From Candidatus Marinacidobacterales bacterium (GTDB lineage Bacteria > Acidobacteriota > Vicinamibacteria > Marinacidobacterales > SMYC01): DNA of 64,000 bases. The notes beneath the pieces are model-generated. The model saw only the letters and a list, made by a program, of their open reading frames with translations. It was not told the DNA's origin and did no database searches. This document shows, in pieces, positions 1-64,000 of the stretch (positions are counted from its first letter, which is position 1; every line of letters starts with the position of its first letter). The stretch is taken from NCBI GenBank assembly GCA_965237955.1, contig OZ250169.1, positions 480,001 to 544,000 on the forward strand, in the 5' to 3' direction. Made by a program: the position numbers and the translations under genes.

Positions 1-62
1 GGCTCTGCTCACTTCTGGGCAAGGACGTTCCGAAGGTTGGGACACGACGTCGTCCTGCTCCC
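1..62 (+). pseudogene. IS110-family transposase fragment, cut by the element end at 61
   Basis: Frame 1 reads GSAHFWARTFRRLGHDVVLLP, typical of the IS110 DEDD N-terminal domain; it runs into the repeat CCCGTCCTGTGCC. Confidence 0.6.
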
Positions 63-1492
63 CGTCCTGTGCCAAAACTCGGCCCTTTTGAAATAGGCCA
101 TAAATCAGCAACTTAGTGTCTGTGTTTGCGACCGGGCCAAGGGCCGTGGGCTTTACAATCGTCTTGGGCGGGCGGGTCGTCACCATGCAGATGACCACCT
201 AGTCGAGAGCGAATATCGAAGCATGTTCCTGAAGCTGTTTCCACGCTACGCCGGTCGAGCCCGCCGAGGGGCTACCGTCGCCGGCGACCATCTACGCGGC
301 ACGGCAGTAGTAGTTGAGAATGCCCCCAAGTCGCTCTCGCGACACGATGAGGCCAGTGTCATTCGCGCTTGCCGGCAGAGGTGTGAGGAGCTCGTTGCCG
401 AGACCTTGGTGGTTCCGTTCTGTGTGATAGTGCACTACGTATTCGGTTACCGCTGTGCGCAGGTGTCGCTCACTGAGAGGTACGAAGCGGTCGAGACACT
501 CTCGACGTATGGAGAGAACGAATCTTTCCGCGTATGCGTTCAGATTCGGACTATTGGCGGGAAGGCGGAGGGGCTTCACGCCTGAATCTCTCAACAGCCC
601 ACGTACCGCCTCGGTGAATAGTGGGTCTCGGTCGTGGATGAGGTATCGCTTGCCAAGGAGGAAACCATCCCACATGTCAGTGAGGTTTCTTGCCACCTGC
701 TTCATCCACTCCCCGTTTGGGTCCGACGTTATCCCACCGATGCACACGCAGCGAGTGGCGATATCGATGACAAACAGGACATGGTAGCGGACGAGCCCGA
801 ACGGGTTCACAACCTCGACGGTGAACAGGTCTGTCGCAGCGATGGCGCCCCAATGAGCCTTGATGAAGGTGCTCCACGACATGCTCTTGACCCGCTCCGG
901 GGCAGGCGCGATACCTTGGTTGGCGAGGACCCTCTTGATGGTGTTGCGTCCGAGTTCATGTCCGAGGTTCTTGAGTACGCCCCGCAGGCGCGTATATCCC
1001 CACGTCGGGTTCTCCCGCGCCATGCGTACCATGAGCTCACGGATGTCCTTCGCCGTGGGAGGTCTGCCTGGGCTCCGGTTCTTGCTGCCATCGTACTTGG
1101 CTGCGATGAGGCAGCGGTACCAGCGTAGAAGCGTAGCGGGCGTGGCAACCGACGCAATCTGGGCCAGCGCCTCGCGGCCCAAAGCTTGGGCCTTGACCGC
1201 GAGCCTGCGCCGGTCGTCGTCCGAGAGACTGAGACGCTTGCCCCGAAGCCCGGCTCGGAGCACACGGTTCTCCTCTTGCTGGTAGTCGATCACATCCTGC
1301 TGCTGGCGGTTGACCCAGCCAGCTAGAACGAGCAGTAGGAATTGCACGTGGTACGTCATCATGGACCTGAAGATAACACCCTCGGGCCAGACGATTGTAA
1401 AGCCTACGGCCCTTGGCCCCGGCGCAAACACAGACACTAAGCTGCTGATTTATGGCCTATTTCAAGAGGGCCGAGTTTTGGCACAGGACGGG
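61..1492 (-). mobile_element. rve-integrase IS-like element (family A) with ~100-bp terminal inverted repeats
   Basis: 61-~163 (CCCGTCCTGTGCCAAAACTCGGCCC...ACAATCGTC) is the near-perfect reverse complement of ~1391-1492; it encloses a single transposase ORF. Confidence 0.85.
292..1362 (-). CDS. Integrase core domain (rve, DDE) transposase
   Basis: HTH block [14 protein letters not shown]; DDE motifs [20 protein letters not shown]; C-terminal RLGGILNYY. Start taken at MMTYHV (1362) because the longer ORF-track start lies inside the TIR. Confidence 0.9.
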
Positions 1493-1701
1493 ATCGCGAA
1501 ACACTGACGCCGCGTGATCGCCGGGGCGCTAGTTCCCGCGAATGCTGCGATAACTGAAAAACGCGCGGATCAAATCGGAATATATGGGTTCCTGACAGGT
1601 GCGGGCGCACGTCGGCGAGTTCTGTGCTAGCCTATGCTGGCGCGGCGCCCACGAAGCAGGCTGGCTAGTTGTTGTCGGCGTCGCCCAACAAGGAGGTTTC
1701 G

Positions 1702-2583
1702 ATGACTCGACGACGTAGTTGGAACACGGTGTGCGCAATGTTGATGCCGACGTTGCTGGTCACCGCGGCGTGTGGCGACACCGACAGTCCCACCGGACCG
1801 AGCCAGAAGAGTCTCGGGTGGTCGTTCAACGGACTCCAGAATCTGGGTCCTGGGTTCGTCTACGAGGGCTGGATCCTGGTGAACGGCAATCCCGTCTCGA
1901 CGGGCACGTTCACCGTCGGTGACGATGGCAGCTTGAGTCAACGCAACTTTTCCGTCAATGAGGCCACGCTCTCGTCTGCGACGAAGTTCGTCCTGACCAT
2001 CGAGCCGTCGCCAGATTCCGACCCCGCGCCGTCGGCGACGAAGTATCTCGCTGGTGACTTCGCTGGAAACAATGCAGCGCTTTCTGTGGCGGACGCTACA
2101 GCGCTGGGCACCACCTTCGCTTCCGCGTCCGGGAGCTTCATCTTGGAATCACCCTCCACTGGTGTAACGCGTGACTACGCGTCCGGTATCTGGTGGCTCG
2201 ACCCTGCTGCTGGTCCGGGCGCGTCGCTGGTGTTGCCGGCGTTGCCGGCGGGCTGGATCTACGAGGGCTGGGTGGTCGGCCCCGAAGGCCCGGTGTCGAC
2301 GGGCCGATTCACTCAGGTGATGGGTGCCGACTCGGACGCGGGCGGACCGACGGCCGGTCGGAGAAGCACGCCGCCATTCCCAGGGCAGGACTTCATCATG
2401 CCACCGGTTTCGCTGATCGGCTATCAGGCCGTCGTGTCGATCGAACCAGATCCGGACGACAGTCCTGGACCCTTCACGTTGAAGCCGCTGGTGGACATGA
2501 ACATTCAAGACGTTGGGCCGGGCGTCCTCCAGCGCATGGCCAACATGGCGACCGGCTTCCCAACAGGGACCGCTACCCGCTGA
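1702..2583 (+). CDS. Lipoprotein with duplicated YEGW domain (often annotated anti-sigma/RskA-like)
   Basis: RBS AGGAGG at 1691-1696; signal peptide with lipobox TAAC; two internal repeats YEGW..V.G.PVSTG.F and TIEP.PD. Confidence 0.75.
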   Translation: MTRRRSWNTVCAMLMPTLLVTAACGDTDSPTGPSQKSLGWSFNGLQNLGPGFVYEGWILVNGNPVSTGTFTVGDDGSLSQRNFSVNEATLSSATKFVLTIEPSPDSDPAPSATKYLAGDFAGNNAALSVADATALGTTFASASGSFILESPSTGVTRDYASGIWWLDPAAGPGASLVLPALPAGWIYEGWVVGPEGPVSTGRFTQVMGADSDAGGPTAGRRSTPPFPGQDFIMPPVSLIGYQAVVSIEPDPDDSPGPFTLKPLVDMNIQDVGPGVLQRMANMATGFPTGTATR

Positions 2584-2764
2584 TCTGCGTGTTGCGCGCC
2601 GGACGTCAATCCGAGGCTGGCTCACCCACAAGGAAGTTAGACTGAACGCAAGGAGCTTCAGGATCAAGTCGAAGGAATTCAAGAGAGGATTGGACAACTC
2701 GATGACGTCAGTCGGCTCCTCTGGCAGACGCGCGAACGACCGCGGCTCCTCGCTGTCGCGTTAG

Positions 2765-2961
2765 GCGCTCTGGAAAGTTCTCGATGCGCCGCCCGTTATC
2801 AGGGACAAGAGCTACGCCGGCCCGATAGGTCCCGTCTTCCCAGTACCGCCTGAACTCGAAGAACGGAGCCACGTCGGCCTCGACTTGATACGTGTTCTCC
2901 CGGATCGTGAATGCCTTATTCCCGCGCCTGACGGCGGCCTGACCGAAGTGCGCTACCAGCG
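2765..2961 (-). pseudogene. Internal fragment of a CdnE-like CD-NTase (CBASS nucleotidyltransferase)
   Basis: ALVAHFGQAAVRRGNKAFTIRENTYQVEADVAPFFEFRRY...GVALVPDNGRRIENFP fits the CdnE-clade pattern; cut by the element end at 2962. Confidence 0.65.
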
Positions 2962-3039
2962 CCCGTCGTGTCCAAAAATACAAACGAACTCAAGACCTGC
3001 ATCAGCCGAAGTCAGTCAAAGAGGAATGTCTCTCGAAGC

Positions 3040-3257
3040 TCATCCTGTTCGGCGAGAAGTCGCTCCGTCATGCGCTTAGGGAGTACGTCGTCTACCATCA
3101 CCACGTGAGGAATCATCAAGGCAACGAGAATCTGCTGCTGTTCCCAGCCAGCGACCCGTTACATCAGTCCGAGCGCAAGGTGCGCTCCCGTCAACGGCTT
3201 GGCGGGTTGCTCCGTTTCTACCATCGGGAAGCCGCATGAGTATTTTGACCTCACGGG
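3040..3257 (+). pseudogene. rve transposase 3' remnant with its own end (TTTTGACCTCACGGG)
   Basis: ILFGEKSLRHALREYVVYHH..RNHQG...RQRLGGLLRFYHREAA*; partial copy at 13537-13650. Confidence 0.75.
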
Positions 3258-3327
3258 GACTCTTTTGACCGGAGGGGCACACAACCATTCGTGTCCTCGA
3301 ATGGAACCGCTCACGTTCTGCTCGTGA

Positions 3328-3504
3328 CATTTCCCTGTTCGCTCATCTCAATTCCCTGTTCGCCTATTTCAAATTCCCTGTTAGGTCATCTTAAATTCCC
3401 TGTTTTTTGGGAACAGGGAATTGCCATCTAACCATTTGAAATACAGATGGTTACCACGTGAAAAAACGGCCCGATCAGCCTCAAAATGGCCCAAATTCCC
3501 TGTT
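3328..3504. repeat. AATTCCCTGTT motif array, 22-bp periodicity, plus an inverted copy
   Basis: Copies at ~3328 (one mismatch), 3350, 3372, 3394, inverted AACAGGGAATT at 3412, further copy at 3494; also near 44529 and 50262. Confidence 0.85.
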
Positions 3505-4070
3505 ATTCATGGTTTCCAGCCGAGACCGGATAGCTCCAAACTGCCTCATCCGCCACCCAGTCCGGCCAATTGTGGCACTGCAGAGACGGGTGAGATTTTC
3601 CGCGCCGTTGGCGGGGTTTTCCAGGATCAGGTGCCACCAGAGACGCGCTAGAAGGCCTGAACAGGCCTCATTTTCGGTATGGGTCTCTAATCTCGATTTT
3701 CGAGTGCCACGTTTGCGCCAAATTGGGGAGAGGGCGCTGACCGGGCCATGCGGGTGGCGGGAAAAGAGGCCGCCCGAGAGGCTCAGAATCGAGGCCGGGG
3801 CTACTGCCGCGTAGCTGGCCTAGCACGTTCTGGTCCAGGTGTGGCCCTGGCCTCCTTAATGTCCATCTTTGCCCAGGACCTGGATCCAGGTCTTCGCCCA
3901 GGGAGCGTAGCATCCCGTTGCTGGACGGTGTTTTCCCTGCGCGTGCGGAGAACCCGAATCGCCGACATCGCCTCCGACACGCTCCTGATCTGGGGTTCGC
4001 CACAGGGTGATGACGATCGAAACGGCCCGGCGCGCCAGTCTTGAGTTCGTTTGTGTTTTTGGACAGGACG
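3490..4070. repeat. Long dispersed non-coding repeat R with tRNA-3'-end-like att motif (...CATCCGCCACCCAGTC)
   Basis: Close copy at ~50260-50810; partial copies at ~41120-41390, 44520-44563, 45170-45490, 63825-63865. Confidence 0.8.
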
Positions 4071-4479
4071 CGGTCCTTGGTGGGCTCCATCACGATTACT
4101 GGTTGTCACGCGTCGCCTGACTGACCCAGCTTCTCGCGAGGAACAACGCGTTCTTTCTCAAGCACGTTATTGCGTCGGTGGCCCGGCAGCGACAGAGTGC
4201 AGAACCTCCACCGAGGCGAAGACGAGTTCGCAGGACCTCAATTCCCATGGTTGTCTGCCCGTCAATACGCGATCTTCTTTTTTGCGGATCACACGCCGCC
4301 TGATCTGATACTCTGATGATAGAGTGGGGGGTGCTGTTCTTTTTCCACGGACCTCGGGACACATCCACTATGTGAAGGAGCAAGCTGTCGGTGAGCTATA
4401 CGTTGTCAGAGCAACTCGGCCAGACTACCTGAATTTCCGAGCGTCCTGCGGCCAGAAGAACAAGAATAAGAGACGAAGC

Positions 4480-6315
4480 ATGGCTCGTATCGAAAACTAT
4501 AAGTACAGCATCGACGAAGCATTCAGGGAGTGCTTCTACATCGTACCGGACTACCAGCGCGAATACGTCTGGACCGACAAGGAAGTGCACCAGATTCTTG
4601 ACGATATCAACGAGCAACTCGATGCTGGTACTACGAGGGAGTACTTCGTCGGCACCGTCCTAGTGTCGTCAACCGACAAGAAGAACCACTACGAGGTGAT
4701 TGATGGGCAACAGCGTCTGACCACCTTTTTCTTGCTGCTTTGCGCACTGAAGCATCGGTTTCGGGGCGAGCGCCAGCGGGAGACAATCAGCGGCTTGCTC
4801 TCGACGAGTTACACAGACAACGATGGCGAGACGCGAACCAGCCTGAAATTGGAACTGCGTTACGAGAATGCAGGTGAGGTCATAACCGAGCTGGTGGCGC
4901 TCGATGACGGCCCGCTTGCCGTCCGTGCCGGCATTCAGGCTGCAGGTATCGCTAGCTTCGGCTCATTGGAAAACCTGATCAACGCCTATGGCACGCTTTA
5001 CCGCTACTTGGAGGACAACTACGACGACGTGGCCAAGCTGAAGAAGTATTGGGGCTATCTCGCGAACAACGTGGTGTTGATCCAAATTTCGACAGACGTG
5101 AGTAGCGCGCTAAAGATCTTCGAGACCATCAACGAGCGTGGTGTGGGTCTCAACCCAATGGATCTGCTGAAAAATCTCCTGTTCACGCACGTCGAACAGA
5201 CACGGTTCACCCAGCTCAAGGACGAGTGGAAAAAGATCACCAAGCCGCTGGAGAAAGAAAAGGAGAAGCCGCTACGGTTTTTGCGCTATTTCTTGATGGC
5301 AAACTACGTCATCAAGAACAGCCGTGGTGATGCCGTGGTGCGGGAGGACGAGATCTACGACTGGTTTGTGGCCAAGGACAACGCTGCGCTGTGTGACTAT
5401 GCCAATAAGCCGTTCGAGTTCGTGAGGAAAGTTATTCGCAACGCCGAGCATTATCTGGCGTTCGCCAAGGGGCTTGGCAACGACAGTACGGCCAATGTTG
5501 CGATGGAGAGCCTTAAGCGACTGACAGGTGGTGCATTCAGTTTGCACTACGTTTTGCTGTTGGCTACAGCGAATTTCCCGAAGCCATTGTTCAACTACTT
5601 TGTGACGCAGCTCGAATGTTTCCTTTTCTACTATATTTTCACCAAGACGCCGACACGAGACATCGAGCGAAGCTTTTCCCGATGGGCGGACGACTTGCGC
5701 ACGATCGGCGAGCTCACTGACCTGGGGATGCAGGAGAGGCAGCTCAACGCGTTTGTTGCGGGCCATTTCGAGGAGAACATGGCTGGTAAATCACAGGAGT
5801 TGACGGACTCGCTGAAGCGCTACACGCGGTACTCGATGCAACAATACCGGACGCGCTACTTGCTGGCACGGCTTACGCAGTACGTTGATATGGCGTTCAT
5901 AGGGATAAAAACGGCGGGGACGCTTGAACCCTATATGAGACTGGAAATAGAGCATATTCTTCCGAATAACCCCACACCGAGTCTCAGAGCCAACTGGGTA
6001 GCGGAGCATCCGAATGCTGACTACGACGGCTACAAGGACCGGTTGGGTAACCTGACCTTACTAGAAAAGCCGATCAACATTGTTGCTAGTAACGATTTCT
6101 ACGCTGATAAACAGGATGAGTACCACAAGAGCGGAAACTACTTGACACGTAGCCTGGTCAAATGTGACGACGTGGGACGGAACACATCCATCTCCAGGAT
6201 CAACGAGAAATTGAAGGCGTTTTCTGCCTGGAACGTCGGTTCGATCGAGGAACGGCACGAAATGCTGATTGCGTTGGCGCGTGACGTTTGGAAGACGACG
6301 CCGATGGATGAATGA
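4480..6315 (+). CDS. DUF262/DUF1524 GmrSD-like (type IV) restriction endonuclease
   Basis: VPDYQREYVW, IDGQQRLTT, IFETINERG (DUF262) and IEHILP...RLGNLTLL...N (DUF1524 HNH). Start at MARIENY. Confidence 0.9.
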   Translation: MARIENYKYSIDEAFRECFYIVPDYQREYVWTDKEVHQILDDINEQLDAGTTREYFVGTVLVSSTDKKNHYEVIDGQQRLTTFFLLLCALKHRFRGERQRETISGLLSTSYTDNDGETRTSLKLELRYENAGEVITELVALDDGPLAVRAGIQAAGIASFGSLENLINAYGTLYRYLEDNYDDVAKLKKYWGYLANNVVLIQISTDVSSALKIFETINERGVGLNPMDLLKNLLFTHVEQTRFTQLKDEWKKITKPLEKEKEKPLRFLRYFLMANYVIKNSRGDAVVREDEIYDWFVAKDNAALCDYANKPFEFVRKVIRNAEHYLAFAKGLGNDSTANVAMESLKRLTGGAFSLHYVLLLATANFPKPLFNYFVTQLECFLFYYIFTKTPTRDIERSFSRWADDLRTIGELTDLGMQERQLNAFVAGHFEENMAGKSQELTDSLKRYTRYSMQQYRTRYLLARLTQYVDMAFIGIKTAGTLEPYMRLEIEHILPNNPTPSLRANWVAEHPNADYDGYKDRLGNLTLLEKPINIVASNDFYADKQDEYHKSGNYLTRSLVKCDDVGRNTSISRINEKLKAFSAWNVGSIEERHEMLIALARDVWKTTPMDE

Positions 6316-6348
6316 TTCTGTCGTTTCAGAAGAAAAGACGGAATCGCG

Positions 6349-6453
6349 GTAGGGTCGAGGGCTGGCGCGGTGCTCCGTAGGCGCGGCCTATCTGTTTCTC
6401 CCCGTTTCCTATGGGAGTGCCTCACTAGCCGCACCGTAAGTCCGTTTCCAGCC
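6349..6453 (-). ncRNA. Group II intron 3'-end (domain VI) remnant
   Basis: Minus strand ends ...GCGCCAGCCCTCGACCCTAC, a typical group II intron terminus; second copy at 15643-15717; no domain V or RT ORF. Confidence 0.5.
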
Positions 6454-6459
6454 TGTGCT

Positions 6460-6650
6460 CCACAAAAAGTCGATCCAGCGTTGATTGCGCGGTTTAGACC
6501 AAAGTCATCGTTGCCAAGGGCAAGAAAGTCCAAAGCTTTCCCGGCGGGAAGGCGTCCAAGGAAATCGTGGACGCGCTTGTAGGGCCAACGGGAAACCTGC
6601 GCGCCCCCACGGTGCGTGCCCAGGCAGTGGTGTTTGTCGAGCAACGATAA
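6460..6650 (+). pseudogene. ArsC-family protein C-terminal remnant
   Basis: KVIVAKGKKVQSF...EIVDALVGPTGNLRAPTVR in one frame, upstream stops. Confidence 0.45.
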
Positions 6651-7049
6651 GATGGTTTTGCGCTGGTCTGCGTGATGTCGAGAGGCCGGTCTACTCCCAT
6701 GTTTCTCCGCTCATGGTCTGGTAGAGGCCGATGGCATCGACGATGAAGTCCTGCGTCAAGCCCCAGGCAGGCTTGCGCCTTCTCGCCGTCGTAATCATGG
6801 GCTCTGAAACGGCCCGCTCGGGCCAGCCACACTTTATTCGACCAACGGGTAGTTTCGCCTGAGAAGCCATCGCTTGAGGACCGTATTTTCCACAAAATCT
6901 AATCCGAGATGCTTCGATAAAGTTCAATGAGGGCCGGGACTTGCGCGGATCTGGCATCCCGAGCCCGAGTTCTCCACAGCGATTTCCACATGGGGCGTGG
7001 AAGGGTCTTATTCTGAAGGATTTATGGCTTTCCATCGGTCGGAGGTAGT

Positions 7050-7243
7050 CTCTCGACTAGGTGGTCATCTGCATGGTGACGACCCGCCCGCAGGTAGTCG
7101 ATCACATCCTGCTCCTGGCGGTTGAGTCAGCCAGCCAGAACGAGGAGTAGGAATTGCACGCCCTTGGCCCGGGCGCAAACACAGACACTAAGCTGCTGAT
7201 TTGTTGTCTATTTCAAAAGGGCCGAATTTTGGCACAGGACGGG
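7050..7243 (-). mobile_element. Deleted, chimeric family-A element end
   Basis: 7050-7090 is the reverse complement of ~170-209; then a piece matching ~1280-1350; then TIR ending GGCACAGGACGGG. Confidence 0.8.
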
Positions 7244-7487
7244 GAGCCGATCTCAGAAATGGCCGATGCGGGTATCGTCCTGTTGCGGCCCTTTCTGCGG
7301 CGGGTCGATTTGTTCACCGGAACGAAGCGTCGAATAGAGCGGCACCGTGATCGCTTATAATGCTCTGGTTTTGTCATCTTCACCCTTGAGCAATTAGGGA
7401 TACGGGCAGAAAGCTATGATTCTTCTCCAACCCCAAACGACGAAGTAGGCGACTTCCTGAGCGGTTCATGACTGTCTCATATATGGG

Positions 7488-7748
7488 GTGGACCCGAGGT
7501 TGCGAAAGCGCGTCCTCGTTATGCGCCATCGGCCGCATAAGCCCGCGCGGCGCGAGGTATTGCCGTGGCTGGCTTCCGAAAACTCTACGCTATTCAATGC
7601 TTATCAACAAACTCAGGGAAAGCAGGCACAGCAAGCACTGGCACGGGCTAAAGATCTTACATCCTTCGTCGGCCAAGACTCTGGCGCGGCATTGTTTGTT
7701 GGCCTCTAGAGAGCAGCAAGAGCTTACGCATTCCGGGGGCGCGCCGGT
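7488..7748 (+). pseudogene. GIY-YIG-family nuclease N-terminal remnant
   Basis: VLVMRHRP...VLPWLASE..LFNAYQQTQG...SFVG..G.ALFVGL followed by a premature TAG. Confidence 0.5.
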
Positions 7749-10700
7749 ATGAGCCAAGTTATCATCGAGAACCCGATCATCAACTCGCCTTTCGACGAGC
7801 CGACTCGCCATTTCAAGTTTACCGACGAGGGCATCACCGACGACATCGTCGACGGCCGCCGGAGCAGTTCGTATTTCGTACCCATCGCCAGGCCAAAGAA
7901 GAAGGGGTCCAAACAGCTTCAGTTCGACACGGAATGGACGCAGGACCGCATCGAAGAAAACAAGCTCGTCAACGATATCCGTCGCCGCGTCGAATTGTGG
8001 CGCAAGGGCGGCTACGTTGGCGTGACGCCGACTACCGCACGTTTGATTGCCTACTGGACCGATCCCAACCGCGAGAAGAAACTATTCTTCTGCCAGAACG
8101 AAGCCCTTGAAACCGCCATCTACATTGCCGAGGTGGCAAAGAAATACGGCGATGCATGGATAGAGAACGCGATACGCGAGGGAAACGACACATCGAACCC
8201 CGGACTGCCGCGCACGGCGTTCAAGATGGCAACCGGCTCAGGCAAGACCGTCGTCATGGCCATGCTCATCGCCTGGCACACTCTCAACAAGCGCGCCAAC
8301 CCGCAGGATGCCCGCTTCTCCGACACCTTTCTGATCGTCACGCCTGGCATCACCATCCGTGACCGGCTGCGCGTGCTGTTGCCGAACGACCCGGACAACT
8401 ACTATCGCCAGCGCGATATCGTACCGGCCCAACTGCAGGACCAGCTCGGACAAGCCAAAATCATCATCACCAACTACCACGCCTTCCAACTGCGCGAGAG
8501 AGTCTCCGCAGGCAAGATCACGAAGTCGATTCTCACCGATGGGCAGCCAAGCCCGTTCACCGAAACTCCCGACCAGATGGTGCGACGTGTCTGTCGCGAG
8601 TTGAGAGCCAAGAAGAGCATCATCGTCCTTAACGACGAAGCCCATCACTGCTACCGCCGCAAGCCCGACAGCGAGAATGAAAAACTCACCGGCGATGATC
8701 GCGTTGAAGCCAAGCAACGCGACCAAGAGGCTCGCGTCTGGATTTCCGGCCTAGAGGCCGTGAAGGCCAAGATCGGAGTGAAGGCCATTTACGATCTTTC
8801 AGCCACGCCGTTTTTTCTTCGCGGTTCGGGCTATCCCGAAGGCACACTTTTCCCTTGGGTGGTCTCGGATTTTTCGCTGATTGACGCCATCGAGGCCGGC
8901 ATCGTCAAAGTGCCCCGCGTGCCGGTGGCTGATGACTCGATGACAGGCGCGCAGCCCACCTACCGCGACCTGTGGCTCCGCATCCGCGAGCATCTACCAA
9001 AAAAGGGTCGCAAAACCCATAAGGTGGGGGGCGAACCAAAGCTTCCTGTCGAACTGCAAGGTGCGCTGCTCAGTCTCTACGGCAACTACGAGAAGTATTA
9101 CCGCCTGTGGGAGAAGAATACCGAGGCGCGCGCACGCGGTATCACGCCGCCGGTGTTCATCGTCGTCTGCAACAACACCAACGTCTCCAAGTTGGTCTTC
9201 GACTTTATTGCCGGATGGGAAAAGCAGATCGGCGAAGAGACCATCGTCCAGGCCGGGCAACTGCCCATCTTCCGCAACGACGACGGCAAAGGCGCCTGGC
9301 TACAGCGTCCGAACAGCGTCCTGGTGGACAGCCAGCAACTCGAATCCGGCGAATCAATGAGCAACGAATTCAAGAAGATCGCCGCCCGAGAAATCGAAGA
9401 ATTCAAGGCTGCATACCGATCACGCTTCCCGGGCCGGGATGTGGAAAATCTTACCGACGAAGACTTGCTCCGTGAGGTCATGAACACCGTGGGCAAGGCC
9501 GGCAAACTTGGCGAACACGTCAAGTGCGTGGTCAGCGTCTCCATGCTTACCGAGGGTTGGGATGCCAACACGGTCACCCATGTGCTGGGCGTGCGCGCCT
9601 TCGGAACGCAATTGCTATGCGAGCAGGTGGTCGGCCGCGGCCTGCGTCGGATGAGTTATGCCGCCGATGCGAAGGGACATTTCAGCCCTGAATACGCCGA
9701 AGTTTATGGTGTGCCGTTTTCTTTCATCCCGTGCAGCGGCGCAACCACAGATCCCAAACCCGGTCCCCTGCCCACTCGCGTTCGCGCCCTTGAAAGCCGC
9801 ATCGACTATGAGATTACCTTTCCCCGATTGCTCGGCTACCGCTACGACCTGGCCGATGAACCGTTGACCGCAAAGTTCACCGATGAATCCAGACTCGCCC
9901 TTTCCACTGCCGATATCCCGACCAAGACCGAGAACGCGCCCATCGTCGGCGAATCCAGCGTCCACACCCTCGACGATCTCAAATGCCGCCGGCCCAACGA
10001 AGTCGCCTTCCTTCTCGCCAAGCTCACGCTTGAAAAATACTTCCGCGACAACGACGGCAACGACAAGCCTTGGCTCTTCCCGCAATTGCTCGGCATTGCC
10101 AAACGCTGGCTCAATGAATGCGTCGCGCTCAAGGACAACACCTTTCCGCAACTGCTGCTGCTGATCGAGTTCGCGCACGACGCAGTGGACCGTATCTACA
10201 AGGCCATCGTAGCCTCGACGGACTCTACGGCTGCGCTCAAGCCCATCCTCCACCCGTATGATACTAGCGGCTCCACTCGTTATGTAGATTTCGATACAAC
10301 GCGGCCGGTCTTCGCGACCCGCGCCGACAAGTGCCACATCTCCCACGTCGTTGCCGATACCGACTCGTGGGAGCAGAAAATGGCCGAAGCCCTGGAAAAC
10401 ATGCCCGAGATCATCCGGTACGTCAAGAATCACAACCTCGGATTCACCATCCCCTACACGTTAAACGGCGAGGAAAGGAACTACATCCCCGACTTCATCA
10501 CCTGCATCGACGACGGTCGCGGCCCGGATGACCTCTTGAACCTGATCGTCGAAGTGACCGGCGAAAGGAAAAAAGACAAGGCAGCCAAGGTCACCACGGC
10601 GCGCGCATTGTGGGTTCCGGCTATCAACAATCACAGCGGTTTCGGTCGCTGGACGTTTATCGAAGTCGCCGACCCTTGGGATGCACAGAACCTCATCCGC

Positions 10701-10754
10701 GGCTTTCTGAGACAGCTACACGTAGAGCCAACAAAGGAAGTCGCACATGGCTAA
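7749..10754 (+). CDS. res: Type III restriction enzyme Res subunit (BPTD_3080-like)
   Basis: KMATGSGKT, NDEAHH, LSATP, MLTEGWD, EQVVGRGLRR helicase motifs; C-terminal YIPDF...IVEVTG nuclease. Confidence 0.92.
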   Translation: MSQVIIENPIINSPFDEPTRHFKFTDEGITDDIVDGRRSSSYFVPIARPKKKGSKQLQFDTEWTQDRIEENKLVNDIRRRVELWRKGGYVGVTPTTARLIAYWTDPNREKKLFFCQNEALETAIYIAEVAKKYGDAWIENAIREGNDTSNPGLPRTAFKMATGSGKTVVMAMLIAWHTLNKRANPQDARFSDTFLIVTPGITIRDRLRVLLPNDPDNYYRQRDIVPAQLQDQLGQAKIIITNYHAFQLRERVSAGKITKSILTDGQPSPFTETPDQMVRRVCRELRAKKSIIVLNDEAHHCYRRKPDSENEKLTGDDRVEAKQRDQEARVWISGLEAVKAKIGVKAIYDLSATPFFLRGSGYPEGTLFPWVVSDFSLIDAIEAGIVKVPRVPVADDSMTGAQPTYRDLWLRIREHLPKKGRKTHKVGGEPKLPVELQGALLSLYGNYEKYYRLWEKNTEARARGITPPVFIVVCNNTNVSKLVFDFIAGWEKQIGEETIVQAGQLPIFRNDDGKGAWLQRPNSVLVDSQQLESGESMSNEFKKIAAREIEEFKAAYRSRFPGRDVENLTDEDLLREVMNTVGKAGKLGEHVKCVVSVSMLTEGWDANTVTHVLGVRAFGTQLLCEQVVGRGLRRMSYAADAKGHFSPEYAEVYGVPFSFIPCSGATTDPKPGPLPTRVRALESRIDYEITFPRLLGYRYDLADEPLTAKFTDESRLALSTADIPTKTENAPIVGESSVHTLDDLKCRRPNEVAFLLAKLTLEKYFRDNDGNDKPWLFPQLLGIAKRWLNECVALKDNTFPQLLLLIEFAHDAVDRIYKAIVASTDSTAALKPILHPYDTSGSTRYVDFDTTRPVFATRADKCHISHVVADTDSWEQKMAEALENMPEIIRYVKNHNLGFTIPYTLNGEERNYIPDFITCIDDGRGPDDLLNLIVEVTGERKKDKAAKVTTARALWVPAINNHSGFGRWTFIEVADPWDAQNLIRGFLRQLHVEPTKEVAHG

Positions 10755-13392
10755 TAAAAGGAACACTCGGAAGACAGTCGAATCCATCCGCCACAAGGAC
10801 AAGCGTGCCAACATTCCCACAGAGGAGCTGCGCGACTTCGTCAGCGATGAAGAACTCGCTCCCAGGACGATGCTTTACCCGCGCGACCCCTCCCTCGATC
10901 CGCAACTGGTCTGGAAGGGCAAGGACAAGCAGGACCGCGAAAACCTCGCTGTTCCCGTAGTGCCTGTCTACATCCAGGAGAAGATTCACCCGCAGGCCAT
11001 CATTGACGCGCTGCCGCGTACCGAGCGGACCGGCGACGCCCAGACCAATCTCTTTGCCGACTTCAACGGCCTCAAGGACGATTTCGAGAAGAAGGTCGAC
11101 TTCTACAGCCAAAAGGACGACCGTCAGAAGCCTTGGTCCAACCGGCTCATCCTGGGTGATTCGCTGCTCGTGATGACCTCGCTGGCCGAGAAGGAAGGTC
11201 TCAAGGGTAAGGTGCAGGCCATCTACCTCGACCCGCCCTACGGCATCAAGTTCGGCTCCAACTGGCAGGTGAGCACCCGCAAGCGCGACGTGAAAGACGG
11301 CAAGGCACAGGACGCCACTCGCCAGCCCGAACAGGTGCGCGCCTTCCGCGACACCTGGAAGCTGGGCATCCACTCCTATCTGGCTTATCTACGCGACCGG
11401 CTGGTGGTGGCCCGCGATTTACTAACCGAGACGGGCAGCGTCTTCGTGCAGATTGGCGATGAGAACGTGCATCTCGTGCGGAACGTCATGGATGAGGTAT
11501 TCGGAAGTGAGAACTTCGCGGGCCAGATCACGTTCTTCAAGACCAGTTCACAGTCCACAATTGGCATCCCGTCTATCGTTGACTATCTGGTTTTGTACGC
11601 GAAGAACAAAGAACATCAGAAACTACGTTCTATCCTGAGATTGAAAGAGCCCGGTGAGCGTGGAGCAAAGCAATACTTATTCGTGATTTCTCCTGACATG
11701 AAGATCATGCGCCGGATGACCGATGGCGAGGTTAGGGGAAGGGAATCCATTCCCTCGGGATGGAAGGTCTGTCGTCCTGGACCGACGACTTCACAGGGGT
11801 ATCAGGAGAATCGAAGCAGCCTTTATGAGTTCCGAAACGAGCCATTCTATCCCAGCCCAGGCCGACATTGGAGCTTGGACCCTAGCCCTGGAAAAGAGAT
11901 GGACCGTCTTGCCAAACTCGGCCGTCTGAGGAAAGCTGGAAAAGGCATCGCCACCGTCTTGCTTGCAGAAGATAATCCGTCGACCGAATTAGACAACGTC
12001 TGGTTAGATACAGGAACAGGCAGCTTTACCGAAGACCAAATCTATGTCGTTCAAACAGCGACCAAGGCCATCGAGCGCTGCCTCCTAATGACCACTGACC
12101 CCGGCGACCTGGTGTTTGATCCGACTTGCGGCAGCGGCACAACTGCCTACGTCGCCGAGCAGTGGGGTCGGCGGTGGATTACCTGCGACACTAGTCGCGT
12201 CGCGTTAGCGCTTGCTCGCACACGTCTAATGACAGCAAGGTATCCGTACTACCTCCTAGCAGACTCCTCCGAAGGCATCAAGAAGGAGGCTGACCTCACT
12301 GGCAAAGTTCCGCCAGAATACAAGACCCATGACGATATCCGTAAGGGCTTCGTCTACAAGCGAGTGCCGCACGTTACGCTTAAATCGATTGCCAACAACC
12401 CGGACATCAAGGAAGGCATGACGCGCGAGCAGATCGACGCTGCCATCGCCCGCTATGCCAACACGGAGACCCTCTACGATCAACCCTACGAGGACAACAC
12501 GCGGGTGCGGGTGTGCGGGCCGTTCTCGGTGGAAAGTCTCTCGCCTCACCGCGTGCTCTCCGCCGCCGACGAAAATCAAGATGGCACAGTCAGCGAGCAA
12601 GAAGGCCGCAAGCAGCAAGACTTTTCCACCATGATTTTGGAGAACCTGAAGAAAGCGGGCGTTCAGAACACCCGCAAAAGCGAACGGCTCAGCTTCGACC
12701 GTCTCGATCCGTACGCCGGAGCATGGCTGCACGCGGCGGGAGAATACATCAGCGCTGAAGGTAAAACCCGCCGTGTGGCCATCAGCATCGGCCCCGAGCA
12801 CGGGACCGTCGGTCCTCACCAAGTAAAGGAGGCCGCCAAGGAAGCAGTGCAGGGCGTAGGCTTTGACATGCTTGTTGTCTGTGGTTTCGCCTTCGACCCG
12901 CATGTTGCCGAAGAGGTGAAACGCTACGGCAATCTGATCGTGCTTCCCACCAAGATGAACCCTGACCTAGTGATGGGCGATGAACTGCTCAAAAAGACCG
13001 GCGCGGGAAACCTGTTCATGGTCTTCGGCGAGCCGGACGTGGAGATCAAGAAGCAGAAGGACGGGCAGATCATGGTCGAGATCAAGGGAGTGGACGTGTA
13101 CGACCCGACTACCGGTCAGATCCGCAGCGCCTCCACCGACGACATTGCCTGCTGGTTCATCGACAGTAATTACAACGGCGAGAGCTTCTTCGTACGCCAC
13201 GCCTACTTCACAGGGGCTGAAGAACCGTATGACAAGCTCCAACGGACGCTACGGGCGGAGATCGACGAAGCCGCGTGGAGCCGTTTGTACAGCACGGTGA
13301 GCCGGCCGTTCGACAAGCCAGAAACGGGCAAGTTCGCCGTGAAGGTCATCAACCATTACGGGGATGAGGTGCTGAAGGTGTTTGAAATATGA
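10747..13392 (+). CDS. mod: Type III adenine DNA methyltransferase Mod
   Basis: IYLDPPYG catalytic motif precedes DPTCGSGTT (beta class); 8-bp overlap with res; lower-GC central TRD. Confidence 0.92.
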   Translation: MANKRNTRKTVESIRHKDKRANIPTEELRDFVSDEELAPRTMLYPRDPSLDPQLVWKGKDKQDRENLAVPVVPVYIQEKIHPQAIIDALPRTERTGDAQTNLFADFNGLKDDFEKKVDFYSQKDDRQKPWSNRLILGDSLLVMTSLAEKEGLKGKVQAIYLDPPYGIKFGSNWQVSTRKRDVKDGKAQDATRQPEQVRAFRDTWKLGIHSYLAYLRDRLVVARDLLTETGSVFVQIGDENVHLVRNVMDEVFGSENFAGQITFFKTSSQSTIGIPSIVDYLVLYAKNKEHQKLRSILRLKEPGERGAKQYLFVISPDMKIMRRMTDGEVRGRESIPSGWKVCRPGPTTSQGYQENRSSLYEFRNEPFYPSPGRHWSLDPSPGKEMDRLAKLGRLRKAGKGIATVLLAEDNPSTELDNVWLDTGTGSFTEDQIYVVQTATKAIERCLLMTTDPGDLVFDPTCGSGTTAYVAEQWGRRWITCDTSRVALALARTRLMTARYPYYLLADSSEGIKKEADLTGKVPPEYKTHDDIRKGFVYKRVPHVTLKSIANNPDIKEGMTREQIDAAIARYANTETLYDQPYEDNTRVRVCGPFSVESLSPHRVLSAADENQDGTVSEQEGRKQQDFSTMILENLKKAGVQNTRKSERLSFDRLDPYAGAWLHAAGEYISAEGKTRRVAISIGPEHGTVGPHQVKEAAKEAVQGVGFDMLVVCGFAFDPHVAEEVKRYGNLIVLPTKMNPDLVMGDELLKKTGAGNLFMVFGEPDVEIKKQKDGQIMVEIKGVDVYDPTTGQIRSASTDDIACWFIDSNYNGESFFVRHAYFTGAEEPYDKLQRTLRAEIDEAAWSRLYSTVSRPFDKPETGKFAVKVINHYGDEVLKVFEI

Positions 13393-13424
13393 TGAGCGCG
13401 GAGACGTTGAGATTAGGGTCACTC

Positions 13425-13800
13425 CTCAGAAGCGTAGCGGGTGTGGCAACGGACGCAATCTGGGCCAGCGCCTCGCGGCCCAGAGCCTGGGCCTTGTCAT
13501 AGAGCTTGAGACCCTTGCGCCGAAGCCCGGCTCGTCCATCCTGTTCGGCGAGAAGTCGCTCCGTCATGCGCTTAGGGAGCACGTCATCTACCATCACCAC
13601 GAGAGGAATCATCAAGGCAAGGAGCATCTGCTGCTGTTCCCAGCCAGCGACCTGTGCCTTCTATTTATTCATCCGCGCGCACCGAACTTGATTACTCTTC
13701 GGTCTACCGGCACCATGCCTACATGATTTCGTCGTTGGTTCGCGCTCCCATCTCTGCCTTCAAGGCTCGTCGCGAGCTGGTGCCCGCGGATGAGTTAAAT
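13425..13800. pseudogene. Mosaic of rve-transposase remnants
   Basis: Pieces match ~1125-1255 (-), 3040-3150 (+) and 50930-51055 (+, end CCTGTGCCTTCTATTT at 13651). Confidence 0.75.
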
Positions 13801-13804
13801 GACC

Positions 13805-15150
13805 TGTGCATCATCAATATCCGTCCGCTCCTGAAATCAAGGACTTACGCACCGTTCACGCCTCGGCCAACGAGCGCATCTCCCGCTTGAGATCCAGGTC
13901 TTGAGACGGCAAACTCTGCCGCCATGCTCCGTGTCCTCATCTTCCTCGTCTCACTCGGCGCCCGTGCGATCCGGGCGATGTGTCGGCGCCGAGCCGACCT
14001 CGTGATTGAAAACCTGGCCCTGCGGCAGCAAGTTACGGCGTTGAAGAAGGAGCGCCCCCGGCCACCGCTCGAGGACACGGACCGAGCATTCTGGGTTGCG
14101 CTCCGAAGCTCGTGGCCAGCGTGGGCGAGCCGGCTCGTTATCGTGAACGCCGACACGGTCGCCCGGTGGAATCGAGATCGGTTCCGCCGATACTGGGCTC
14201 GGATCTCCCGTCCGCGCTATCCAGGTCGACCTCGGATTGATGCCGAGATTCGTCGTCTCGTCCGCACGATGGCCCAAGACGGCTGGGGTGCACCTCGTAT
14301 CCACGCTGAGCTGACGAAGCTCGGATTCGTTGTCAGCGAGATGACGGTGTCGCGATACATGCCGCACCGCCGAGCCGAACCCGACGAAGTGAAGCGATGG
14401 ATTGCGTTCTTGCGGAACCACAAGGACGACATCGCCGCGATGGATCTGTTCGCCGTACCGACGGCGTCGCTACGGCTGCTGTACGGCTTCTTCGTCATCG
14501 AGCACGGCCGTCGCCATATCTTGCACTTCAACGCGACGTACAACCCCACGTCAGCGTGGGTGATTCAACAACTGCGCGAGGCGTTCCCATACGACACGGC
14601 ACCACGATACTTGGTCTTTGACCGCGACGCGATTTTCAGCCCTGCAGTGGTGGAGTTCATCAGGGCCATGGGCACAAAGCCTGTTCGCATTTCTTATCGC
14701 AGCCCTTGGCAAAACGGTACCGCCGAACGCTGGATCGGAAACTGCCGCCGCGAGATGTTAGAGCATGTAGTTGTCCTCAGTGAGCGGCATCTCGTCCGGC
14801 TCATGCGCTTGTACATCAGCTACTACCACGAGGACCGTTGCCACTTGGGTCTCGACAAAGACACCCCGAACTCAAGACCCGTCACGCCCCGACCATCACC
14901 GACCGCAAAAGTCGTCGCGTTGCCGCGAGTGGGTGGGCTCCACCACCGCTACGAATGGCGCGACGCCGCCTGAGCCAGTTTAGTCGCTGCGCGTCGATTG
15001 CTGGGGTCCCTCGCGATTGCGTTGTCCAGCTCCGCGGCCCATTGATCGCGTGATCTCGGCAAGTGCCCGCGCGCGCCGACCCGGGTTTCTTCGTTCGTCG
15101 TAGGGCCACCAGCGGTACCATTCCCGCTGGATCAATAATGATGAAGGACA
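13805..15150 (+). mobile_element. IS481-like rve element (family E), copy 1
   Basis: Ends TGTGCATCATCAATAT / ATAATGATGAAGGACA; near-identical inverted copy at 46780-48125. Confidence 0.88.
13924..14973 (+). CDS. Integrase core domain (rve) transposase
   Basis: WGAPRIHAEL, AAMDLF, FDRDAIF, SPWQNGTAERW, VGGLHHRY. Confidence 0.92.
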   Translation: MLRVLIFLVSLGARAIRAMCRRRADLVIENLALRQQVTALKKERPRPPLEDTDRAFWVALRSSWPAWASRLVIVNADTVARWNRDRFRRYWARISRPRYPGRPRIDAEIRRLVRTMAQDGWGAPRIHAELTKLGFVVSEMTVSRYMPHRRAEPDEVKRWIAFLRNHKDDIAAMDLFAVPTASLRLLYGFFVIEHGRRHILHFNATYNPTSAWVIQQLREAFPYDTAPRYLVFDRDAIFSPAVVEFIRAMGTKPVRISYRSPWQNGTAERWIGNCRREMLEHVVVLSERHLVRLMRLYISYYHEDRCHLGLDKDTPNSRPVTPRPSPTAKVVALPRVGGLHHRYEWRDAA

Positions 15151-15302
15151 GGGTGCATTGGTACAACACGCAACGACTCTTGGAGCCGATCGGGAATGTC
15201 CCCCCGGTCGAGTACGAGATGAACTATTATCGGTCGCAGGAAGGCTCGCTAGAGATGGCGAGACTCAACTAAAACACTCTCCGGAAAACCCGGGGCGGTT
15301 CA
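15151..15302 (+). mobile_element. IS3-family 3' remnant (same element as 22520-23833)
   Basis: [22 protein letters not shown]...; TIR CCGGAAAACCCGGGGCGGTTCA. Confidence 0.85.
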
Positions 15303-15385
15303 GCATATCGACAGGCCTCATCACTGTCATAACCGCATGCTATTGAGAATCCCTCCTGCAGAAATCCATGCGACAATCCGCCGAC

Positions 15386-15465
15386 CCCGTCCTGTGCCAA
15401 AACTCGGCCCTTTTGAAATAGACTGGTCCCGTCGTGTCCAAAAACACAAACGAACTCAAGACCCG
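15386..15465 (+). repeat. Tandem family-A (15386) and family-B (15428) element ends
   Basis: CCCGTCCTGTGCCAAAACTCGGCCC then CCCGTCGTGTCCAAAAACACAAACGAACTCAAGAC. Confidence 0.9.
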
Positions 15466-15642
15466 CGATTTCAAAAACTTGTAAGCAGGCGCTTCTGCAC
15501 ACGGGCACCGCGACCTCGGCCGGCGCGCCAAGCACGAGACCCGGGTCAGCGGGTTACGGCCTCTGTCGGGCGAAGCGAGGTCGGTAGCGTGTCCTTCTTC
15601 ATTATTATAGTCGTTCCCTTGGGTATCAGCGAGGAAACCGCG

Positions 15643-15717
15643 GTAGGGTTCGAGGGCTGGCGCGGTGCTCCGTAGGCGCGGCCTATCTGTTTCTCCCCGT
15701 TTCCTGTGGGAGTGCCT
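15643..15717 (-). ncRNA. Group II intron 3'-end remnant, copy 2
   Basis: Near-identical to 6349-6423. Confidence 0.5.
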
Positions 15718-15719
15718 AG

Positions 15720-15870
15720 GCGCCCGCTCACGCTCGACGAACAACCTGAGCTGCTTCCGAAGGAGAAGATTCACTGCGGCGAGGGCGCTGCGCGAGCGGC
15801 ACAGGGTTGCGAACGAATGCAACAGCGTCCGGGACAATAGACCGGATATTCGAGAACGATCGCAAGAGTG
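15720..15870 (-). pseudogene. rve transposase N-terminal remnant
   Basis: RSRSALAAVNLLLRKQL resembles the ENLxLRxQL motif of the intact transposases. Confidence 0.55.
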
Positions 15871-16561
15871 AGCCTCTCCCTCTTACCATGTCAGTTTCCA
15901 ACAGGAAGTCGTATGGTCCCCGTCCTTGAAAGCGGGAAGCTCACAGACCTCAGGGTTCTTCTCGCTGGCTGAGACGGGTCATCCGCACCAGGTGAAGTTG
16001 GCCAGTTTGAAACTGGTCGGTTGGCTCATTCATTCATCTTCTCGAACCGTGTTTTGGCTATTTCGCTTTCCTCTGGCAGTCTGAGCAGTCGTGCCCTGCC
16101 CCGTTTGGTCTATACGCCCATTGTCGGGCGGTGTGAATATAATAGTAGCGAAGCGTTTCTCAGGAGCTTCCCCTCCCGCTTGTCGCCCCCGCCTCTGCGG
16201 GAACCGTCGCTCAAGCAGCCACATAGCACTCTTTATCGAAGGCGGGCGAGTCTCTGTTGCTATCGTAGCGGACGTGAATTTTCCATCCCCCAGCTTCCCA
16301 TTCACCACTTGCCCGCCCTTGTATCTGATGGTTTGGCGAACGATCCTCGTCTCCTCGGTCGCGCTCCTGTATCAGTGCCGTGTTCGATCCTGGACCCGCG
16401 CTGCTTCTCTTCGGTCATCGCTTTCCTCCCTTTGGTTAAGCGCACGGCCGCATTCGTGAAACCCAGCACGAGCTAGCCCACCCTAGGAACCTTTCCGGCG
16501 GTTCCATCCTGTTAGGTCGTTTCATTTTCAAAGGACTTGGGAGATTTCTCCCGCTCGGCCA

Positions 16562-16690
16562 TCATTGGCATCGGTCCGTTAGGTAGGCCATCTGCGCCAA
16601 CCTGGTCACTGGATCGTCGAATCTGCGTACCAACGCGATTGGAGCTTGGCCCGCGAACCAGTCACGGACGGTCATCCCCGGTAACATCCT
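16562..16690 (-). pseudogene. Phage-type small hypothetical protein remnant
   Basis: GMTVRDWFAGQA...LAQMAY resembles the widespread phage GMTLRDYFAAKA family. Confidence 0.5.
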
Positions 16691-16790
16691 CGAATCACTG
16701 ATGGTCTTCGCCACTCTCAGCTTTCCAGGCGTCAAACTGCCCCGTATCTCGCTCTCTTGTCCGCCTCTCGTATCGCTCGGTCGTGGTGAC

Positions 16791-17282
16791 CCCGTCCTGT
16801 GCCAATACTCGGCCCTTGGCCCGGTCGCAAACACAGACACTAAGTTGCTGATTTATGGCCTATTTCAAAGGGACTTATACCTATGGCTTGACACGCGCCC
16901 GCCGCTTCCGGTGGGCGGCGAGGCTGGATTTGGCATGGCGCTTGCGCTTGCGCTTCCGCTCGTCGTCACCGTCCTGCGGCTTAGGTTTGATTTTTTTGGT
17001 GCGTGGTAGCGGGCGTTTTCTCCGCAAGCCGTTTATTTCCAACGGCTTAGGTCCGCGGTGTGGATCGTAATAAGTCATCGTGTCTCCCGTTGGGAGACAG
17101 CCGGACGAGCCCGGCCTCGGTGAGTTCGGGCGCTGTGGGCTGCGCCAGCAGCCCAGCCATGTAGCGGCGGCGGATTTCCCTGTTTCCTAGCGGCTTCCGT
17201 ATTCACTATCGCCCTTATTGGGGTTGTCAAGCTAGCGGTATAAGTCCCATTTCAAAAGGGCCGAGTTTTGGCACAGGACGGG
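16791..17282. mobile_element. Minimal family-A element (two fused TIRs) interrupted by a MITE
   Basis: Left TIR joined at CGGCCCTT to right TIR; about 105 bp once the insert and one target copy are removed. Confidence 0.8.
16870..17248. mobile_element. 379-bp MITE, 24-bp TIRs, 8-bp target-site duplication (IS1595/IS256-like ends)
   Basis: TIRs GGGACTTATACC-N4-GCTTGACA; ATTTCAAA duplicated at 16862-16869 and 17249-17256. Confidence 0.88.
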
Positions 17283-17417
17283 GGGCATGACCCCAAAAAG
17301 TGGGGTCATGTTTCTGAAAAACTCACCCCTTTGCCGGGGTCATGCCTCTGAAAATGGGGTGGGGAATGTCTCTGGAAAACCCCCCCTCAAGCGGGGTCAT
17401 GATCCTGAAAAATCACA
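17283..17417 (+). mobile_element. IS21-family terminal remnant
   Basis: Four GGGG(T/A)(C)ATG..CTG(G)AAAA repeats ending ...AAATCACA. Confidence 0.6.
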
Positions 17418-17447
17418 ATAGACTTCCAACCCGTGTGCTCGACTAAT

Positions 17448-17888
17448 TTACTCCCACTGCCGCGGAACGTCTTTAAAATCGCTTTGTGCTAATCGCTTCA
17501 ATTCCCCAAAACTCTTCGGCGAATCAGCCTGGACTTTTTCCCAAGCCAGACGGAAGGCTGGTAATGATAGATTCGACCTAATTCCTTCCCTCCAGAACGT
17601 CCACGTGACCTTGCTGACCCGTCCGACTTGCCGCTGGAACGTCTGTTCGTTAGAGAGATCGATATAGTGATAGAGGTAGGGTAACGCCTTCTCTTGTTCT
17701 TCTTCCGTCAATTCTCGACCGAGTAGCGCTCCTGTCGGAATATGCCGTGCCAACTCACGGTATTCCCTGGCCAGCGCGTCCTCGAAGTCGGTCTGTGCCT
17801 GGCGGGCACCGCGTCGGATCTGCCACCACGCCAGAAAGACGCCGACGGCCGTAGCGATTCCCGCGATGACGGTGATAGTCTCGCTCAC
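17448..17888 (-). CDS. Hypothetical protein with N-terminal membrane anchor
   Basis: 146-aa ORF, TM segment VIAGIATAVGVFLAWWQI; GTGA overlap with the drmC-like stop. Confidence 0.7.
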   Translation of the reverse strand: MSETITVIAGIATAVGVFLAWWQIRRGARQAQTDFEDALAREYRELARHIPTGALLGRELTEEEQEKALPYLYHYIDLSNEQTFQRQVGRVSKVTWTFWREGIRSNLSLPAFRLAWEKVQADSPKSFGELKRLAQSDFKDVPRQWE

Positions 17889-18260
17889 GTTTCAAACACC
17901 GTACGCAGAAGGTCGGCCGCCAGCATTTCGTCGAAGAAGCGCGCAAGCTGGGTTCCCAGAGAGTGTGTTTGGAGCCGGAGCCCCACCTCGACGTTTCGCT
18001 GCTGAGCGGCTTCCGTGAAGTTGGCCGAGCTGACGAACACATGCTCCACGTCCACCACAATGCACTTCGCGTGCAGGGCGGCCCTCGCGTCCGCGCTCTC
18101 CACCAGTGACGACGGAAAGTAAGAACAATTCAGGCAAGGGCCGAGCCCGTGGCCAATCGCGTTCGCGGAAACTGTGTCCAAATCGACGGACAACCTCGCT
18201 CGAAGCCAATGTGTCGCCGGCCTGACGGCGAACATCCAGAAACATGCGCACGGACAGACC
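17885..18260 (-). pseudogene. drmC: DISARM DrmC-like phospholipase-D nuclease, 5'-truncated and frameshifted
   Basis: VRMFLDV...DWP..LPELF / YFPSSL...LHAKCIVVD...VSSANFTEAAQQRNVEVG; 1-bp shift near 18121. Confidence 0.75.
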
Positions 18261-18420
18261 GCTCCTTTCCTAGGCGACGACCCTAAAGTGCTTCTATCTC
18301 AAGCCGGATAACGCGCAGCGATCGGCGTGAAGCCTGGTCGGTCAAAAAGAACCACCAGCCATTGGTGCGCTTGCCCGTGATGGCTGCGGCTGCTTCAGAC
18401 AGCCTAGCATAGGGTACGCC

Positions 18421-19226
18421 GGTACTGTCAAATTGAGCTGGTGACTGACAGAATGGTCCAATGAAGACCGATGCGCCAAGCTACCACGGCTATCGATTTC
18501 CACCGGAAATCATCAGCCACGCCGTCTGGCTCTACCACCGATTCTGCGTGAGCTTTCGAAACGTCGAAGAGCTGCTTGCTCAGCGAGGCATCACGGTTTC
18601 TTACGAAGCGGTCCGACTTTGGTGCATCAAGTTCGGGCCGGAATACGCTCGGCGACTGAAGCGTCGGCAAGGTCGTCTCGGTGACACGTGGCACCTAGAC
18701 GAGGTCTTCATAAAGATACAAGGTGAACGCCAATACCTCTGGCGGGCGGTAGACCAAGATGGTGATGTGATTGATATCCTCGTCCAGCCTCGCCGTGATC
18801 GGAAAGCCGCCAAACGATTCTTCCGCAAGCTGTTGAAGGGGCAAGGCCGCCCGCCCTGGCAGCTGGTCACCGACAAGCTGAGAAGCTACAGCGTCGCTCA
18901 CCGCGAGGTCATGCCGTCCGTCGTCCACGACACCGACCAGTACAGAAACAACCTAGCCGAAGTCTCGCACGAACCGACGCGACAACGGGAACGACAGATG
19001 CGGAAGTTTAAATCTCCAGGACAGGCGCAACGATTCTTGACCGTGCATGGACTCGTGCAAAACCTCTTTCGCGTCGGACGGCATTTGTTGCAAGCGCATC
19101 ATCATCGGGAGCTACGAGACCGCGCTTTCATCGTCTGGCACGAGGTAACCTGTGCCGTCCGATGAGAGCAAAGGAAGTCAGCTCGACGCGATAGGTTCGC
19201 TCGCTCAACGTCAACTTGACAATACC
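18421..19226 (+). mobile_element. IS6-family insertion sequence
   Basis: TIRs GGTACTGTCAAATTGA / TCAACTTGACAATACC. Confidence 0.9.
18461..19165 (+). CDS. IS6-family transposase
   Basis: RFPPEII, WHLDEVF, YLWRAVD, VTDKL, NNLAEVSH. Confidence 0.93.
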   Translation: MKTDAPSYHGYRFPPEIISHAVWLYHRFCVSFRNVEELLAQRGITVSYEAVRLWCIKFGPEYARRLKRRQGRLGDTWHLDEVFIKIQGERQYLWRAVDQDGDVIDILVQPRRDRKAAKRFFRKLLKGQGRPPWQLVTDKLRSYSVAHREVMPSVVHDTDQYRNNLAEVSHEPTRQRERQMRKFKSPGQAQRFLTVHGLVQNLFRVGRHLLQAHHHRELRDRAFIVWHEVTCAVR

Positions 19227-20052
19227 CTCAGCGATGTTGGCACAGAGGGATTGCGCTGTCGGCTGCCCGCCGGCCCCGATGCGAGCAGGGCGCCCTTGCG
19301 CGGCGGTATCAGCACCCTCGGCGAGCGATGAGCGCTGTGATTCTCGATCGCCTCATAGACGCCGCTGGCGTCGTATGCGGTGTCAGCTCTGGCCGATGAA
19401 ATGGGACTGTCGATCTGTCCGACAAGCGATGCAACCCGCGATGAATCGCGGGCTCTTTTGCTCGTCAGCTCGCCGGCGACGACTTCGCCACTCTGCTCGT
19501 CGACACACAGATGGAGCTTGCGATAGTCCCTGCTCTTTGGTGCTCTGCGCAGCTGGCCGGCGTGGACAGCGAGACCGCTGCTGTCGATCAAGATGTGCAA
19601 CGGCGTCTTCTGCTTGTCTTGGTAGAAGGGGACCTTACCCAGCTTCGCCTTGCGCCTCGAGATCGTGGTGTGATCGGGCACATCATTGTCTAGCTTCATC
19701 AGAGCGAACAACGATCGTAGCAATCCCTCGCTCTGCCTAGATGACAGATGAAACACCATGCCCAAGGTGACAGCCGTCTCGATGGCGTGGTTCGAGTACT
19801 TGCGTTGACGGCCCGGTTTCCTCCTCCTCGGCCGGGGCGCGTCCCAGTTCACAAGCTTGCCGGCGGTGAGCGAGACCCAGACGGTCAGGCTCCCGCGGTT
19901 GCGTAGACCCGCCTCATATTCACGCCAATTCCTCACGCGATAGGCCTTCTTCACATACTTCCGCTGAGTGCGTTTGAAAATGCTCATGGGGAACCTCGAA
20001 TCCGCGAGTACAGGACAATTGTGGACCGAGATCGCGAGTTGTGCACCAAGGC
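19227..20052 (-). mobile_element. IS5-family (IS903-like) element, 5' half; transposase from 19987 truncated by IS6
   Basis: NWREYEAGLRNRGSLTVW, PDHTTISRR, IDSSGL, RKLHL, ADTAYD; TIR GCCTTGGTGCACAACTC. Confidence 0.85.
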
Positions 20053-20198
20053 ACCGACGGGGCACTGGCTCTGCGATAGGCGCTCCCGAGCAGACCTCTC
20101 ATTCTAGCTCCCGTTGCCAACCAAGCCTAGACACCTCTCATCCGAAACGCCCCGGTGCGCCGGTCTTGAGTTCGTTTGTATTTTTGGACACGACGGGC

Positions 20199-22280
20199 TC
20201 ACGAATGAACTCCACGTAGAGCGTTGACAAGTAGCTCCCACGCAGCAGGGGCCTTTTCGCCATTTAGCACCATGTTGTTTGGTGTGAGAACAACGTTCCG
20301 TCGGGAAGAGAGCGTCAGTTTTCGAGGGTAATTTTGAAGCGCCGGTACTGACCTTTCCCACAAGGCAACACTTCGCGCAATCACGACAAGAGCTCCACGC
20401 TCCATCGCGGATGCGACTAGAGAGAATCCGTAGACCTGACTTAGAACCCTGCAAGAGCCGCTCTTGTGCTGAGTGCTCTTGTATGGAAACCATTCGACAA
20501 CCGCGAGTCGTTGCGCAAGGGTCGAAAGAGGGATGACTTCGGCGAGCATACTCGTCTTTTCGATCCACCAGCGACCGCCTGGGTGAGCATCCCGGAATCG
20601 CGGGTCAAAGAAGTAGAACGGCCATTTCGACGGTACGTGACGCAGGTTCGAAATCAAGGCGGTACGAAACTCTGGATCTGCATGCGACGTGGCGTCCTTA
20701 GGACCGAAACCAGGGTTGAGCTGGAGAACGACCACCGGAGCAGTCTTGACCGCACCGACGAAAGGCTCTGGGATCACAGCCTCAATCTCGATTCGGCAAC
20801 GGCTATCAGACGGAAGTTTCGCGTTGAACGCTTCGACACATGTTCGATCATCTGGCAGGACGTATGGGGGGCTCGATGGAAGTGCTAGCCAGGGATTAAT
20901 CATGTTGTTGCGAGAGCGGGAGTCAGCATCAAAGGGTGCATCTTCCTCGTCGTCGGCCGCGCTTTGCTTCCAACCATCGACTATCGCTGAAAGCAGCTGC
21001 CCGAGAGGCTTCGAAATCGTTGGCCATTCGTCTCTGGACATACCGACAACTATGGCGCTGTAGCTTTTCTGACTTTTCTGGTTCCTGAAAGCCACTGGCA
21101 CATCCGTACAGAACTCGTTTACGGCATCATCGCATGCAACTTCTACTGCCCTCGGCGTCAGTGTGAGGAGCAGAGAGCCGGGCTGTTTTGAGTCGAGGTG
21201 GAGGGTTGCGTAACGTCGTCGCGCAGTGGGCTTTCCCTCACTCCGCTCGTGCAGGGTGAAGGAGTAGTAGCCAGTCTCATGGGGCCATCGGTAGCTGGGC
21301 ATTCGAGCCTCTATGAAGCTTGCCACCTTTTCAAGGAATTCTTTAACCCCGAGACGCTCGGCCGCTTCGTGTAAGACCGCTTGATTGCTCTCTTTCGTGT
21401 TTTTAGTGGGAGTGGCCCCGCCTGCTCGCCTCATGCTCGCGGTGCCATCGATAACACCACCGTGGTCCCTACCGTCAACATAGTCGCCATGCGGCGGTTC
21501 CAGGATATCTCTAGCTCTAGCTGCAATTTCTCTTGCTTTTCTATTTTTTTCAGCTGGAGGAGGTTGAGTATTCACATCACCTACTTGTTCTGGAGTAAGA
21601 ATAAATCGTTCATATCGTTTAGCATTCTCTCCGGCCCCGATAAAAGTCGTGCAGGCGATCTTTCCGATGACGTAGGTGCTGGAAGCGTCGAAGGTTCCAC
21701 CTACGACACCTCCAGCGATCGGGATCATCTTGCCGAAGTTGATGGTGCCTTTCGACCCAAACTTGGTAAGGAGACGAAAGCCCACCTCTTTGTTGATTTT
21801 CTTGAGCACCTTGCCGGGGACTTTCTTGATGGCCTGCTCGATGAGTTTGGCGCCGAGCTTGATGCCGGCGTCTTTGACGACATCCCCCGCCGCCTTTCCA
21901 CACATGCAGGCGTAGCACAGAGTCCGAACTTGGTCATTCCGAATATCGTGCCCCGATAGATGTGCGACCGCCGCGATCATGCGAATTTGGACGTACATGA
22001 CACTCGCAATGTTGGCCGGCATCGCAACCGGCATCGCGATCACGCCCCCGAGTCCCGATAAGAATCCAGACGTGCCAGCCTTCATGACCTGCCACCGAAT
22101 CAATCGACGGGCGCGCTCTTCCAGGGAGCCCGTGCTCGCTGCGTAGTGGTTCCCGATATCCTGTGCCGACTCTAGGATGGGACTGTCCTCCACCACGAGA
22201 TCGTAGAGCCGGTCGAGCCACTTCATGATGTGGTCTGAGCCGAGCTTCATGATCTCTGCATCGATCTTCTTCCTTGCCAC
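20199..22280 (-). CDS. EcsC-family / unknown domain / UDG-superfamily (Brig1-like) DNA glycosylase fusion
   Basis: aa ~10-215 EcsC-like (AGTSGFLSGLGG...VQIRMIAA...KMIPIAGGVVGGTFD); aa 460-693 NPW...IPEPFVG...VVVLQLNPG...EWFPYKS; RBS AAGGAAGG before GTG. Confidence 0.7.
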   Translation of the reverse strand: MARKKIDAEIMKLGSDHIMKWLDRLYDLVVEDSPILESAQDIGNHYAASTGSLEERARRLIRWQVMKAGTSGFLSGLGGVIAMPVAMPANIASVMYVQIRMIAAVAHLSGHDIRNDQVRTLCYACMCGKAAGDVVKDAGIKLGAKLIEQAIKKVPGKVLKKINKEVGFRLLTKFGSKGTINFGKMIPIAGGVVGGTFDASSTYVIGKIACTTFIGAGENAKRYERFILTPEQVGDVNTQPPPAEKNRKAREIAARARDILEPPHGDYVDGRDHGGVIDGTASMRRAGGATPTKNTKESNQAVLHEAAERLGVKEFLEKVASFIEARMPSYRWPHETGYYSFTLHERSEGKPTARRRYATLHLDSKQPGSLLLTLTPRAVEVACDDAVNEFCTDVPVAFRNQKSQKSYSAIVVGMSRDEWPTISKPLGQLLSAIVDGWKQSAADDEEDAPFDADSRSRNNMINPWLALPSSPPYVLPDDRTCVEAFNAKLPSDSRCRIEIEAVIPEPFVGAVKTAPVVVLQLNPGFGPKDATSHADPEFRTALISNLRHVPSKWPFYFFDPRFRDAHPGGRWWIEKTSMLAEVIPLSTLAQRLAVVEWFPYKSTQHKSGSCRVLSQVYGFSLVASAMERGALVVIARSVALWERSVPALQNYPRKLTLSSRRNVVLTPNNMVLNGEKAPAAWELLVNALRGVHS

Positions 22281-22399
22281 CGGGTGGGACCTTCCTTGGC
22301 TTCAGACTCTCAGGGGGAGCTCTGTAAGGCTACGCCGACCAAATAAGGAGTATGGACCAAGTGGTGCTTGTGCTGTTTGCTGTTGGTAATGTGTACGTA

Positions 22400-22519
22400 C
22401 CCGTCCTGTGCCAAAACTCGGCCCTCTTGAAATAGCCGATAAATCAGCAGCTTAGCGTCTGTGTTTTGCGACCGGGCCAAGGGCCGTGGGCTCTACAATC
22501 GTCTGGCCCGAGGGTGTTA
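22400..22519 (+). repeat. Family-A element end, truncated by IS3
   Basis: Matches the reverse complement of ~1373-1492. Confidence 0.9.
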
Positions 22520-22599
22520 TGAACCGCCCCGGGTTTTCCGGAGACTGTTTTAGTTGAGTCTCGCCATCTCTAGCGAGCCTTCCTGCGACCGATAATAGT

Positions 22600-23783
<1,184 letters not shown>

Positions 23784-23833
23784 GACTCCATCCTCTCAAG
23801 AGTTGGAGTCTCCGGAAAAGCCGGGGCGGTTCA

Positions 23834-24496
23834 CTCGCCGGCTGCGACGTGCATCTGTGCAATCCGACATCGGAGTTCCTTTAAATCAACACCGGCAACG
23901 GCTTGCTCCATACGACTTAGCGCACGGCCCCTACGGATGAGGGACAGCCAGCGCCGTTTGATTACCTCCCAATCGAGGTCGTCTCCGCGTGATGTGTACG
24001 CGAACCCCTCCTTGATCTCCTTGGCGAGATGCTCGTTGCCGCCTGTCTGCCAAAGCCATGGCAAGCGAGCGACGCCGAGGGCTGAGGCCAGATAAAAACG
24101 GGCATGCTCTGGGCTGCTCGCTTTCGCTGGCGTCGATAACGCCCAGCATCCAAGGGCGGCAGCAAGCTCAACGGATCGGATAGCCCCAGCGAACTCCTGC
24201 TGCTTCGGTGCCGTCTGATACCGCTGCTCCAACCAGCCAGTACTTTCCTTGCCCGCAGCGTTGAAGAACAGAGGCAGCCAAATCGCCAACGTGGCGTCGA
24301 AGAATTCCTGCTCAGAAACCCAGGCTTCGGCCAGCCCTGCCCTGAAAAGGATGGCGGCCACCTTCAAATCGGCTGCGAGCAGCTCGGGCCGCCGTTCGCT
24401 TAAGAACTCCGCGTCGGCCAGGCGTTTGGCAACCTGTTTGATGATCTTCAGACCCCGCTTCCGTTCCTTCTCCGACGCGGGTAGTAACGTTGGCCT
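23834..24496 (-). pseudogene. Internal fragment of an unknown helical protein, cut on both sides by IS ends
   Basis: ~220 open codons between the IS5 TIR and IS3 TIR; start and stop come from the IS sequences. Confidence 0.55.
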
Positions 24497-24800
24497 GCCT
24501 TGGTGCACAACTCCGATAGAGGCCGAGAGCTCGCTTGGCCCCGACTCCCATCATCCGATCATCTCGCTATCAGGCATCCCGAGCACCGTCATGGTGTTGA
24601 GAATCTTGCACCCGATCCTTGCCTCGACTCTCTGTGCCGCCAACCCTCTCGCTCGCATCGCTGAGCCCACGATAGCCTTGTAGCGATGGAACGTTGTCTC
24701 GACTTTGCTCCGTTTGCTGTAGCCCGATTCTGTGTGCCACTTTCGTTTGCCGAGCCGAGCTTGTGCTGCAATGTTGCGATTACGCTGTCGACGGTGTCTA
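24497..24800 (-). mobile_element. IS5-family element, 3' half
   Basis: SGYSKRSKVETTFHRYK...ILNTMTVLGMPDS; same 17-bp TIR at 24497-24513. Confidence 0.85.
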
Positions 24801-25001
24801 CGTCTTGCCGAGCGTCCCGGAAAACGAGCCGCGAGCCCGCCGCACGAGTCGTTCTTCGCAAGGCCCATTACTACACTCTTGGTTCACTCACCCAACGTGC
24901 CCCTAAGTCGTTGGATCACGACGAAGGGACTTCAGATCACTTCTGTCGGTTGCCGAGCCTCTGCACTTCGACTAGCATTCTTATTTTCATCCTGGTTTTG
25001 C

Positions 25002-25982
25002 ATGCCCAGAAACGCGCAGGTTGTTCGACAGTGGCTCTTACTGGAGAGACTCGAACGCTCGAAGGGAGCGACCCTGGACGAGCTCGTGGACAGCTTACCG
25101 TCCGACCATCCGTGCCACGCGCGCACGGTTCGGCGCGATCTCGAGGCGCTCGAAGCCCGGTTTCCGCTCATCACAGAACGAAGACGGGGCAAGACCATAT
25201 GGCGCCTCATGGACGGCTTCGACCGAACAATCCGCCTCGCGTTCTCCCAGACAGAACTTATGGCGCTTGTATTCTCGAAGGATCTTCTAAGGCCGCTCGA
25301 CGGTACCGAGCTCAAATCCTCGCTGGATTCGGCATTCAACAAGATGGTTGCCGTGTTGCCTTCTGATGGAACCGGTTTCATCGCTCACCTCAGAGATTTC
25401 TTCTCCGTGGGGCTTGGGCCACACAAAAAATACAAAGAACATCGCAACACGATTGAATGTCTCACGCGTGCAATCTCCCAGTCGCGGAGCGTTCAGATCC
25501 GGTACTTTGCCGCATCGCGGAACGTGACGACTCGGCGAAGCGTCGATCCGTACCGCCTTTGGTACGCGCAGGGTGCCCTCTACCTGATTGGGTTTTGCCA
25601 TCTACGCCGAGACGTTCGAATGTTCGCCGTCGACCGTATTCGGTCGATAACAACGACGAACAAGCCGTGCCAAATGCCCCTGGGCTTCGATGTCCAAGAA
25701 TACGTGGCGGACGCCTTGCTCATCATGAGAGGAGCCCCGATCGACGTGCAGCTGAGTTTCCATCGGACTGTTGCACCTTGGGTGTGTGACCGAAACTGGC
25801 ACTCGAGTCAGAAAGTCAAAAGCGTCAAAGGAGGGGCGGTTATTATGACGCTGCGAGTCGCCGAGACTGCAGAGCTGGTCGGATGGATTCTGAGCTTCGG
25901 AAGCAATGTCCGAGTCCTCTCCCCGCGTTCACTACGAGATCGTGTCCATGAAGAAGCGCGAAAAATTCTCCGCGAAGCGTGA
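25002..25982 (+). CDS. WYL-domain (HTH-WYL-WCX) transcriptional regulator
   Basis: RTVRRDLEAL HTH; VDPYRL...LYLIGFC...RMFAVDRI; WILSFGSNVRVLSP. Start MPRNAQ. Confidence 0.9.
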   Translation: MPRNAQVVRQWLLLERLERSKGATLDELVDSLPSDHPCHARTVRRDLEALEARFPLITERRRGKTIWRLMDGFDRTIRLAFSQTELMALVFSKDLLRPLDGTELKSSLDSAFNKMVAVLPSDGTGFIAHLRDFFSVGLGPHKKYKEHRNTIECLTRAISQSRSVQIRYFAASRNVTTRRSVDPYRLWYAQGALYLIGFCHLRRDVRMFAVDRIRSITTTNKPCQMPLGFDVQEYVADALLIMRGAPIDVQLSFHRTVAPWVCDRNWHSSQKVKSVKGGAVIMTLRVAETAELVGWILSFGSNVRVLSPRSLRDRVHEEARKILREA

Positions 25983-26011
25983 CCCCGGATGTCACGCTCC
26001 TACGCTATTAT
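25977..26011 (+). promoter_or_regulatory. Palindromic operator and -10 box upstream of cas3
   Basis: GCGTGAC-N7-GTCACGC at 25977-25997, then TATTAT at 26006-26011. Confidence 0.65.
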
Positions 26012-26047
26012 CGTTATTGACCGCTCGGAGATGAAACTGGAGGATCG

Positions 26048-28765
26048 GTGACACGCGAATACTCGTCTTGGTTCAGCAGAGCGACCGAACACGCGGAGCC
26101 GCGGCTCTGGCAGCAGACTCTCGCCGAATCTAGAACGTGCACGGATCGATTGATCCGCATCCCCACAGGGTTGGGCAAAACGGAGGCGGTTCTCGGTGCA
26201 TGGGCCTGGAACCGGCTGATTCGGCGTGACTCGACTTGGCCTCGACGCCTCGTCTGGTGCCTTCCGATGCGTGTGCTCGTACAACAGAGTCTGGCTGTCG
26301 CACAGAAGTTCCTCGAATCCATGCCCGTACGCAACACGGGGCCAGAGAAAGTCCAAGTATGCCCGTTAATGGGGGGCGCCGATGTCGAAGACTGGCATCT
26401 TCACCCCGAGCAACCGGCGGTTCTGATCGGCACGCAAGATATGCTCCTGTCGCGCGCGCTGAACCGTGGCTACGCCACCGGACGCGCACGATGGCCGATG
26501 GAATACGGCCTTCTCAACCACGATTGCCTTTGGATCATGGATGAGATCCAGCTCATGGACGTCGGGTTGACCACGAGCGTACAGCTTCAGGCGTTTCGTC
26601 GCGGGGATGCTGCCAAGTCGCTGCGGCCTTGCCGCACGTGGTGGATGAGCGCAACTCTTCAGCCCGACTGGTTCGAGACGTTGGACTCGCGACCGTGGCT
26701 ACCGGAACTTCGCGAACGTATGGTCCAGGTAGGAGCGGAGGAGCGACATGGAGATCTGTGGCAGGCGCCAAAGCCCTTGACCGTGCACAGAATTCCGGCG
26801 GAGGAGGACAAGCACGCGGAGCGGTTGGCCGAAGTCGTGTGGGAAGCTCATTGGAAGGCCGAGCCGGCCGGTTCGGGTCGATTCACTCTAGCTATCGTCA
26901 ACAGGGTGGAAACGGCGACTCGGCTCTACGGAACACTCAAGAAGCTGTTGGGGGCCGAGCCGGTGCAGCCCGATCTCCGTCTGATTCACAGTCGATTTCG
27001 AGGAATAGAGCGGTCCCATTGGCCGGAGGAATTTCTGTCCAGACGTCATTCCACCGATGCCGCCACGGACCGGATCATCGTCTCGACTCAAGTGGTCGAG
27101 GCCGGTGTGGATGTGTCGGCCACGGCTCTCGTAACAGAGCTCGCGCCCTGGCCGAGTCTGGTGCAGCGATTCGGACGCGCCGCACGATACGGCGGCGAGG
27201 CTACAGTGCACGTGATCGAGCGTGACCTGAAAGGCAAGGACTGCCTGCCGTACGACGAGACCGAATTGGTGGCTGCGAGTAGTGCCCTCTCGCGGCTTGC
27301 TGACGTCGGTCTCGCGACTCTGGAGAATCTCGAATACGCGTTGCGAGATGAGGATCCTGATTCTTTGAAGCGTTTATACCCGTACGCTCCGCTGCATGTT
27401 CTCACGCGACGCGAATGTGACGAGCTGTTCGACACGAGCGCGGATTTGAGCGGTGCTGATCTGGATGTCAGCCGCTTCATCCGTAGCGGGGATGACCGGG
27501 ATCTGTTCGTCTCCTGGTTGAACGTAGATGGGGACGCAAATCATCCTGCCGTCGAGTTTCAACCTCGCCGCGAGGGATTGTGTCCGGTCCCGGTGCCTAC
27601 AGCGCGCAAGTGGTTGTTCAAGAGCAGACAACTCAAGGAGGGTTGCCGAGCGTGGATCTGGGACTATGTGGACGGCCGGTGGCGGCGGTTGAGGGCGGAT
27701 GACTGCTACCCCGGTCAGACGATAATTGTCGACGCGACCTGGGGTGGTTATGACACGAAGACCGGCTTCACGGGTGCAGCTCGAGGGAAACAAGAGAACC
27801 CCGTACCTACCGAGGGTACGCTCGCGATTTCAGCGCAAGACGCCGTTGCGGATCGCGCTCAAGCACGGGATGACCTCAGCGAGCAGGCTAGTTGGAAGAC
27901 GATCGCGACCCATGGCGACGAAGTGGCTCAAAAAGCGCGCGAGCTGGCCGAGGTACTCGACATCCGCGCCGAACTGGTTCCGCTGCTCGATCTAGCCGGC
28001 CGACTCCACGACTGGGGGAAAGCCCATCCTGCGTTTCAGTCCTCCATCATCGAGTCCGGGACCGAGGCGCGCCCCGAGCGGCGGGACCTTGCAAAGGCGC
28101 CGCGCGAGGCGTGGGTCCCGCTGAAGGAACTCTACAGCAAGGATGCAACAATCGGCAGACGCCGTGGATTCCGCCACGAGCTCGCCAGTACGCTGGCGCT
28201 TTTCGAGTTGTTGCGGCGGATCGATCCCCACCACCAAGCCCTGCTTGGAGAGCAGCGGGAGCTCATCGAGGCCGGTGTGCTGAAGCCGGAGCTCGACGAG
28301 CCACGTTCAGCCGATGGACCGCTCGCCACGCTGCTTTTGGCGCTCGACGCCGGTGCCTTCAACTTGCTCGCCTATCTTGTGTGCTGCCATCACGGGAAAG
28401 TGCGCGGCACGTGGCAGAGCACCTCCCGGGACCAGGAGTTTCCGAGCCTCGACTCCAAATACGCCGGCCGAGGTCAGCCCCTGCACGGTGTGCGACACGG
28501 CGATGTCGTGCCGGCAACACTCATGATCGCGCCCAACGGGAACGTTGTAGAATTGCCAGCTCTCACTCTTCACCTCGATCCCGCAACCTTGGGTTTGTCC
28601 GGGCGTTACGGGTCCAGTTGGACCGAGCGTGTCCAGCAGCTCTTTGCGTCGCATGGTCCATTCACCCTGGCTTATCTCGAAGCCATACTGCGTGTGGCCG
28701 ACGTTCGGGCTTCGCGACTCGACACTGGCGATCCTCTACTGATGACGGAGGGTGTGTCGGTATGA
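26048..28765 (+). CDS. cas3: Type I-G Cas3 helicase with C-terminal HD nuclease
   Basis: IPTGLGKT, MDEIQL, MSAT, STQVVEAGVD, QRFGR; then H...LHDWGKAH...RHELAS...HHGK...RVAD. Confidence 0.95.
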   Translation: MTREYSSWFSRATEHAEPRLWQQTLAESRTCTDRLIRIPTGLGKTEAVLGAWAWNRLIRRDSTWPRRLVWCLPMRVLVQQSLAVAQKFLESMPVRNTGPEKVQVCPLMGGADVEDWHLHPEQPAVLIGTQDMLLSRALNRGYATGRARWPMEYGLLNHDCLWIMDEIQLMDVGLTTSVQLQAFRRGDAAKSLRPCRTWWMSATLQPDWFETLDSRPWLPELRERMVQVGAEERHGDLWQAPKPLTVHRIPAEEDKHAERLAEVVWEAHWKAEPAGSGRFTLAIVNRVETATRLYGTLKKLLGAEPVQPDLRLIHSRFRGIERSHWPEEFLSRRHSTDAATDRIIVSTQVVEAGVDVSATALVTELAPWPSLVQRFGRAARYGGEATVHVIERDLKGKDCLPYDETELVAASSALSRLADVGLATLENLEYALRDEDPDSLKRLYPYAPLHVLTRRECDELFDTSADLSGADLDVSRFIRSGDDRDLFVSWLNVDGDANHPAVEFQPRREGLCPVPVPTARKWLFKSRQLKEGCRAWIWDYVDGRWRRLRADDCYPGQTIIVDATWGGYDTKTGFTGAARGKQENPVPTEGTLAISAQDAVADRAQARDDLSEQASWKTIATHGDEVAQKARELAEVLDIRAELVPLLDLAGRLHDWGKAHPAFQSSIIESGTEARPERRDLAKAPREAWVPLKELYSKDATIGRRRGFRHELASTLALFELLRRIDPHHQALLGEQRELIEAGVLKPELDEPRSADGPLATLLLALDAGAFNLLAYLVCCHHGKVRGTWQSTSRDQEFPSLDSKYAGRGQPLHGVRHGDVVPATLMIAPNGNVVELPALTLHLDPATLGLSGRYGSSWTERVQQLFASHGPFTLAYLEAILRVADVRASRLDTGDPLLMTEGVSV

Positions 28766-30981
28766 CGGTACACGTTCACCATCTCACCGGATGTAGCCCG
28801 ACGCCTCTCGCGCACTATCTCAAGGCACTCGGCATCCTTCGCCTCGTCTCGAACCAGAAAGATTCCGCCGCTCGCGGCTGGTGGAAGGAAGAGTCATTCC
28901 ATCTCGCGACGAGGCTTGATGGCAACGCTTTGCCGAAGTTTTTCCTCGAGGACTACGAACCCACGCCGCTGGTGGCGCCTTGGAATGGCGGAAGCGGCTT
29001 CTACCCGAACGACAACAAGGACGGGATCGCGGCGATCACGAAGAATCGCTCAGACCGCTTCGCAGGCTATCGCAAGGCGATCGAAATGGGGCGATCCGCA
29101 ACGAGCCTAATAAAGGCCAGCCCCAAGAACGAGGCGAAGAGTGTTTTCCTGCGCGAATGTCGCCAACGGTGGTCAGGTCCGCTGTTGGAGTGGCTGGAGG
29201 CCGCCGTTGTGCTTGACGGTGATGGGGAGCCTGTTTATCCAGCGCTCCTGGGAACGGGTGGCAACGACGGCCGGCTCGACTTCACGAACAATTTCATGCA
29301 ACGTCTGGCGGAGCTGGTCGAATGCGAGCACCCGCAAGCGCCCTCACAGCCCGCCTCCTTGCGATTGCTGGACGCGGCGCTGTTCCGGCATCCGGAGGCC
29401 GGTCTGCAGAGGAGCGCCGTGGGACAGTTCCACCCAGGCAGTGCAGGTGGCGCGAACAGCAGCACGGGCTTCGGCGGCGACAGTCTCGTCAACCCGTGGG
29501 ATTTTGTCCTGATGTTGGAAGGCACTCTTCTTTTCGTCGCTTCCGTGGCGCGGCGCACGATAGCCCACGCTTCACGGCAGGCAGCCGCGCCTTTCGCAGT
29601 CCGCTCGTCCGCTGCAGGTTTTGCAAGCGCCTCGGCGGCGGACAAGAATCGAGATGAACAATGGATGCCGCTATGGGAGCGGCCCGCTACTCTTGGTGAG
29701 CTCGCTTCCCTCATAGCGGAGGGCCGCAGCCAGATTGGGACGCGCCTCGCGGCTCGACCTATCGACTTCGGACGGGCCATCGCTCGCCTTGGCGTTACTC
29801 GTGGTATCGCCGCCTTCGAGCGGTATGGCTATATCGAGCGGAACGGCCAGGCGAACCTTGCAGTCCCGCTCGGCCGCTGGAGAGTCCAAGCACAGCCACA
29901 TCAGGATCTGATCGACGAAGTCGCAGGATGGGTGGAGGGGCTGCGTCGCGCTGGCTCGGATAACTACGCGCCGAACTCGATATCCCGTAGCGCGCGTGCG
30001 TGCGAGGAAGCTATTCTCGCCTGTTGTCGCGACGGACGTAACCCGTCACAGTGGCAGGCGCTGCTAATCGCGGTCGGTGCGGCTGAAGCACAGCTTCCTC
30101 GAAGCCCGCGCTTCGCGGGCTCCAAGGGCCTGCGACCCGTCCCCACGTTGAGTGTCGCTTGGCTCGACGCTGCCGATGACGGCAGCCCTGAGATGCGACT
30201 CGCTCTAGCCCTCGCTTCACAGCATGGCACCAGCGAGAAGCAGACGATCGACTGGCAAGATCCGATCCGTCGTCACTTTCTGCCACTCGAGCAGGGATCG
30301 CTCACCCGAAAGGCGCGATTCCACGTCAGAAGCGAAGCACTTGCTCTTTCTCCTGAGGTTGTGTGCGTTGGGAACACCCTAGACGGCGTCGCAATCGCGT
30401 TAATGCGGCGCCGTATGGTCGAGGCCGCGCGAAGGGTATCGCCTCAGCTTCCGCTTGTGGCCGTGCGCGGCGCTGAGGCAGGGACGGATGACATTGCCAA
30501 GTTCCTCGCGGGCAGGCTGAACGAGACGGCGATCCTCGACCTAGCCCGACCACTGATGGCATTGAATTGGCATGAACTCCACACGCGGCATTCACAGCAT
30601 ACTACGACCGATGCGCTCGGGTCGCTGAGTGTGTACGGTCTCATGCGAATCGCGTACTGGCCACGAGCACTGCAGCTTGCACCTGGAGCCGAGGCAGTGT
30701 TGGTCCGCCTGGATCCAGCTATTTTCTCGCGACTGGATGCTGGTGACCTGTCTGGCGCGGCAGCGTTGGCGATCCGAAGGCTCATCGCTTCCGGACTTCG
30801 CCCACGCGTACGTCTGGCGGTCGGCAACCCGGAACAAGCGCGGCGCCTCGCCGTAGCGCTCTCGTTTCCGATCAGAGAAAAAGACGCGACCGCACTGGCC
30901 CGTCGGTTGACGCGACCTGCTGACGCACTCAAGGAACACGACTCTAAATTGACGAACGAACGTAAGGAGACCGTTACGTGA
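28762..30981 (+). CDS. csx17: Type I-G large subunit Cas8g1/Csx17
   Basis: PLAHYLKALG, PWNGGSGF, LLGTGGNDGRLDF, NPWDFVLMLEG; ATGA overlap with cas3. Confidence 0.93.
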   Translation: MTVHVHHLTGCSPTPLAHYLKALGILRLVSNQKDSAARGWWKEESFHLATRLDGNALPKFFLEDYEPTPLVAPWNGGSGFYPNDNKDGIAAITKNRSDRFAGYRKAIEMGRSATSLIKASPKNEAKSVFLRECRQRWSGPLLEWLEAAVVLDGDGEPVYPALLGTGGNDGRLDFTNNFMQRLAELVECEHPQAPSQPASLRLLDAALFRHPEAGLQRSAVGQFHPGSAGGANSSTGFGGDSLVNPWDFVLMLEGTLLFVASVARRTIAHASRQAAAPFAVRSSAAGFASASAADKNRDEQWMPLWERPATLGELASLIAEGRSQIGTRLAARPIDFGRAIARLGVTRGIAAFERYGYIERNGQANLAVPLGRWRVQAQPHQDLIDEVAGWVEGLRRAGSDNYAPNSISRSARACEEAILACCRDGRNPSQWQALLIAVGAAEAQLPRSPRFAGSKGLRPVPTLSVAWLDAADDGSPEMRLALALASQHGTSEKQTIDWQDPIRRHFLPLEQGSLTRKARFHVRSEALALSPEVVCVGNTLDGVAIALMRRRMVEAARRVSPQLPLVAVRGAEAGTDDIAKFLAGRLNETAILDLARPLMALNWHELHTRHSQHTTTDALGSLSVYGLMRIAYWPRALQLAPGAEAVLVRLDPAIFSRLDAGDLSGAAALAIRRLIASGLRPRVRLAVGNPEQARRLAVALSFPIREKDATALARRLTRPADALKEHDSKLTNERKETVT

Positions 30982-31928
30982 TGAGTATCGAGCTGACCCC
31001 TTTCAACGACGCCCGTAAGCTTCTGATGAGCGTTGAGCTCAAACCCGTTCAGGGCACGCGCTTCCAGCCCACGGGATTTCCTGATCTCGGAGCCGCATCC
31101 TACCAGGCCGGTGACGCGCCGTGCCTGCTCGTAGAAAGCGCCCAATCGATGGCCAACCGCCTGGAAGCGGTGTGTTGGGACGAGACGACGCAGGACCTGC
31201 GAGAGCCGCTGACAGGTCTAAGCTACATCCGTGTCGAACGGGATGGTACGTATCTGACGAGCTCGATTACCGAAGCCCACCGCATCAATAGCCCCTATAT
31301 TCTCGAGAGCAAGGATCGGAGTTTTTTTGACCGGCTGAAGCATGCGGTGGCGCCGCTGAAGGAAGGGCCGATCGATCGCCACGTTCTTGCTGAGACACTT
31401 TTCGAGTTCGACTGCAACAGTCTGCTTCATGGTGTATTCCTCGCGAAGAAGGAGCTGGCAGGTGGCCGTCTCCGCGTTGCCCGTTCGTTGTCAGCCTTCA
31501 TCGAAGCTAGCGAGGCACAAGTCGCCGCGTCCGGCGGAGTCAAGAACGACACTGTCAATCCGAGCGGGGATACAGCCCGCGGCTTCGGCAATGTCCCTTT
31601 TCATCGCGAGGAATACACGGCTCAGACGATCACGGCCTACTTCAATCTTGACCTCGGTCAGATCCGTGGGTACGGACTTGGGTCGGAGTCGGAGCGGTTA
31701 CTGATTCTGCTGGCTTTGTACAAAATCCGCGCTCTACTCGACGGTGACCTACGCTTGCGCACCGCCTGTGACTTCACGCTTGCAGACGGCGACGGCGCTA
31801 TTGCCGCTGACGCACCCGATGGGTTCGAGCTTCCACCTCTGGCCGAGTTGGAAACGTCTCTTCCGGCTGCGATCGCCGCGTGCAAGGACAAGATGGCCAG
31901 TGTCACGACTGTCCAGTTCAAGCAATAG
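30978..31928 (+). CDS. csb1: Type I-G Cas7/Csb1
   Basis: RFQPTGFPDLG, LLVESAQSMANRLE, EAHRINS, SGGVKND, GFGNVPF. Confidence 0.95.
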   Translation: MMSIELTPFNDARKLLMSVELKPVQGTRFQPTGFPDLGAASYQAGDAPCLLVESAQSMANRLEAVCWDETTQDLREPLTGLSYIRVERDGTYLTSSITEAHRINSPYILESKDRSFFDRLKHAVAPLKEGPIDRHVLAETLFEFDCNSLLHGVFLAKKELAGGRLRVARSLSAFIEASEAQVAASGGVKNDTVNPSGDTARGFGNVPFHREEYTAQTITAYFNLDLGQIRGYGLGSESERLLILLALYKIRALLDGDLRLRTACDFTLADGDGAIAADAPDGFELPPLAELETSLPAAIAACKDKMASVTTVQFKQ

Positions 31929-31939
31929 GGTAACGTCAC

Positions 31940-33580
31940 ATGACGATGATCGCGCTACGATTTCCAGGAGGACGCTATCACGCGACCCCGTGGGGTCGGC
32001 ATGTCAACGAAGGCGCCATCGAGTGGCCACCAAGCCCCTGGCGAGTGCTTCGCGCCCTGGTGGCGACGGGCTTCTCGAAGCTTGCTTGGCAAGCGGTGCC
32101 CGATGATGCGTGCTCCCTGATTACGCACCTCGCTACCGAGCCTCCGAGTTTTCGACTTCCTGCAGGCGAGGTCTCCCACACGCGCCATTACATGCCCGTG
32201 ATCGAAGGACGGAAGCAGACCACGACCAAGGTCATCGATACCTTTGTGCGGTTAGACGCAGGTGAGGAGCTTCTCATCCATTTTCCTAGCGAGTTGCCGT
32301 CCGACGAGCTGGAACTTCTCGAGAGCCTAGTCTCAAGCCTCGGATACTTCGGCCGAGCCGAGAGCTGGGTTGAAGGACGCTTGGCTGACGACGTGATTCC
32401 CGATGCAACGTGGTGCGTCGCTCGCCAGAATGGCTCATCATCGTTGCCTGACCTAGGCGGCGGCGACGTAGCTCTCCTCGCTCCGGTTTCGGCATCGGAA
32501 TATGACTCCTGGCGAAGCGCGGCGAGCGAACAAGCTAAGAGAGCGGCGTTCGCAAGCGTTCGGGCTGCCGCTGCGGCAAAGCACAAGCAGGCCACCAAGA
32601 CGCAGCTTGCCCAGGCAGAAGCGAAAATCATGGCACTGTACCCAGACGACCTACTCGGCTGCCTGCTCCAGGAGACCGCCGACTTGCAGCAGCAAGGTTG
32701 GAGTCAGCCACCCGGTTCTCAGCAGATCCTGTATCGCCGGCCGGCAGGAACACTCGAGCGCCGGCCGCGACATCAAGCCTTTCATCCACGCTCCAGGCCT
32801 TCCGTTCAGGCCGCGTTGCTGGCCCTCACTTCGGATACGAAACGCGGTGATGTCCTTCCATTGTTCACGCGCTGCCTGCCGCAGGCTGAGCTGCTTCACC
32901 AGTCGCTGGTCAGCCTGCTCGGCGACGAGGCCTCGATGTGCTCCGTCCTTTCCGGCCGAGATCCAACCGAGGGCGGCCGTCTAACTGGTCACCAACACGC
33001 TCACTATCTGCCTTTGGATCTGGACGAGGACGGTCGCCTCGACCACGTCATCGTTCACGCGCCCATGGGGCTTGACGAGCGTGCTCAAGCAGCGATCGGA
33101 CGCTTGCGGCGAACCTGGACTAAGGGTGGCGACAAGGATATCTTCGTTGCATGCGTTGGAATGGCCGACCTGTCGCAAGTCGCCGCGCAGTTGCGCCGGC
33201 GTTCAGGCAGATCCCTTTCGGAGTTGTCGACATCCCACCGCTGGAGCAGCATCACGCCCTTCGTTCCACCGCGACATCTCAAAAAGCGGAACCACAGTCT
33301 GGAAGATCAGATTCGCGCAGAGCTCGAAAGCAGAAGTCTGCCACCGCCGCAGCTCATTGACACGTTCAGCAGGAAAGAGCTGATTGAGAAGAAGCTGTTG
33401 CGCTTTGTCCGTACGCGCCGCGGCGAGAAACCCCAGCCCCCCGCGCACCGAGCGTTCGGTATTCGGCTAGTCTTCGACGAATCCATTTCTGGGCCGATCA
33501 CTCTCGGCTACGCCAGCCACTACGGACTCGGCCTGTTCGCGGCCGAACACGGTGGCGCGGGTTCCAACCGCGTACGCTAA
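31940..33580 (+). CDS. csb2: Type I-G Cas5/Cas6 fusion Csb2
   Basis: GRYHATPWG...EWPPSPWR, YFGRAES, HQHAHY, GPITLGYASHYGLGLF. Confidence 0.95.
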   Translation: MTMIALRFPGGRYHATPWGRHVNEGAIEWPPSPWRVLRALVATGFSKLAWQAVPDDACSLITHLATEPPSFRLPAGEVSHTRHYMPVIEGRKQTTTKVIDTFVRLDAGEELLIHFPSELPSDELELLESLVSSLGYFGRAESWVEGRLADDVIPDATWCVARQNGSSSLPDLGGGDVALLAPVSASEYDSWRSAASEQAKRAAFASVRAAAAAKHKQATKTQLAQAEAKIMALYPDDLLGCLLQETADLQQQGWSQPPGSQQILYRRPAGTLERRPRHQAFHPRSRPSVQAALLALTSDTKRGDVLPLFTRCLPQAELLHQSLVSLLGDEASMCSVLSGRDPTEGGRLTGHQHAHYLPLDLDEDGRLDHVIVHAPMGLDERAQAAIGRLRRTWTKGGDKDIFVACVGMADLSQVAAQLRRRSGRSLSELSTSHRWSSITPFVPPRHLKKRNHSLEDQIRAELESRSLPPPQLIDTFSRKELIEKKLLRFVRTRRGEKPQPPAHRAFGIRLVFDESISGPITLGYASHYGLGLFAAEHGGAGSNRVR

Positions 33581-33591
33581 ACGGGGCTATT

Positions 33592-35313
33592 GTGGATGAC
33601 GGGTCACGCGCGGAAGATTTCCTCCCCGTGCGCATGCTCAACGAGTTCGCCTACTGTCCCCGGCTTTTTCACCTGATGCACGTGGAAGGCCGTTGGGCCG
33701 ACAACGTCTATACCGTCGAGGGGAAACAAGCTCACCGGCGAGTGGACAAACTCGACCACGTCTTACCCGATCCAGAAGCCAGCCTCTCTAATCAGCCCGA
33801 CGTTTCTTCTGTTACCGCTAGATTTGATGACGACGAACCACCCACCGTGACTCGTTCGGTACCGCTCTCCTCGGATCGTCTTCGTATCACAGCCAAGCTC
33901 GACTTGGTTTCCAGCGACGGGCGTGAGGCTGTGCCCGTCGAAACGAAGCGCGGGCGCGTGCCCAACAACGATCACCGTTCGTGGGAGCCGGAGCGCGTAC
34001 AGCTGATGGCACAGGGGCTGCTCTTGCGCGAACACGGCTACCAGTGCGACCACGGATTGCTCTATTTCTCAGGCTCCAGAACACGCGTCGACGTGCCGTT
34101 CACCACCGAGCTTGAAGCGCTGACGCTGTCGTTAATCGAGGAGGCGCGCCAGTCCGCATATCGAGAGAAACTGCCTCCCCCTCTCGAAGATAGTCCTAAG
34201 TGCATTGGATGTTCCCTCAATGGAATCTGCCTGCCGGATGAGACGCTCGCACTTCAGCAAGTCCCTGCGGATCCCATAGCACCGGCCGTACGCCGACTGT
34301 ATCCGGCCCGCGATGACGCCGTTCCACTGTATGTACAGGAGCAGGGAGCGAAGGTCGGAAAAACCGCAGAGAACTTGATCATCCGCAAGGGCAAGGACAA
34401 CCTGGCCTCCGCCCGCCTCAAAGACGTGAGCCAGCTCGTATTGTGCGGGAACGTAGGCGTCAGCGCCCAAACCATTCATCTTCTCTCTGAAGCGGGCGTT
34501 CCTATCGTTCACCTATCTTCGGGGCACTGGTTCCATGCAATCACATATGGTATCGGGCTTCGCAATGCCTATGATCGCGCTGCGCAATTTGCGGCTGCGG
34601 CCCAACCGAACAGGTGTCTGAGCTTCGCAAAAGCGGTCGTTGCCGCGAAAGGGTCGAATCAACGCACGATGCTGAGACGTAACGGAACCGTCACCGATCG
34701 TACGCTTCGTGAAATGCAGGAATTGATCAAGAGCACGGCTCGGGTTCAGAGTGTGGAACAATTGCTTGGTCTCGAAGGCAGCCTCGCAGCACACTATTTT
34801 CGGCACTTCGATGGCATGCTCCGACCACGGGACTTCGATGCGGTGTGGGACTTCGCGAGCCGAAATCGGCGCCCGCCGAAGGACCCCGTCAATGCGCTGC
34901 TTTCCTTTGGCTACGCCCTACTGACCAAGGAGTGCACGGTGGCCCTCTTGGCTGAAGGTTTGGACCCGTGGTGGGGCTTCTATCACCGACCTCGACATGG
35001 ACGCCCAGCCCTCGCATTGGATTTGATGGAGCCACTGCGCCCTTTGATCGCGGACTCCGCCGTCGTGAGTGCCGTGAACACCGGAATGTTAAAGGCCAAG
35101 GATTTCACGACGAGCAGGGCCGGATGCATGCTCAATCCAATCGCGCGCAAGGCCATGATCCAAGCCTATGAATCCCGGCTCGACCAGGTGGTTACTCATC
35201 CGGTGTTCGGCTATCGCTGCTCGTGGCGGAGCATGATTCGAGTTCACGCCCGATTGCTGGCACGTTGGTTGCGGGGAGACGTGCCCAGCTATCAAAGCAT
35301 CGTCACCCGCTGA
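33592..35313 (+). CDS. cas1: Cas4-Cas1 fusion
   Basis: Cas4 YCPR...VETKRG...PKCIGCSL...CLP; Cas1 LGLEG, RNRRPPKDPVNALLSFGY, LALDLMEP. Confidence 0.95.
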   Translation: MDDGSRAEDFLPVRMLNEFAYCPRLFHLMHVEGRWADNVYTVEGKQAHRRVDKLDHVLPDPEASLSNQPDVSSVTARFDDDEPPTVTRSVPLSSDRLRITAKLDLVSSDGREAVPVETKRGRVPNNDHRSWEPERVQLMAQGLLLREHGYQCDHGLLYFSGSRTRVDVPFTTELEALTLSLIEEARQSAYREKLPPPLEDSPKCIGCSLNGICLPDETLALQQVPADPIAPAVRRLYPARDDAVPLYVQEQGAKVGKTAENLIIRKGKDNLASARLKDVSQLVLCGNVGVSAQTIHLLSEAGVPIVHLSSGHWFHAITYGIGLRNAYDRAAQFAAAAQPNRCLSFAKAVVAAKGSNQRTMLRRNGTVTDRTLREMQELIKSTARVQSVEQLLGLEGSLAAHYFRHFDGMLRPRDFDAVWDFASRNRRPPKDPVNALLSFGYALLTKECTVALLAEGLDPWWGFYHRPRHGRPALALDLMEPLRPLIADSAVVSAVNTGMLKAKDFTTSRAGCMLNPIARKAMIQAYESRLDQVVTHPVFGYRCSWRSMIRVHARLLARWLRGDVPSYQSIVTR

Positions 35314-35606
35314 TGACGAGCCGAAAACGGTACTTGGTCGCTTACGACGTCGCAGATGATAAGCGGCGCAACCAGGTCTTCAGAACGTTGTCTGGCTATG
35401 GGGACCGCGCACAATACAGCGTCTTTTTCTGCGAGGTGAATCCCCGCGAGCTGGCGGAGCTCCGCGGCAAGCTTCACCGGACCATCCATGATAGTGAGGA
35501 TCAGGTCATGATACTGAAGCTGGGTGCGGCCACACAACCGCTAGAAACAGATCTCCAATGTCTTGGAAAACCCTATCGACCGGCAACAACGGTATTCGTT
35601 GTATGA
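35313..35606 (+). CDS. cas2: Cas2
   Basis: YLVAYDVADDKRR...GYGDRAQYSVF. Confidence 0.95.
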   Translation: MTSRKRYLVAYDVADDKRRNQVFRTLSGYGDRAQYSVFFCEVNPRELAELRGKLHRTIHDSEDQVMILKLGAATQPLETDLQCLGKPYRPATTVFVV

Positions 35607-35776
35607 TTCGAGTGGCGGAGTGGTGCCCGAGTGCCCGCCGCCGCTCGTGCTCTTTGACAACTAGAGGTTTAAGCCATGACGACGCGGCCCACGAGCCAGT
35701 GCGAGCGCGTGCATACAACGACCTCTCGATAACAAGCGAAAAAGCCTTTATTTCGCAAAGAGTTGTCGAGCGGTCT
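35607..35776 (+). promoter_or_regulatory. CRISPR leader
   Basis: Non-coding, with an A/T-richer proximal part, between cas2 and the first repeat. Confidence 0.7.
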
Positions 35777-38700
35777 GTTTCCGCGTTCATGAGAACGCGG
35801 CCCCATTGAAGCCTGTGGCGCTGGGAACCGTCCAATCATCCGCGACGGGTTTCCGCGTTCATGAGAACGCGGCCCCATTGAAGCGACCGCAACGCCGTCG
35901 CGATCCCAAATGTCACCGTCGGGTTTCCGCGTTCATGAGAACGCGGCCCCATTGAAGCGTTACTGTGACCGTTGTGTGAGTTTGAGACAAGAGAAGTTTC
36001 CGCGTTCATGAGAACGCGGCCCCATTGAAGCGGCTTCGGTTTAGGTTTCGGCGATGGCGTCGGGACAGTTTCCGCGTTCATGAGAACGCGGCCCCATTGA
36101 AGCAGCGCGGCCTGGTAAGCCTCAGCCATGGCCTTAGCGTTTCCGCGTTCATGAGAACGCGGCCCCATTGAAGCCCCTAGGAGTATGTGACATCACCGGT
36201 CGGCATAAACGTGTTTCCGCGTTCATGAGAACGCGGCCCCATTGAAGCCCACGCTGTCCGCATCGCCTCATGCCACTCGGGACACGTTTCCGCGTTCATG
36301 AGAACGCGGCCCCATTGAAGCCATGCTGAGTTCCGGCGCGCCTCGTCCACAGGCAGCGTTTCCGCGTTCATGAGAACGCGGCCCCATTGAAGCCTGCACG
36401 TCCGCTGCTTGCCCCCGAGCCGTCTTGAGGTTTCCGCGTTCATGAGAACGCGGCCCCATTGAAGCACGACGTGATCGCCTTTGAAGGTGATCGCAGCGTT
36501 GTCGTTTCCGCGTTCATGAGAACGCGGCCCCATTGAAGCAGATCTGCCACCACGGGCCACGCGCCCATCTGAGCGAGTTTCCGCGTTCATGAGAACGCGG
36601 CCCCATTGAAGCTTAAGCACAAAGTTGACGGTCGCGATCCCACCACTCGTGTTTCCGCGTTCATGAGAACGCGGCCCCATTGAAGCTGAACCAATACAGG
36701 TAGACCCCTCGCCCCCCAATCGGGTTTCCGCGTTCATGAGAACGCGGCCCCATTGAAGCTCTGAACCGGCGCCTCTTTCGGTTTCGCCAATCTCGTTTCC
36801 GCGTTCATGAGAACGCGGCCCCATTGAAGCGGGGACAATAGGAGTAATGGTGGGAAGGCCCCGAAACGTTTCCGCGTTCATGAGAACGCGGCCCCATTGA
36901 AGCGAGCTTCGCGCGAGCGTCCACAGCCGAAACCATTTCCGTTTCCGCGTTCATGAGAACGCGGCCCCATTGAAGCCATTTTCGCGTTTACGTAGAGAGA
37001 GCCCCCCGCACGGTTTCCGCGTTCATGAGAACGCGGCCCCATTGAAGCGTATTCGTCGCCATATAGACGATCCCTAACCTGGTCGTTTCCGCGTTCATGA
37101 GAACGCGGCCCCATTGAAGCGCGCGGTAGCGCCCGCCGATATCGGCGCCGCAGTCGGGTTTCCGCGTTCATGAGAACGCGGCCCCATTGAAGCGCAATCG
37201 CCGCCTCAGGTGTCCCCTTGTTGTCCTTGTTTCCGCGTTCATGAGAACGCGGCCCCATTGAAGCTCGCCGTGCGCGCGCCGCACTCCATTGACGGCGCTC
37301 GTTTCCGCGTTCATGAGAACGCGGCCCCATTGAAGCATGACGGCCTCAATGTAGCCCGGCACATCCCTCCACGTTTCCGCGTTCATGAGAACGCGGCCCC
37401 ATTGAAGCGCGGTAGCTGAACCTCGACGCGCTCCGAGATAAGCTGTTTCCGCGTTCATGAGAACGCGGCCCCATTGAAGCCTCGACTTCCCCATCCGGGC
37501 GGCGATGGCTCGCGGGTTTCCGCGTTCATGAGAACGCGGCCCCATTGAAGCGACGCCGTCTACGTACAGCGCGATTGGCTTCCTGACGTTTCCGCGTTCA
37601 TGAGAACGCGGCCCCATTGAAGCCTGACTCCCGACGGTTTGCCGAAGTGTGAGCGTGTTGGTTTCCGCGTTCATGAGAACGCGGCCCCATTGAAGCAAGA
37701 TGGAGGACGTCTCCGCAACGGGGATGCCCATCATGTTTCCGCGTTCATGAGAACGCGGCCCCATTGAAGCGTGCCGCCTCGAGCGATAGGGAGTTGGCCG
37801 GTAGGATGTTTCCGCGTTCATGAGAACGCGGCCCCATTGAAGCGACGCCTCGCACGATGTCGCACGCCGAGCCGTTGACGTTTCCGCGTTCATGAGAACG
37901 CGGCCCCATTGAAGCACCTTGCCCCTTGCTTTAAGCTTGGTCAGCACCGCGTGTTTCCGCGTTCATGAGAACGCGGCCCCATTGAAGCCGGACGTGCAAG
38001 CGGTGCGAGGCCGATGACCAGCAGGTTTCCGCGTTCATGAGAACGCGGCCCCATTGAAGCCGTTCCAGGTGACGGGACAGCACGACGGAGGAGGCCGGTT
38101 TCCGCGTTCATGAGAACGCGGCCCCATTGAAGCCTGGCCCAGTTCGGCCCAGGAGAGATAATCGCGTTTGTTTCCGCGTTCATGAGAACGCGGCCCCATT
38201 GAAGCCTGTCGTAACCATCGACGACCCGGCGAAGGCACAGGCCTAGTTTCCGCGTTCATGAGAACGCGGCCCCATTGAAGCAGGAGAATCAGGCGCACCT
38301 GCACCCACATGCTCGCCATGTTTCCGCGTTCATGAGAACGCGGCCCCATTGAAGCGTGTCTAGCTTATTGGGGTACGCTGCGCCAATTAGGTTTCCGCGT
38401 TCATGAGAACGCGGCCCCATTGAAGCCAGCTCTCCCGCCGTCGCAAGTGCAAGAGTTGACGGCGTTTCCGCGTTCATGAGAACGCGGCCCCATTGAAGCA
38501 AGATCAGCACAGTCTCGACGCCGCGACCAGAGAGGCGTTTCCGCGTTCATGAGAACGCGGCCCCATTGAAGCGGCTCGCCAGCTAGGAGGAACGTTAGGA
38601 TGAAATTCGTTTCCGCGTTCATGAGAACGCGGCCCCATTGAAGCTGGCCCGAAGAGCTACTAGTCAGAGTAGGTGGAGACCCGTTTCCGCGTTCATGAGA

Positions 38701-40264
38701 ACGCGGCCCCATTGAAGCCCCAAGCCCATCTCGTCTCCCAGGAGCGTGCCGTCCCGTTTCCGCGTTCATGAGAACGCGGCCCCATTGAAGCTGCTCCCTG
38801 ACAGCGGCCCTGCTAGAAAGCACAGAAGTTTCCGCGTTCATGAGAACGCGGCCCCATTGAAGCCGAACGCGCGTCGGACGTCGAGGTGCAGCTCGAGGAG
38901 GTTTCCGCGTTCATGAGAACGCGGCCCCATTGAAGCCGGTCCGTGGGGCTCGCGGATGAGTGAATCGAGAGAAAAGTTTCCGCGTTCATGAGAACGCGGC
39001 CCCATTGAAGCGTGGCAGCCTCTCTCAGCTTTGTGGCAGCCTTTCTCAGCTGTTTCCGCGTTCATGAGAACGCGGCCCCATTGAAGCGGACCGGAACTGC
39101 GGTTTCATACCGAGGGTTTAACCCCGTTTCCGCGTTCATGAGAACGCGGCCCCATTGAAGCGACTTTGAGATGCGCTCGAGTACGGGGGAGCGCATCGCG
39201 TTTCCGCGTTCATGAGAACGCGGCCCCATTGAAGCGAGCTGGTAGACCTTTCCGGCCGTCAACTCCCCTGGCAGGTTTCCGCGTTCATGAGAACGCGGCC
39301 CCATTGAAGCGTCACGGCTCATAGATCCGCAGATCAAAGACTCCGGTTTCCGCGTTCATGAGAACGCGGCCCCATTGAAGCATGAAGCGAGACCCCAATC
39401 AGTCTCAGCTGCATCCGTGTTTCCGCGTTCATGAGAACGCGGCCCCATTGAAGCGCGGCGCTCAGCTTCCCCTCCATGCCTCGGATGATGTCGGGTTTCC
39501 GCGTTCATGAGAACGCGGCCCCATTGAAGCCGGACGTGTCAGCGGTGCGAGGCCGATGACCGGCAGGTTTCCGCGTTCATGAGAACGCGGCCCCATTGAA
39601 GCATTACGACGCCTCAAGCCCGATGCTCCGAGAGTTTCGTGTTTCCGCGTTCATGAGAACGCGGCCCCATTGAAGCGGTTTCACACGACACTCGCGCGCT
39701 TGGAGTCCGGTGAGTTTCCGCGTTCATGAGAACGCGGCCCCATTGAAGCCTTCCCTGTGACGCTATCCCAGGAGTCCGCCACAGAGGTTTCCGCGTTCAT
39801 GAGAACGCGGCCCCCCATTGAAGCTAGTCCCACATCGCTGTACGCGGCCATCTGAGAGCCGTTTCCGCGTTCATGAGAACGCGGCCCCATTGAAGCCCTT
39901 GAGCGAGGCTTTCGCCATCTTCATCTGAATCCCGTTTCCGCGTTCATGAGAACGCGGCCCCATTGAAGCCCGCCCGAGTGGGACGCCTGCGCGCCTACGG
40001 GAACGCCATGTTTCCGCGTTCATGAGAACGCGGCCCCATTGAAGCGTGCCGGCGCATTGCCATGTCGATCGCGTCGTTCACGTTTCCGCGTTCATGAGAA
40101 CGCGGCCCCATTGAAGCATCGTGAAGCTGTCGCCGTTGGCAATCGTCGAGGCGGGGTTTCCGCGTTCATGAGAACGCGGCCCCATTGAAGCTTGAAAGGA
40201 GCAAAAGGATGGAAGATGAACGGTTAGAGTTTCCGCGTTCATGAGAACGCGGCCCCATTGAAGC
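35777..40264 (+). CRISPR. CRISPR array, 62 repeats and 61 spacers (counted by eye)
   Basis: 36-bp repeat GTTTCCGCGTTCATGAGAACGCGGCCCCATTGAAGC with hairpin CCGCGTTC/GAACGCGG; spacers 35-40 bp; one repeat (39787) has two extra C. Confidence 0.98.
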
Positions 40265-40293
40265 GGGTTTGGAAGCAAACCTAGTCACCGAAC

Positions 40294-40336
40294 CCCGTCC
40301 TGTGCCAAAACTCGGCCCTTTTGAAATAGACCATAA
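40294..40336 (+). repeat. Family-A element end truncating the array
   Basis: CCCGTCCTGTGCCAAAACTCGGCCCTTTTGAAATAGACCATAAA 29 bp after the last repeat. Confidence 0.9.
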
Positions 40337-40480
40337 AGATCGCGAAGCGTGCCCCAATCGTCGAGGGCAAGCTGGACGTGACGAAGATCGAGGCCATCGA
40401 CTTGGATAATCTGGCGCGGAAGTTTCGGACACAACGGATTATCTTTAAAACCGCGCGGGAACGTTTACGACCAAATGCAG
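40337..40480 (+). pseudogene. Fragment of a second type III Res subunit
   Basis: APIVEGKLDVTKIEAIDLDNLARKFRTQRIIFKTAR / NVYDQMQ (frameshift). Confidence 0.5.
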
Positions 40481-40518
40481 GAGAGCTGGCGTCGGCAGGC
40501 AGAAAGTAGCCGCCCGCG

Positions 40519-40866
40519 TCATTCCGGAAGGCCGCGTCGTACTCGGTAGCGGCTGACACTGGGGCGCGTTCGCGAGTCCGCGCGGGCTCGGTCCAGCACC
40601 TGGCCCCAGTCCTGCTTCCGCTGCGGTCGATCGTCCACCGTGTGGTCCTCCATCCCCTGGCGGTCCGACGCCGCATCCCATGCCGCTGCCCGGGCACGCC
40701 AAGCCCCACGATTCGCCCAGCCCTTCCAAGTGTTCAGGCTAGGTGAAAGCTCCGCAGCCGCCGCAGCCGCCGCCCGCAACGTACGGTTCGGGCCCATACT
40801 ACGATAGACGATGAACGCCGCCCACGCCTTCGCACTCTCACCATCTTGTTGATCCCACATATCCAT
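40519..40866 (-). CDS. Phage small-terminase-like protein (C-terminus probably not native)
   Basis: WDQQDGESAKAWAAFIVYRSMG..RTL...W..WA....W.ARAAAWD. Confidence 0.55.
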   Translation of the reverse strand: MDMWDQQDGESAKAWAAFIVYRSMGPNRTLRAAAAAAAELSPSLNTWKGWANRGAWRARAAAWDAASDRQGMEDHTVDDRPQRKQDWGQVLDRARADSRTRPSVSRYRVRRGLPE

Positions 40867-41389
40867 GTGGCGAGTATAAGCCCACGCGTCGCGAGCGAGA
40901 AGTTAACTTCAGAGTGATTGGTACGCTAGTGTCAGTTGGCCTGCCCGTGTCGGCGAACGCCATAAAGAAGGATGTCGGCGTGCACACGAAGATGTCCCTG
41001 AATGTCAGGCACCACGTGGTCAGCGCAGCCGGCATCGCCGAAAGAACTGCGTCTCTCGAAATCAGGCTCAACCTCTAGCACGAGAACGGGTTACGCGGCG
41101 GCTACCAACACTTAATTTCGGAAGCACCGGTTTTCGTCTCTAATCTCGATTTTCGAGTGCCACGTTCGCGCCAAAGGGGGGAGCGGGCCGCTGACAGGGC
41201 CGTGCAGCGTCGGAAAAGAAGCCATCCGGGAGGCCCAGAATCGAGCTCGGGGCTACCGCGGCGTAGCTGGCCTAGCCCGTTCTGGTCCAGGTGCGGCCCT
41301 GGCCTTATTGATATCCATCTTTCCCCAGGACCTGGGTCCAAATCTTCGCCCGGGAGCGTGACATCCCGTTTCTGGACGTTGTTTCCCTG

Positions 41390-41590
41390 AGCACTTGAAG
41401 GAGGACAAGGTATTGATCGAAAGGTGGCGGCAAGAGTTCAATCGCTTCAGACCCCACAGCTCGTTAGGTTACCGACCGCAGCGCCGGAAACGATTCGGTT
41501 GAAACCGGCTCCGCTCCGCCGGCTTCAACCAGCCATTGTCAGCACCGAATGACTGAGATACAACGTGGTGCTAACCGTGGGGTCAGGTCA
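41390..41590 (+). mobile_element. IS3-family 3' remnant
   Basis: KVLIERWRQEFNRFRPHSSLGYRP; end GGGGTCAGGTCA. Confidence 0.75.
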
Positions 41591-41619
41591 CCTTTCACGG
41601 ACAGGAGGACAACTCCTGA

Positions 41620-42141
41620 GTGAAACCCAGAGAATCCCTGAAAGAGAACACTTCCGGCGTGTTAAGACTCTTCGTCTACGGCACGCTCAAGCGCGGGTAC
41701 TGGAACCACGACCCCTTCTGCCGAGGCGTGCTGGCGATCCAGGAGGCCCAAGTTCGGGGCCGCCTCTTCGAAGGGCCCGGCTTCCCCGTTCTTGAGGTGC
41801 CCGACGAGGACATCCTCGCTCACGGAACTGGAGACCCCCTAGCCGACATGGGCACACAGGCGCGCCTGTCCGGGCAGTGGCGTCCCCGACCGGTCTCCGA
41901 AAGCACCACAGTGGGCGCATGGGGCACCGTGTACGGGGAGCTGCTCACCTTCGACGACCCACAATCCCGCCTGTCTGCCATCGACCACCTGGAGGGCTTC
42001 CGTCCAGGCGGTTCCAGCTTGTACCGCCGTGTGCTGGTGCCCGCCACGGTCCACGGAATCCGGGAACTCGCCTGGGTCTATACGGTCGAGGCGACCCGCA
42101 TCAAACGGCGCCGGATCGTATCCGGCTGCTGGCCGAAGTAA
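41620..42141 (+). CDS. Gamma-glutamylcyclotransferase (AIG2-like) family protein
   Basis: LFVYGTLKRG...VYGEL...IDHLEG...LYRRV...AWVY; RBS GGAGG. Confidence 0.85.
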   Translation: MKPRESLKENTSGVLRLFVYGTLKRGYWNHDPFCRGVLAIQEAQVRGRLFEGPGFPVLEVPDEDILAHGTGDPLADMGTQARLSGQWRPRPVSESTTVGAWGTVYGELLTFDDPQSRLSAIDHLEGFRPGGSSLYRRVLVPATVHGIRELAWVYTVEATRIKRRRIVSGCWPK

Positions 42142-42164
42142 CACACTCACTTGCCGACGGCATT

Positions 42165-42225
42165 CCCGTCCTGTGCCAAAACTCGCCCCTCTTGAAATAG
42201 ACCACAAATCAGCAGCTTAGACGCC
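42165..42225 (+). repeat. Family-A element end
   Basis: CCCGTCCTGTGCCAAAACTCGCCCCTCTTGAAATAG... Confidence 0.9.
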
Positions 42226-42337
42226 CTTGGAATCCGCCGACCCTTGGGCTGCGTGGCGAGCTACGGGCAGTGAACTTCGCACCCGGAAGTCCTTTATTAG
42301 ACTGGACTTTATCGAGCACAAGAGCGAACGTTCGGTG

Positions 42338-42775
42338 ATGCCGCAGGATACAGGGGTTGGCCGGAACGTCGTTTTGGACGGTTTGGACTTCGCCAGCTTA
42401 CGGCGGGTCTGGGAGCAGGCCTTCGGGGCTGCTCCCCCACGCTCGCTCTCTCGCGTTTTCATGCGCCGCGTTCTCTTGCACAAACGCCAGTGCCGGACCC
42501 ATGGCGGGCATTCGGCCACAACCCGGCGCGCTCTGGCTGCCATGGCGAACGGGACGCCAGGCAACGGCGCCGCCGCTCCCGCAGGATCCGTTTCCCCCGG
42601 TACCCATCTCGTCCGCGAGTGGAATGGCCGGACCTACCAGGTCGAGGTAATCGACAACGGCTATCGGTTCGATGGCAAAACCTATCCGTCCCTCACGGCC
42701 ATCACAAAGCGAATCACCGGCACCCACTGGTCTGGACCACGCTTTTTCGGTCTGACGCCCAAGCGCAAGGCCTAA
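42338..42775 (+). CDS. DUF2924 domain protein
   Basis: PGTHLVREWNGRTYQVEV...GKTYPSLTAI...ITGTHWSGPRFFGL. Confidence 0.88.
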   Translation: MPQDTGVGRNVVLDGLDFASLRRVWEQAFGAAPPRSLSRVFMRRVLLHKRQCRTHGGHSATTRRALAAMANGTPGNGAAAPAGSVSPGTHLVREWNGRTYQVEVIDNGYRFDGKTYPSLTAITKRITGTHWSGPRFFGLTPKRKA

Positions 42776-42776
42776 C

Positions 42777-44438
42777 ATGAAGAAAATCCGCTGTGCCATC
42801 TATACGCGAAAGAGCGCGGAAGAAGGTCTCGAGCAGGAGTTCAACTCCCTCGATGCGCAGCGAGAAGCCTGCGCCGCGTATGTCGCGAGCCACAAGGCGG
42901 AAGGCTGGGTGCTGCTGCCAACCGTCTACGAGGACGCGGGGATCTCGGGAGGAACCCTGGAGCGCCCGGGCCTACAGCGCTTGCTCGACGACATCGACGC
43001 AGGTCTCGTCGACCAGATTGTGGTCTACAAGGTCGACCGGCTGACCCGTTCCCTCTCCGACTTTGCAAAGCTCGTCGAGCGGCTCGAGGCAGCCGGCGCG
43101 GTTTTCGTCTCGGTGACTCAGTCCTTCAACACCGCGACCAGCATGGGACGACTGACGCTGCATATGCTGCTGTCCTTCGCACAATTCGAACGCGAGGTCA
43201 CGGCCGAGCGGATCCGCGATAAGGTCGCTGCCTCCAAGCGCAAGGGACTATGGATGGGCGGCCGCGTACCGCTCGGCTATGAGAAGGACGAGCGCACGCT
43301 GCGCATCAACGAGGCTGAGGCCGAAACGGTCCGGACGCTCTATGCGCTGTACCGGAAGCACGGAACGCTCCGGCAGGTGAAGGCCGAGGCGGACCGTCTG
43401 AGACTGCGCACCAAGCAACGCTTCGCCGCGGATGGAACCCGGACAGGCGGGCTGCCGTTCCGTCGCGGACACCTTCACTGCCTGCTGACCAATCCTCTCT
43501 ACGCCGGCCGCATCCGGCACCAGAGGCGTGTCTACGAGGGCCAGCATCCATCGATCATTGCTCCGGAGCTCTGGGACGCGGTCCAGGCGCAGCTGCAGGC
43601 AGGGGCTGCCAAACCAAGGAGACGCACGACGAAGGGCCGTGCAGCCCGTTCCCCACTGGCAGGCAAGCTCTTCGACGAGACCGGGGACCGGCTGACGCCG
43701 AGCCACACCAAAAAGAAAAACGGGCAACGGCTCCGCTACTACGTCTCCCGGCGCCTCATCCAGCACAGTGGCCAAAAGGACCTCTCCGGCTGGCGACTGC
43801 CCGCCCCGATGCTGGAACAGACCGTCGTGCATCTCATCCGACAGCATGTGGATGCCACGACTTTCTCGGCCTCGTTGATCCACACTCCGACGATGCAAGA
43901 GCTTGCCTCGGTGCGTCGCTTTTTAGACGGGCTGTGTTCCGGTAGTGATGATGATAGTGCCTCGGCAGCCCCCCTGCTCCGTCTTATCCGGCGGGTCGAC
44001 ATCAGCCCCGGCTCTGTGTCCATCCTGCTCGACCGCAATACGTGCGCTGCTTGCCTCTCTATGGGGCCCGAGCGCATTCGCGAGGATGCACTCCGCATCC
44101 TCGCACCGTTCCGCTTGCGTCGACGCGGCGTCGAGACCAAGCTCGTTCTGGGCAACCCCACGAAATCCGTCGACCGCACACTCCTGCGCAATATCAGAAA
44201 CGCCCTCTCCTGGCTCGACCGAATCAAAGCAGGCAAAACCTATGAGCAGATTGCCACCGAACACGCCATCCCAACGGACCGCGTGCGCAAGGCAATCCGT
44301 TATGCCTTCCTGGCACCCGACATCGTCCGCGCCATTGTCGAAGGCCGCCAGCCCGTTGGGCTGACCTCGAGCTACCTCTTGCATCATCCACTTCCCGACG
44401 ATTGGGAGAAACAGCGAGTGCTCGTCAAAACGCTGTGA
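42777..44438 (+). CDS. Large serine recombinase
   Basis: CAIYTRKS, SLDAQREAC, VYKVDRLTRS, LLSFAQFERE, LTNPLYAG. Confidence 0.93.
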   Translation: MKKIRCAIYTRKSAEEGLEQEFNSLDAQREACAAYVASHKAEGWVLLPTVYEDAGISGGTLERPGLQRLLDDIDAGLVDQIVVYKVDRLTRSLSDFAKLVERLEAAGAVFVSVTQSFNTATSMGRLTLHMLLSFAQFEREVTAERIRDKVAASKRKGLWMGGRVPLGYEKDERTLRINEAEAETVRTLYALYRKHGTLRQVKAEADRLRLRTKQRFAADGTRTGGLPFRRGHLHCLLTNPLYAGRIRHQRRVYEGQHPSIIAPELWDAVQAQLQAGAAKPRRRTTKGRAARSPLAGKLFDETGDRLTPSHTKKKNGQRLRYYVSRRLIQHSGQKDLSGWRLPAPMLEQTVVHLIRQHVDATTFSASLIHTPTMQELASVRRFLDGLCSGSDDDSASAAPLLRLIRRVDISPGSVSILLDRNTCAACLSMGPERIREDALRILAPFRLRRRGVETKLVLGNPTKSVDRTLLRNIRNALSWLDRIKAGKTYEQIATEHAIPTDRVRKAIRYAFLAPDIVRAIVEGRQPVGLTSSYLLHHPLPDDWEKQRVLVKTL

Positions 44439-45491
44439 GCCTGCCAGCGCCCACTTCGTGAATGGGCTCGGTTAGCAGCAAGCTGCTCTCCGACACTGGC
44501 CTCCACCAATCAGACTCAAACTGGCCCAAATTCCCTGTCATGGTTTCCAGACTCGGATAGCTCCTTGTACTGGACCGTCTGCGGAGTCATCTTCGTTTCC
44601 TCCGTAAAACTCCGCTGGATGAATTCGAGGTTTGGCCAATTCGAATTCCGCTATTCGCCTTCTCCTCAGGCGCGATCTAGGCGTTGAGCGTCTTCTCATT
44701 GTCTGCGCGATTAAGTGGAAAAACGGCCCGATAAGCCCCAAAATCGCACCAAATTGCACGTTAATGGCTTGTTTAGCTCTGTTTCTGATCGTTTCCAGCC
44801 AAGAACCGGAAGCTCCACTCGAGCCTCCCGACTGCGATAGCCGGAAAGATGTTCCCGTCGACGAACATTTGCTGATGAGACGTAAAGCCTTTTGCGACAA
44901 TGAGTAATGGTCGGAGCCGCCTCCGGAGGGCTTACGACACGGCCCTCTTTCAAGCGTCCAGGAGGTTGAGATTGCCGTATAAAAAATTTGATTGAAGCAA
45001 ATTCGATTCCGGCTCGGAACGAGCACCCGTCGATGAGATGTGCGGGGACCAGCACGTGGTGGCTTCACGCTGTGGGCATCAGGGCTTCTCTGAGTTTTCG
45101 CTACATTGCCCCAACCACGCGCACGGCCAGAAGTTCGATCCTGACTCCCAAAATTGCCAAAATACCTTTTGCCGAGACCGGATGGCTCGAGACTGCACCA
45201 TCCGCCACCCAGTCTGGCCAATCGCGGCACTGCAGAGACGCGTGAGGTTTTCCGCGCGGTTTGCGGGGTTTTGCAGGATCAGGTGGCACCAGAGACGCGC
45301 TAGAAGGGCCGAACGGGCCTCATTTTCGGTATTTGTCTCTAATCTCGATTTTCGAGTGCCAAGTTTGCGCCAAATAAGGGAATAGGCGCTGACTGGACCA
45401 TCCGGGGGGCGGGAAAAGAGGCCGCCCGAAGGGTCCAGAATCGAGGTGCCGGGGCCACCTCGGCGTAGCTGGCCTAGCAAGTTCTGGTCCT

Positions 45492-45728
45492 CACCCAGAA
45501 CGCCTTCATCGAACGGTTCAACCGGACGTATCGCGAGGAGGTTCTCAACGCCTATCTGTTCACGTCCACGCACCAAGCGAAGCAACTCTCCGATGCATGG
45601 CTCGTCACCTACAACGAGCACCGGCCCCACGACGCGCTGGGCCGCGTACCGCCGCTCACCTACTTGGCGCGCGTCACATCACGCTTAGAGTCCAACTATG
45701 CGTGGTCCACTTGACGGGGAAGCTTACA
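45492..45728 (+). mobile_element. IS3-family (IS407-like) 3' remnant
   Basis: QNAFIERFNRTYREEVLNAYLF...YNEHRPHDALG; end GGGGAAGCTTACA. Confidence 0.8.
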
Positions 45729-45769
45729 GGGTGGGTGCTTCCTAGTCGTGCGTCGGAACATAGCGAGGC

Positions 45770-45983
45770 CCCGTCGTGTCCAAAAAACTTGAACGGCGCC
45801 GAGAAGTTAGAATCCTAGAGGCGTTCTTGAAATCCGCAAAAACTTTCTGCGGGTGCCGGGTTCGTGAGAGGCGATCGGCGAGCAGACCTCCGCTTCCGGG
45901 TTTTCCGTTTCCATCGAGCTAAATAGCACCGAATTCCTATGCGGTTTCGCGGTGGTAATAGTTGAGCAAGCCGCCCAATCGTC
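45770..45983 (-). mobile_element. rve element 3' remnant with family-B end
   Basis: RLGGLLNYYHRETA* on the minus strand, followed by end TTTTTGGACACGACGGG. Confidence 0.75.
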
Positions 45984-46779
45984 ATCTATGGCGATCCTCT
46001 GACGCGTCTTTGATAGACAAATATGAAAAGTCGAGCCGTTCGAGAACACCCTTCGTGCACTTTTCACAATAGTGATCTGCGGCAATCGAAACCATTCCCA
46101 ACGCGACGATGTGGTCGGGTAAATTCTCAACACTACTGTCGTAATGCTGATCCTCCCAATGTAGCCTGAAAAGGTCCACGGTTTCCACGACCTTTGAATC
46201 TCCGGTCGATTCATTGTACGTATGAAGCGCATATTCGACAGAACACTTGAAGCCGAATGAATGAATCCCACCGAGAATCAGCTTCAATTCCTCGACCGAT
46301 TTCTTAGTATGTCGACTCAACGTGTCTGCTTCAACATGAATGCCACTGCCTATGTCAGCACAACAGCACGAAAACACGCCCAAAACCACCTCTCGTTCGT
46401 TGGGGTTTATTCGGGAAAGGACTCGAAAAAATGAATTTGCGAGAGATCTCACGTGAGGTTGATCCTCAATCGAGACATCAAGATGTTCATACAAGCGATC
46501 TAGCACGGGCGGCAAGAAACTTGTGCGCAGTTTGCCTAGCTTTCGCAATGCAAGGTCGGCGAGCTCTGATGGCGTGGTTTGCTTCAAATCAATGAAACCG
46601 ACCGTGGCTGGCAATCCCGGGATCAGAGTATCATCAACCCTGGCAGGAAGAATATATTCTTCCTTTTGTTTCAAGGCTCGAGCTTGTGCGTTTTGTCTCT
46701 CATGGCTGGTCCAAACTTTGTCCGAGTATGCCTTGGAAGCAAAAAGAATGCAGTACTTTGCCCTTTCGGAATAGATGGT
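45982..46779 (-). pseudogene. TIR-domain protein, N-terminus removed by the IS
   Basis: Open frame from 46779: TIYSERAKYCILFASKAYSDKVWTSHERQNAQARALKQKEEYILPARVDD...GFIDL; in-frame stop just inside the IS. Confidence 0.8.
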
Positions 46780-48125
46780 TGTCCTTCATCATTATTGATC
46801 CAGCGGGAATGGTACCGCTGGTGGCCCTACGACGAACGAAGAAACCCGGGTCGGCGCGCGCGGGCACTTGCCGAGATCACGCGATCAATGGGCCGCGGAG
46901 CTGGACAACGCAATCGCGAGGGACCCCAGCAATCGACGCGCCGCGACTAAACTGGCTCAGGCGGCGTCGCGCCATTCGTAGCGGTGGTGGAGCCCACCCA
47001 CTCGCGGCAACGCGACGACTTTTGCGGTCGGTGATGGTCGGGGCGTGACGGGTCTTGAGTTCGGGGTGTCTTTGTCGAGACCCAAGTGGCAACGGTCCTC
47101 GTGGTAGTAGCTGATGTACAAGCGCATGAGCCGGACGAGATGCCGCTCACTGAGGACAACTACATGCTCTAACATCTCGCGGCGGCAGTTTCCGATCCAG
47201 CGTTCGGCGGTACCGTTTTGCCAAGGGCTGCGATAAGAAATGCGAACAGGCTTTGTGCCCATGGCCCTGATGAACTCCACCACTGCAGGGCTGAAAATCG
47301 CGTCGCGGTCAAAGACCAAGTATCGTGGTGCCGTGTCGTATGGGAACGCCTCGCGCAGTTGTTGAATCACCCACGCTGACGTGGGGTTGTACGTCGCGTT
47401 GAAGTGCAAGATATGGCGACGGCCGTGCTCGATGACGAAGAAGCCGTACAGCAGCCGTAGCGACGCCGTCGGTACGGCGAACAGATCCATCGCGGCGATG
47501 TCGTCCTTGTGGTTCCGCAAGAACGCAATCCATCGCTTCACTTCGTCGGGTTCGGCTCGGCGGCGCGGCATGTATCGCGACACCGTCATCTCGCTGACAA
47601 CGAATCCGAGCTTCGTCAGCTCAGCGTGGATACGAGGTGCACCCCAGCCGTCTTGGGCCATCGTGCGGACGAGACGACGGATCTCGGCATCAATCCGAGG
47701 TCGACCTGGATAGCGCGGACGGGAGATCCGAGCCCAGTATCGGCGGAACCGATCTCGATTCCACCGGGCGACCGTGTCGGCGTTCACGATAACGAGCCGG
47801 CTCGCCCACGCTGGCCACGAGCTTCGGAGCGCAACCCAGAATGCTCGGTCCGTGTCCTCGAGCGGTGGCCGGGGGCGCTCCTTCTTCAACGCCGTAACTT
47901 GCTGCCGCAGGGCCAGGTTTTCAATCACGAGGTCGGCTCGGCACCGACACATCGCCCGGATCGCACGGGCGCCGAGTGAGACGAGGAAGATGAGGACACG
48001 GAGCATGGCGGCAGAGTTTGCCGTCTCAAGACCGGGATCTCAAGCGGGAGATGCGCTCGTTGGCCGAGGCGTGAACGGTGCGTAAGTCCTTGATTTCAGG
48101 AGCGGACGGATATTGATGATGCACA
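46780..48125 (-). mobile_element. IS481-like rve element (family E), copy 2
   Basis: Inverted near-identical copy of 13805-15150. Confidence 0.88.
46957..48006 (-). CDS. Integrase core domain (rve) transposase
   Basis: Differs from 13924-14973 at two residues seen in the ORF track. Confidence 0.92.
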   Translation of the reverse strand: MLRVLIFLVSLGARAIRAMCRCRADLVIENLALRQQVTALKKERPRPPLEDTDRAFWVALRSSWPAWASRLVIVNADTVARWNRDRFRRYWARISRPRYPGRPRIDAEIRRLVRTMAQDGWGAPRIHAELTKLGFVVSEMTVSRYMPRRRAEPDEVKRWIAFLRNHKDDIAAMDLFAVPTASLRLLYGFFVIEHGRRHILHFNATYNPTSAWVIQQLREAFPYDTAPRYLVFDRDAIFSPAVVEFIRAMGTKPVRISYRSPWQNGTAERWIGNCRREMLEHVVVLSERHLVRLMRLYISYYHEDRCHLGLDKDTPNSRPVTPRPSPTAKVVALPRVGGLHHRYEWRDAA

Positions 48126-48343
48126 GGCGTTTGTCTTTCTTGTCCCGGGGAGGAAGCGAGTTCAGGACATCAACGACGCTTCGAGATCGATTTCACGCGC
48201 ATCGCCCTCGCGGTTCTGTCGCAGCGAGTTGCGATCTTCCTTTTTTGCGGACGACAGTCTCTCGAAATCAGGCTCAAGCTCTAGCACGCGAGCGGGCTAC
48301 GTGGCGGCCCCCAACATTTGATTGCGGAAGCACCCGATATCTG

Positions 48344-49480
48344 CTACTCGCTCTCGTTTGGCGCATCCTCACGAATGACGTCTGCGATGCTCGGGTTTAG
48401 CAAGCGCCAGCGTTGTCCGAGGCGCTCAAGATCGCCCTTCATGACTACGGGTGCCTTCTCCTTATGAGCCAAGACCGCCCGCTCGTAATCGGATTGTCTC
48501 AGAACAGCCTTAACAGACTGGTTTTGCCCTTCGATGGACGTCAGCAGAGTAACTGTCCCGTCCGTCTCGGCCTTGTCACGCTTCAATATCTGCACGACGC
48601 CACACAGGCTCACATCTGGGTGCGGTTCGCGTTCGCGGAACGACCGTGCGGCTTCGCGCAAAATGGGAGCGTCGGTAGTGGCAAAGCCAATGACATCCCG
48701 GACCCGATCTATCGGGCGTGTCCGAGCCCAGGTCAGGCTAATATCCAGCGTCTCGAATGGTGAAATCACTTCAACGAGTGCCTCGCACAGATTGGCGCTT
48801 ACTCCATACTTCACAGCCTCTGAGAAAGCCTCGGCGTTTCCTCCGACCGTTTTCTCGGTCGCTTGGCGGGTAGCGGCAAGAGCGCCGGCTAGACGCTTTG
48901 TTATCTGCCTTTCGACTGGGTCGTCGTCTGGCGCCGATCCAGGGAAGAGGGGTTGCTGTATCGGTGGCGGAACAACAGGAGTCAACAGTGTGATAACGAA
49001 ACTGCCCTGTTCGGTCTGCCCCAAGCGCACTCGGTTCAAGTAGTCGCTGGCCTCTTTGTTTGCACCGGCCCGATAGAGGGGTTGCGAGTTCTGCAGTGAG
49101 CAGGCCGCGGCCAGAAGCATGTCGTGCGCGCCTCGCATGATGTTGATACCGTCGCTTGCAGCCACGCTGCCGTCGTTGCTTTCAGCAATCCGTAATCGTA
49201 TGACATCGCGGTCGGCCGTAACCAAGTCGCGATAAAGGGTGAGTTCGTCCATCTCGGCGACTTTCGCGAAAATCTCGATCAGCCGCGATACAATGCTAGC
49301 GTAGTCGCCAAGGCGCTGACTCCGCGGTAAAATAATCTCCGGCAATCCCTCCGAGGTATAAACATCGGAATGGTCGCCGTAGATATCGGTCTTGTTCCAG
49401 CCCGCAACGCGGGCATAGGTCGACAGAGCTCCTGGCGAAATTTCGATCAAAGCCTTCTTGTCCCGGATGCTTGCTCTCAT
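48344..49480 (-). CDS. Hypothetical protein, partner of the DUF4365 gene
   Basis: 378 aa; RLGQTEQGSFVITL, GVSANLCEAL; ATGA coupling with the upstream gene. Confidence 0.8.
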   Translation of the reverse strand: MRASIRDKKALIEISPGALSTYARVAGWNKTDIYGDHSDVYTSEGLPEIILPRSQRLGDYASIVSRLIEIFAKVAEMDELTLYRDLVTADRDVIRLRIAESNDGSVAASDGINIMRGAHDMLLAAACSLQNSQPLYRAGANKEASDYLNRVRLGQTEQGSFVITLLTPVVPPPIQQPLFPGSAPDDDPVERQITKRLAGALAATRQATEKTVGGNAEAFSEAVKYGVSANLCEALVEVISPFETLDISLTWARTRPIDRVRDVIGFATTDAPILREAARSFREREPHPDVSLCGVVQILKRDKAETDGTVTLLTSIEGQNQSVKAVLRQSDYERAVLAHKEKAPVVMKGDLERLGQRWRLLNPSIADVIREDAPNESE

Positions 49481-49980
49481 TCGATTTTACCTCCCCTGGA
49501 TTGCTTCATCAGCGCATGCAAACCTTCGACATCGAATAGGTTTGCCCTCGGGAGCTTGACGGTGACGGTCCATTGGTTGGTCGTTTCTTCGTATCCTTTC
49601 AAGTTGAGCCAATAGGCCCGATGTCTCACTACAAGTTCGTTTTCAGTGATCGTCATCCACTGATGCTCGTCGTTAGGCAAATCGAGCACCAAGAGTAGCC
49701 GCGGCGTTTGGGTCTCCACGCGCAGTAGATCGTAGTTTTTTCGCTTCAGTGGGAACCGGAAACACCCGTCGTCCTTCGGTTCACCAAGATTGACGGTAGC
49801 CTTTAGCTGCAACTCAAGTGCGGCTCGCATCTCGCCGCCGGCCTGGATTCGTAGATCGACGCCATCTCGATCCAGGTCATAGTTGGCTGTGACATAACCG
49901 GCGCGCGCCGCAACGGCCTCCGCGTAGACGCGGGACAAGGCTTCTTCCTGGTCGGGGGATGTCAGCAGCGCGTCGGTCAT
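49477..49980 (-). CDS. DUF4365 PD-(D/E)XK-like protein
   Basis: EALSRVY...AVAARAG...DRDGVDL...LELQLKAT...PRLLLVL...AYWLNL. Confidence 0.8.
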   Translation of the reverse strand: MTDALLTSPDQEEALSRVYAEAVAARAGYVTANYDLDRDGVDLRIQAGGEMRAALELQLKATVNLGEPKDDGCFRFPLKRKNYDLLRVETQTPRLLLVLDLPNDEHQWMTITENELVVRHRAYWLNLKGYEETTNQWTVTVKLPRANLFDVEGLHALMKQSRGGKIE

Positions 49981-50230
49981 GCAATGGCCTCTGCGAGCGG
50001 CCCGGGTAAGTTCTGGATGATGCGAGCGGTTTCCACGCTGACATGCACGATCCGGCGGAGCGCGACGATCAGATCCCGTGGATTCTCAAACCAGCTGTTG
50101 GGATCGTTGGCGATAAGATTCGTCCTTTCATCGTCGGAAAACCGCATCGCTCGCTCGCCGACCCGGAAATGCTCCGGCCGGGACTCCCCGGATTGCGTGA
50201 ACCCGATGTCCAACGGGTACTCCCTCACAA
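49977..50230 (-). pseudogene. Type ISP R-M enzyme C-terminal remnant
   Basis: FRVGERAMRF...IANDPNSW...LRRIVHVSVETARII..LP. Confidence 0.7.
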
Positions 50231-50259
50231 GTATCATAACCGAGATGGATCGATCATCT

Positions 50260-50810
50260 CAAATTCCCTGTTTTCAGGGTTTCCAGCGGAGACCGGATAG
50301 CTCCAAACTGCCCCATCCGCCACCCAGTCTGGCCAATTGCGGCCCCGCAGAGACGGGTGAGATTTTCCGCGCGGTTGGCGGGTTTTTCAAGATTAGGTGT
50401 CACCAGAGACGCGCTAGAAGGGCTGAACTGGCCTCATTTTCGGTTTTCGTCTCTAATCTCGATTTTCGAGTGCCACGTTTGCGCCAAAATGGGAGACGGG
50501 TGCTGACCGGGGACCTTGCGGGCAGCGGAAAAGAGGCCGCCCGAGGGGCTCAGAATCGAGGCTGAGGTTACCGCGGCGTAGCCGGCCTAGCACGTTCTGG
50601 TCCAGGTGCGGCCCGGGCCTGGATCCAGGTCTCCGCCCGAGAGCGTGGCATCCCGTTGCTGGACGGTGTTTTCCCTGCGCGTGCGGAGAACCCAAATCGC
50701 CGACATCGCCTCCGACACGCCCCAGGTCTGGGGCTCGCCACGGGGCGATGACGATCGAAACGGCCCGGCACGCCAGTCTTGAGTCCGTTTGTGTTTTTGG
50801 ACACGACGGG
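50260..50810. repeat. Repeat R copy ending in a family-B end
   Basis: Collinear with ~3490-4070. Confidence 0.85.
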
Positions 50811-50929
50811 TTTCGTGACGTTGCGCTTCGACGACATTCCAGTGTCCCGCTTCCTCGTTCCGAGTGGAAACGTTACGTGACGCCTCGACGGGAGCGGTTT
50901 CCGATCCGCTGCCCTATGCCATTGGGTTA

Positions 50930-51165
50930 TGCCTTCTATTTATTCATCCGCGCGCACCGAACTTGATTAGTCTCCGGTCTGCCGGGACCATGCCGGCATG
51001 ATCTCGTCGTTTATTCGCGCTCTCGTCTCTGCCTTCAAGGCTCGTCGCGAGCTAGCTCTCGAGAATGTCGCTCTTCGCCAGTAGCTCGCCGTCCTCCGCC
51101 GTTCGGTGAAACGGCCGCGGCTCTCGAATGTCGACCGCGTGTTTTGGGTGCTGTTGCGGGTGCTT
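50930..51165 (+). pseudogene. rve transposase N-terminal remnant
   Basis: MISSFIRALVSAFKARRELALENVALRQ*LAVLRR...DRVFWV. Confidence 0.75.
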
Positions 51166-51201
51166 CCGCCATTAAGTGTTGGTGAGATGAAGCACCGCAG
51201 G

Positions 51202-52185
51202 TCAGACAGCTGAACGAACGTCGATGCTAGTAAACAAGACGGTGACGTGCTGCTCCTGATGATCGGTGCAGACACCTGAACCCGCAACTTCTGGCGAGGC
51301 TATTCTCATTTGTTTGCCAAAGAGAGTATCAAGCTTATGTTTGGCGCGAAAATCAGCCGGGTCTTTAAGCTGAAAAGACGCCGTGGGAAGAAAACCGAAC
51401 CGAAGCAAGTACCAGGTCGGACTTCCAGTAAATTCTATGCTACCCGTACCAACCTGTTCCCGGAGCGCTTCCAGTGATTCATAAAATGAGTCATCTCCAC
51501 CTCTCGGCAAGACTACGAGGCAATCCCGCATCTTCACAGACCAGCAAAGAAGCGGGGTACGCATCAAGGTAATGCCCTCATCGAGCGAAGACTCTGGACA
51601 GCGGAACGAAAAAGTCCTGATCACATTGGAATAAGGATCCAGTATTTTTCGTCGAACTGTTTCGAGGGATTTACTCTCCGCATACCGATAGCCTGCAGTC
51701 GAACCCAACAGTGAGAACACCGACAAATACGCGGACTTAAGCCAGCTTACCGCTGCGTACTCCGGCTTGGGACTCGTGAGCGTCAGAGTCAAGGTGGGCT
51801 TGGTCTTTAGCCATTCTCTCAGTTCCTCTGGCCGATGCCGGGGAGACGTAACCTTGCCCAACAAGCTACCGGCGAGATCATCAGTCAGGTAAACGGTCTC
51901 CAATCGCCCCAGGATTTCGATCGTGGCCTTGGGCGACCGAGTCAAAAGAGTAGCCGCCTGATCAACGCCTTGCCCGGCGCCAACGTTGCACCTGGTACAT
52001 GTAAGGCACATTGGCTTTCCGCCAAGGGCCTTCGGCGGCACATGCTCCAACGTAACTGTTTGGCCTTCTATTGCATCGGCTTCGGTAAATGCCTCTAGGC
52101 AGATAGGACACTTAGCGTTACCATCCTCAAAAAGAGTACGGCGAATTTCCTTGGTAGACCTGCTCGACACCAGACTGACTCCCAT
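51202..52185 (-). CDS. HNH endonuclease with uncharacterised C-terminal domain
   Basis: CPIC...TLEHVPPKALGG...LTCTRCN. Confidence 0.8.
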   Translation of the reverse strand: MGVSLVSSRSTKEIRRTLFEDGNAKCPICLEAFTEADAIEGQTVTLEHVPPKALGGKPMCLTCTRCNVGAGQGVDQAATLLTRSPKATIEILGRLETVYLTDDLAGSLLGKVTSPRHRPEELREWLKTKPTLTLTLTSPKPEYAAVSWLKSAYLSVFSLLGSTAGYRYAESKSLETVRRKILDPYSNVIRTFSFRCPESSLDEGITLMRTPLLCWSVKMRDCLVVLPRGGDDSFYESLEALREQVGTGSIEFTGSPTWYLLRFGFLPTASFQLKDPADFRAKHKLDTLFGKQMRIASPEVAGSGVCTDHQEQHVTVLFTSIDVRSAV

Positions 52186-52453
52186 CTTTAGCGGTTATCC
52201 ACCGAGAGCTCACACCAGCAAGGTCAAGTTATACTTTTCCTGTCAAATGTCCGCCTGGTTCCCCGAGTTCGGTTAGGCTGCAGCAAGGTACCGAGGCGCC
52301 GTATCCTATGGAATAGCAACCATCCACGAGATTCTCTCCCAGGAGCACTCGGGCGACGATTTCAATAGGGTAAGTCGTGCACGCCAATGGTTCTCTGTCG
52401 TCGAACCGTTTGGGCGTGGGCGGGCAGGGTGTTACATTCGGAATGGACCCGAT

Positions 52454-54565
52454 ATGAACCACAGCGAGATCGCCAGCTTCATTTGGAGCGTGGCGGATCT
52501 GATCCGCGACACCTTCAAGCGAGGCAAGTACCAGGACGTGATCCTGCCGCTCACCGTGCTGCGTCGGCTCGATTGCGTGCTGACCCCCACGAAGCGGAAG
52601 GTGCTAGCGGTCCAGGCCAAGTATAAGGGCAGGATCGAAAACCTCGACCCACAGCTTCGGCGCGCATCTGGATTCGCGTTCTACAACACGTCCCGCTACG
52701 ACTTCGAGAAGCTACTCGCCGACGCCCCCCACATCGCTCAAAACCTGCGCAACTACATCGCCGGGTTCAGCCCCAACATGCGCGAGGTGCTGGATAAGTT
52801 CGACTTCGACAACACCATCACCAAGCTCGAAGAGGCGGGGCTCCTGTTCCAGGTCGTGCAGCGGTTCGGCGATCCGAAAGTGAACCTCCACCCAGACGTG
52901 ATCGACAACTTCACGATGGGCACTATCTTCGAGGAACTCATCCGGAAGTTCAACGAGGCGCTGAACGAGAACCCGGGTGAGCACTTCACCCCCCGTGACG
53001 TCGTCCATCTCATGGTCGACCTGCTGCTGGCCGGCGACAAGGAGCGGCTACGCACGAAGGGGGTCGTGCTGAGTGTCTACGACCCGTGCTGCGGCTCGGG
53101 CGGCATGCTCACCATCGCCAAGGAGCACATCACCGTCGGAGAGAGACGCGAGGGCGAACGCCGCGGCGACGCCGTGAACCCGGACGCCGACACCCATCTG
53201 TTCGGCCAGGAGGTGAACCCGGAGACCTTCGCGGTCTGCAAGTCGGATCTCTTCATGAAGTCGGAAGACGGCCGCGACGCGGAGAACGTCCTCTTCGGAA
53301 GCACGCTCTCAAACGAACGGCACGCCGGTGCCACCTTCGACTATATGATTGCCAATCCGCCCTACGGCAAGGACTGGAAGCGCGACGAAGACGCGGTGCG
53401 GAGCGAGCACGACCGAGGCACCGCCGGGCGCTTCGCGCCCGGTCTGCCACGGATCAGCGATGGCCAGCTCCTGTTCCTGCTGCACATGCTCGCGCACACC
53501 AAGGAGCGGGCCCAGAGTGGCTCCCGGGTCGCGATCATCATGAACGGCTCGCCGCTCTTCACCGGCGATGCCGGCAGTGGCGAGAGCGAGATTCGCCGCT
53601 GGATCCTCGAGAACGACTTGCTCGAAGCGCTGATCGCACTGCCCGAGCAGCTCTTCTACAACACCGGTATCGCGACCTACGTCTGGGTGCTCACGAACAG
53701 GAAACGGCCTGAGCGCGCTGGCAGGGTCCAGCTCATCGATGCCACCTCGTTTTGGGTCTTGCTGCGCAAGAGCCTGGGCGCCAAGCGTCGCGAGATCCCG
53801 TTCGACCGGAAGGAAGACATCCTCCGGCTACTGGCCGACTTCGAGGACGGCGCGACCCGCAAGGTCGTCCAGGACGGCGCGGAGCGCGAGGTCGTCGTCA
53901 GCCGCGTGTACCCGACCACGCACTTCGGCTTCCGCAAGATCACGGTCGAACGCCCGCTCAAGCTCGACTTCCAGGCCAGCCCCGAGAGGATCGCGCGGCT
54001 CGACGACGAGCGCGCCTTCGTCAACTTGGCGGTGTCGCGCAAGAAGGGCGCGGCCAAGGACAGAGACGAGGAGTCGGGCCGGGAGCAGCAGGCCGCGATT
54101 CGAACCGTGCTCCGGAGTCTGCCGGACAAGCTCTTCCTGGATCGGGCAGTCTTCGAAGCTGAGCTTTTCCGGGCAGCTCGAAAGGCGAAGCTCAAGCTCG
54201 CTGCCCCCATCAGGAAGGCTATTCTCTCCGCGTTGTCCGAACGCAACGACGAGGCGGAGATTTGCCGAGACCGGGAGGGTCGCTCCGCGCCCGATCCGGA
54301 GTTCCGCGACACGGAGAACGTGCCCCTTCTGGAGGATGTCGAGTCGTTCTTCGAGCGGGAGGTGAAGCCCCACGTTCCCGACGCGTGGATCGATATAACA
54401 CGCCGCGATCCACAGGATGGGGAGGTCGGGCTCGTGGGCTACGAGATCAACTTCAACCGGTACTTCTACGAGTACCGCCCGCCCCGCCCGCTGGAGGAAA
54501 TCGAGGCTGACATCCAGCAGGTGGAGAAAGAGATCGTCGCCATGCTACGGGAGGTGGCGGGTTGA
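52454..54565 (+). CDS. hsdM: Type I R-M methyltransferase subunit
   Basis: GEHFTPRDVV, YDPCCGSGGML, ANPPYG, LFYNTGIATY. Confidence 0.95.
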   Translation: MNHSEIASFIWSVADLIRDTFKRGKYQDVILPLTVLRRLDCVLTPTKRKVLAVQAKYKGRIENLDPQLRRASGFAFYNTSRYDFEKLLADAPHIAQNLRNYIAGFSPNMREVLDKFDFDNTITKLEEAGLLFQVVQRFGDPKVNLHPDVIDNFTMGTIFEELIRKFNEALNENPGEHFTPRDVVHLMVDLLLAGDKERLRTKGVVLSVYDPCCGSGGMLTIAKEHITVGERREGERRGDAVNPDADTHLFGQEVNPETFAVCKSDLFMKSEDGRDAENVLFGSTLSNERHAGATFDYMIANPPYGKDWKRDEDAVRSEHDRGTAGRFAPGLPRISDGQLLFLLHMLAHTKERAQSGSRVAIIMNGSPLFTGDAGSGESEIRRWILENDLLEALIALPEQLFYNTGIATYVWVLTNRKRPERAGRVQLIDATSFWVLLRKSLGAKRREIPFDRKEDILRLLADFEDGATRKVVQDGAEREVVVSRVYPTTHFGFRKITVERPLKLDFQASPERIARLDDERAFVNLAVSRKKGAAKDRDEESGREQQAAIRTVLRSLPDKLFLDRAVFEAELFRAARKAKLKLAAPIRKAILSALSERNDEAEICRDREGRSAPDPEFRDTENVPLLEDVESFFEREVKPHVPDAWIDITRRDPQDGEVGLVGYEINFNRYFYEYRPPRPLEEIEADIQQVEKEIVAMLREVAG

Positions 54566-54589
54566 CCATGTTCTTAAAGGGACGTCGTT

Positions 54590-54851
54590 CGCTAACGAGA
54601 GACCCGCGGCGCTACCCCCCGACTTCTACGAGGACACCGTGCGCGCGCAACGCCGGCAGGAACTGCATCGGCAGATCGCGACGAACATCGACAGTCCGGC
54701 TCAGCTCGCGGACTCCGGCGAGGAGCTGCGGGACTTCCTAGGACCAATCGGGGACAGATTGATCGAGAAGAGTCCGTTCAAGCAGGTCCTGCCCGCTGGC
54801 GGGCCCTGGCGGCCGGGGACTCAGCCTGGCACGGAAGGCGAAGGACTGTGA
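54590..54851 (+). pseudogene. AbiEii-like nucleotidyltransferase C-terminal remnant
   Basis: PAALPPDFYED...GEELRDFLGP...PAGGPW; no start codon; GTGA overlap with hsdS. Confidence 0.5.
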
Positions 54852-56233
54852 CTGAGGTGACTGATCAGATCGGAGAGGTGCGACCCCGGCGATTCCGGCC
54901 TTACCCAGAGTACAGGGACTCCGGCGTCGAGTGGCTGGGTAAGATCCCAACCCATTGGAAGGTGATAAGACTCAAGACTATGGCCTCGGTGCAACTGAGC
55001 AATGTCGACAAGAAGTCCAAAGCAGGCCAGGTTCCCGTGAAGCTCTGCAACTACGTCGACGTCTACTACAACGACCGTATCACGGCCGAACTCGAGTTCA
55101 TGAATGCAACTGCCACACCCGAGCAGGCGCGACGATTCCTGCTTCGGATTGGCAACGTTGTGATTACCAAGGATTCTGAATCCTGGGATGACATCGCAGT
55201 GCCTGCTGTCGTGGCAGAAGACCTAACGGACGTGCTGTGTGGATACCACTTGGCACAGATCAAGCCGCGACCGGACCTCGATGGCCGGTTTCTTGCCCGC
55301 CAGTTCTCGGCGATTGGCGTGCGAGATCAGTTCCACATTGCAGCGAATGGAATAACCAGGTTCGGCCTGGGTGGAGACGCGATCCGCACTGGCCTCTTTC
55401 CGATCGCGCCGGTCGAAGAACAACGCGCCATCGCCGCTTTTCTCGACCGCGAGACGGCGAGAATCGATGGGTTGGTGGCGAGAACGGAGCGGTTGGTCGA
55501 GCTGCTTCAGGAGAAACGCACCGCGCTCATCACCCGCGCCGTCACCCGGGGCCTCGACCCGAACGTTCCGATGAAAGACTCTGGCGTCGAGTGGCTGGGC
55601 AAGATCCCGGCGCATTGGGAGGTGAAAAGGACGAAGTTCGCGGCCACGCTGCGGTCAGGGCACACCCCCAGCCGACAGAACCCGGAGTATTGGAAGGACT
55701 GCACCATTCCGTGGTTTGGTCTCGCCGACGTCTGGCAAATACGGGACGGGCAGGTCGAATACGTGCACGTAACAGCTGAGAAGATCAGCGAAATTGGAAT
55801 GGCGAACTCTGCTGCGAGGCTCCTGCCGGAGGGGACAGTGATTCTGTCGCGCACCGCATCAGTAGGGTTCTCGGCAATCCTTGGCGTTGATATGGCAACG
55901 ACGCAGGACTTCGTCAACTGGATTTGCGGGCCATTCCTGCAACCCGAGTACCTTCTATACGTCCTTCGTGCCATGGGATCGGAATTTCGGCGTCTCAAGA
56001 TGGGCTCAACGCACCAGACCATCTACATGCCTGATGTCGGTCGCTTCTCAACACCCGTTCCACCGGTTCTCGAGCAGGATCAGATCGTCGCTTTCATTCG
56101 AAAGGAGACCGCAGTTATCGACGCCCTCATCGCCAAAGTCCACCAAGCCGTCGGCCACCTAAAAGAATTCCGCACCGCCCTCATTTCCGCAGCGGTCACC
56201 GGCAAGATCGATGTCCGGGAGGAAGTGTCATGA
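54848..56233 (+). CDS. hsdS: Type I R-M specificity subunit
   Basis: Two DSGVEWLGKIP.HW blocks, two TRDs, EQRAIAAFLD, LISAAVTGKIDV. Confidence 0.95.
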   Translation: MTEVTDQIGEVRPRRFRPYPEYRDSGVEWLGKIPTHWKVIRLKTMASVQLSNVDKKSKAGQVPVKLCNYVDVYYNDRITAELEFMNATATPEQARRFLLRIGNVVITKDSESWDDIAVPAVVAEDLTDVLCGYHLAQIKPRPDLDGRFLARQFSAIGVRDQFHIAANGITRFGLGGDAIRTGLFPIAPVEEQRAIAAFLDRETARIDGLVARTERLVELLQEKRTALITRAVTRGLDPNVPMKDSGVEWLGKIPAHWEVKRTKFAATLRSGHTPSRQNPEYWKDCTIPWFGLADVWQIRDGQVEYVHVTAEKISEIGMANSAARLLPEGTVILSRTASVGFSAILGVDMATTQDFVNWICGPFLQPEYLLYVLRAMGSEFRRLKMGSTHQTIYMPDVGRFSTPVPPVLEQDQIVAFIRKETAVIDALIAKVHQAVGHLKEFRTALISAAVTGKIDVREEVS

Positions 56234-59200
56234 GTCCCGAGATCTCGGAGCGGGCCTTCGAGGAAGCGATCGAGTGCGCGCTGTTGCGCCACGGGCCCGA
56301 CGCCTGCCCGGACGATGCGACCGCGGTGCAGGAGTCGGCGCTGGCGTACGGCGACGAGCCGGTGCCGGGAGGCGGCTACCGCAAGCGCCGACCAGGGGAC
56401 TACGACCGGAGTCTCTGCCTGATTCCGGCCGATGTCGTCGATTTCCTCCTGGCCGCCCAGCCCAAGGAGTGGGAAAAGCTCACGCAGCACTACGGGGCCG
56501 ACGTGAAGCCGCGCTTCCTCGGCCGGCTCTCGCGCGAGATCGGCCGGCGGGGGGCACTCGACATACTGCGAAACGGCGTCAAGGACTCGGGCTGCAAGTT
56601 CCGGCTGGCGTACTTCCGGCCGTCGAGCGGGCTCAACGAGGAGCTGCAGCGCCTACACGCGGCCAACCTCTTCTCCGTAGTGCGCCAGCTCCGCTTCAGC
56701 GAGCACGGTGAGGAGAGCCTCGACCTTGTGCTCTTCCTGAACGGCATCCCCATCTTCACGGCCGAGCTCAAGAACCCGCTCAACGGCCAAGACATCGAGG
56801 ACGCGATCCGACAGTACCGGACTCGCCGCGATCCGCGAGATCCGCTCTTCGCCTACGGGCGCTGCCTTGCCCACTTCGCGATAGACCCGGAGATGGTGTT
56901 CGTGACGACCCGGCTAGTCGGGCCCGCGACCCGTTTTCTGCCTTTCAACCAAGGGCGCTTCGGCGGCGCGGGGAATCCACCAGTGCCGCCCACCCGTCCG
57001 GGCTTCCCGACCGATTATCTGTGGGAGCAGATCTGGGCCCGGAACAGTGTCCTCGACCTGGTCCGCCAGTTCATCCACGAGGTCGAGGAGGAGGAGGACG
57101 ATCGTGGACGCAAGACCGGCAAGCGCTTTCTGATTTTTCCCCGCTACCAGCAACTCGACTGCGTGCGCCAGCTCGTCCGCCACGCTCGCAACCACGGCAC
57201 CGGCGAGCGCTACCTGATCCAGCACTCAGCCGGCAGCGGCAAGAGCTTCACCATTGCTTGGCTCGCCCATCAGCTTTCTGTGCTGCATGATAGCGAGGAC
57301 CGGCGGATTTTCGACTCGGTCGTCGTGGTGACAGATCGGCGCGTGCTCGACCGCCAACTCCAGCGAACCATCCGGCAGTTCGAGCAGACCCTCGGCGTGG
57401 TGGAGAACATTGACCAGACCTCCCGCCAGCTTCGCGAGGCCCTCGAAGCTGGCCGGACGATCATCGTCACCACCCTGCAGAAGTTCCCTGTCATCGCCGA
57501 GCAGATAGGCGGACTTCCCGGCCAGCGCTTCGCCGTGATCGTGGACGAGGCACATTCATCACAGTCCGGCGAGAGCACGAAGAGCCTGAAGGCGGTGCTC
57601 GCGGCAGGGAGCCTTGAAGACGCCGAAAAAGAGGAAGCGGGTGCCGAGACCCCGGAAGAGGAGGTCGAGAACCGGATCCTCAAGGAAATTCGAAGTCGTG
57701 GACGGATGCCGAACCTCTCGACGTTCGCCTTTACGGCGACCCCGAAGCCCAAGACCCTTGAGCTCTTCGGCCGGAAGCGACCGGACGGAAAGTTCGAGCC
57801 CTTCCACCGCTACAGCATGCGCCAGGCGATCGAAGAAGGGTTCATCCTCGATGTGCTCGCGAACTACACGACCTACAAGGCGTACTGGCGTCTGCTGAAG
57901 AAGATCGAGGACGACCCGCGGTACGACAAGCGACAGGCGGAGTATCTGCTCAAGTCCTTCGTCGAGCTGCACCGGCATGCGATCCGCGAGAAGATCGCTA
58001 TCTGTGTGGAGCATTTCGCGGCACAGGTCGCGGGCGAGATCGCCGGGCGGGCCAAGGCGATGATTGTGACGCGCTCGCGCCTGCACGCGGTACACACCAA
58101 GCTCTCCCTGGATCGCTACTTGGCCGAGAAGGGCCATCCCTGGAAAGCGCTCGTCGCCTTCTCTGGAACGGTGAAGGACCGTGGCGAATCCTACACGGAG
58201 TCCGGCATGAACTCGGCCGGTCAAGAGCGGGTCATCGGCGAGCGGCAGACGGCAGCCGAGTTCGACAAGCCCGAGTACCGCTTCCTGGTGGTTGCCAACA
58301 AGTTCCAGGCCGGTTTCGACCAGCCCCTGCTCCACACGATGTACGTGGACAAGAAGCTCGGCGGTGTGAACGCGGTCCAGACGCTGTCCCGCCTGAACCG
58401 CACGCATCTCGGCAAGAAGGGCACGATGGTGCTCGACTTCGCCAACGAAGCCGAGGAGATCAGGAAGGCTTTCGAGCCGTACTACGAGACCACTTTGCTC
58501 TCGGAGGAGACCGACCCTAACCTCCTCTACGAGGTTCAGGGCAGACTGCTCAACTTCGGCGTGTTCATGTCCGACGATGTCGAGACCTTCGGGCGGATGT
58601 ACTTCGATCCCAAGTCGACCCAGGACAGGCTCTACGCGGCGCTGGAACCCGCGCGACAGCGCTTCGTCGAGCTTGCGCCCGCCGAGGGGCGCGACTTCCG
58701 CGGCCAGCTCACCGACTACGTACGCCTGTACGTCTTTCTATCCCAAGTGCTGAGATTCGCCGACCCTGACCTTGAAAAGCTCTACGTTTTCGCCCGACAC
58801 CTCCGGCGCCTGCTGCCGGCCAGCCGTGAGGAGTTGCCTCGCGAGGTTCAGCAGAACATCGACATGGAGTCTTTCCGTATCCAACAGACGAGCCGCGGCC
58901 GGATCCCGCTGGAACGGCAGGTTTGGCCGCTCGAACCCGTCGGGAGCAAGTTGCACAGCGGCCTCGGCACGCAGGAGCTGGAGGCGCTCTCGCGGATCAT
59001 CGAGGCGTTGAACGAGCGCTTCGGCCTGAACCTCGGCCCCGAGCACCGCGTCACGCTCGAGCACATTCGCTCGGCCCTCGACGACGACGCCGGCCTCGAC
59101 GCCAGCGCCCGGGTGAACACGCGCGAGAATGTGCGGCTGACCTTCGACCCCAAGGTTGAGGACAAGATCCAGGAGATCGTCGAGACCAACTTCGAACTGT

Positions 59201-59772
59201 ACAAGCGGATCACCGACGACCTCGACTTTGGCCGGACGTTCAAGAACTTCCTCTTTGACGACTACATCCGGCGGCACCGACGAGCAGAGGAGCTGCTCAA
59301 GCTCCAAGAATCAAAGACACTCGAGTTCAAGTCGAGCCTGCGCTGGAACCTGCAGGAGGATCGCAAGGACGACAAGCACGTGACCCACGCGGCGCTCAAG
59401 GCTATCGCCGCGTTCCTCAACACCGAGGGCGGTGACCTTCTGGTCGGCGTGGACGACAACCGCGAAGTTCTTGGCATCGAGAATGACCGGTTGGAGACCG
59501 AAGACAAGTTCATGCGGCACTTGGCCCAGGCCGTGCGCAATGGTCTCGGTGACCGCGCCGCCACCTGCATCGATCCGAAGGCACAGATCGTCAAGGGCAA
59601 GACCATCTGCCTCGTGAGCTGCCAGCGGAGTCCCGAGCCGGTGTACTTGCAATGGAAGGGCTTGGAGAAGGCCAGTGACGGCGATCTCTACGTCCGGAGC
59701 GGCCCGGGTACAGTGCGACTCGGCGAGGAGGACGCCGAGAAGTACGTCGCCACCAGATTCGGCTCGAAGTGA
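56230..59772 (+). CDS. hsdR: Type I R-M restriction subunit with C-terminal Schlafen/AlbA_2 domain
   Basis: PIFTAELKN, HSAGSGKS, DEAHSSQ, FTATP; then ESKTLEFKS...AAFLNTEGGDLLVGVDD...LYVRSG. Confidence 0.93.
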   Translation: MSPEISERAFEEAIECALLRHGPDACPDDATAVQESALAYGDEPVPGGGYRKRRPGDYDRSLCLIPADVVDFLLAAQPKEWEKLTQHYGADVKPRFLGRLSREIGRRGALDILRNGVKDSGCKFRLAYFRPSSGLNEELQRLHAANLFSVVRQLRFSEHGEESLDLVLFLNGIPIFTAELKNPLNGQDIEDAIRQYRTRRDPRDPLFAYGRCLAHFAIDPEMVFVTTRLVGPATRFLPFNQGRFGGAGNPPVPPTRPGFPTDYLWEQIWARNSVLDLVRQFIHEVEEEEDDRGRKTGKRFLIFPRYQQLDCVRQLVRHARNHGTGERYLIQHSAGSGKSFTIAWLAHQLSVLHDSEDRRIFDSVVVVTDRRVLDRQLQRTIRQFEQTLGVVENIDQTSRQLREALEAGRTIIVTTLQKFPVIAEQIGGLPGQRFAVIVDEAHSSQSGESTKSLKAVLAAGSLEDAEKEEAGAETPEEEVENRILKEIRSRGRMPNLSTFAFTATPKPKTLELFGRKRPDGKFEPFHRYSMRQAIEEGFILDVLANYTTYKAYWRLLKKIEDDPRYDKRQAEYLLKSFVELHRHAIREKIAICVEHFAAQVAGEIAGRAKAMIVTRSRLHAVHTKLSLDRYLAEKGHPWKALVAFSGTVKDRGESYTESGMNSAGQERVIGERQTAAEFDKPEYRFLVVANKFQAGFDQPLLHTMYVDKKLGGVNAVQTLSRLNRTHLGKKGTMVLDFANEAEEIRKAFEPYYETTLLSEETDPNLLYEVQGRLLNFGVFMSDDVETFGRMYFDPKSTQDRLYAALEPARQRFVELAPAEGRDFRGQLTDYVRLYVFLSQVLRFADPDLEKLYVFARHLRRLLPASREELPREVQQNIDMESFRIQQTSRGRIPLERQVWPLEPVGSKLHSGLGTQELEALSRIIEALNERFGLNLGPEHRVTLEHIRSALDDDAGLDASARVNTRENVRLTFDPKVEDKIQEIVETNFELYKRITDDLDFGRTFKNFLFDDYIRRHRRAEELLKLQESKTLEFKSSLRWNLQEDRKDDKHVTHAALKAIAAFLNTEGGDLLVGVDDNREVLGIENDRLETEDKFMRHLAQAVRNGLGDRAATCIDPKAQIVKGKTICLVSCQRSPEPVYLQWKGLEKASDGDLYVRSGPGTVRLGEEDAEKYVATRFGSK

Positions 59773-59887
59773 TCTCCACCCGACTAGTCTGCTTTTACGA
59801 GATATCCGAATGTGTGCCACTCTCCCTGTCGGGTGGTTTGATGACGTTGTCAAAAGCGAAATCAAGCCGCTCAAGAAAGGAGCCGAT

Positions 59888-61005
59888 ATGGGAAGTCTGC
59901 TACGAAGGGTCAAGGAACGCAAGAAGACGCGTCGTCTAGGTGAAGTAGAGGTCATGGAGCAAGAGGGATACGGGGAGCTCGAGGTGGACTCGAAGGTCGA
60001 GATGATCCGCGCACTGGTGCCTCTCGGCCTGATGCATGTTCACGAGTTGCTGGACGCCGAGGTCAGTGAGCTTAGGTGGACGAGTTGCTTCTACGAAGAG
60101 TGATGTACGGGATCTCGTGCCGGAACTATGAGTCGGCGGCGGAATTGGTCCCGGGCGCGATCGGTCTGTCGAGTTCGTCGGTGTCGCGCGGCTTCGTCGA
60201 AGCAAGCGCAGCGAAGCTGCGTGAGATGCAGGAGCGTGATCTCTCGGGTGAGGACGTGGTGGCGATGGTCCTGGACGGCAAGACGTTCGCCGACGCGACG
60301 ATGGTGGTGGCTCTCGGCATCACGTTATCCGGGGACAAACGCTTCCTCGGCTTCGTGGAGACAGACACTGAGAACGAGCGTGTTCTTAGGCCGTTCCTGC
60401 GTTCATTGGTCGAGCGGGGTCTCGATATCTCTGAAGGGCTGCTGGTGGTCATCGACGGCAGCAAGGGGCTGCGAGGAGCCGTGACCAAGGCCTTTCGCAG
60501 GCGGGTCGTCGTGGGCCGTTGCCAGTGGCACAAACGAGAGAATGTCGTGCGCTATTTGTCCAAGAGCGAGCAGTCGTTGTGGCGCAAGCGGCTGCAGCGC
60601 GCGTACGGCCGGCCGACGCACAAGGAGGCGCTTGAGGCCCTCGAGCAACTCCACCGCGAGCTGGAAGAGAGGAATCAGTCTGCGGCCTCTAGCCTCGAAG
60701 AGGGGCTGGAGGAGACCCTGACCTTGCATCGTCTTGGCGTGTACGGGGTGCTCGGTCACTCACTAAAGACGACGAACTGCATCGAGTCCGTCAATGCGCT
60801 TATCGAGGAACGTTGCGCGAAGGTCGATCACTGGAAGACTTCGAACCAACGCCAACGCTGGCTCGCGACCGCGCTCACCGACATCGAGCCGCGCCTCCGG
60901 AAGGTGATGGGCTACCGACACCTTCCAAAGCTGCGTGAAGCGCTCAAGCGTGAACTGAAGATCGAGACCGCGAAAAAGAATACGTCGAGGAAGAACGTTG
61001 CTTAA
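59888..61005 (+). pseudogene. IS256-family transposase with internal deletion and frameshift near 60075
   Basis: N-terminus ...LLDAEVSEL joins out of frame to VMYGISCRNY...VLDGK...VIDGSKGL...RCQWHKREN...TTNCIESVN. Confidence 0.8.
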
Positions 61006-61079
61006 ACGAACCGGGAGCCGTGGACAATTTCAACTAAGCATCGTACGCGCAGGGCTCGCGATCTATCTGGGTAGAAACT

Positions 61080-61281
61080 CCAGTGCTGCATGGAGCGTCC
61101 GTTTCATACAATAGCGGGAGCATCCGGGAACCGAGGCCGACTCAACACTGGTGCGATCCAGCCCGTAACTAAGCATGGCCCGGGGATGTTTCGGCACTGT
61201 CAGTGGTGACACGCGTGAGCGTGATCCCGTTTAGGAGAATGTAACGAATGCCCATCCCTGTTCCCGGATGCTTCACGAAGT
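61080..61281 (+). ncRNA. Putative IS110 bridge/seek RNA (limits approximate)
   Basis: Non-coding left end holds AACTAAGCAT (61167-61176) and TTAGGAGAATG (61231-61241), identical to the two junctions. Confidence 0.7.
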
Positions 61282-62685
61282 ATGAAGGAGCATCTGATGA
61301 AGCACAATCGTCGTCAACCCAAGAAGCGGACTTCTCCATCCCTGCTGAAGCAAATCAACGTGAATGTCGCTGGGATCGATTGCGGCTCGGCCGAGCATTT
61401 CGTCGCAGTTCCACCGGAGCGCGATCCTAAACCGATCCGTTCCTTCAGGAGTTTCACGGCCGATCTTCATCGGCTCGCCGACTGGCTCGCGACTTGCGGC
61501 GTGACGAGCATCGCGATGGAGTCGACCGGCGTCTACTGGATCGCACTGTATGAAATCCTCGAAGCCCGTGGCTTCCAGGTCCTCTTGGTCAACGCGCGCC
61601 ACGTCAAAAACGTCCCGGGGCGCAAGAGCGATGTCAGCGATTGCGAATGGCTCCGGGAGTTGCACAGCGTGGGGTTGCTCCGCGGAAGCTTTCGACCCGA
61701 AGCAGCCATCACCGCCCTTCGTGGCTACCTCCGCCACCGAGAGACTCTCGTTCAGAGTGCGGTAACCCATATCCAGCGCATGCAGAAGGCTCTCGTGCAA
61801 ATGAATCTTCAACTCCACCTTGTGGTCACTGATATCACGGGTGTCACTGGCATGCGGATTCTACGAGACATCGTTGCCGGACAAACCGACCCCCATCGGC
61901 TCGCTAAGCACCGTGACCACCGTTGTCAGTCCTCCGAGGCCGAGATCGCCGCTGCACTCACCGGCAACTATCGCCCCGAGCACCTCTTCGCTCTCAAGCA
62001 GAACCTCGAACTCTTTGATGCTTTTCAGCTCCAGATCCAAACCTGTGACGTGGCCATCGAATCGCACCTGCAGCTTCTAGCTCAACGCTCAACCCCGAAC
62101 ACCTCCTTGCCACCGCCTCGAAAATCGCGCAAGCCCCGAGTGAACGAACCTCGGTTCGAGCTCCGGCCTCTCCTCCACCAGATCGCCGGGGTCGACCTCT
62201 CCCAGATCGACGCCATCGGACCCTATTCCGCGCTTCGCTTGCTCGCCGAGATCGGTACCGATATGAACCGATGGCCTACTGAAAAGCACTTCACTTCCTG
62301 GCTTACCCTCGCGCCCAATAACAAAATCTCCGGCGGGCGACTCCTCAGCTCGAAAACACAACCCTCTGCAAACCGCGCCGCTGGCATTCTCCGCATGGCC
62401 GCACTCAGCCTCGGGCGTACACAGACCGCTCTCGGCGCCTACTATCGACGTCTCGCCTATCGCGTCGGTAAATCCAAAGCCATCACCGCCACCGCTCGAA
62501 AGCTCGCCATTCTCGTCTACCGCACTCTCAAGGATGGGCTCGTCTATCAAGACCCCGGGGCCGCCGCCTACAACGCTCAAGATCGCTCCCGTGCCGTGCG
62601 CCGCCTGACCCAACGCGCCGCTGACCTCGGTTTCGCTCTCATCGACACTCAAACGGGCGACGTCGTTCAGGCGGTAGTTTCTTAG
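61282..62685 (+). CDS. IS110-family DEDD recombinase/transposase
   Basis: AGIDCG, AMESTG, RKSDVSD, C-terminal ISGG serine motif, ATARKLA. Confidence 0.93.
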   Translation: MKEHLMKHNRRQPKKRTSPSLLKQINVNVAGIDCGSAEHFVAVPPERDPKPIRSFRSFTADLHRLADWLATCGVTSIAMESTGVYWIALYEILEARGFQVLLVNARHVKNVPGRKSDVSDCEWLRELHSVGLLRGSFRPEAAITALRGYLRHRETLVQSAVTHIQRMQKALVQMNLQLHLVVTDITGVTGMRILRDIVAGQTDPHRLAKHRDHRCQSSEAEIAAALTGNYRPEHLFALKQNLELFDAFQLQIQTCDVAIESHLQLLAQRSTPNTSLPPPRKSRKPRVNEPRFELRPLLHQIAGVDLSQIDAIGPYSALRLLAEIGTDMNRWPTEKHFTSWLTLAPNNKISGGRLLSSKTQPSANRAAGILRMAALSLGRTQTALGAYYRRLAYRVGKSKAITATARKLAILVYRTLKDGLVYQDPGAAAYNAQDRSRAVRRLTQRAADLGFALIDTQTGDVVQAVVS

Positions 62686-62700
62686 GAGAATGGGCTTGAC

Positions 62701-62952
62701 TCAGATATCCTTGACCGCATCCGCACCGAAAGTCAGGACGAGTCCGAGAAGGGGCGCTGGTTCGAGCAGTTGTTCATGCGCATTGCGCTTCAACAACCTT
62801 GAATTTGAGCTCAACGGGATCTGGCGCCGGCCCGACTGGCCCGAGCGTGAGGTGTTGACTGGCCGAGACACTGGAATAGACTTCGTCGCACGGTGGACCA
62901 CAGGCGAGCGGGTCGCCATCCAGTGCAAGTGCTACGAGGATCGCTGTACTCT
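62701..62952 (+). pseudogene. Type ISP R-M N-terminal (Mrr-like nuclease) remnant
   Basis: ILDRIR...EKGRWFEQL / IW..DW...DTGIDFVA...AIQCKCY; frameshifted and cut both sides. Confidence 0.7.
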
Positions 62953-63814
62953 TTCGTGGATGAGGTATCGCTTGCCAAGGAGGAAACCATCCCACATGTC
63001 AGTGAGGTTTCTTGCCACCTGCTTCATCCACTCCCCGTTGGGGTCCGACGTTATCCCACCGATGCACACGCAGCGAGTGGCGATATCGATGACAAACAGG
63101 ACATGGTAGCGGACGAGCCCGAACGGGTTCACAACCTCGACGGTGAACAGGTCTGTCGCAGCGATGGCGCCCCAATGAGCCTTGATGAAGGTGCTCCACG
63201 ACATGCTCCTGCCCCGCTCCGGCGCAGGAGCGATACCGTGCTCGGCGAGGATCCTCTTGATAGTGTTGCGTCCGAGTTCATGTCCTAGGTTCTTGAGTGC
63301 GCCTCGCAGGCGCGTATATCCCCACGTCGGGTTCTCCCGCGCCACGCGCACAATGAGCTCACGGATGTCCTTCGCCGTCGGAGGCCGGCCTGGGCTCCGG
63401 TTCTTGCTGCCATCGTACTTGGCTGCGATGAGGTGGCGGCACCAGCGCAGAAGCGTAGCGGGTGTGGCAACGGACGCAATCTGGGCCAGCGCCTCGCGGC
63501 CCAAAGCCTGGGCCTTGACCGCGAGCCTGCGCCGGTCGTCGTCCGAGAGCCTGAGACGCTTGCCCCGAAGCCCGGCTCGGAGCACACGGTTCTCCTCTTG
63601 CTGGTAGTCGATCACATCCTGCTGCTGGCGGTTGACCCAGCCAGCTAGAACGAGCAGTAGGAATTGCACGTGGTACGTCATCATGGACCTGAAGATAACA
63701 CCCTCGGGCCAGACGATTGTAAAGCCTACGGCCCTTGGCCCCGGCGCAAACACAGACACTAAGCTGCTGATTTATGGCCTATTTCAAAAGGGCCGAGTTT
63801 TGGCACAGGACGGG
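62953..63814 (-). mobile_element. Family-A element copy 2, transposase 3'-truncated (CDS from 63684)
   Basis: Highly similar to ~632-1492; breaks after IH of IHDRD. Confidence 0.9.
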
Positions 63815-63865
63815 TTCCGACCTGTGTTTCGGGGTTTCCAGCCGAGACCGGATAGCACCAGACTG

Positions 63866-63935
63866 CCCGTCGTGTCCGAAAATACGAACGGAGCCCGAAA
63901 GCTCGAATCCTAGAGGCGTTCTCGAAATTCGCAGA
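63866..63935 (+). repeat. Family-B-like element end
   Basis: Collinear with 45770-45840. Confidence 0.75.
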
Positions 63936-64000
63936 GACCAGCCGACGTGGCACTGGCTCTGTGATAGGCGCTCCCGAGCAGACCTCTCATTCTGGCTCCC

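Follow-up and report, generated by a model that had tools for sequence, protein, structure and literature searches.

Type I restriction is not usually regarded as an abortive defence. The locus described here raises the question of why the restriction subunit of such an enzyme should end in a domain of the Schlafen nuclease family, and of what that domain might do when restriction is engaged. The window, by which we mean the whole stretch of 64,000 nucleotides from a Candidatus Marinacidobacterales bacterium that was analysed, contains a type I operon in which hsdM, with both motif I (DPCCGSGG) and NPPY, and hsdS lie upstream of and linked with the gene in question (Table 1). That gene is confirmed to encode a full-length type I HsdR that continues in frame into a Schlafen/AlbA_2 domain. 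The stop codon of an abiEii remnant overlaps the GTG start of hsdS. A scan of the window for promoters and terminators gave no signal clearly above shuffles, and no gene for an ABC-ATPase-HEPN anticodon nuclease is present between 52454 and 59772.

Table 1. Features of the type I operon in the window (positions are those of the window)
Feature	Position	Strand	Basis or remark
hsdM, type I methyltransferase, 703 aa	52454..54565	+	N6_Mtase, HsdM_N (Pfam); MTase_I E 3e-267
abiEii remnant, last ~91 codons	54576..54851	+	58% identity to aa 229-319 of L024 AbiEii
hsdS, specificity subunit, 461 aa	54848..56233	+	Specificity_I E 2e-115
hsdR-Schlafen fusion, 1180 aa	56230..59772	+	single stop-free frame; start overlaps hsdS stop (ATGA)
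HsdR nuclease motif D165...E179-L-K181	56722..56772	+	all three residues in 60/60 full-length fusions
Codon 694 GCC (Ala), helicase motif V	58309..58311	+	Thr in relatives
C-terminal Schlafen/AlbA_2 domain, aa 1018-1180	59281..59772	+	Pfam, phmmer, structure model
Catalytic triad E1027-x4-E1032-x-K1034	59308..59331	+	SLFN11 alignment, conservation
Schlafen box AFLN, GG-hydrophobic strand and D1076 (SLFN11 D252)	59410..59457	+	alignment, conservation

The HsdR portion of the protein is recognizable along its entire length. Pfam detects HSDR_N, a ResIII/SWI2_SNF2/DEAD motor and a T1R_D3-like region, followed by SLFN_AlbA_2. The N-terminal nuclease motif falls within HSDR_N, and the SF2 motor has intact Walker A, DEAH, motif III and motif VI sequences together with a motif V that is altered in the window copy (T694A). 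NCBIfam TIGR00348 scores the protein at 216 bits, which is below its curated cut-off of 284.55 and is the score of a subfamily model, PADLOC REase_I matches it at E 1e-36, and relatives are named "type I restriction enzyme R subunit" in the databases. Since the alignment with unfused HsdR relatives ends at approximately aa 1000-1016, the HsdR is complete and the Schlafen tail is an addition, which bears out the initial annotation of a complete HsdR followed by an in-frame tail of ~160 aa. A read-through or assembly artefact is ruled out by the identical architecture of all 120 top homologues listed, which are 81-96% identical and bear both PF04326 and HsdR domains.

The added domain belongs to the Schlafen family by several measures. 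The SLFN_AlbA_2 (PF04326) match covers more than 100 aa (aa 1027-1163; 67.1 bits versus a cut-off of 25.3), the protein stops 17 aa past this match, and the GHKL ATPase family PF13749 is absent. None of the PADLOC models scored this domain. The tail reads E1027-SKTL-E1032-F-K1034 and then AAFLNTEGGDLLVGVDD, so spelling out the Ex4(E/D)xK motif of Schlafen nucleases, and it also contains a SAFAN-type Schlafen box with a glycine/hydrophobic core strand (AAFLNTEGGDLLVGV). A phmmer search of the PDB aligns the tail with SLFN11 chains 7fex (E 4e-5) and 7zel (E 7e-4) as well as with SLFN13/8, SLFN12, SLFN14 and SLFN5. An AlphaFold2 model of the domain (pLDDT 94.5, pTM 0.90) is closest to 3lmm (Z 14.4, rmsd 3.4, 143 aligned residues), followed by SAMD9 7ksp (Z 12.1, rmsd 3.8, 155 aligned) and SLFN11 7zel (Z 9.4, rmsd 4.6, 133 aligned); only AlbA_2/Schlafen/SAMD9 chains, seven among 48,161, reach Z >= 8, with the next unrelated chain at Z 5.4, and Foldseek concurs on a Schlafen-type fold. 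The domain is attached to the last HsdR helix with no long linker. A model of the full-length protein has a pTM of 0.32, which is too poor for placing the domains relative to each other.

Alignment with SLFN11 also defines which residues are likely to matter for catalysis. E1027, E1032, K1034 and D1076 fall on SLFN11 E209, E214, K216 and D252, counting along the tagged 7zel chain with an offset of 28. As described in parts of PMC9482658, the first three of these SLFN11 residues are essential and Schlafens that are missing any one member of the triad are nuclease-dead, while D252A slightly raises activity. The catalytic residues are thus intact, as had been noted at the outset, and the triad assignment is right. 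The accompanying proposal that a GVDD sequence forms an essential part of the active site is wrong, as it is ruled out by the activity of SLFN11 D252A and by the variability of D1075, which is frequently Ala, Gly or Asn across the fusions.

The initial annotation had made its reading depend on conservation of these residues across fusions, and the triad is indeed kept in 120 of 121 close, 58 of 60 full-length genomic and 76 of 77 distant fusions. In the close set (the window plus its 120 closest homologues) E1027, K1034 and D1076 are present in 121/121 and E1032 in 120/121, and D1075 is replaced by Ala in 22/121. The full-length genomic copies, which come from 59 loci and the window, retain E1027 in 58/60, E1032 in 59/60 (with one Asp) and K1034 in 60/60, and the HsdR nuclease and ATPase residues that were checked are kept in all 60. 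The distant set comprises 77 HsdR-type proteins chosen from 120 listed, with 43 rows of other architectures omitted and three proteins shared with the close set; 76 of the 77 keep all four Schlafen residues, and the farthest is 43% identical over the motor. Fusions that bear the triad always have intact HsdR D-E-K and DEAH motifs alongside.

Over 400 random pairs that are not independent of one another, the median Nei-Gojobori dN/dS of the Schlafen domain is 0.12. The two halves of the motor have medians of 0.13 and 0.16, the N-terminal part one of 0.17 and the helical C-terminal part one of 0.21. Judged by these ratios, the Schlafen domain is under purifying selection at the level of the motor. 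A decayed appendage is ruled out by the low dN/dS together with the triad conservation. Two copies with a changed E1027 differ in their pattern. L068 (E1027A, E1032D) is a clear outlier in decay of the Schlafen domain (relative identity of -0.12, where the median is +0.007 and the sd 0.018), and this single case would fit selection on catalysis. In L031 (E1027K) the remaining domain is undamaged, so that triad loss occurs without decay in some cases, and this pattern would be neutral or would count against selection on catalysis.

Uncultured bacteria commonly carry members of the HsdR-Schlafen family. With aa 880-1180 as the query, 1634 proteins were recovered at E <= 0.001 among 5621 candidates, a figure that is not a count of fusions. 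A scan of GTDB genomes identified 79 loci in at least nine phyla, of which Acidobacteriota contribute the most and the others are Gemmatimonadota, Pseudomonadota, Chloroflexota, Spirochaetota, Actinomycetota, Myxococcota, Binatia and Methylomirabilia; the query included the Schlafen domain, so loci without this domain are under-counted. These loci consist of 59 full-length fusions, five that are cut at contig ends and 15 that are broken or shortened, and the nearest are from Candidatus Marinacidobacterales with 94% identity over HsdR. Among 401 genomes sampled from the host phylum, 63 match the C-terminal query and 22 have an HsdR C-terminus that runs into the Schlafen domain. A variant, P0166, is carried by the named species Acanthopleuribacter pedis. 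Identities of 72-98% between phyla lead us to infer that the fusion probably spread by horizontal transfer. In searches of limited reach, matches over more than 80% of the C-terminal query were absent from all 72,556 plasmid records, and single-sequence patterns detected no relative in viral contigs.

A tree built from 43 HsdR motor/C-terminal segments groups 25 fused rows in a single clade with support of 100/99. Just outside of this clade fall L114, which is unfused (66% identity), and L115, which is fused, and the fused P0166 constitutes a long deep branch. The existence of L114 implies that restriction can do without the Schlafen domain. A tree of 57 Schlafen domains places 17 HsdR-linked rows together with P0131 at 96/99, and L115, P0166 and P0172 are placed without firm support.

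This HsdR subfamily has a labile slot at its C-terminus, which is occupied by nothing, by an S24 domain or by a Schlafen domain. Sixteen regions, which remain from 20 picked from the host-phylum genome table after removal of the close fusions, divide into 11 without an appended domain, four with an S24-like tail (one confirmed by Pfam and three by resemblance) and one with a Schlafen domain, and P0166, P0172 and P0137 have both Schlafen and S24 at the HsdR C-terminus. HsdR proteins that end in a LexA/S24-type domain, either alone or behind Schlafen, are seen in L110, L111, L116 and L117 in addition to these three proteins; a link between such proteins and SOS signalling is a guess on our part.

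Relatives of the Schlafen domain also occur on other partners. Of 150 representatives taken at 50% clustering, with 5532 matches overall, 25 have HsdR-like parts. Of the 65 longer non-HsdR representatives, 53 make up a single ~420-aa family with an unannotated N-terminus. This family (390-450 aa; P0160, P0169, P0176, P0177 and 49 more), which is perhaps pSlfn30, has a C-terminal Schlafen domain and comprises close non-HsdR relatives; its N-terminal domain matches ATP12 at only E 0.1 in one of three proteins, which we regard as a lead only. HsdR-type Schlafen domains are located behind an unannotated 640-aa region in P0131 (816 aa) and behind DUF7662 and an HsdR tail in P0129 (342 aa). Related Schlafen domains are found near the C-terminus of type IIG (Eco57I/MmeI-like) restriction-modification enzymes, including those of named Flavobacterium species, of GmrSD and of the BREX protein BrxL (P0346-P0388).

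The operon that encodes the fusion also carries cargo. The order M-abiEi-abiEii-S was read in several related loci, and tblastn covers more than 80% of both abiEi and abiEii in 35 of 53 loci, with partial coverage in 11 and none in seven; the 53 are those that show the hsdM end and hsdS, after removal of the window and four extra loci, and neither position nor intactness was enforced. In the window, abiEi and all of abiEii other than the remnant have been deleted. We considered whether the fusion has a dedicated partner gene and rejected the AbiE pair, its commonest neighbour, for this role because the pair is missing or partial in 18/53 loci, is lost here and is likewise present beside the unfused L114, and so is cargo. 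AbiEii has been proposed to target tRNA, as far as the account in PMC7725324 goes, so the usual fusion locus may, by analogy, hold two tRNA-directed effectors. Other cargo at fusion operons includes Fic and GmrSD-Schlafen genes. A second Schlafen gene is found in or beside the operon at L003:1094-3424, L012:1999-4335, L053:3-1889 and L079:11013-13121, and Pfam identifies it as GmrSD_N (DUF262)-Schlafen in L003, L053 and L079.

The surroundings of the operon in the window show several additional features. A gene for an HNH_5 endonuclease of 327 aa (51202-52185, minus strand) is divergent from hsdM and is uncommon as a neighbour in related loci, and a candidate defence pair is present at 48344-49980 (minus strand), composed of a DUF4365 protein (PADLOC PDC-M02A, E 3.5e-55) and a 378-aa PDC-M02B (E 9e-123). 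The operon is flanked by mobile genes (Mutator-type, IS110 and integrase/transposase; 60076-61005, 61282-62685, 62932-63759 and 46957-48006), and a multi-copy IS sequence lies 3' of the fusion gene. The G000:C1 genome has three more PF04326 matches (590496, 596938 and 827504), many IS copies and several other HsdR-like genes, one of which appears to be present twice, at 307 kb and 2372 kb.

The T694A replacement in motif V, which is LTGFD in EcoR124I, is private to the window assembly, as Thr occupies this position in 120 of 121 sequences (the window and its closest homologues) and in 59 of 60 full-length copies. All contigs counted in four runs read A, the Thr base, at position 58309. Either the strain has a private mutation at this codon or the consensus is in error, and the replacement may weaken the motor in the window genome; the copy in this genome is a poor choice for testing the fusion.

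What, then, might the Schlafen domain do? Our preferred reading, which is tentative and which we hold somewhat short of probable, is that HsdR carries a back-up Schlafen tRNase that would be switched on by clustering of HsdR subunits on foreign DNA. The C-terminal domain would cut tRNA as a second line of defence. Analogy points to tRNA as the substrate because RorSlfn5, Cash and RzAgo, the prokaryotic Schlafen nucleases with a characterised substrate in the published accounts compared, cut tRNA with an identical triad, and SLFN11 is a further precedent. By the structures of the same systems, a lone single-lobe Schlafen domain would be inactive and would require a partner domain. Activation by juxtaposition is suggested because SLFN11 is active only as a dimer (PMC9482658), Cash needs a filament (PMC13462974) and RzAgo is a dimer of dimers (bioRxiv 10.64898/2026.05.29.728809), as far as the parts of these sources compared describe them. 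Free EcoR124I HsdR is monomeric, two copies bind the methyltransferase through a C-terminal region, and cleavage by type I enzymes follows collision or blockage of translocation, which makes clustering of HsdR on DNA the simplest switch. Such clustering would be supplied by prolonged engagement, whether at many unmodified sites, through collisions or possibly in a complex that a DNA mimic has locked, and the predicted outcome would be translation arrest.

A more specific form of this scheme, in which translocation, collision or stalling of HsdR on unmodified DNA clusters the Schlafen domains so that the amount and duration of restriction are converted into a translation-arrest decision, is conceivable but doubtful. 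A tRNase that fires upon every restriction event would be costly, and a threshold therefore has to be assumed. Only two of seven prokaryotic Schlafen systems reported as tested protected E. coli, which we count against the preferred clustering reading, and the transfer of the Schlafen domain onto the unrelated P0131 and P0129 means that it may respond to something besides the state of HsdR.

The initial annotation had proposed a covalent guard that acts when restriction is engaged or blocked. In the blocked version, the Schlafen tRNase is restrained and would fire only once an anti-restriction protein (Ocr, ArdA or Stp type) binds the complex or distorts it. The part of this proposal that places a Schlafen nuclease, apparently conserved and selected, on a type I motor stands, and such a guard would have precedents in PrrC (EcoprrI) and PARIS and the attraction of not firing while restriction succeeds. 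Release of the PrrC type is nonetheless disfavoured by shortened alleles. The hsdR allele of L034 (9566-10672), which immediately follows hsdS, has an in-frame deletion, and its 368-aa product lacks the nuclease and motor and keeps the triad, P0123 and P0133 have similar deletions with the Schlafen domain intact, and HsdR is broken with an intact domain in ~11 of the 79 loci. Simple release would make such alleles toxic unless they are silent or assembly errors, and the motor-less alleles may indeed be silent or mis-assembled; a possible inhibitory element, the last helical part of HsdR, is also retained in L034 and P0133. The fusion furthermore has no ABC-ATPase sensor of the PrrC or AriA kind, and on balance we consider the guard unlikely. 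The same motor-less alleles fit a switch that depends on clustering. In-frame internal deletions of hsdR in which the gene start and all or part of the Schlafen domain remain recur at L034:9566-10672 and L074:1177-2397 and in P0123, P0130, P0133 and P0143.

Less likely again is that the domain is an active tRNase for which HsdR is a mere carrier, with the Schlafen domain itself or the short helical tail sensing a phage molecule or nucleic acid independently of restriction. An operon that is a hot spot for cargo (the AbiE pair, Fic and GmrSD-Schlafen), a domain clade that recurs on unrelated N-termini and a triad that survives in motor-less alleles would all be expected of such a passenger, but in at least nine phyla the fused clade retains the whole of HsdR and a short junction that is fixed, and the fused partner is the sensor in those published Schlafen systems that we compared. 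We give the least credence to the view, which the initial annotation had itself raised as an alternative, that the domain only binds nucleic acid or works on DNA, such as cleaved ends, with no role in translation arrest. Databases do name such proteins "putative DNA binding domain-containing", the SAMD9 domain that is the second-best structural match was solved with DNA, and many basic residues are conserved in the Schlafen domain. This view is very unlikely given a nearly invariant triad and a dN/dS of about 0.12, as Schlafens short of one triad residue are nuclease-dead in the portions of PMC9482658 cited above; moreover, the one clear triad loss (L068) accompanies decay of the whole domain, and DNase activity is not described for Schlafens in the parts of the literature compared.

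If the preferred clustering reading is true, a single enzyme would destroy foreign DNA and also halt protein synthesis in the infected cell, which would give a type I enzyme a built-in, thresholded abortive-infection output and provide a bacterial parallel to helicase-coupled SLFN11. The fusion lends itself to dissection, as the nuclease, motor and RNase can each be removed by one point mutation, and it allows restriction activity and restriction failure to be compared as triggers of cell shut-down.

The general idea is less new than the initial annotation assumed. Prokaryotic Schlafen tRNases are established (PMC13056530, PMC13462974, bioRxiv 10.64898/2026.05.29.728809), Schlafen RNases are listed among BREX back-up effectors in the portion of PMC12839542 covered, and fusions of Schlafen to HsdS and to methyltransferases are described in sections of the 2026 papers. 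Supplementary Table 2 of PMC13056530 lists Methylase_S-SLFN (two rows), N6_Mtase-SLFN (one row) and a 517-aa T1R_D3-like-SLFN protein filed under pSlfn15, which is probably a C-terminal piece of an HsdR-Schlafen fusion; the table has no HSDR_N, ResIII or SWI2_SNF2 row. The term "HsdR" is absent from the main texts of PMC13056530, PMC13462974 and bioRxiv 10.64898/2026.05.29.728809, the figures and other supplements of which might show the fusion, and in PMC13462974 the main text also lacks "Hsd" and the supplements searched lack "HsdR". In the literature on HsdR and Schlafen, to the extent that its text was covered, the fusion is described nowhere beyond the one fragment row.

Comparison with these systems, limited to the parts of each source named, places the fusion in a recognizable class. 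RorSlfn5 and EcoSlfn7 (Perez Taboada et al. 2026, PMC13056530) share with it a single-lobe PF04326 domain, the Ex4(E/D)xK motif, a fused partner and a defence locus, but the partner here is the complete nuclease-motor subunit of a multi-subunit enzyme, unlike those of the pSlfn effectors. Cash (Schlafen-Csx15, PMC13462974) has an identical triad and cuts tRNA after rearrangement of an oligomer, yet is activated by cA4; the same paper reports Schlafen fusions to restriction-modification methyltransferases and finds more than half of the defence-linked Cash homologues beside restriction-modification systems or other nucleases. SLFN-pAgo and Schlatpase (bioRxiv 10.64898/2026.05.29.728809) are likewise single-lobe Schlafens, which undergo DNA-triggered, ATP-dependent assembly and cut tRNA, and a Schlatpase fused to HsdS is described. 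Schlatpase combines Schlafen with a GHKL ATPase, whereas the fusion is without a GHKL domain and its ATPase is the SF2 translocase. The EcoprrI-PrrC system (PMC3874165, PMC3710099, PMC12707154) similarly couples type I restriction-modification to a tRNase, which is putative in our case, with PrrC latent and serving as a second line; PrrC is a separate ABC-ATPase-HEPN protein that is released on inhibition, whereas the HsdR-Schlafen chain would join restriction covalently to translation arrest. Human SLFN11 (PMC9482658) also combines a nuclease and a helicase-type domain in one chain with corresponding triad residues, but it is a bilobed protein whose nuclease is N-terminal and whose helicase belongs to SF1, while the fusion has a single lobe that is C-terminal to an SF2 motor, and the two are independent fusions. 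Judged from its sequence, HsdR-Schlafen is a variant of the recently described class of Schlafen effectors rather than a categorically new system.

Follow-up and report, generated by a model that had tools for sequence, protein, structure and literature searches.

A multicopy IS110-family element with an AG core and a predicted two-loop bridge RNA that likely reads its own joined ends on one folded DNA strand

What is known of the closest IS110-family systems is given here from those parts of each cited source that were covered. In IS621 and ISCro4 (PMC11208160, PMC11208158, PMC13626964), a recombinase with DEDD residues and a serine is combined with a bridge RNA in which a target loop is followed by a donor loop, on a CCG...UGG scaffold that carries five guide nucleotides, the core and a two-nucleotide handshake on the 3′ strand; in both loops of the IS621 RNA, the handshake bases come after the right guide, which lies on the 3′ strand (PMC11208158). 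The seekRNA elements of the IS1111 group (PMC11187229) encode proteins of 330–350 aa, have their RNA region downstream of the gene and sub-terminal inverted repeats of 7–17 bp near both ends, and place the match to the top DNA strand before that to the bottom strand, the reverse of the order in the IS110 element tested in the same report. ISPpu9 of Pseudomonas putida KT2440 (PMC12288879) has an AG crossover and a long 5′ leader and, as judged by eye from the supplement, a 43-bp left A box with an inverted repeat plus a short right B box; the covered parts of its description contain no guide mapping, reversed polarity, A-box/B-box complementarity or folded donor. Work on ISPpu10 (bioRxiv 10.64898/2026.03.19.712850) and on single-strand copy-out of IS621 (bioRxiv 10.64898/2026.08.31.748434) assigns a role in IS110 reactions to the secondary structure of DNA and to intermediates that are single-stranded, and papers from 2025–2026 pose the question of the strandedness of IS110 circles and of the insertion route of a single-stranded circle.

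Here, we describe an element of this family in a 64,000-nt stretch of a Candidatus Marinacidobacterales genome (GenBank contig OZ250169.1, positions 480,001–544,000; hereafter the window, whose coordinates are used unless the genome or contig C1 is named). Fold, DEDD residues and serine, loop order, scaffold and the make-up of the 3′ guide strand are shared with IS621 and ISCro4. In contrast to these, the element reads DNA in reversed polarity relative to the gene and has a handshake in the target loop only, and its donor site is not a contiguous 14-bp duplex, since the fourth guide finds its match behind a hairpin. With the IS1111 group it shares the top-strand match preceding the bottom-strand match, whereas its RNA region lies upstream of the gene, its right end overlaps the stop codon and its protein comprises 462–467 aa. 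ISPpu9 has the same AG crossover, the same long leader and, by eye in the supplement, the same displaced complementary box, but a different target. Our best reading is that of an IS110 element of the ISPpu9 clade with a donor site made of one folded DNA strand. To the account as a whole, i.e. a multicopy IS110 element with an AG core and a predicted two-loop bridge RNA that likely reads the element's own joined ends on one folded strand, we assign a probability of roughly 0.7 on the strength of sequence comparisons.

The recombinase gene occupies positions 61282–62685 (plus strand). The open reading frame from 61282 encodes 467 aa, and the motif AAGGAG at 61285–61290 suggests translation to start at 61297, which would yield 462 aa. 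The protein contains the domains PF01548 and PF02371 (Pfam) and matches NF033542 (NCBIfam) with 253 bits against a cut-off of 140. Its four acidic residues (D33/E80/D117/D120) are kept in 83–84 of 84 aligned homologs, and S350 aligns to the region of the catalytic serine in IS621. Structure prediction (pLDDT 91.5) indicated the protein to adopt the fold of IS621 and ISCro4 (8WT6/9T56; Z 21.4, rmsd 3.4–3.5, ~300 residues aligned). It is ~140 aa longer than these two, with a helical insert near residues 174–231 and a C-terminal helix in the model; modelled alone, the 66-residue helical insert reached a pLDDT of 51. Membership in the IS110 family, already recognized in the preliminary description of this DNA, is secure, although the 467-aa protein named there likely has 462 residues. 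Compared by eye with the printed representative in the supplement of PMC11208160, of which parts were covered, the recombinase groups with the ISPpu9/ISPsy35/ISWpi13 cluster, and the clade, at E ≤ 1e-50, numbers 7,996 protein clusters or more. As a side observation, the column of S350 holds threonine in 21 of the 84 homologs; a threonine nucleophile would be unusual.

The element interrupts another insertion sequence. A match to NF033543 (NCBIfam) above cut-off identified the host as IS256, and an 8-bp target duplication flanks it, with the left copy at 59800–59807 and the right copy at 62703–62710 (both plus strand). Its left part extends over 59808–61036 (plus strand); compared to a relative in the genome, the transposase gene has lost ~175 bp internally and is broken. 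The final 14 bp of the IS256 terminal repeat follow the IS110 element as its right target arm (62689–62702, plus strand), placing the insertion 14 bp from the IS256 right end. The insertion into an IS256 end proposed beforehand is thus borne out by the domain match and the 8-bp duplication.

At the left junction (plus strand), the left target arm consists of a C, which is unmatched by the guide, and AACTA (61031–61036), followed by the AG core (61037–61038; CT on the other strand) and the first two bases of the element (61039–61040). At the right end, a box at 62676–62681, in which GTT is invariant in 57/57 homologs, precedes the donor arm TTAGG with the AG core (62682–62688, plus strand). Genome-wide, we found 11 left and 17 right junctions of the element: C-AACTA-AG followed by the element was present in 11/11, and the same box, TTAGG and AG in 17/17, with varied sequence beyond. 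Probes of 26 nt rebuilt from the flanks recovered uninterrupted alleles in the same genome for seven of the 11 sites. Two were exact (genome positions 1095173 and 7397329) and five further ones had at most three mismatches, including IS256 ends at 313542 and 3680233; for the other four sites, these probes detected no empty allele in this genome. The empty alleles fix the core as AG, in line with the original proposal, without target duplication. Together with the 11 paired junctions, they show an IS110-type insertion at a shared dinucleotide core, without terminal repeats or target duplication. One copy (contig C1, 2893431–2895075) has three extra nucleotides at its right junction as compared to the IS256 end.

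Both junctions recur in the non-coding leader. The sequence AACTAAGCAT at 61032–61041 is found again at 61167–61176, and TTAGGAGAATG at 62682–62692 again at 61231–61241; these strings, and ATGC at 61248–61251, are all located where the preliminary description had placed them. From genome-wide word counts, which include the element's own copies, the probability of either match between leader and junction is ~3e-4 in a leader of 260 nt. The 10-mer AACTAAGCAT is composed of a 5-nt guide, AG, two handshake bases and a scaffold T. The 11-mer TTAGGAGAATG consists of a 5-nt guide, AG and four bases without target covariation, which in the genome follow the right junction at only eight of 17 junctions and in three of 11 complete copies.

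For comparative tests, 160 loci were gathered (79 from genomes, 79 from metagenomes, the window element and a second family of the same genome), of which eight were too short, 45 departed from the scaffold pattern and 107 were parsed. The main tests were run on AG-core elements, 72 in number after one mis-parse had been dropped and 68 after de-duplication, 54 of these having a left junction and 53 a right flank; 30 AA-core elements were kept out and analysed apart. Left junctions were located by searching for the target guide, one mismatch being tolerated, without regard to the sequence beyond the junction. Shuffling leaves some relatedness among elements, for which clustering at 70% and 60% identity is a partial control only.

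The predicted bridge RNA spans 61119–61272 (plus strand) and would be closed by a 13-bp outer stem (61119–61131 with 61260–61272). In a consensus fold across homologs, a stem closed the target loop and both loops contained an inner hairpin; 11 of its 19 pairs showed double changes. No stems closing the donor loop emerged from this fold. The leader is covered by contigs from two of four RNA libraries, and such contigs cannot give strand, ends or level. The four contig sets contained no circle junction; tandem copies with circle-type junctions were found in relatives. A sigma-70 promoter scan of 60950–61400 returned no sites, and Rfam no match for the leader RNA. At the level of sequence, the upstream bridge-RNA region proposed earlier is well founded.

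Within the target loop, the left target guide with the core lies on the 3′ strand (61167–61173) and is followed by a two-base handshake guide (61174–61175; both plus strand). Among the homologs, 34 of 56 elements had an exact recurrence of the target guide 105–170 nt upstream (shuffled 1.0, maximum 6; 48 different guides). The right target guide, on the 5′ strand of the loop (61141–61146, plus strand), is complementary to the top strand: 130 of 255 positions right of the core were complementary across homologs, compared to 68.5 after shuffling. The two bases after the target guide agreed with those that open the element, the first in 54/54 and the second in 47/54 cases (expected 38.7 and 16.0), and the second base still did so in 29/32 and 15/18 after clustering at 70% and 60% identity, respectively. 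The third base is a fixed scaffold T, which matched the DNA in 18/54. After the donor guide, by contrast, agreement was at expectation in the 53 elements (20/53 versus 18.5 and 14/53 versus 11.9), in a test whose power is limited by there being one target site per element, and the bases there avoided matching the donor (1/54 and 6/54). ATGC, put forward as right donor guide, showed no covariation, 136 of 1000 shuffles reaching its score.

Hence, covariation with the flanks supports both guides named in the preliminary description and speaks against ATGC. Of the post-exchange handshake assumed there, the part after the target guide stands, at a length of two rather than 3–4 nt, and the part after the donor guide does not. 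The description overlooked the right target guide as well as the fourth guide and the inverted repeat, both of which are displaced. That handshake bases follow the left guides had been taken as known, whereas in IS621 they follow the right guides (PMC11208158, covered in part). In the element studied here, they come after the 'left' guides because DNA is read in reversed polarity. In order along the RNA, the match to the top strand comes first and that to the bottom strand second. By eye, the RNA of IS621 printed in the supplement shares the CCG...UGG frame, and in its donor loop UGG is preceded by AG-NN; its 3′ donor strand shares this AG-NN-UGG motif yet is complementary, not identical, to the top strand. 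On the simplest reading, the scaffold would be homologous to that of IS621 with the DNA read from the other strand, AG being CT reversed, and the former 'left guides' would be the homologs of the IS621 right guides.

The element targets C-AACTA-AG and shows no specificity for IS256. Of its 11 complete copies, six lie in ends of the IS256 type, of which five are right ends and one is a left end, and the remaining five lie elsewhere; CAACTAAG occurs 49 times in the genome, of which 11 are occupied. Another repeat end served as natural control. It has 103 empty copies, 77 of them with AG and none with AACTAAG; the latter was seen in a single copy, which is occupied. That insertions are frequent in IS256 ends is explained by the target word these ends contain. 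On the right side, the guide predicts TTGAG after the core, where the IS256 end in the window reads AATGG (one of five positions matched); it is poorly matched throughout the host genome, with zero to three of five positions at the 17 junctions. Ahead of the guide match, all sites in the host genome have C, where the RNA has U, and the target flanks of homologs are similar to the donor box (2.07 of 5 versus 1.39 shuffled). Both findings suggest readout by the protein, which probably prefers a TTTC-like flank. The claim that the RNA is programmed against an IS256 terminal repeat accordingly holds for the left arm and fails for the right one. Insertion of IS110-family elements into other mobile elements is already known, IS4321 and IS5075 reportedly targeting their ends, and the IS256 angle is ordinary; a literature search on IS256 targeting yielded no description. 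A loose census of IS256 ends, giving 692 matches, was too permissive and was discarded. The control repeat end, of unassigned kind, is found at contig C1 position 3361235 and about 100 other places, and its core together with five bases is complemented exactly by positions 61143–61149 of the window, in a register offset by two. As a general register, this alignment to one target was unsupported across homologs and was rejected (73 versus 62.7, reached by 33 of 1000 shuffles, whereas the main register gave 130 versus 68.5).

Taken as a complete model, the preliminary description envisaged an IS621-like system with canonical left guides, handshakes of 3–4 nt after both of them, ATGC as right donor guide and programming against IS256. 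The strings do match exactly in the window copy and IS256-type ends do hold six of the 11 complete copies. Nevertheless, given the lack of covariation after the donor guide and at ATGC, the five copies elsewhere, the single matched position of the right target guide at the IS256 end and a handshake position that contradicts the covered part of PMC11208158, we regard this model as very improbable.

Turning to the donor loop, the guide for the right end, together with the core, lies on its 3′ strand (61231–61237, plus strand) and had an exact match near the stop codon in 52/59 elements (shuffled 7.3, maximum 16; 21 different guides). For the 5′ donor strand, no match to the 12 nt beside the core was obtained in ten registers, with wobble or gaps tried and the positive control working, nor was there a short inverted repeat up to 16 nt from the core. 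A reading of the RNA as carrying three guides was dropped once a match of the fourth guide emerged behind a hairpin. Inside the left end lies a displaced inverted copy of the right-end box (61073–61079, plus strand; the complement of 62676–62682). Such a box was present 30–44 nt inside the left end in 54/54 elements and complemented the right-end box without mismatch in 44/45, five variants changing in step (shuffled 22.3, maximum 30). The pairing extends to 7–10 bp in 42/45, to be compared with the sub-terminal repeats near both ends of IS1111-group elements.

Seven bases on the 5′ strand of the donor loop (61195–61201, plus strand), the fourth guide, are identical in sense to the top strand 5–6 nt before the displaced box. 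Across homologs this match scored 255/378, as compared to 142 ± 7.6 after shuffling (maximum 171 among 1000), with the spacer free at 5 or 6 nt and the null given the same freedom; at spacers of 3, 4, 7 and 8 nt, scores were within the shuffled range. The signal persisted after clustering (152/224 versus 86, and 82/126 versus 48.6). Counted from the left end, the matched segment lies about 22–31 nt into the element, flanked by a hairpin and the displaced box. In the window element it corresponds to 61061–61067 (plus strand), with four identities and one wobble out of seven. The hairpin, at 61046–61060, has a stem of only 4 bp in this element (z −0.7), whose lowest-energy fold partly closes the bubble, and stems of 4–9 bp in 49/54 homologs. 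It occupied the position required for folding in 23/54 elements, compared to 2.7 after shuffling, and the distance from stem to box tracked that from core to stem (difference of 4–6 nt in 34/49). The two arms of the resulting bubble are non-complementary (2.73 versus 2.67). In one of the 11 copies (contig C1, 2285501), a base change in the fourth-guide segment makes a perfect match of the wobble position.

Both donor guides pair with the bottom strand at sites ~25 nt apart, and facing each other as in IS621 would require this strand to fold back; from this geometry we infer a folded single-strand donor. Alternatively, the displaced match and the box might be separate binding sites in duplex DNA, reached by looping or only positioning the left end in excision, with the hairpin serving transcription control. 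This would sit well with a modest enrichment of the hairpin taken alone (15/50 left ends versus 6/50 flanks) and with ISPpu9, in which a mutant of the A-box inverted repeat still formed normal circles by PCR (PMC12288879, covered in part), indicating the hairpin to be dispensable for excision there. It does not account for two donor guides that pair with the same strand, those of IS621 pairing with antiparallel strands, nor for the coupled distances in 34 of 49 elements, which are needed by folding but not by looping. We therefore consider separate duplex sites improbable.

If the donor is a folded single strand, the bottom strand, which carries CT, would take the role of the top strand in IS621. 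In the circle, it could pair its two boxes over 7–10 bp as well as its hairpin, leaving an unpaired bubble of ~12–13 versus 14–15 nt whose antiparallel arms would be read by the two donor guides. Such a bubble may be viewed as a pre-melted mimic of a duplex donor, by analogy to the bottom strand of integron attC sites. There, a folded single strand acts as recombination site and one strand exchange is resolved by replication; the enzyme, however, is a tyrosine recombinase, and recognition is by protein only, without an RNA guide. In the element described here, excision and insertion would exchange the CT strand only, replication supplying the other strand (copy-out). Single-stranded excision circles are reported for IS621 in the covered part of bioRxiv 2026.08.31.748434, and missing target repair is reported for CazIS110-1. 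More tentatively, and at somewhat less than even odds, the clade may have inverted its RNA-plus-gene cassette relative to the ends and use the folded single-strand donor as an RNA-programmable single-strand integrase, which would copy one strand out, insert by one exchange and be incapable of excising itself.

The same RNA–DNA pairing might instead take place on a double-stranded circle, with a cruciform extruded at the junction upon binding of the complex and both strands finally exchanged or repaired. Pairing probabilities of the box exceeded 0.5 in 38/45 folds of the bottom strand and 37/45 of the top strand; as the top strand folds equally well, folding alone cannot separate the single strand from the cruciform. 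Tandem copies at a circle-type junction in the second family would also suit a cruciform, as would ISPpu10, which according to the covered part of bioRxiv 2026.03.19.712850 uses a stem-loop in a double-stranded target. However, intrastrand pairing of 11–17 bp around a bubble of 12–15 nt would have to replace ~50 bp of duplex, and the fold-back arm lacks a second core, at which a second exchange could occur, in 51/54 elements. On balance, extrusion from duplex DNA appears unlikely, if less so than separate duplex sites, and we favor the folded single strand. The stem-loop of ISPpu10 lies in the target and is, in the covered part of the report, not itself a guide-read arm, whereas the target side in the clade studied here has no fold-back match (5/48 versus 3.7).

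In the AA-core subgroup, the displaced box was present in 29/30 elements and an exact complement in only 14/20, and the fourth-guide test was weak (79/203 versus 66.9 with a maximum of 77 at spacer 6, which was one of 40 settings; at spacer 5, 82 versus 82.4). This subgroup (L009, L026, L027, L047 and others) is mostly alphaproteobacterial, with A-rich target guides and shorter left ends. The second family of the same genome (49% identity) has the same layout as the window element, with a fourth-guide match of 6/7. Members of this family, at contig C1 4255512–4256876 and in other copies, carry guides of their own and include tandem copies at circle-type junctions.

A literature search over mainly open-access texts, the main texts of preprints included, found no account, for this clade, of reversed polarity with an upstream RNA or of a folded donor. 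Guide callers that assume the geometry of IS621 would miss the fourth guide; one recent survey, in its covered part, considered only donor windows of 50 nt and runs up to 10 nt from the core (bioRxiv 2026.10.21.760802). The sequence signature of the clade makes the folded donor testable, also in ISPpu9, which works in P. putida. If the reading is true, it would mean a programmable integrase for single-stranded donors.

Further features of the genome and the window were noted alongside. In locus L159 (contig C1, 3178804–3182301), one copy has an element of 3.5 kb inserted where its bridge RNA has the left target guide; the inserted element, with inverted ends and a duplication of 5 bp, is present in about 30 copies and prefers CTAAG/CTTAG. 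A third, distant IS110-family group (about 26% identity) occurs at contig C1 4337377–4338528 and about nine other places. Upstream of the host IS256 in the window, genes for Type I restriction subunits S and R occupy positions 54848–59772, with a Schlafen/AlbA_2 domain at the end of R, and positions 62690–63759 hold a fragment of an Mrr-like nuclease gene beside a truncated helix-turn-helix gene (minus strand) of a highly repeated element.
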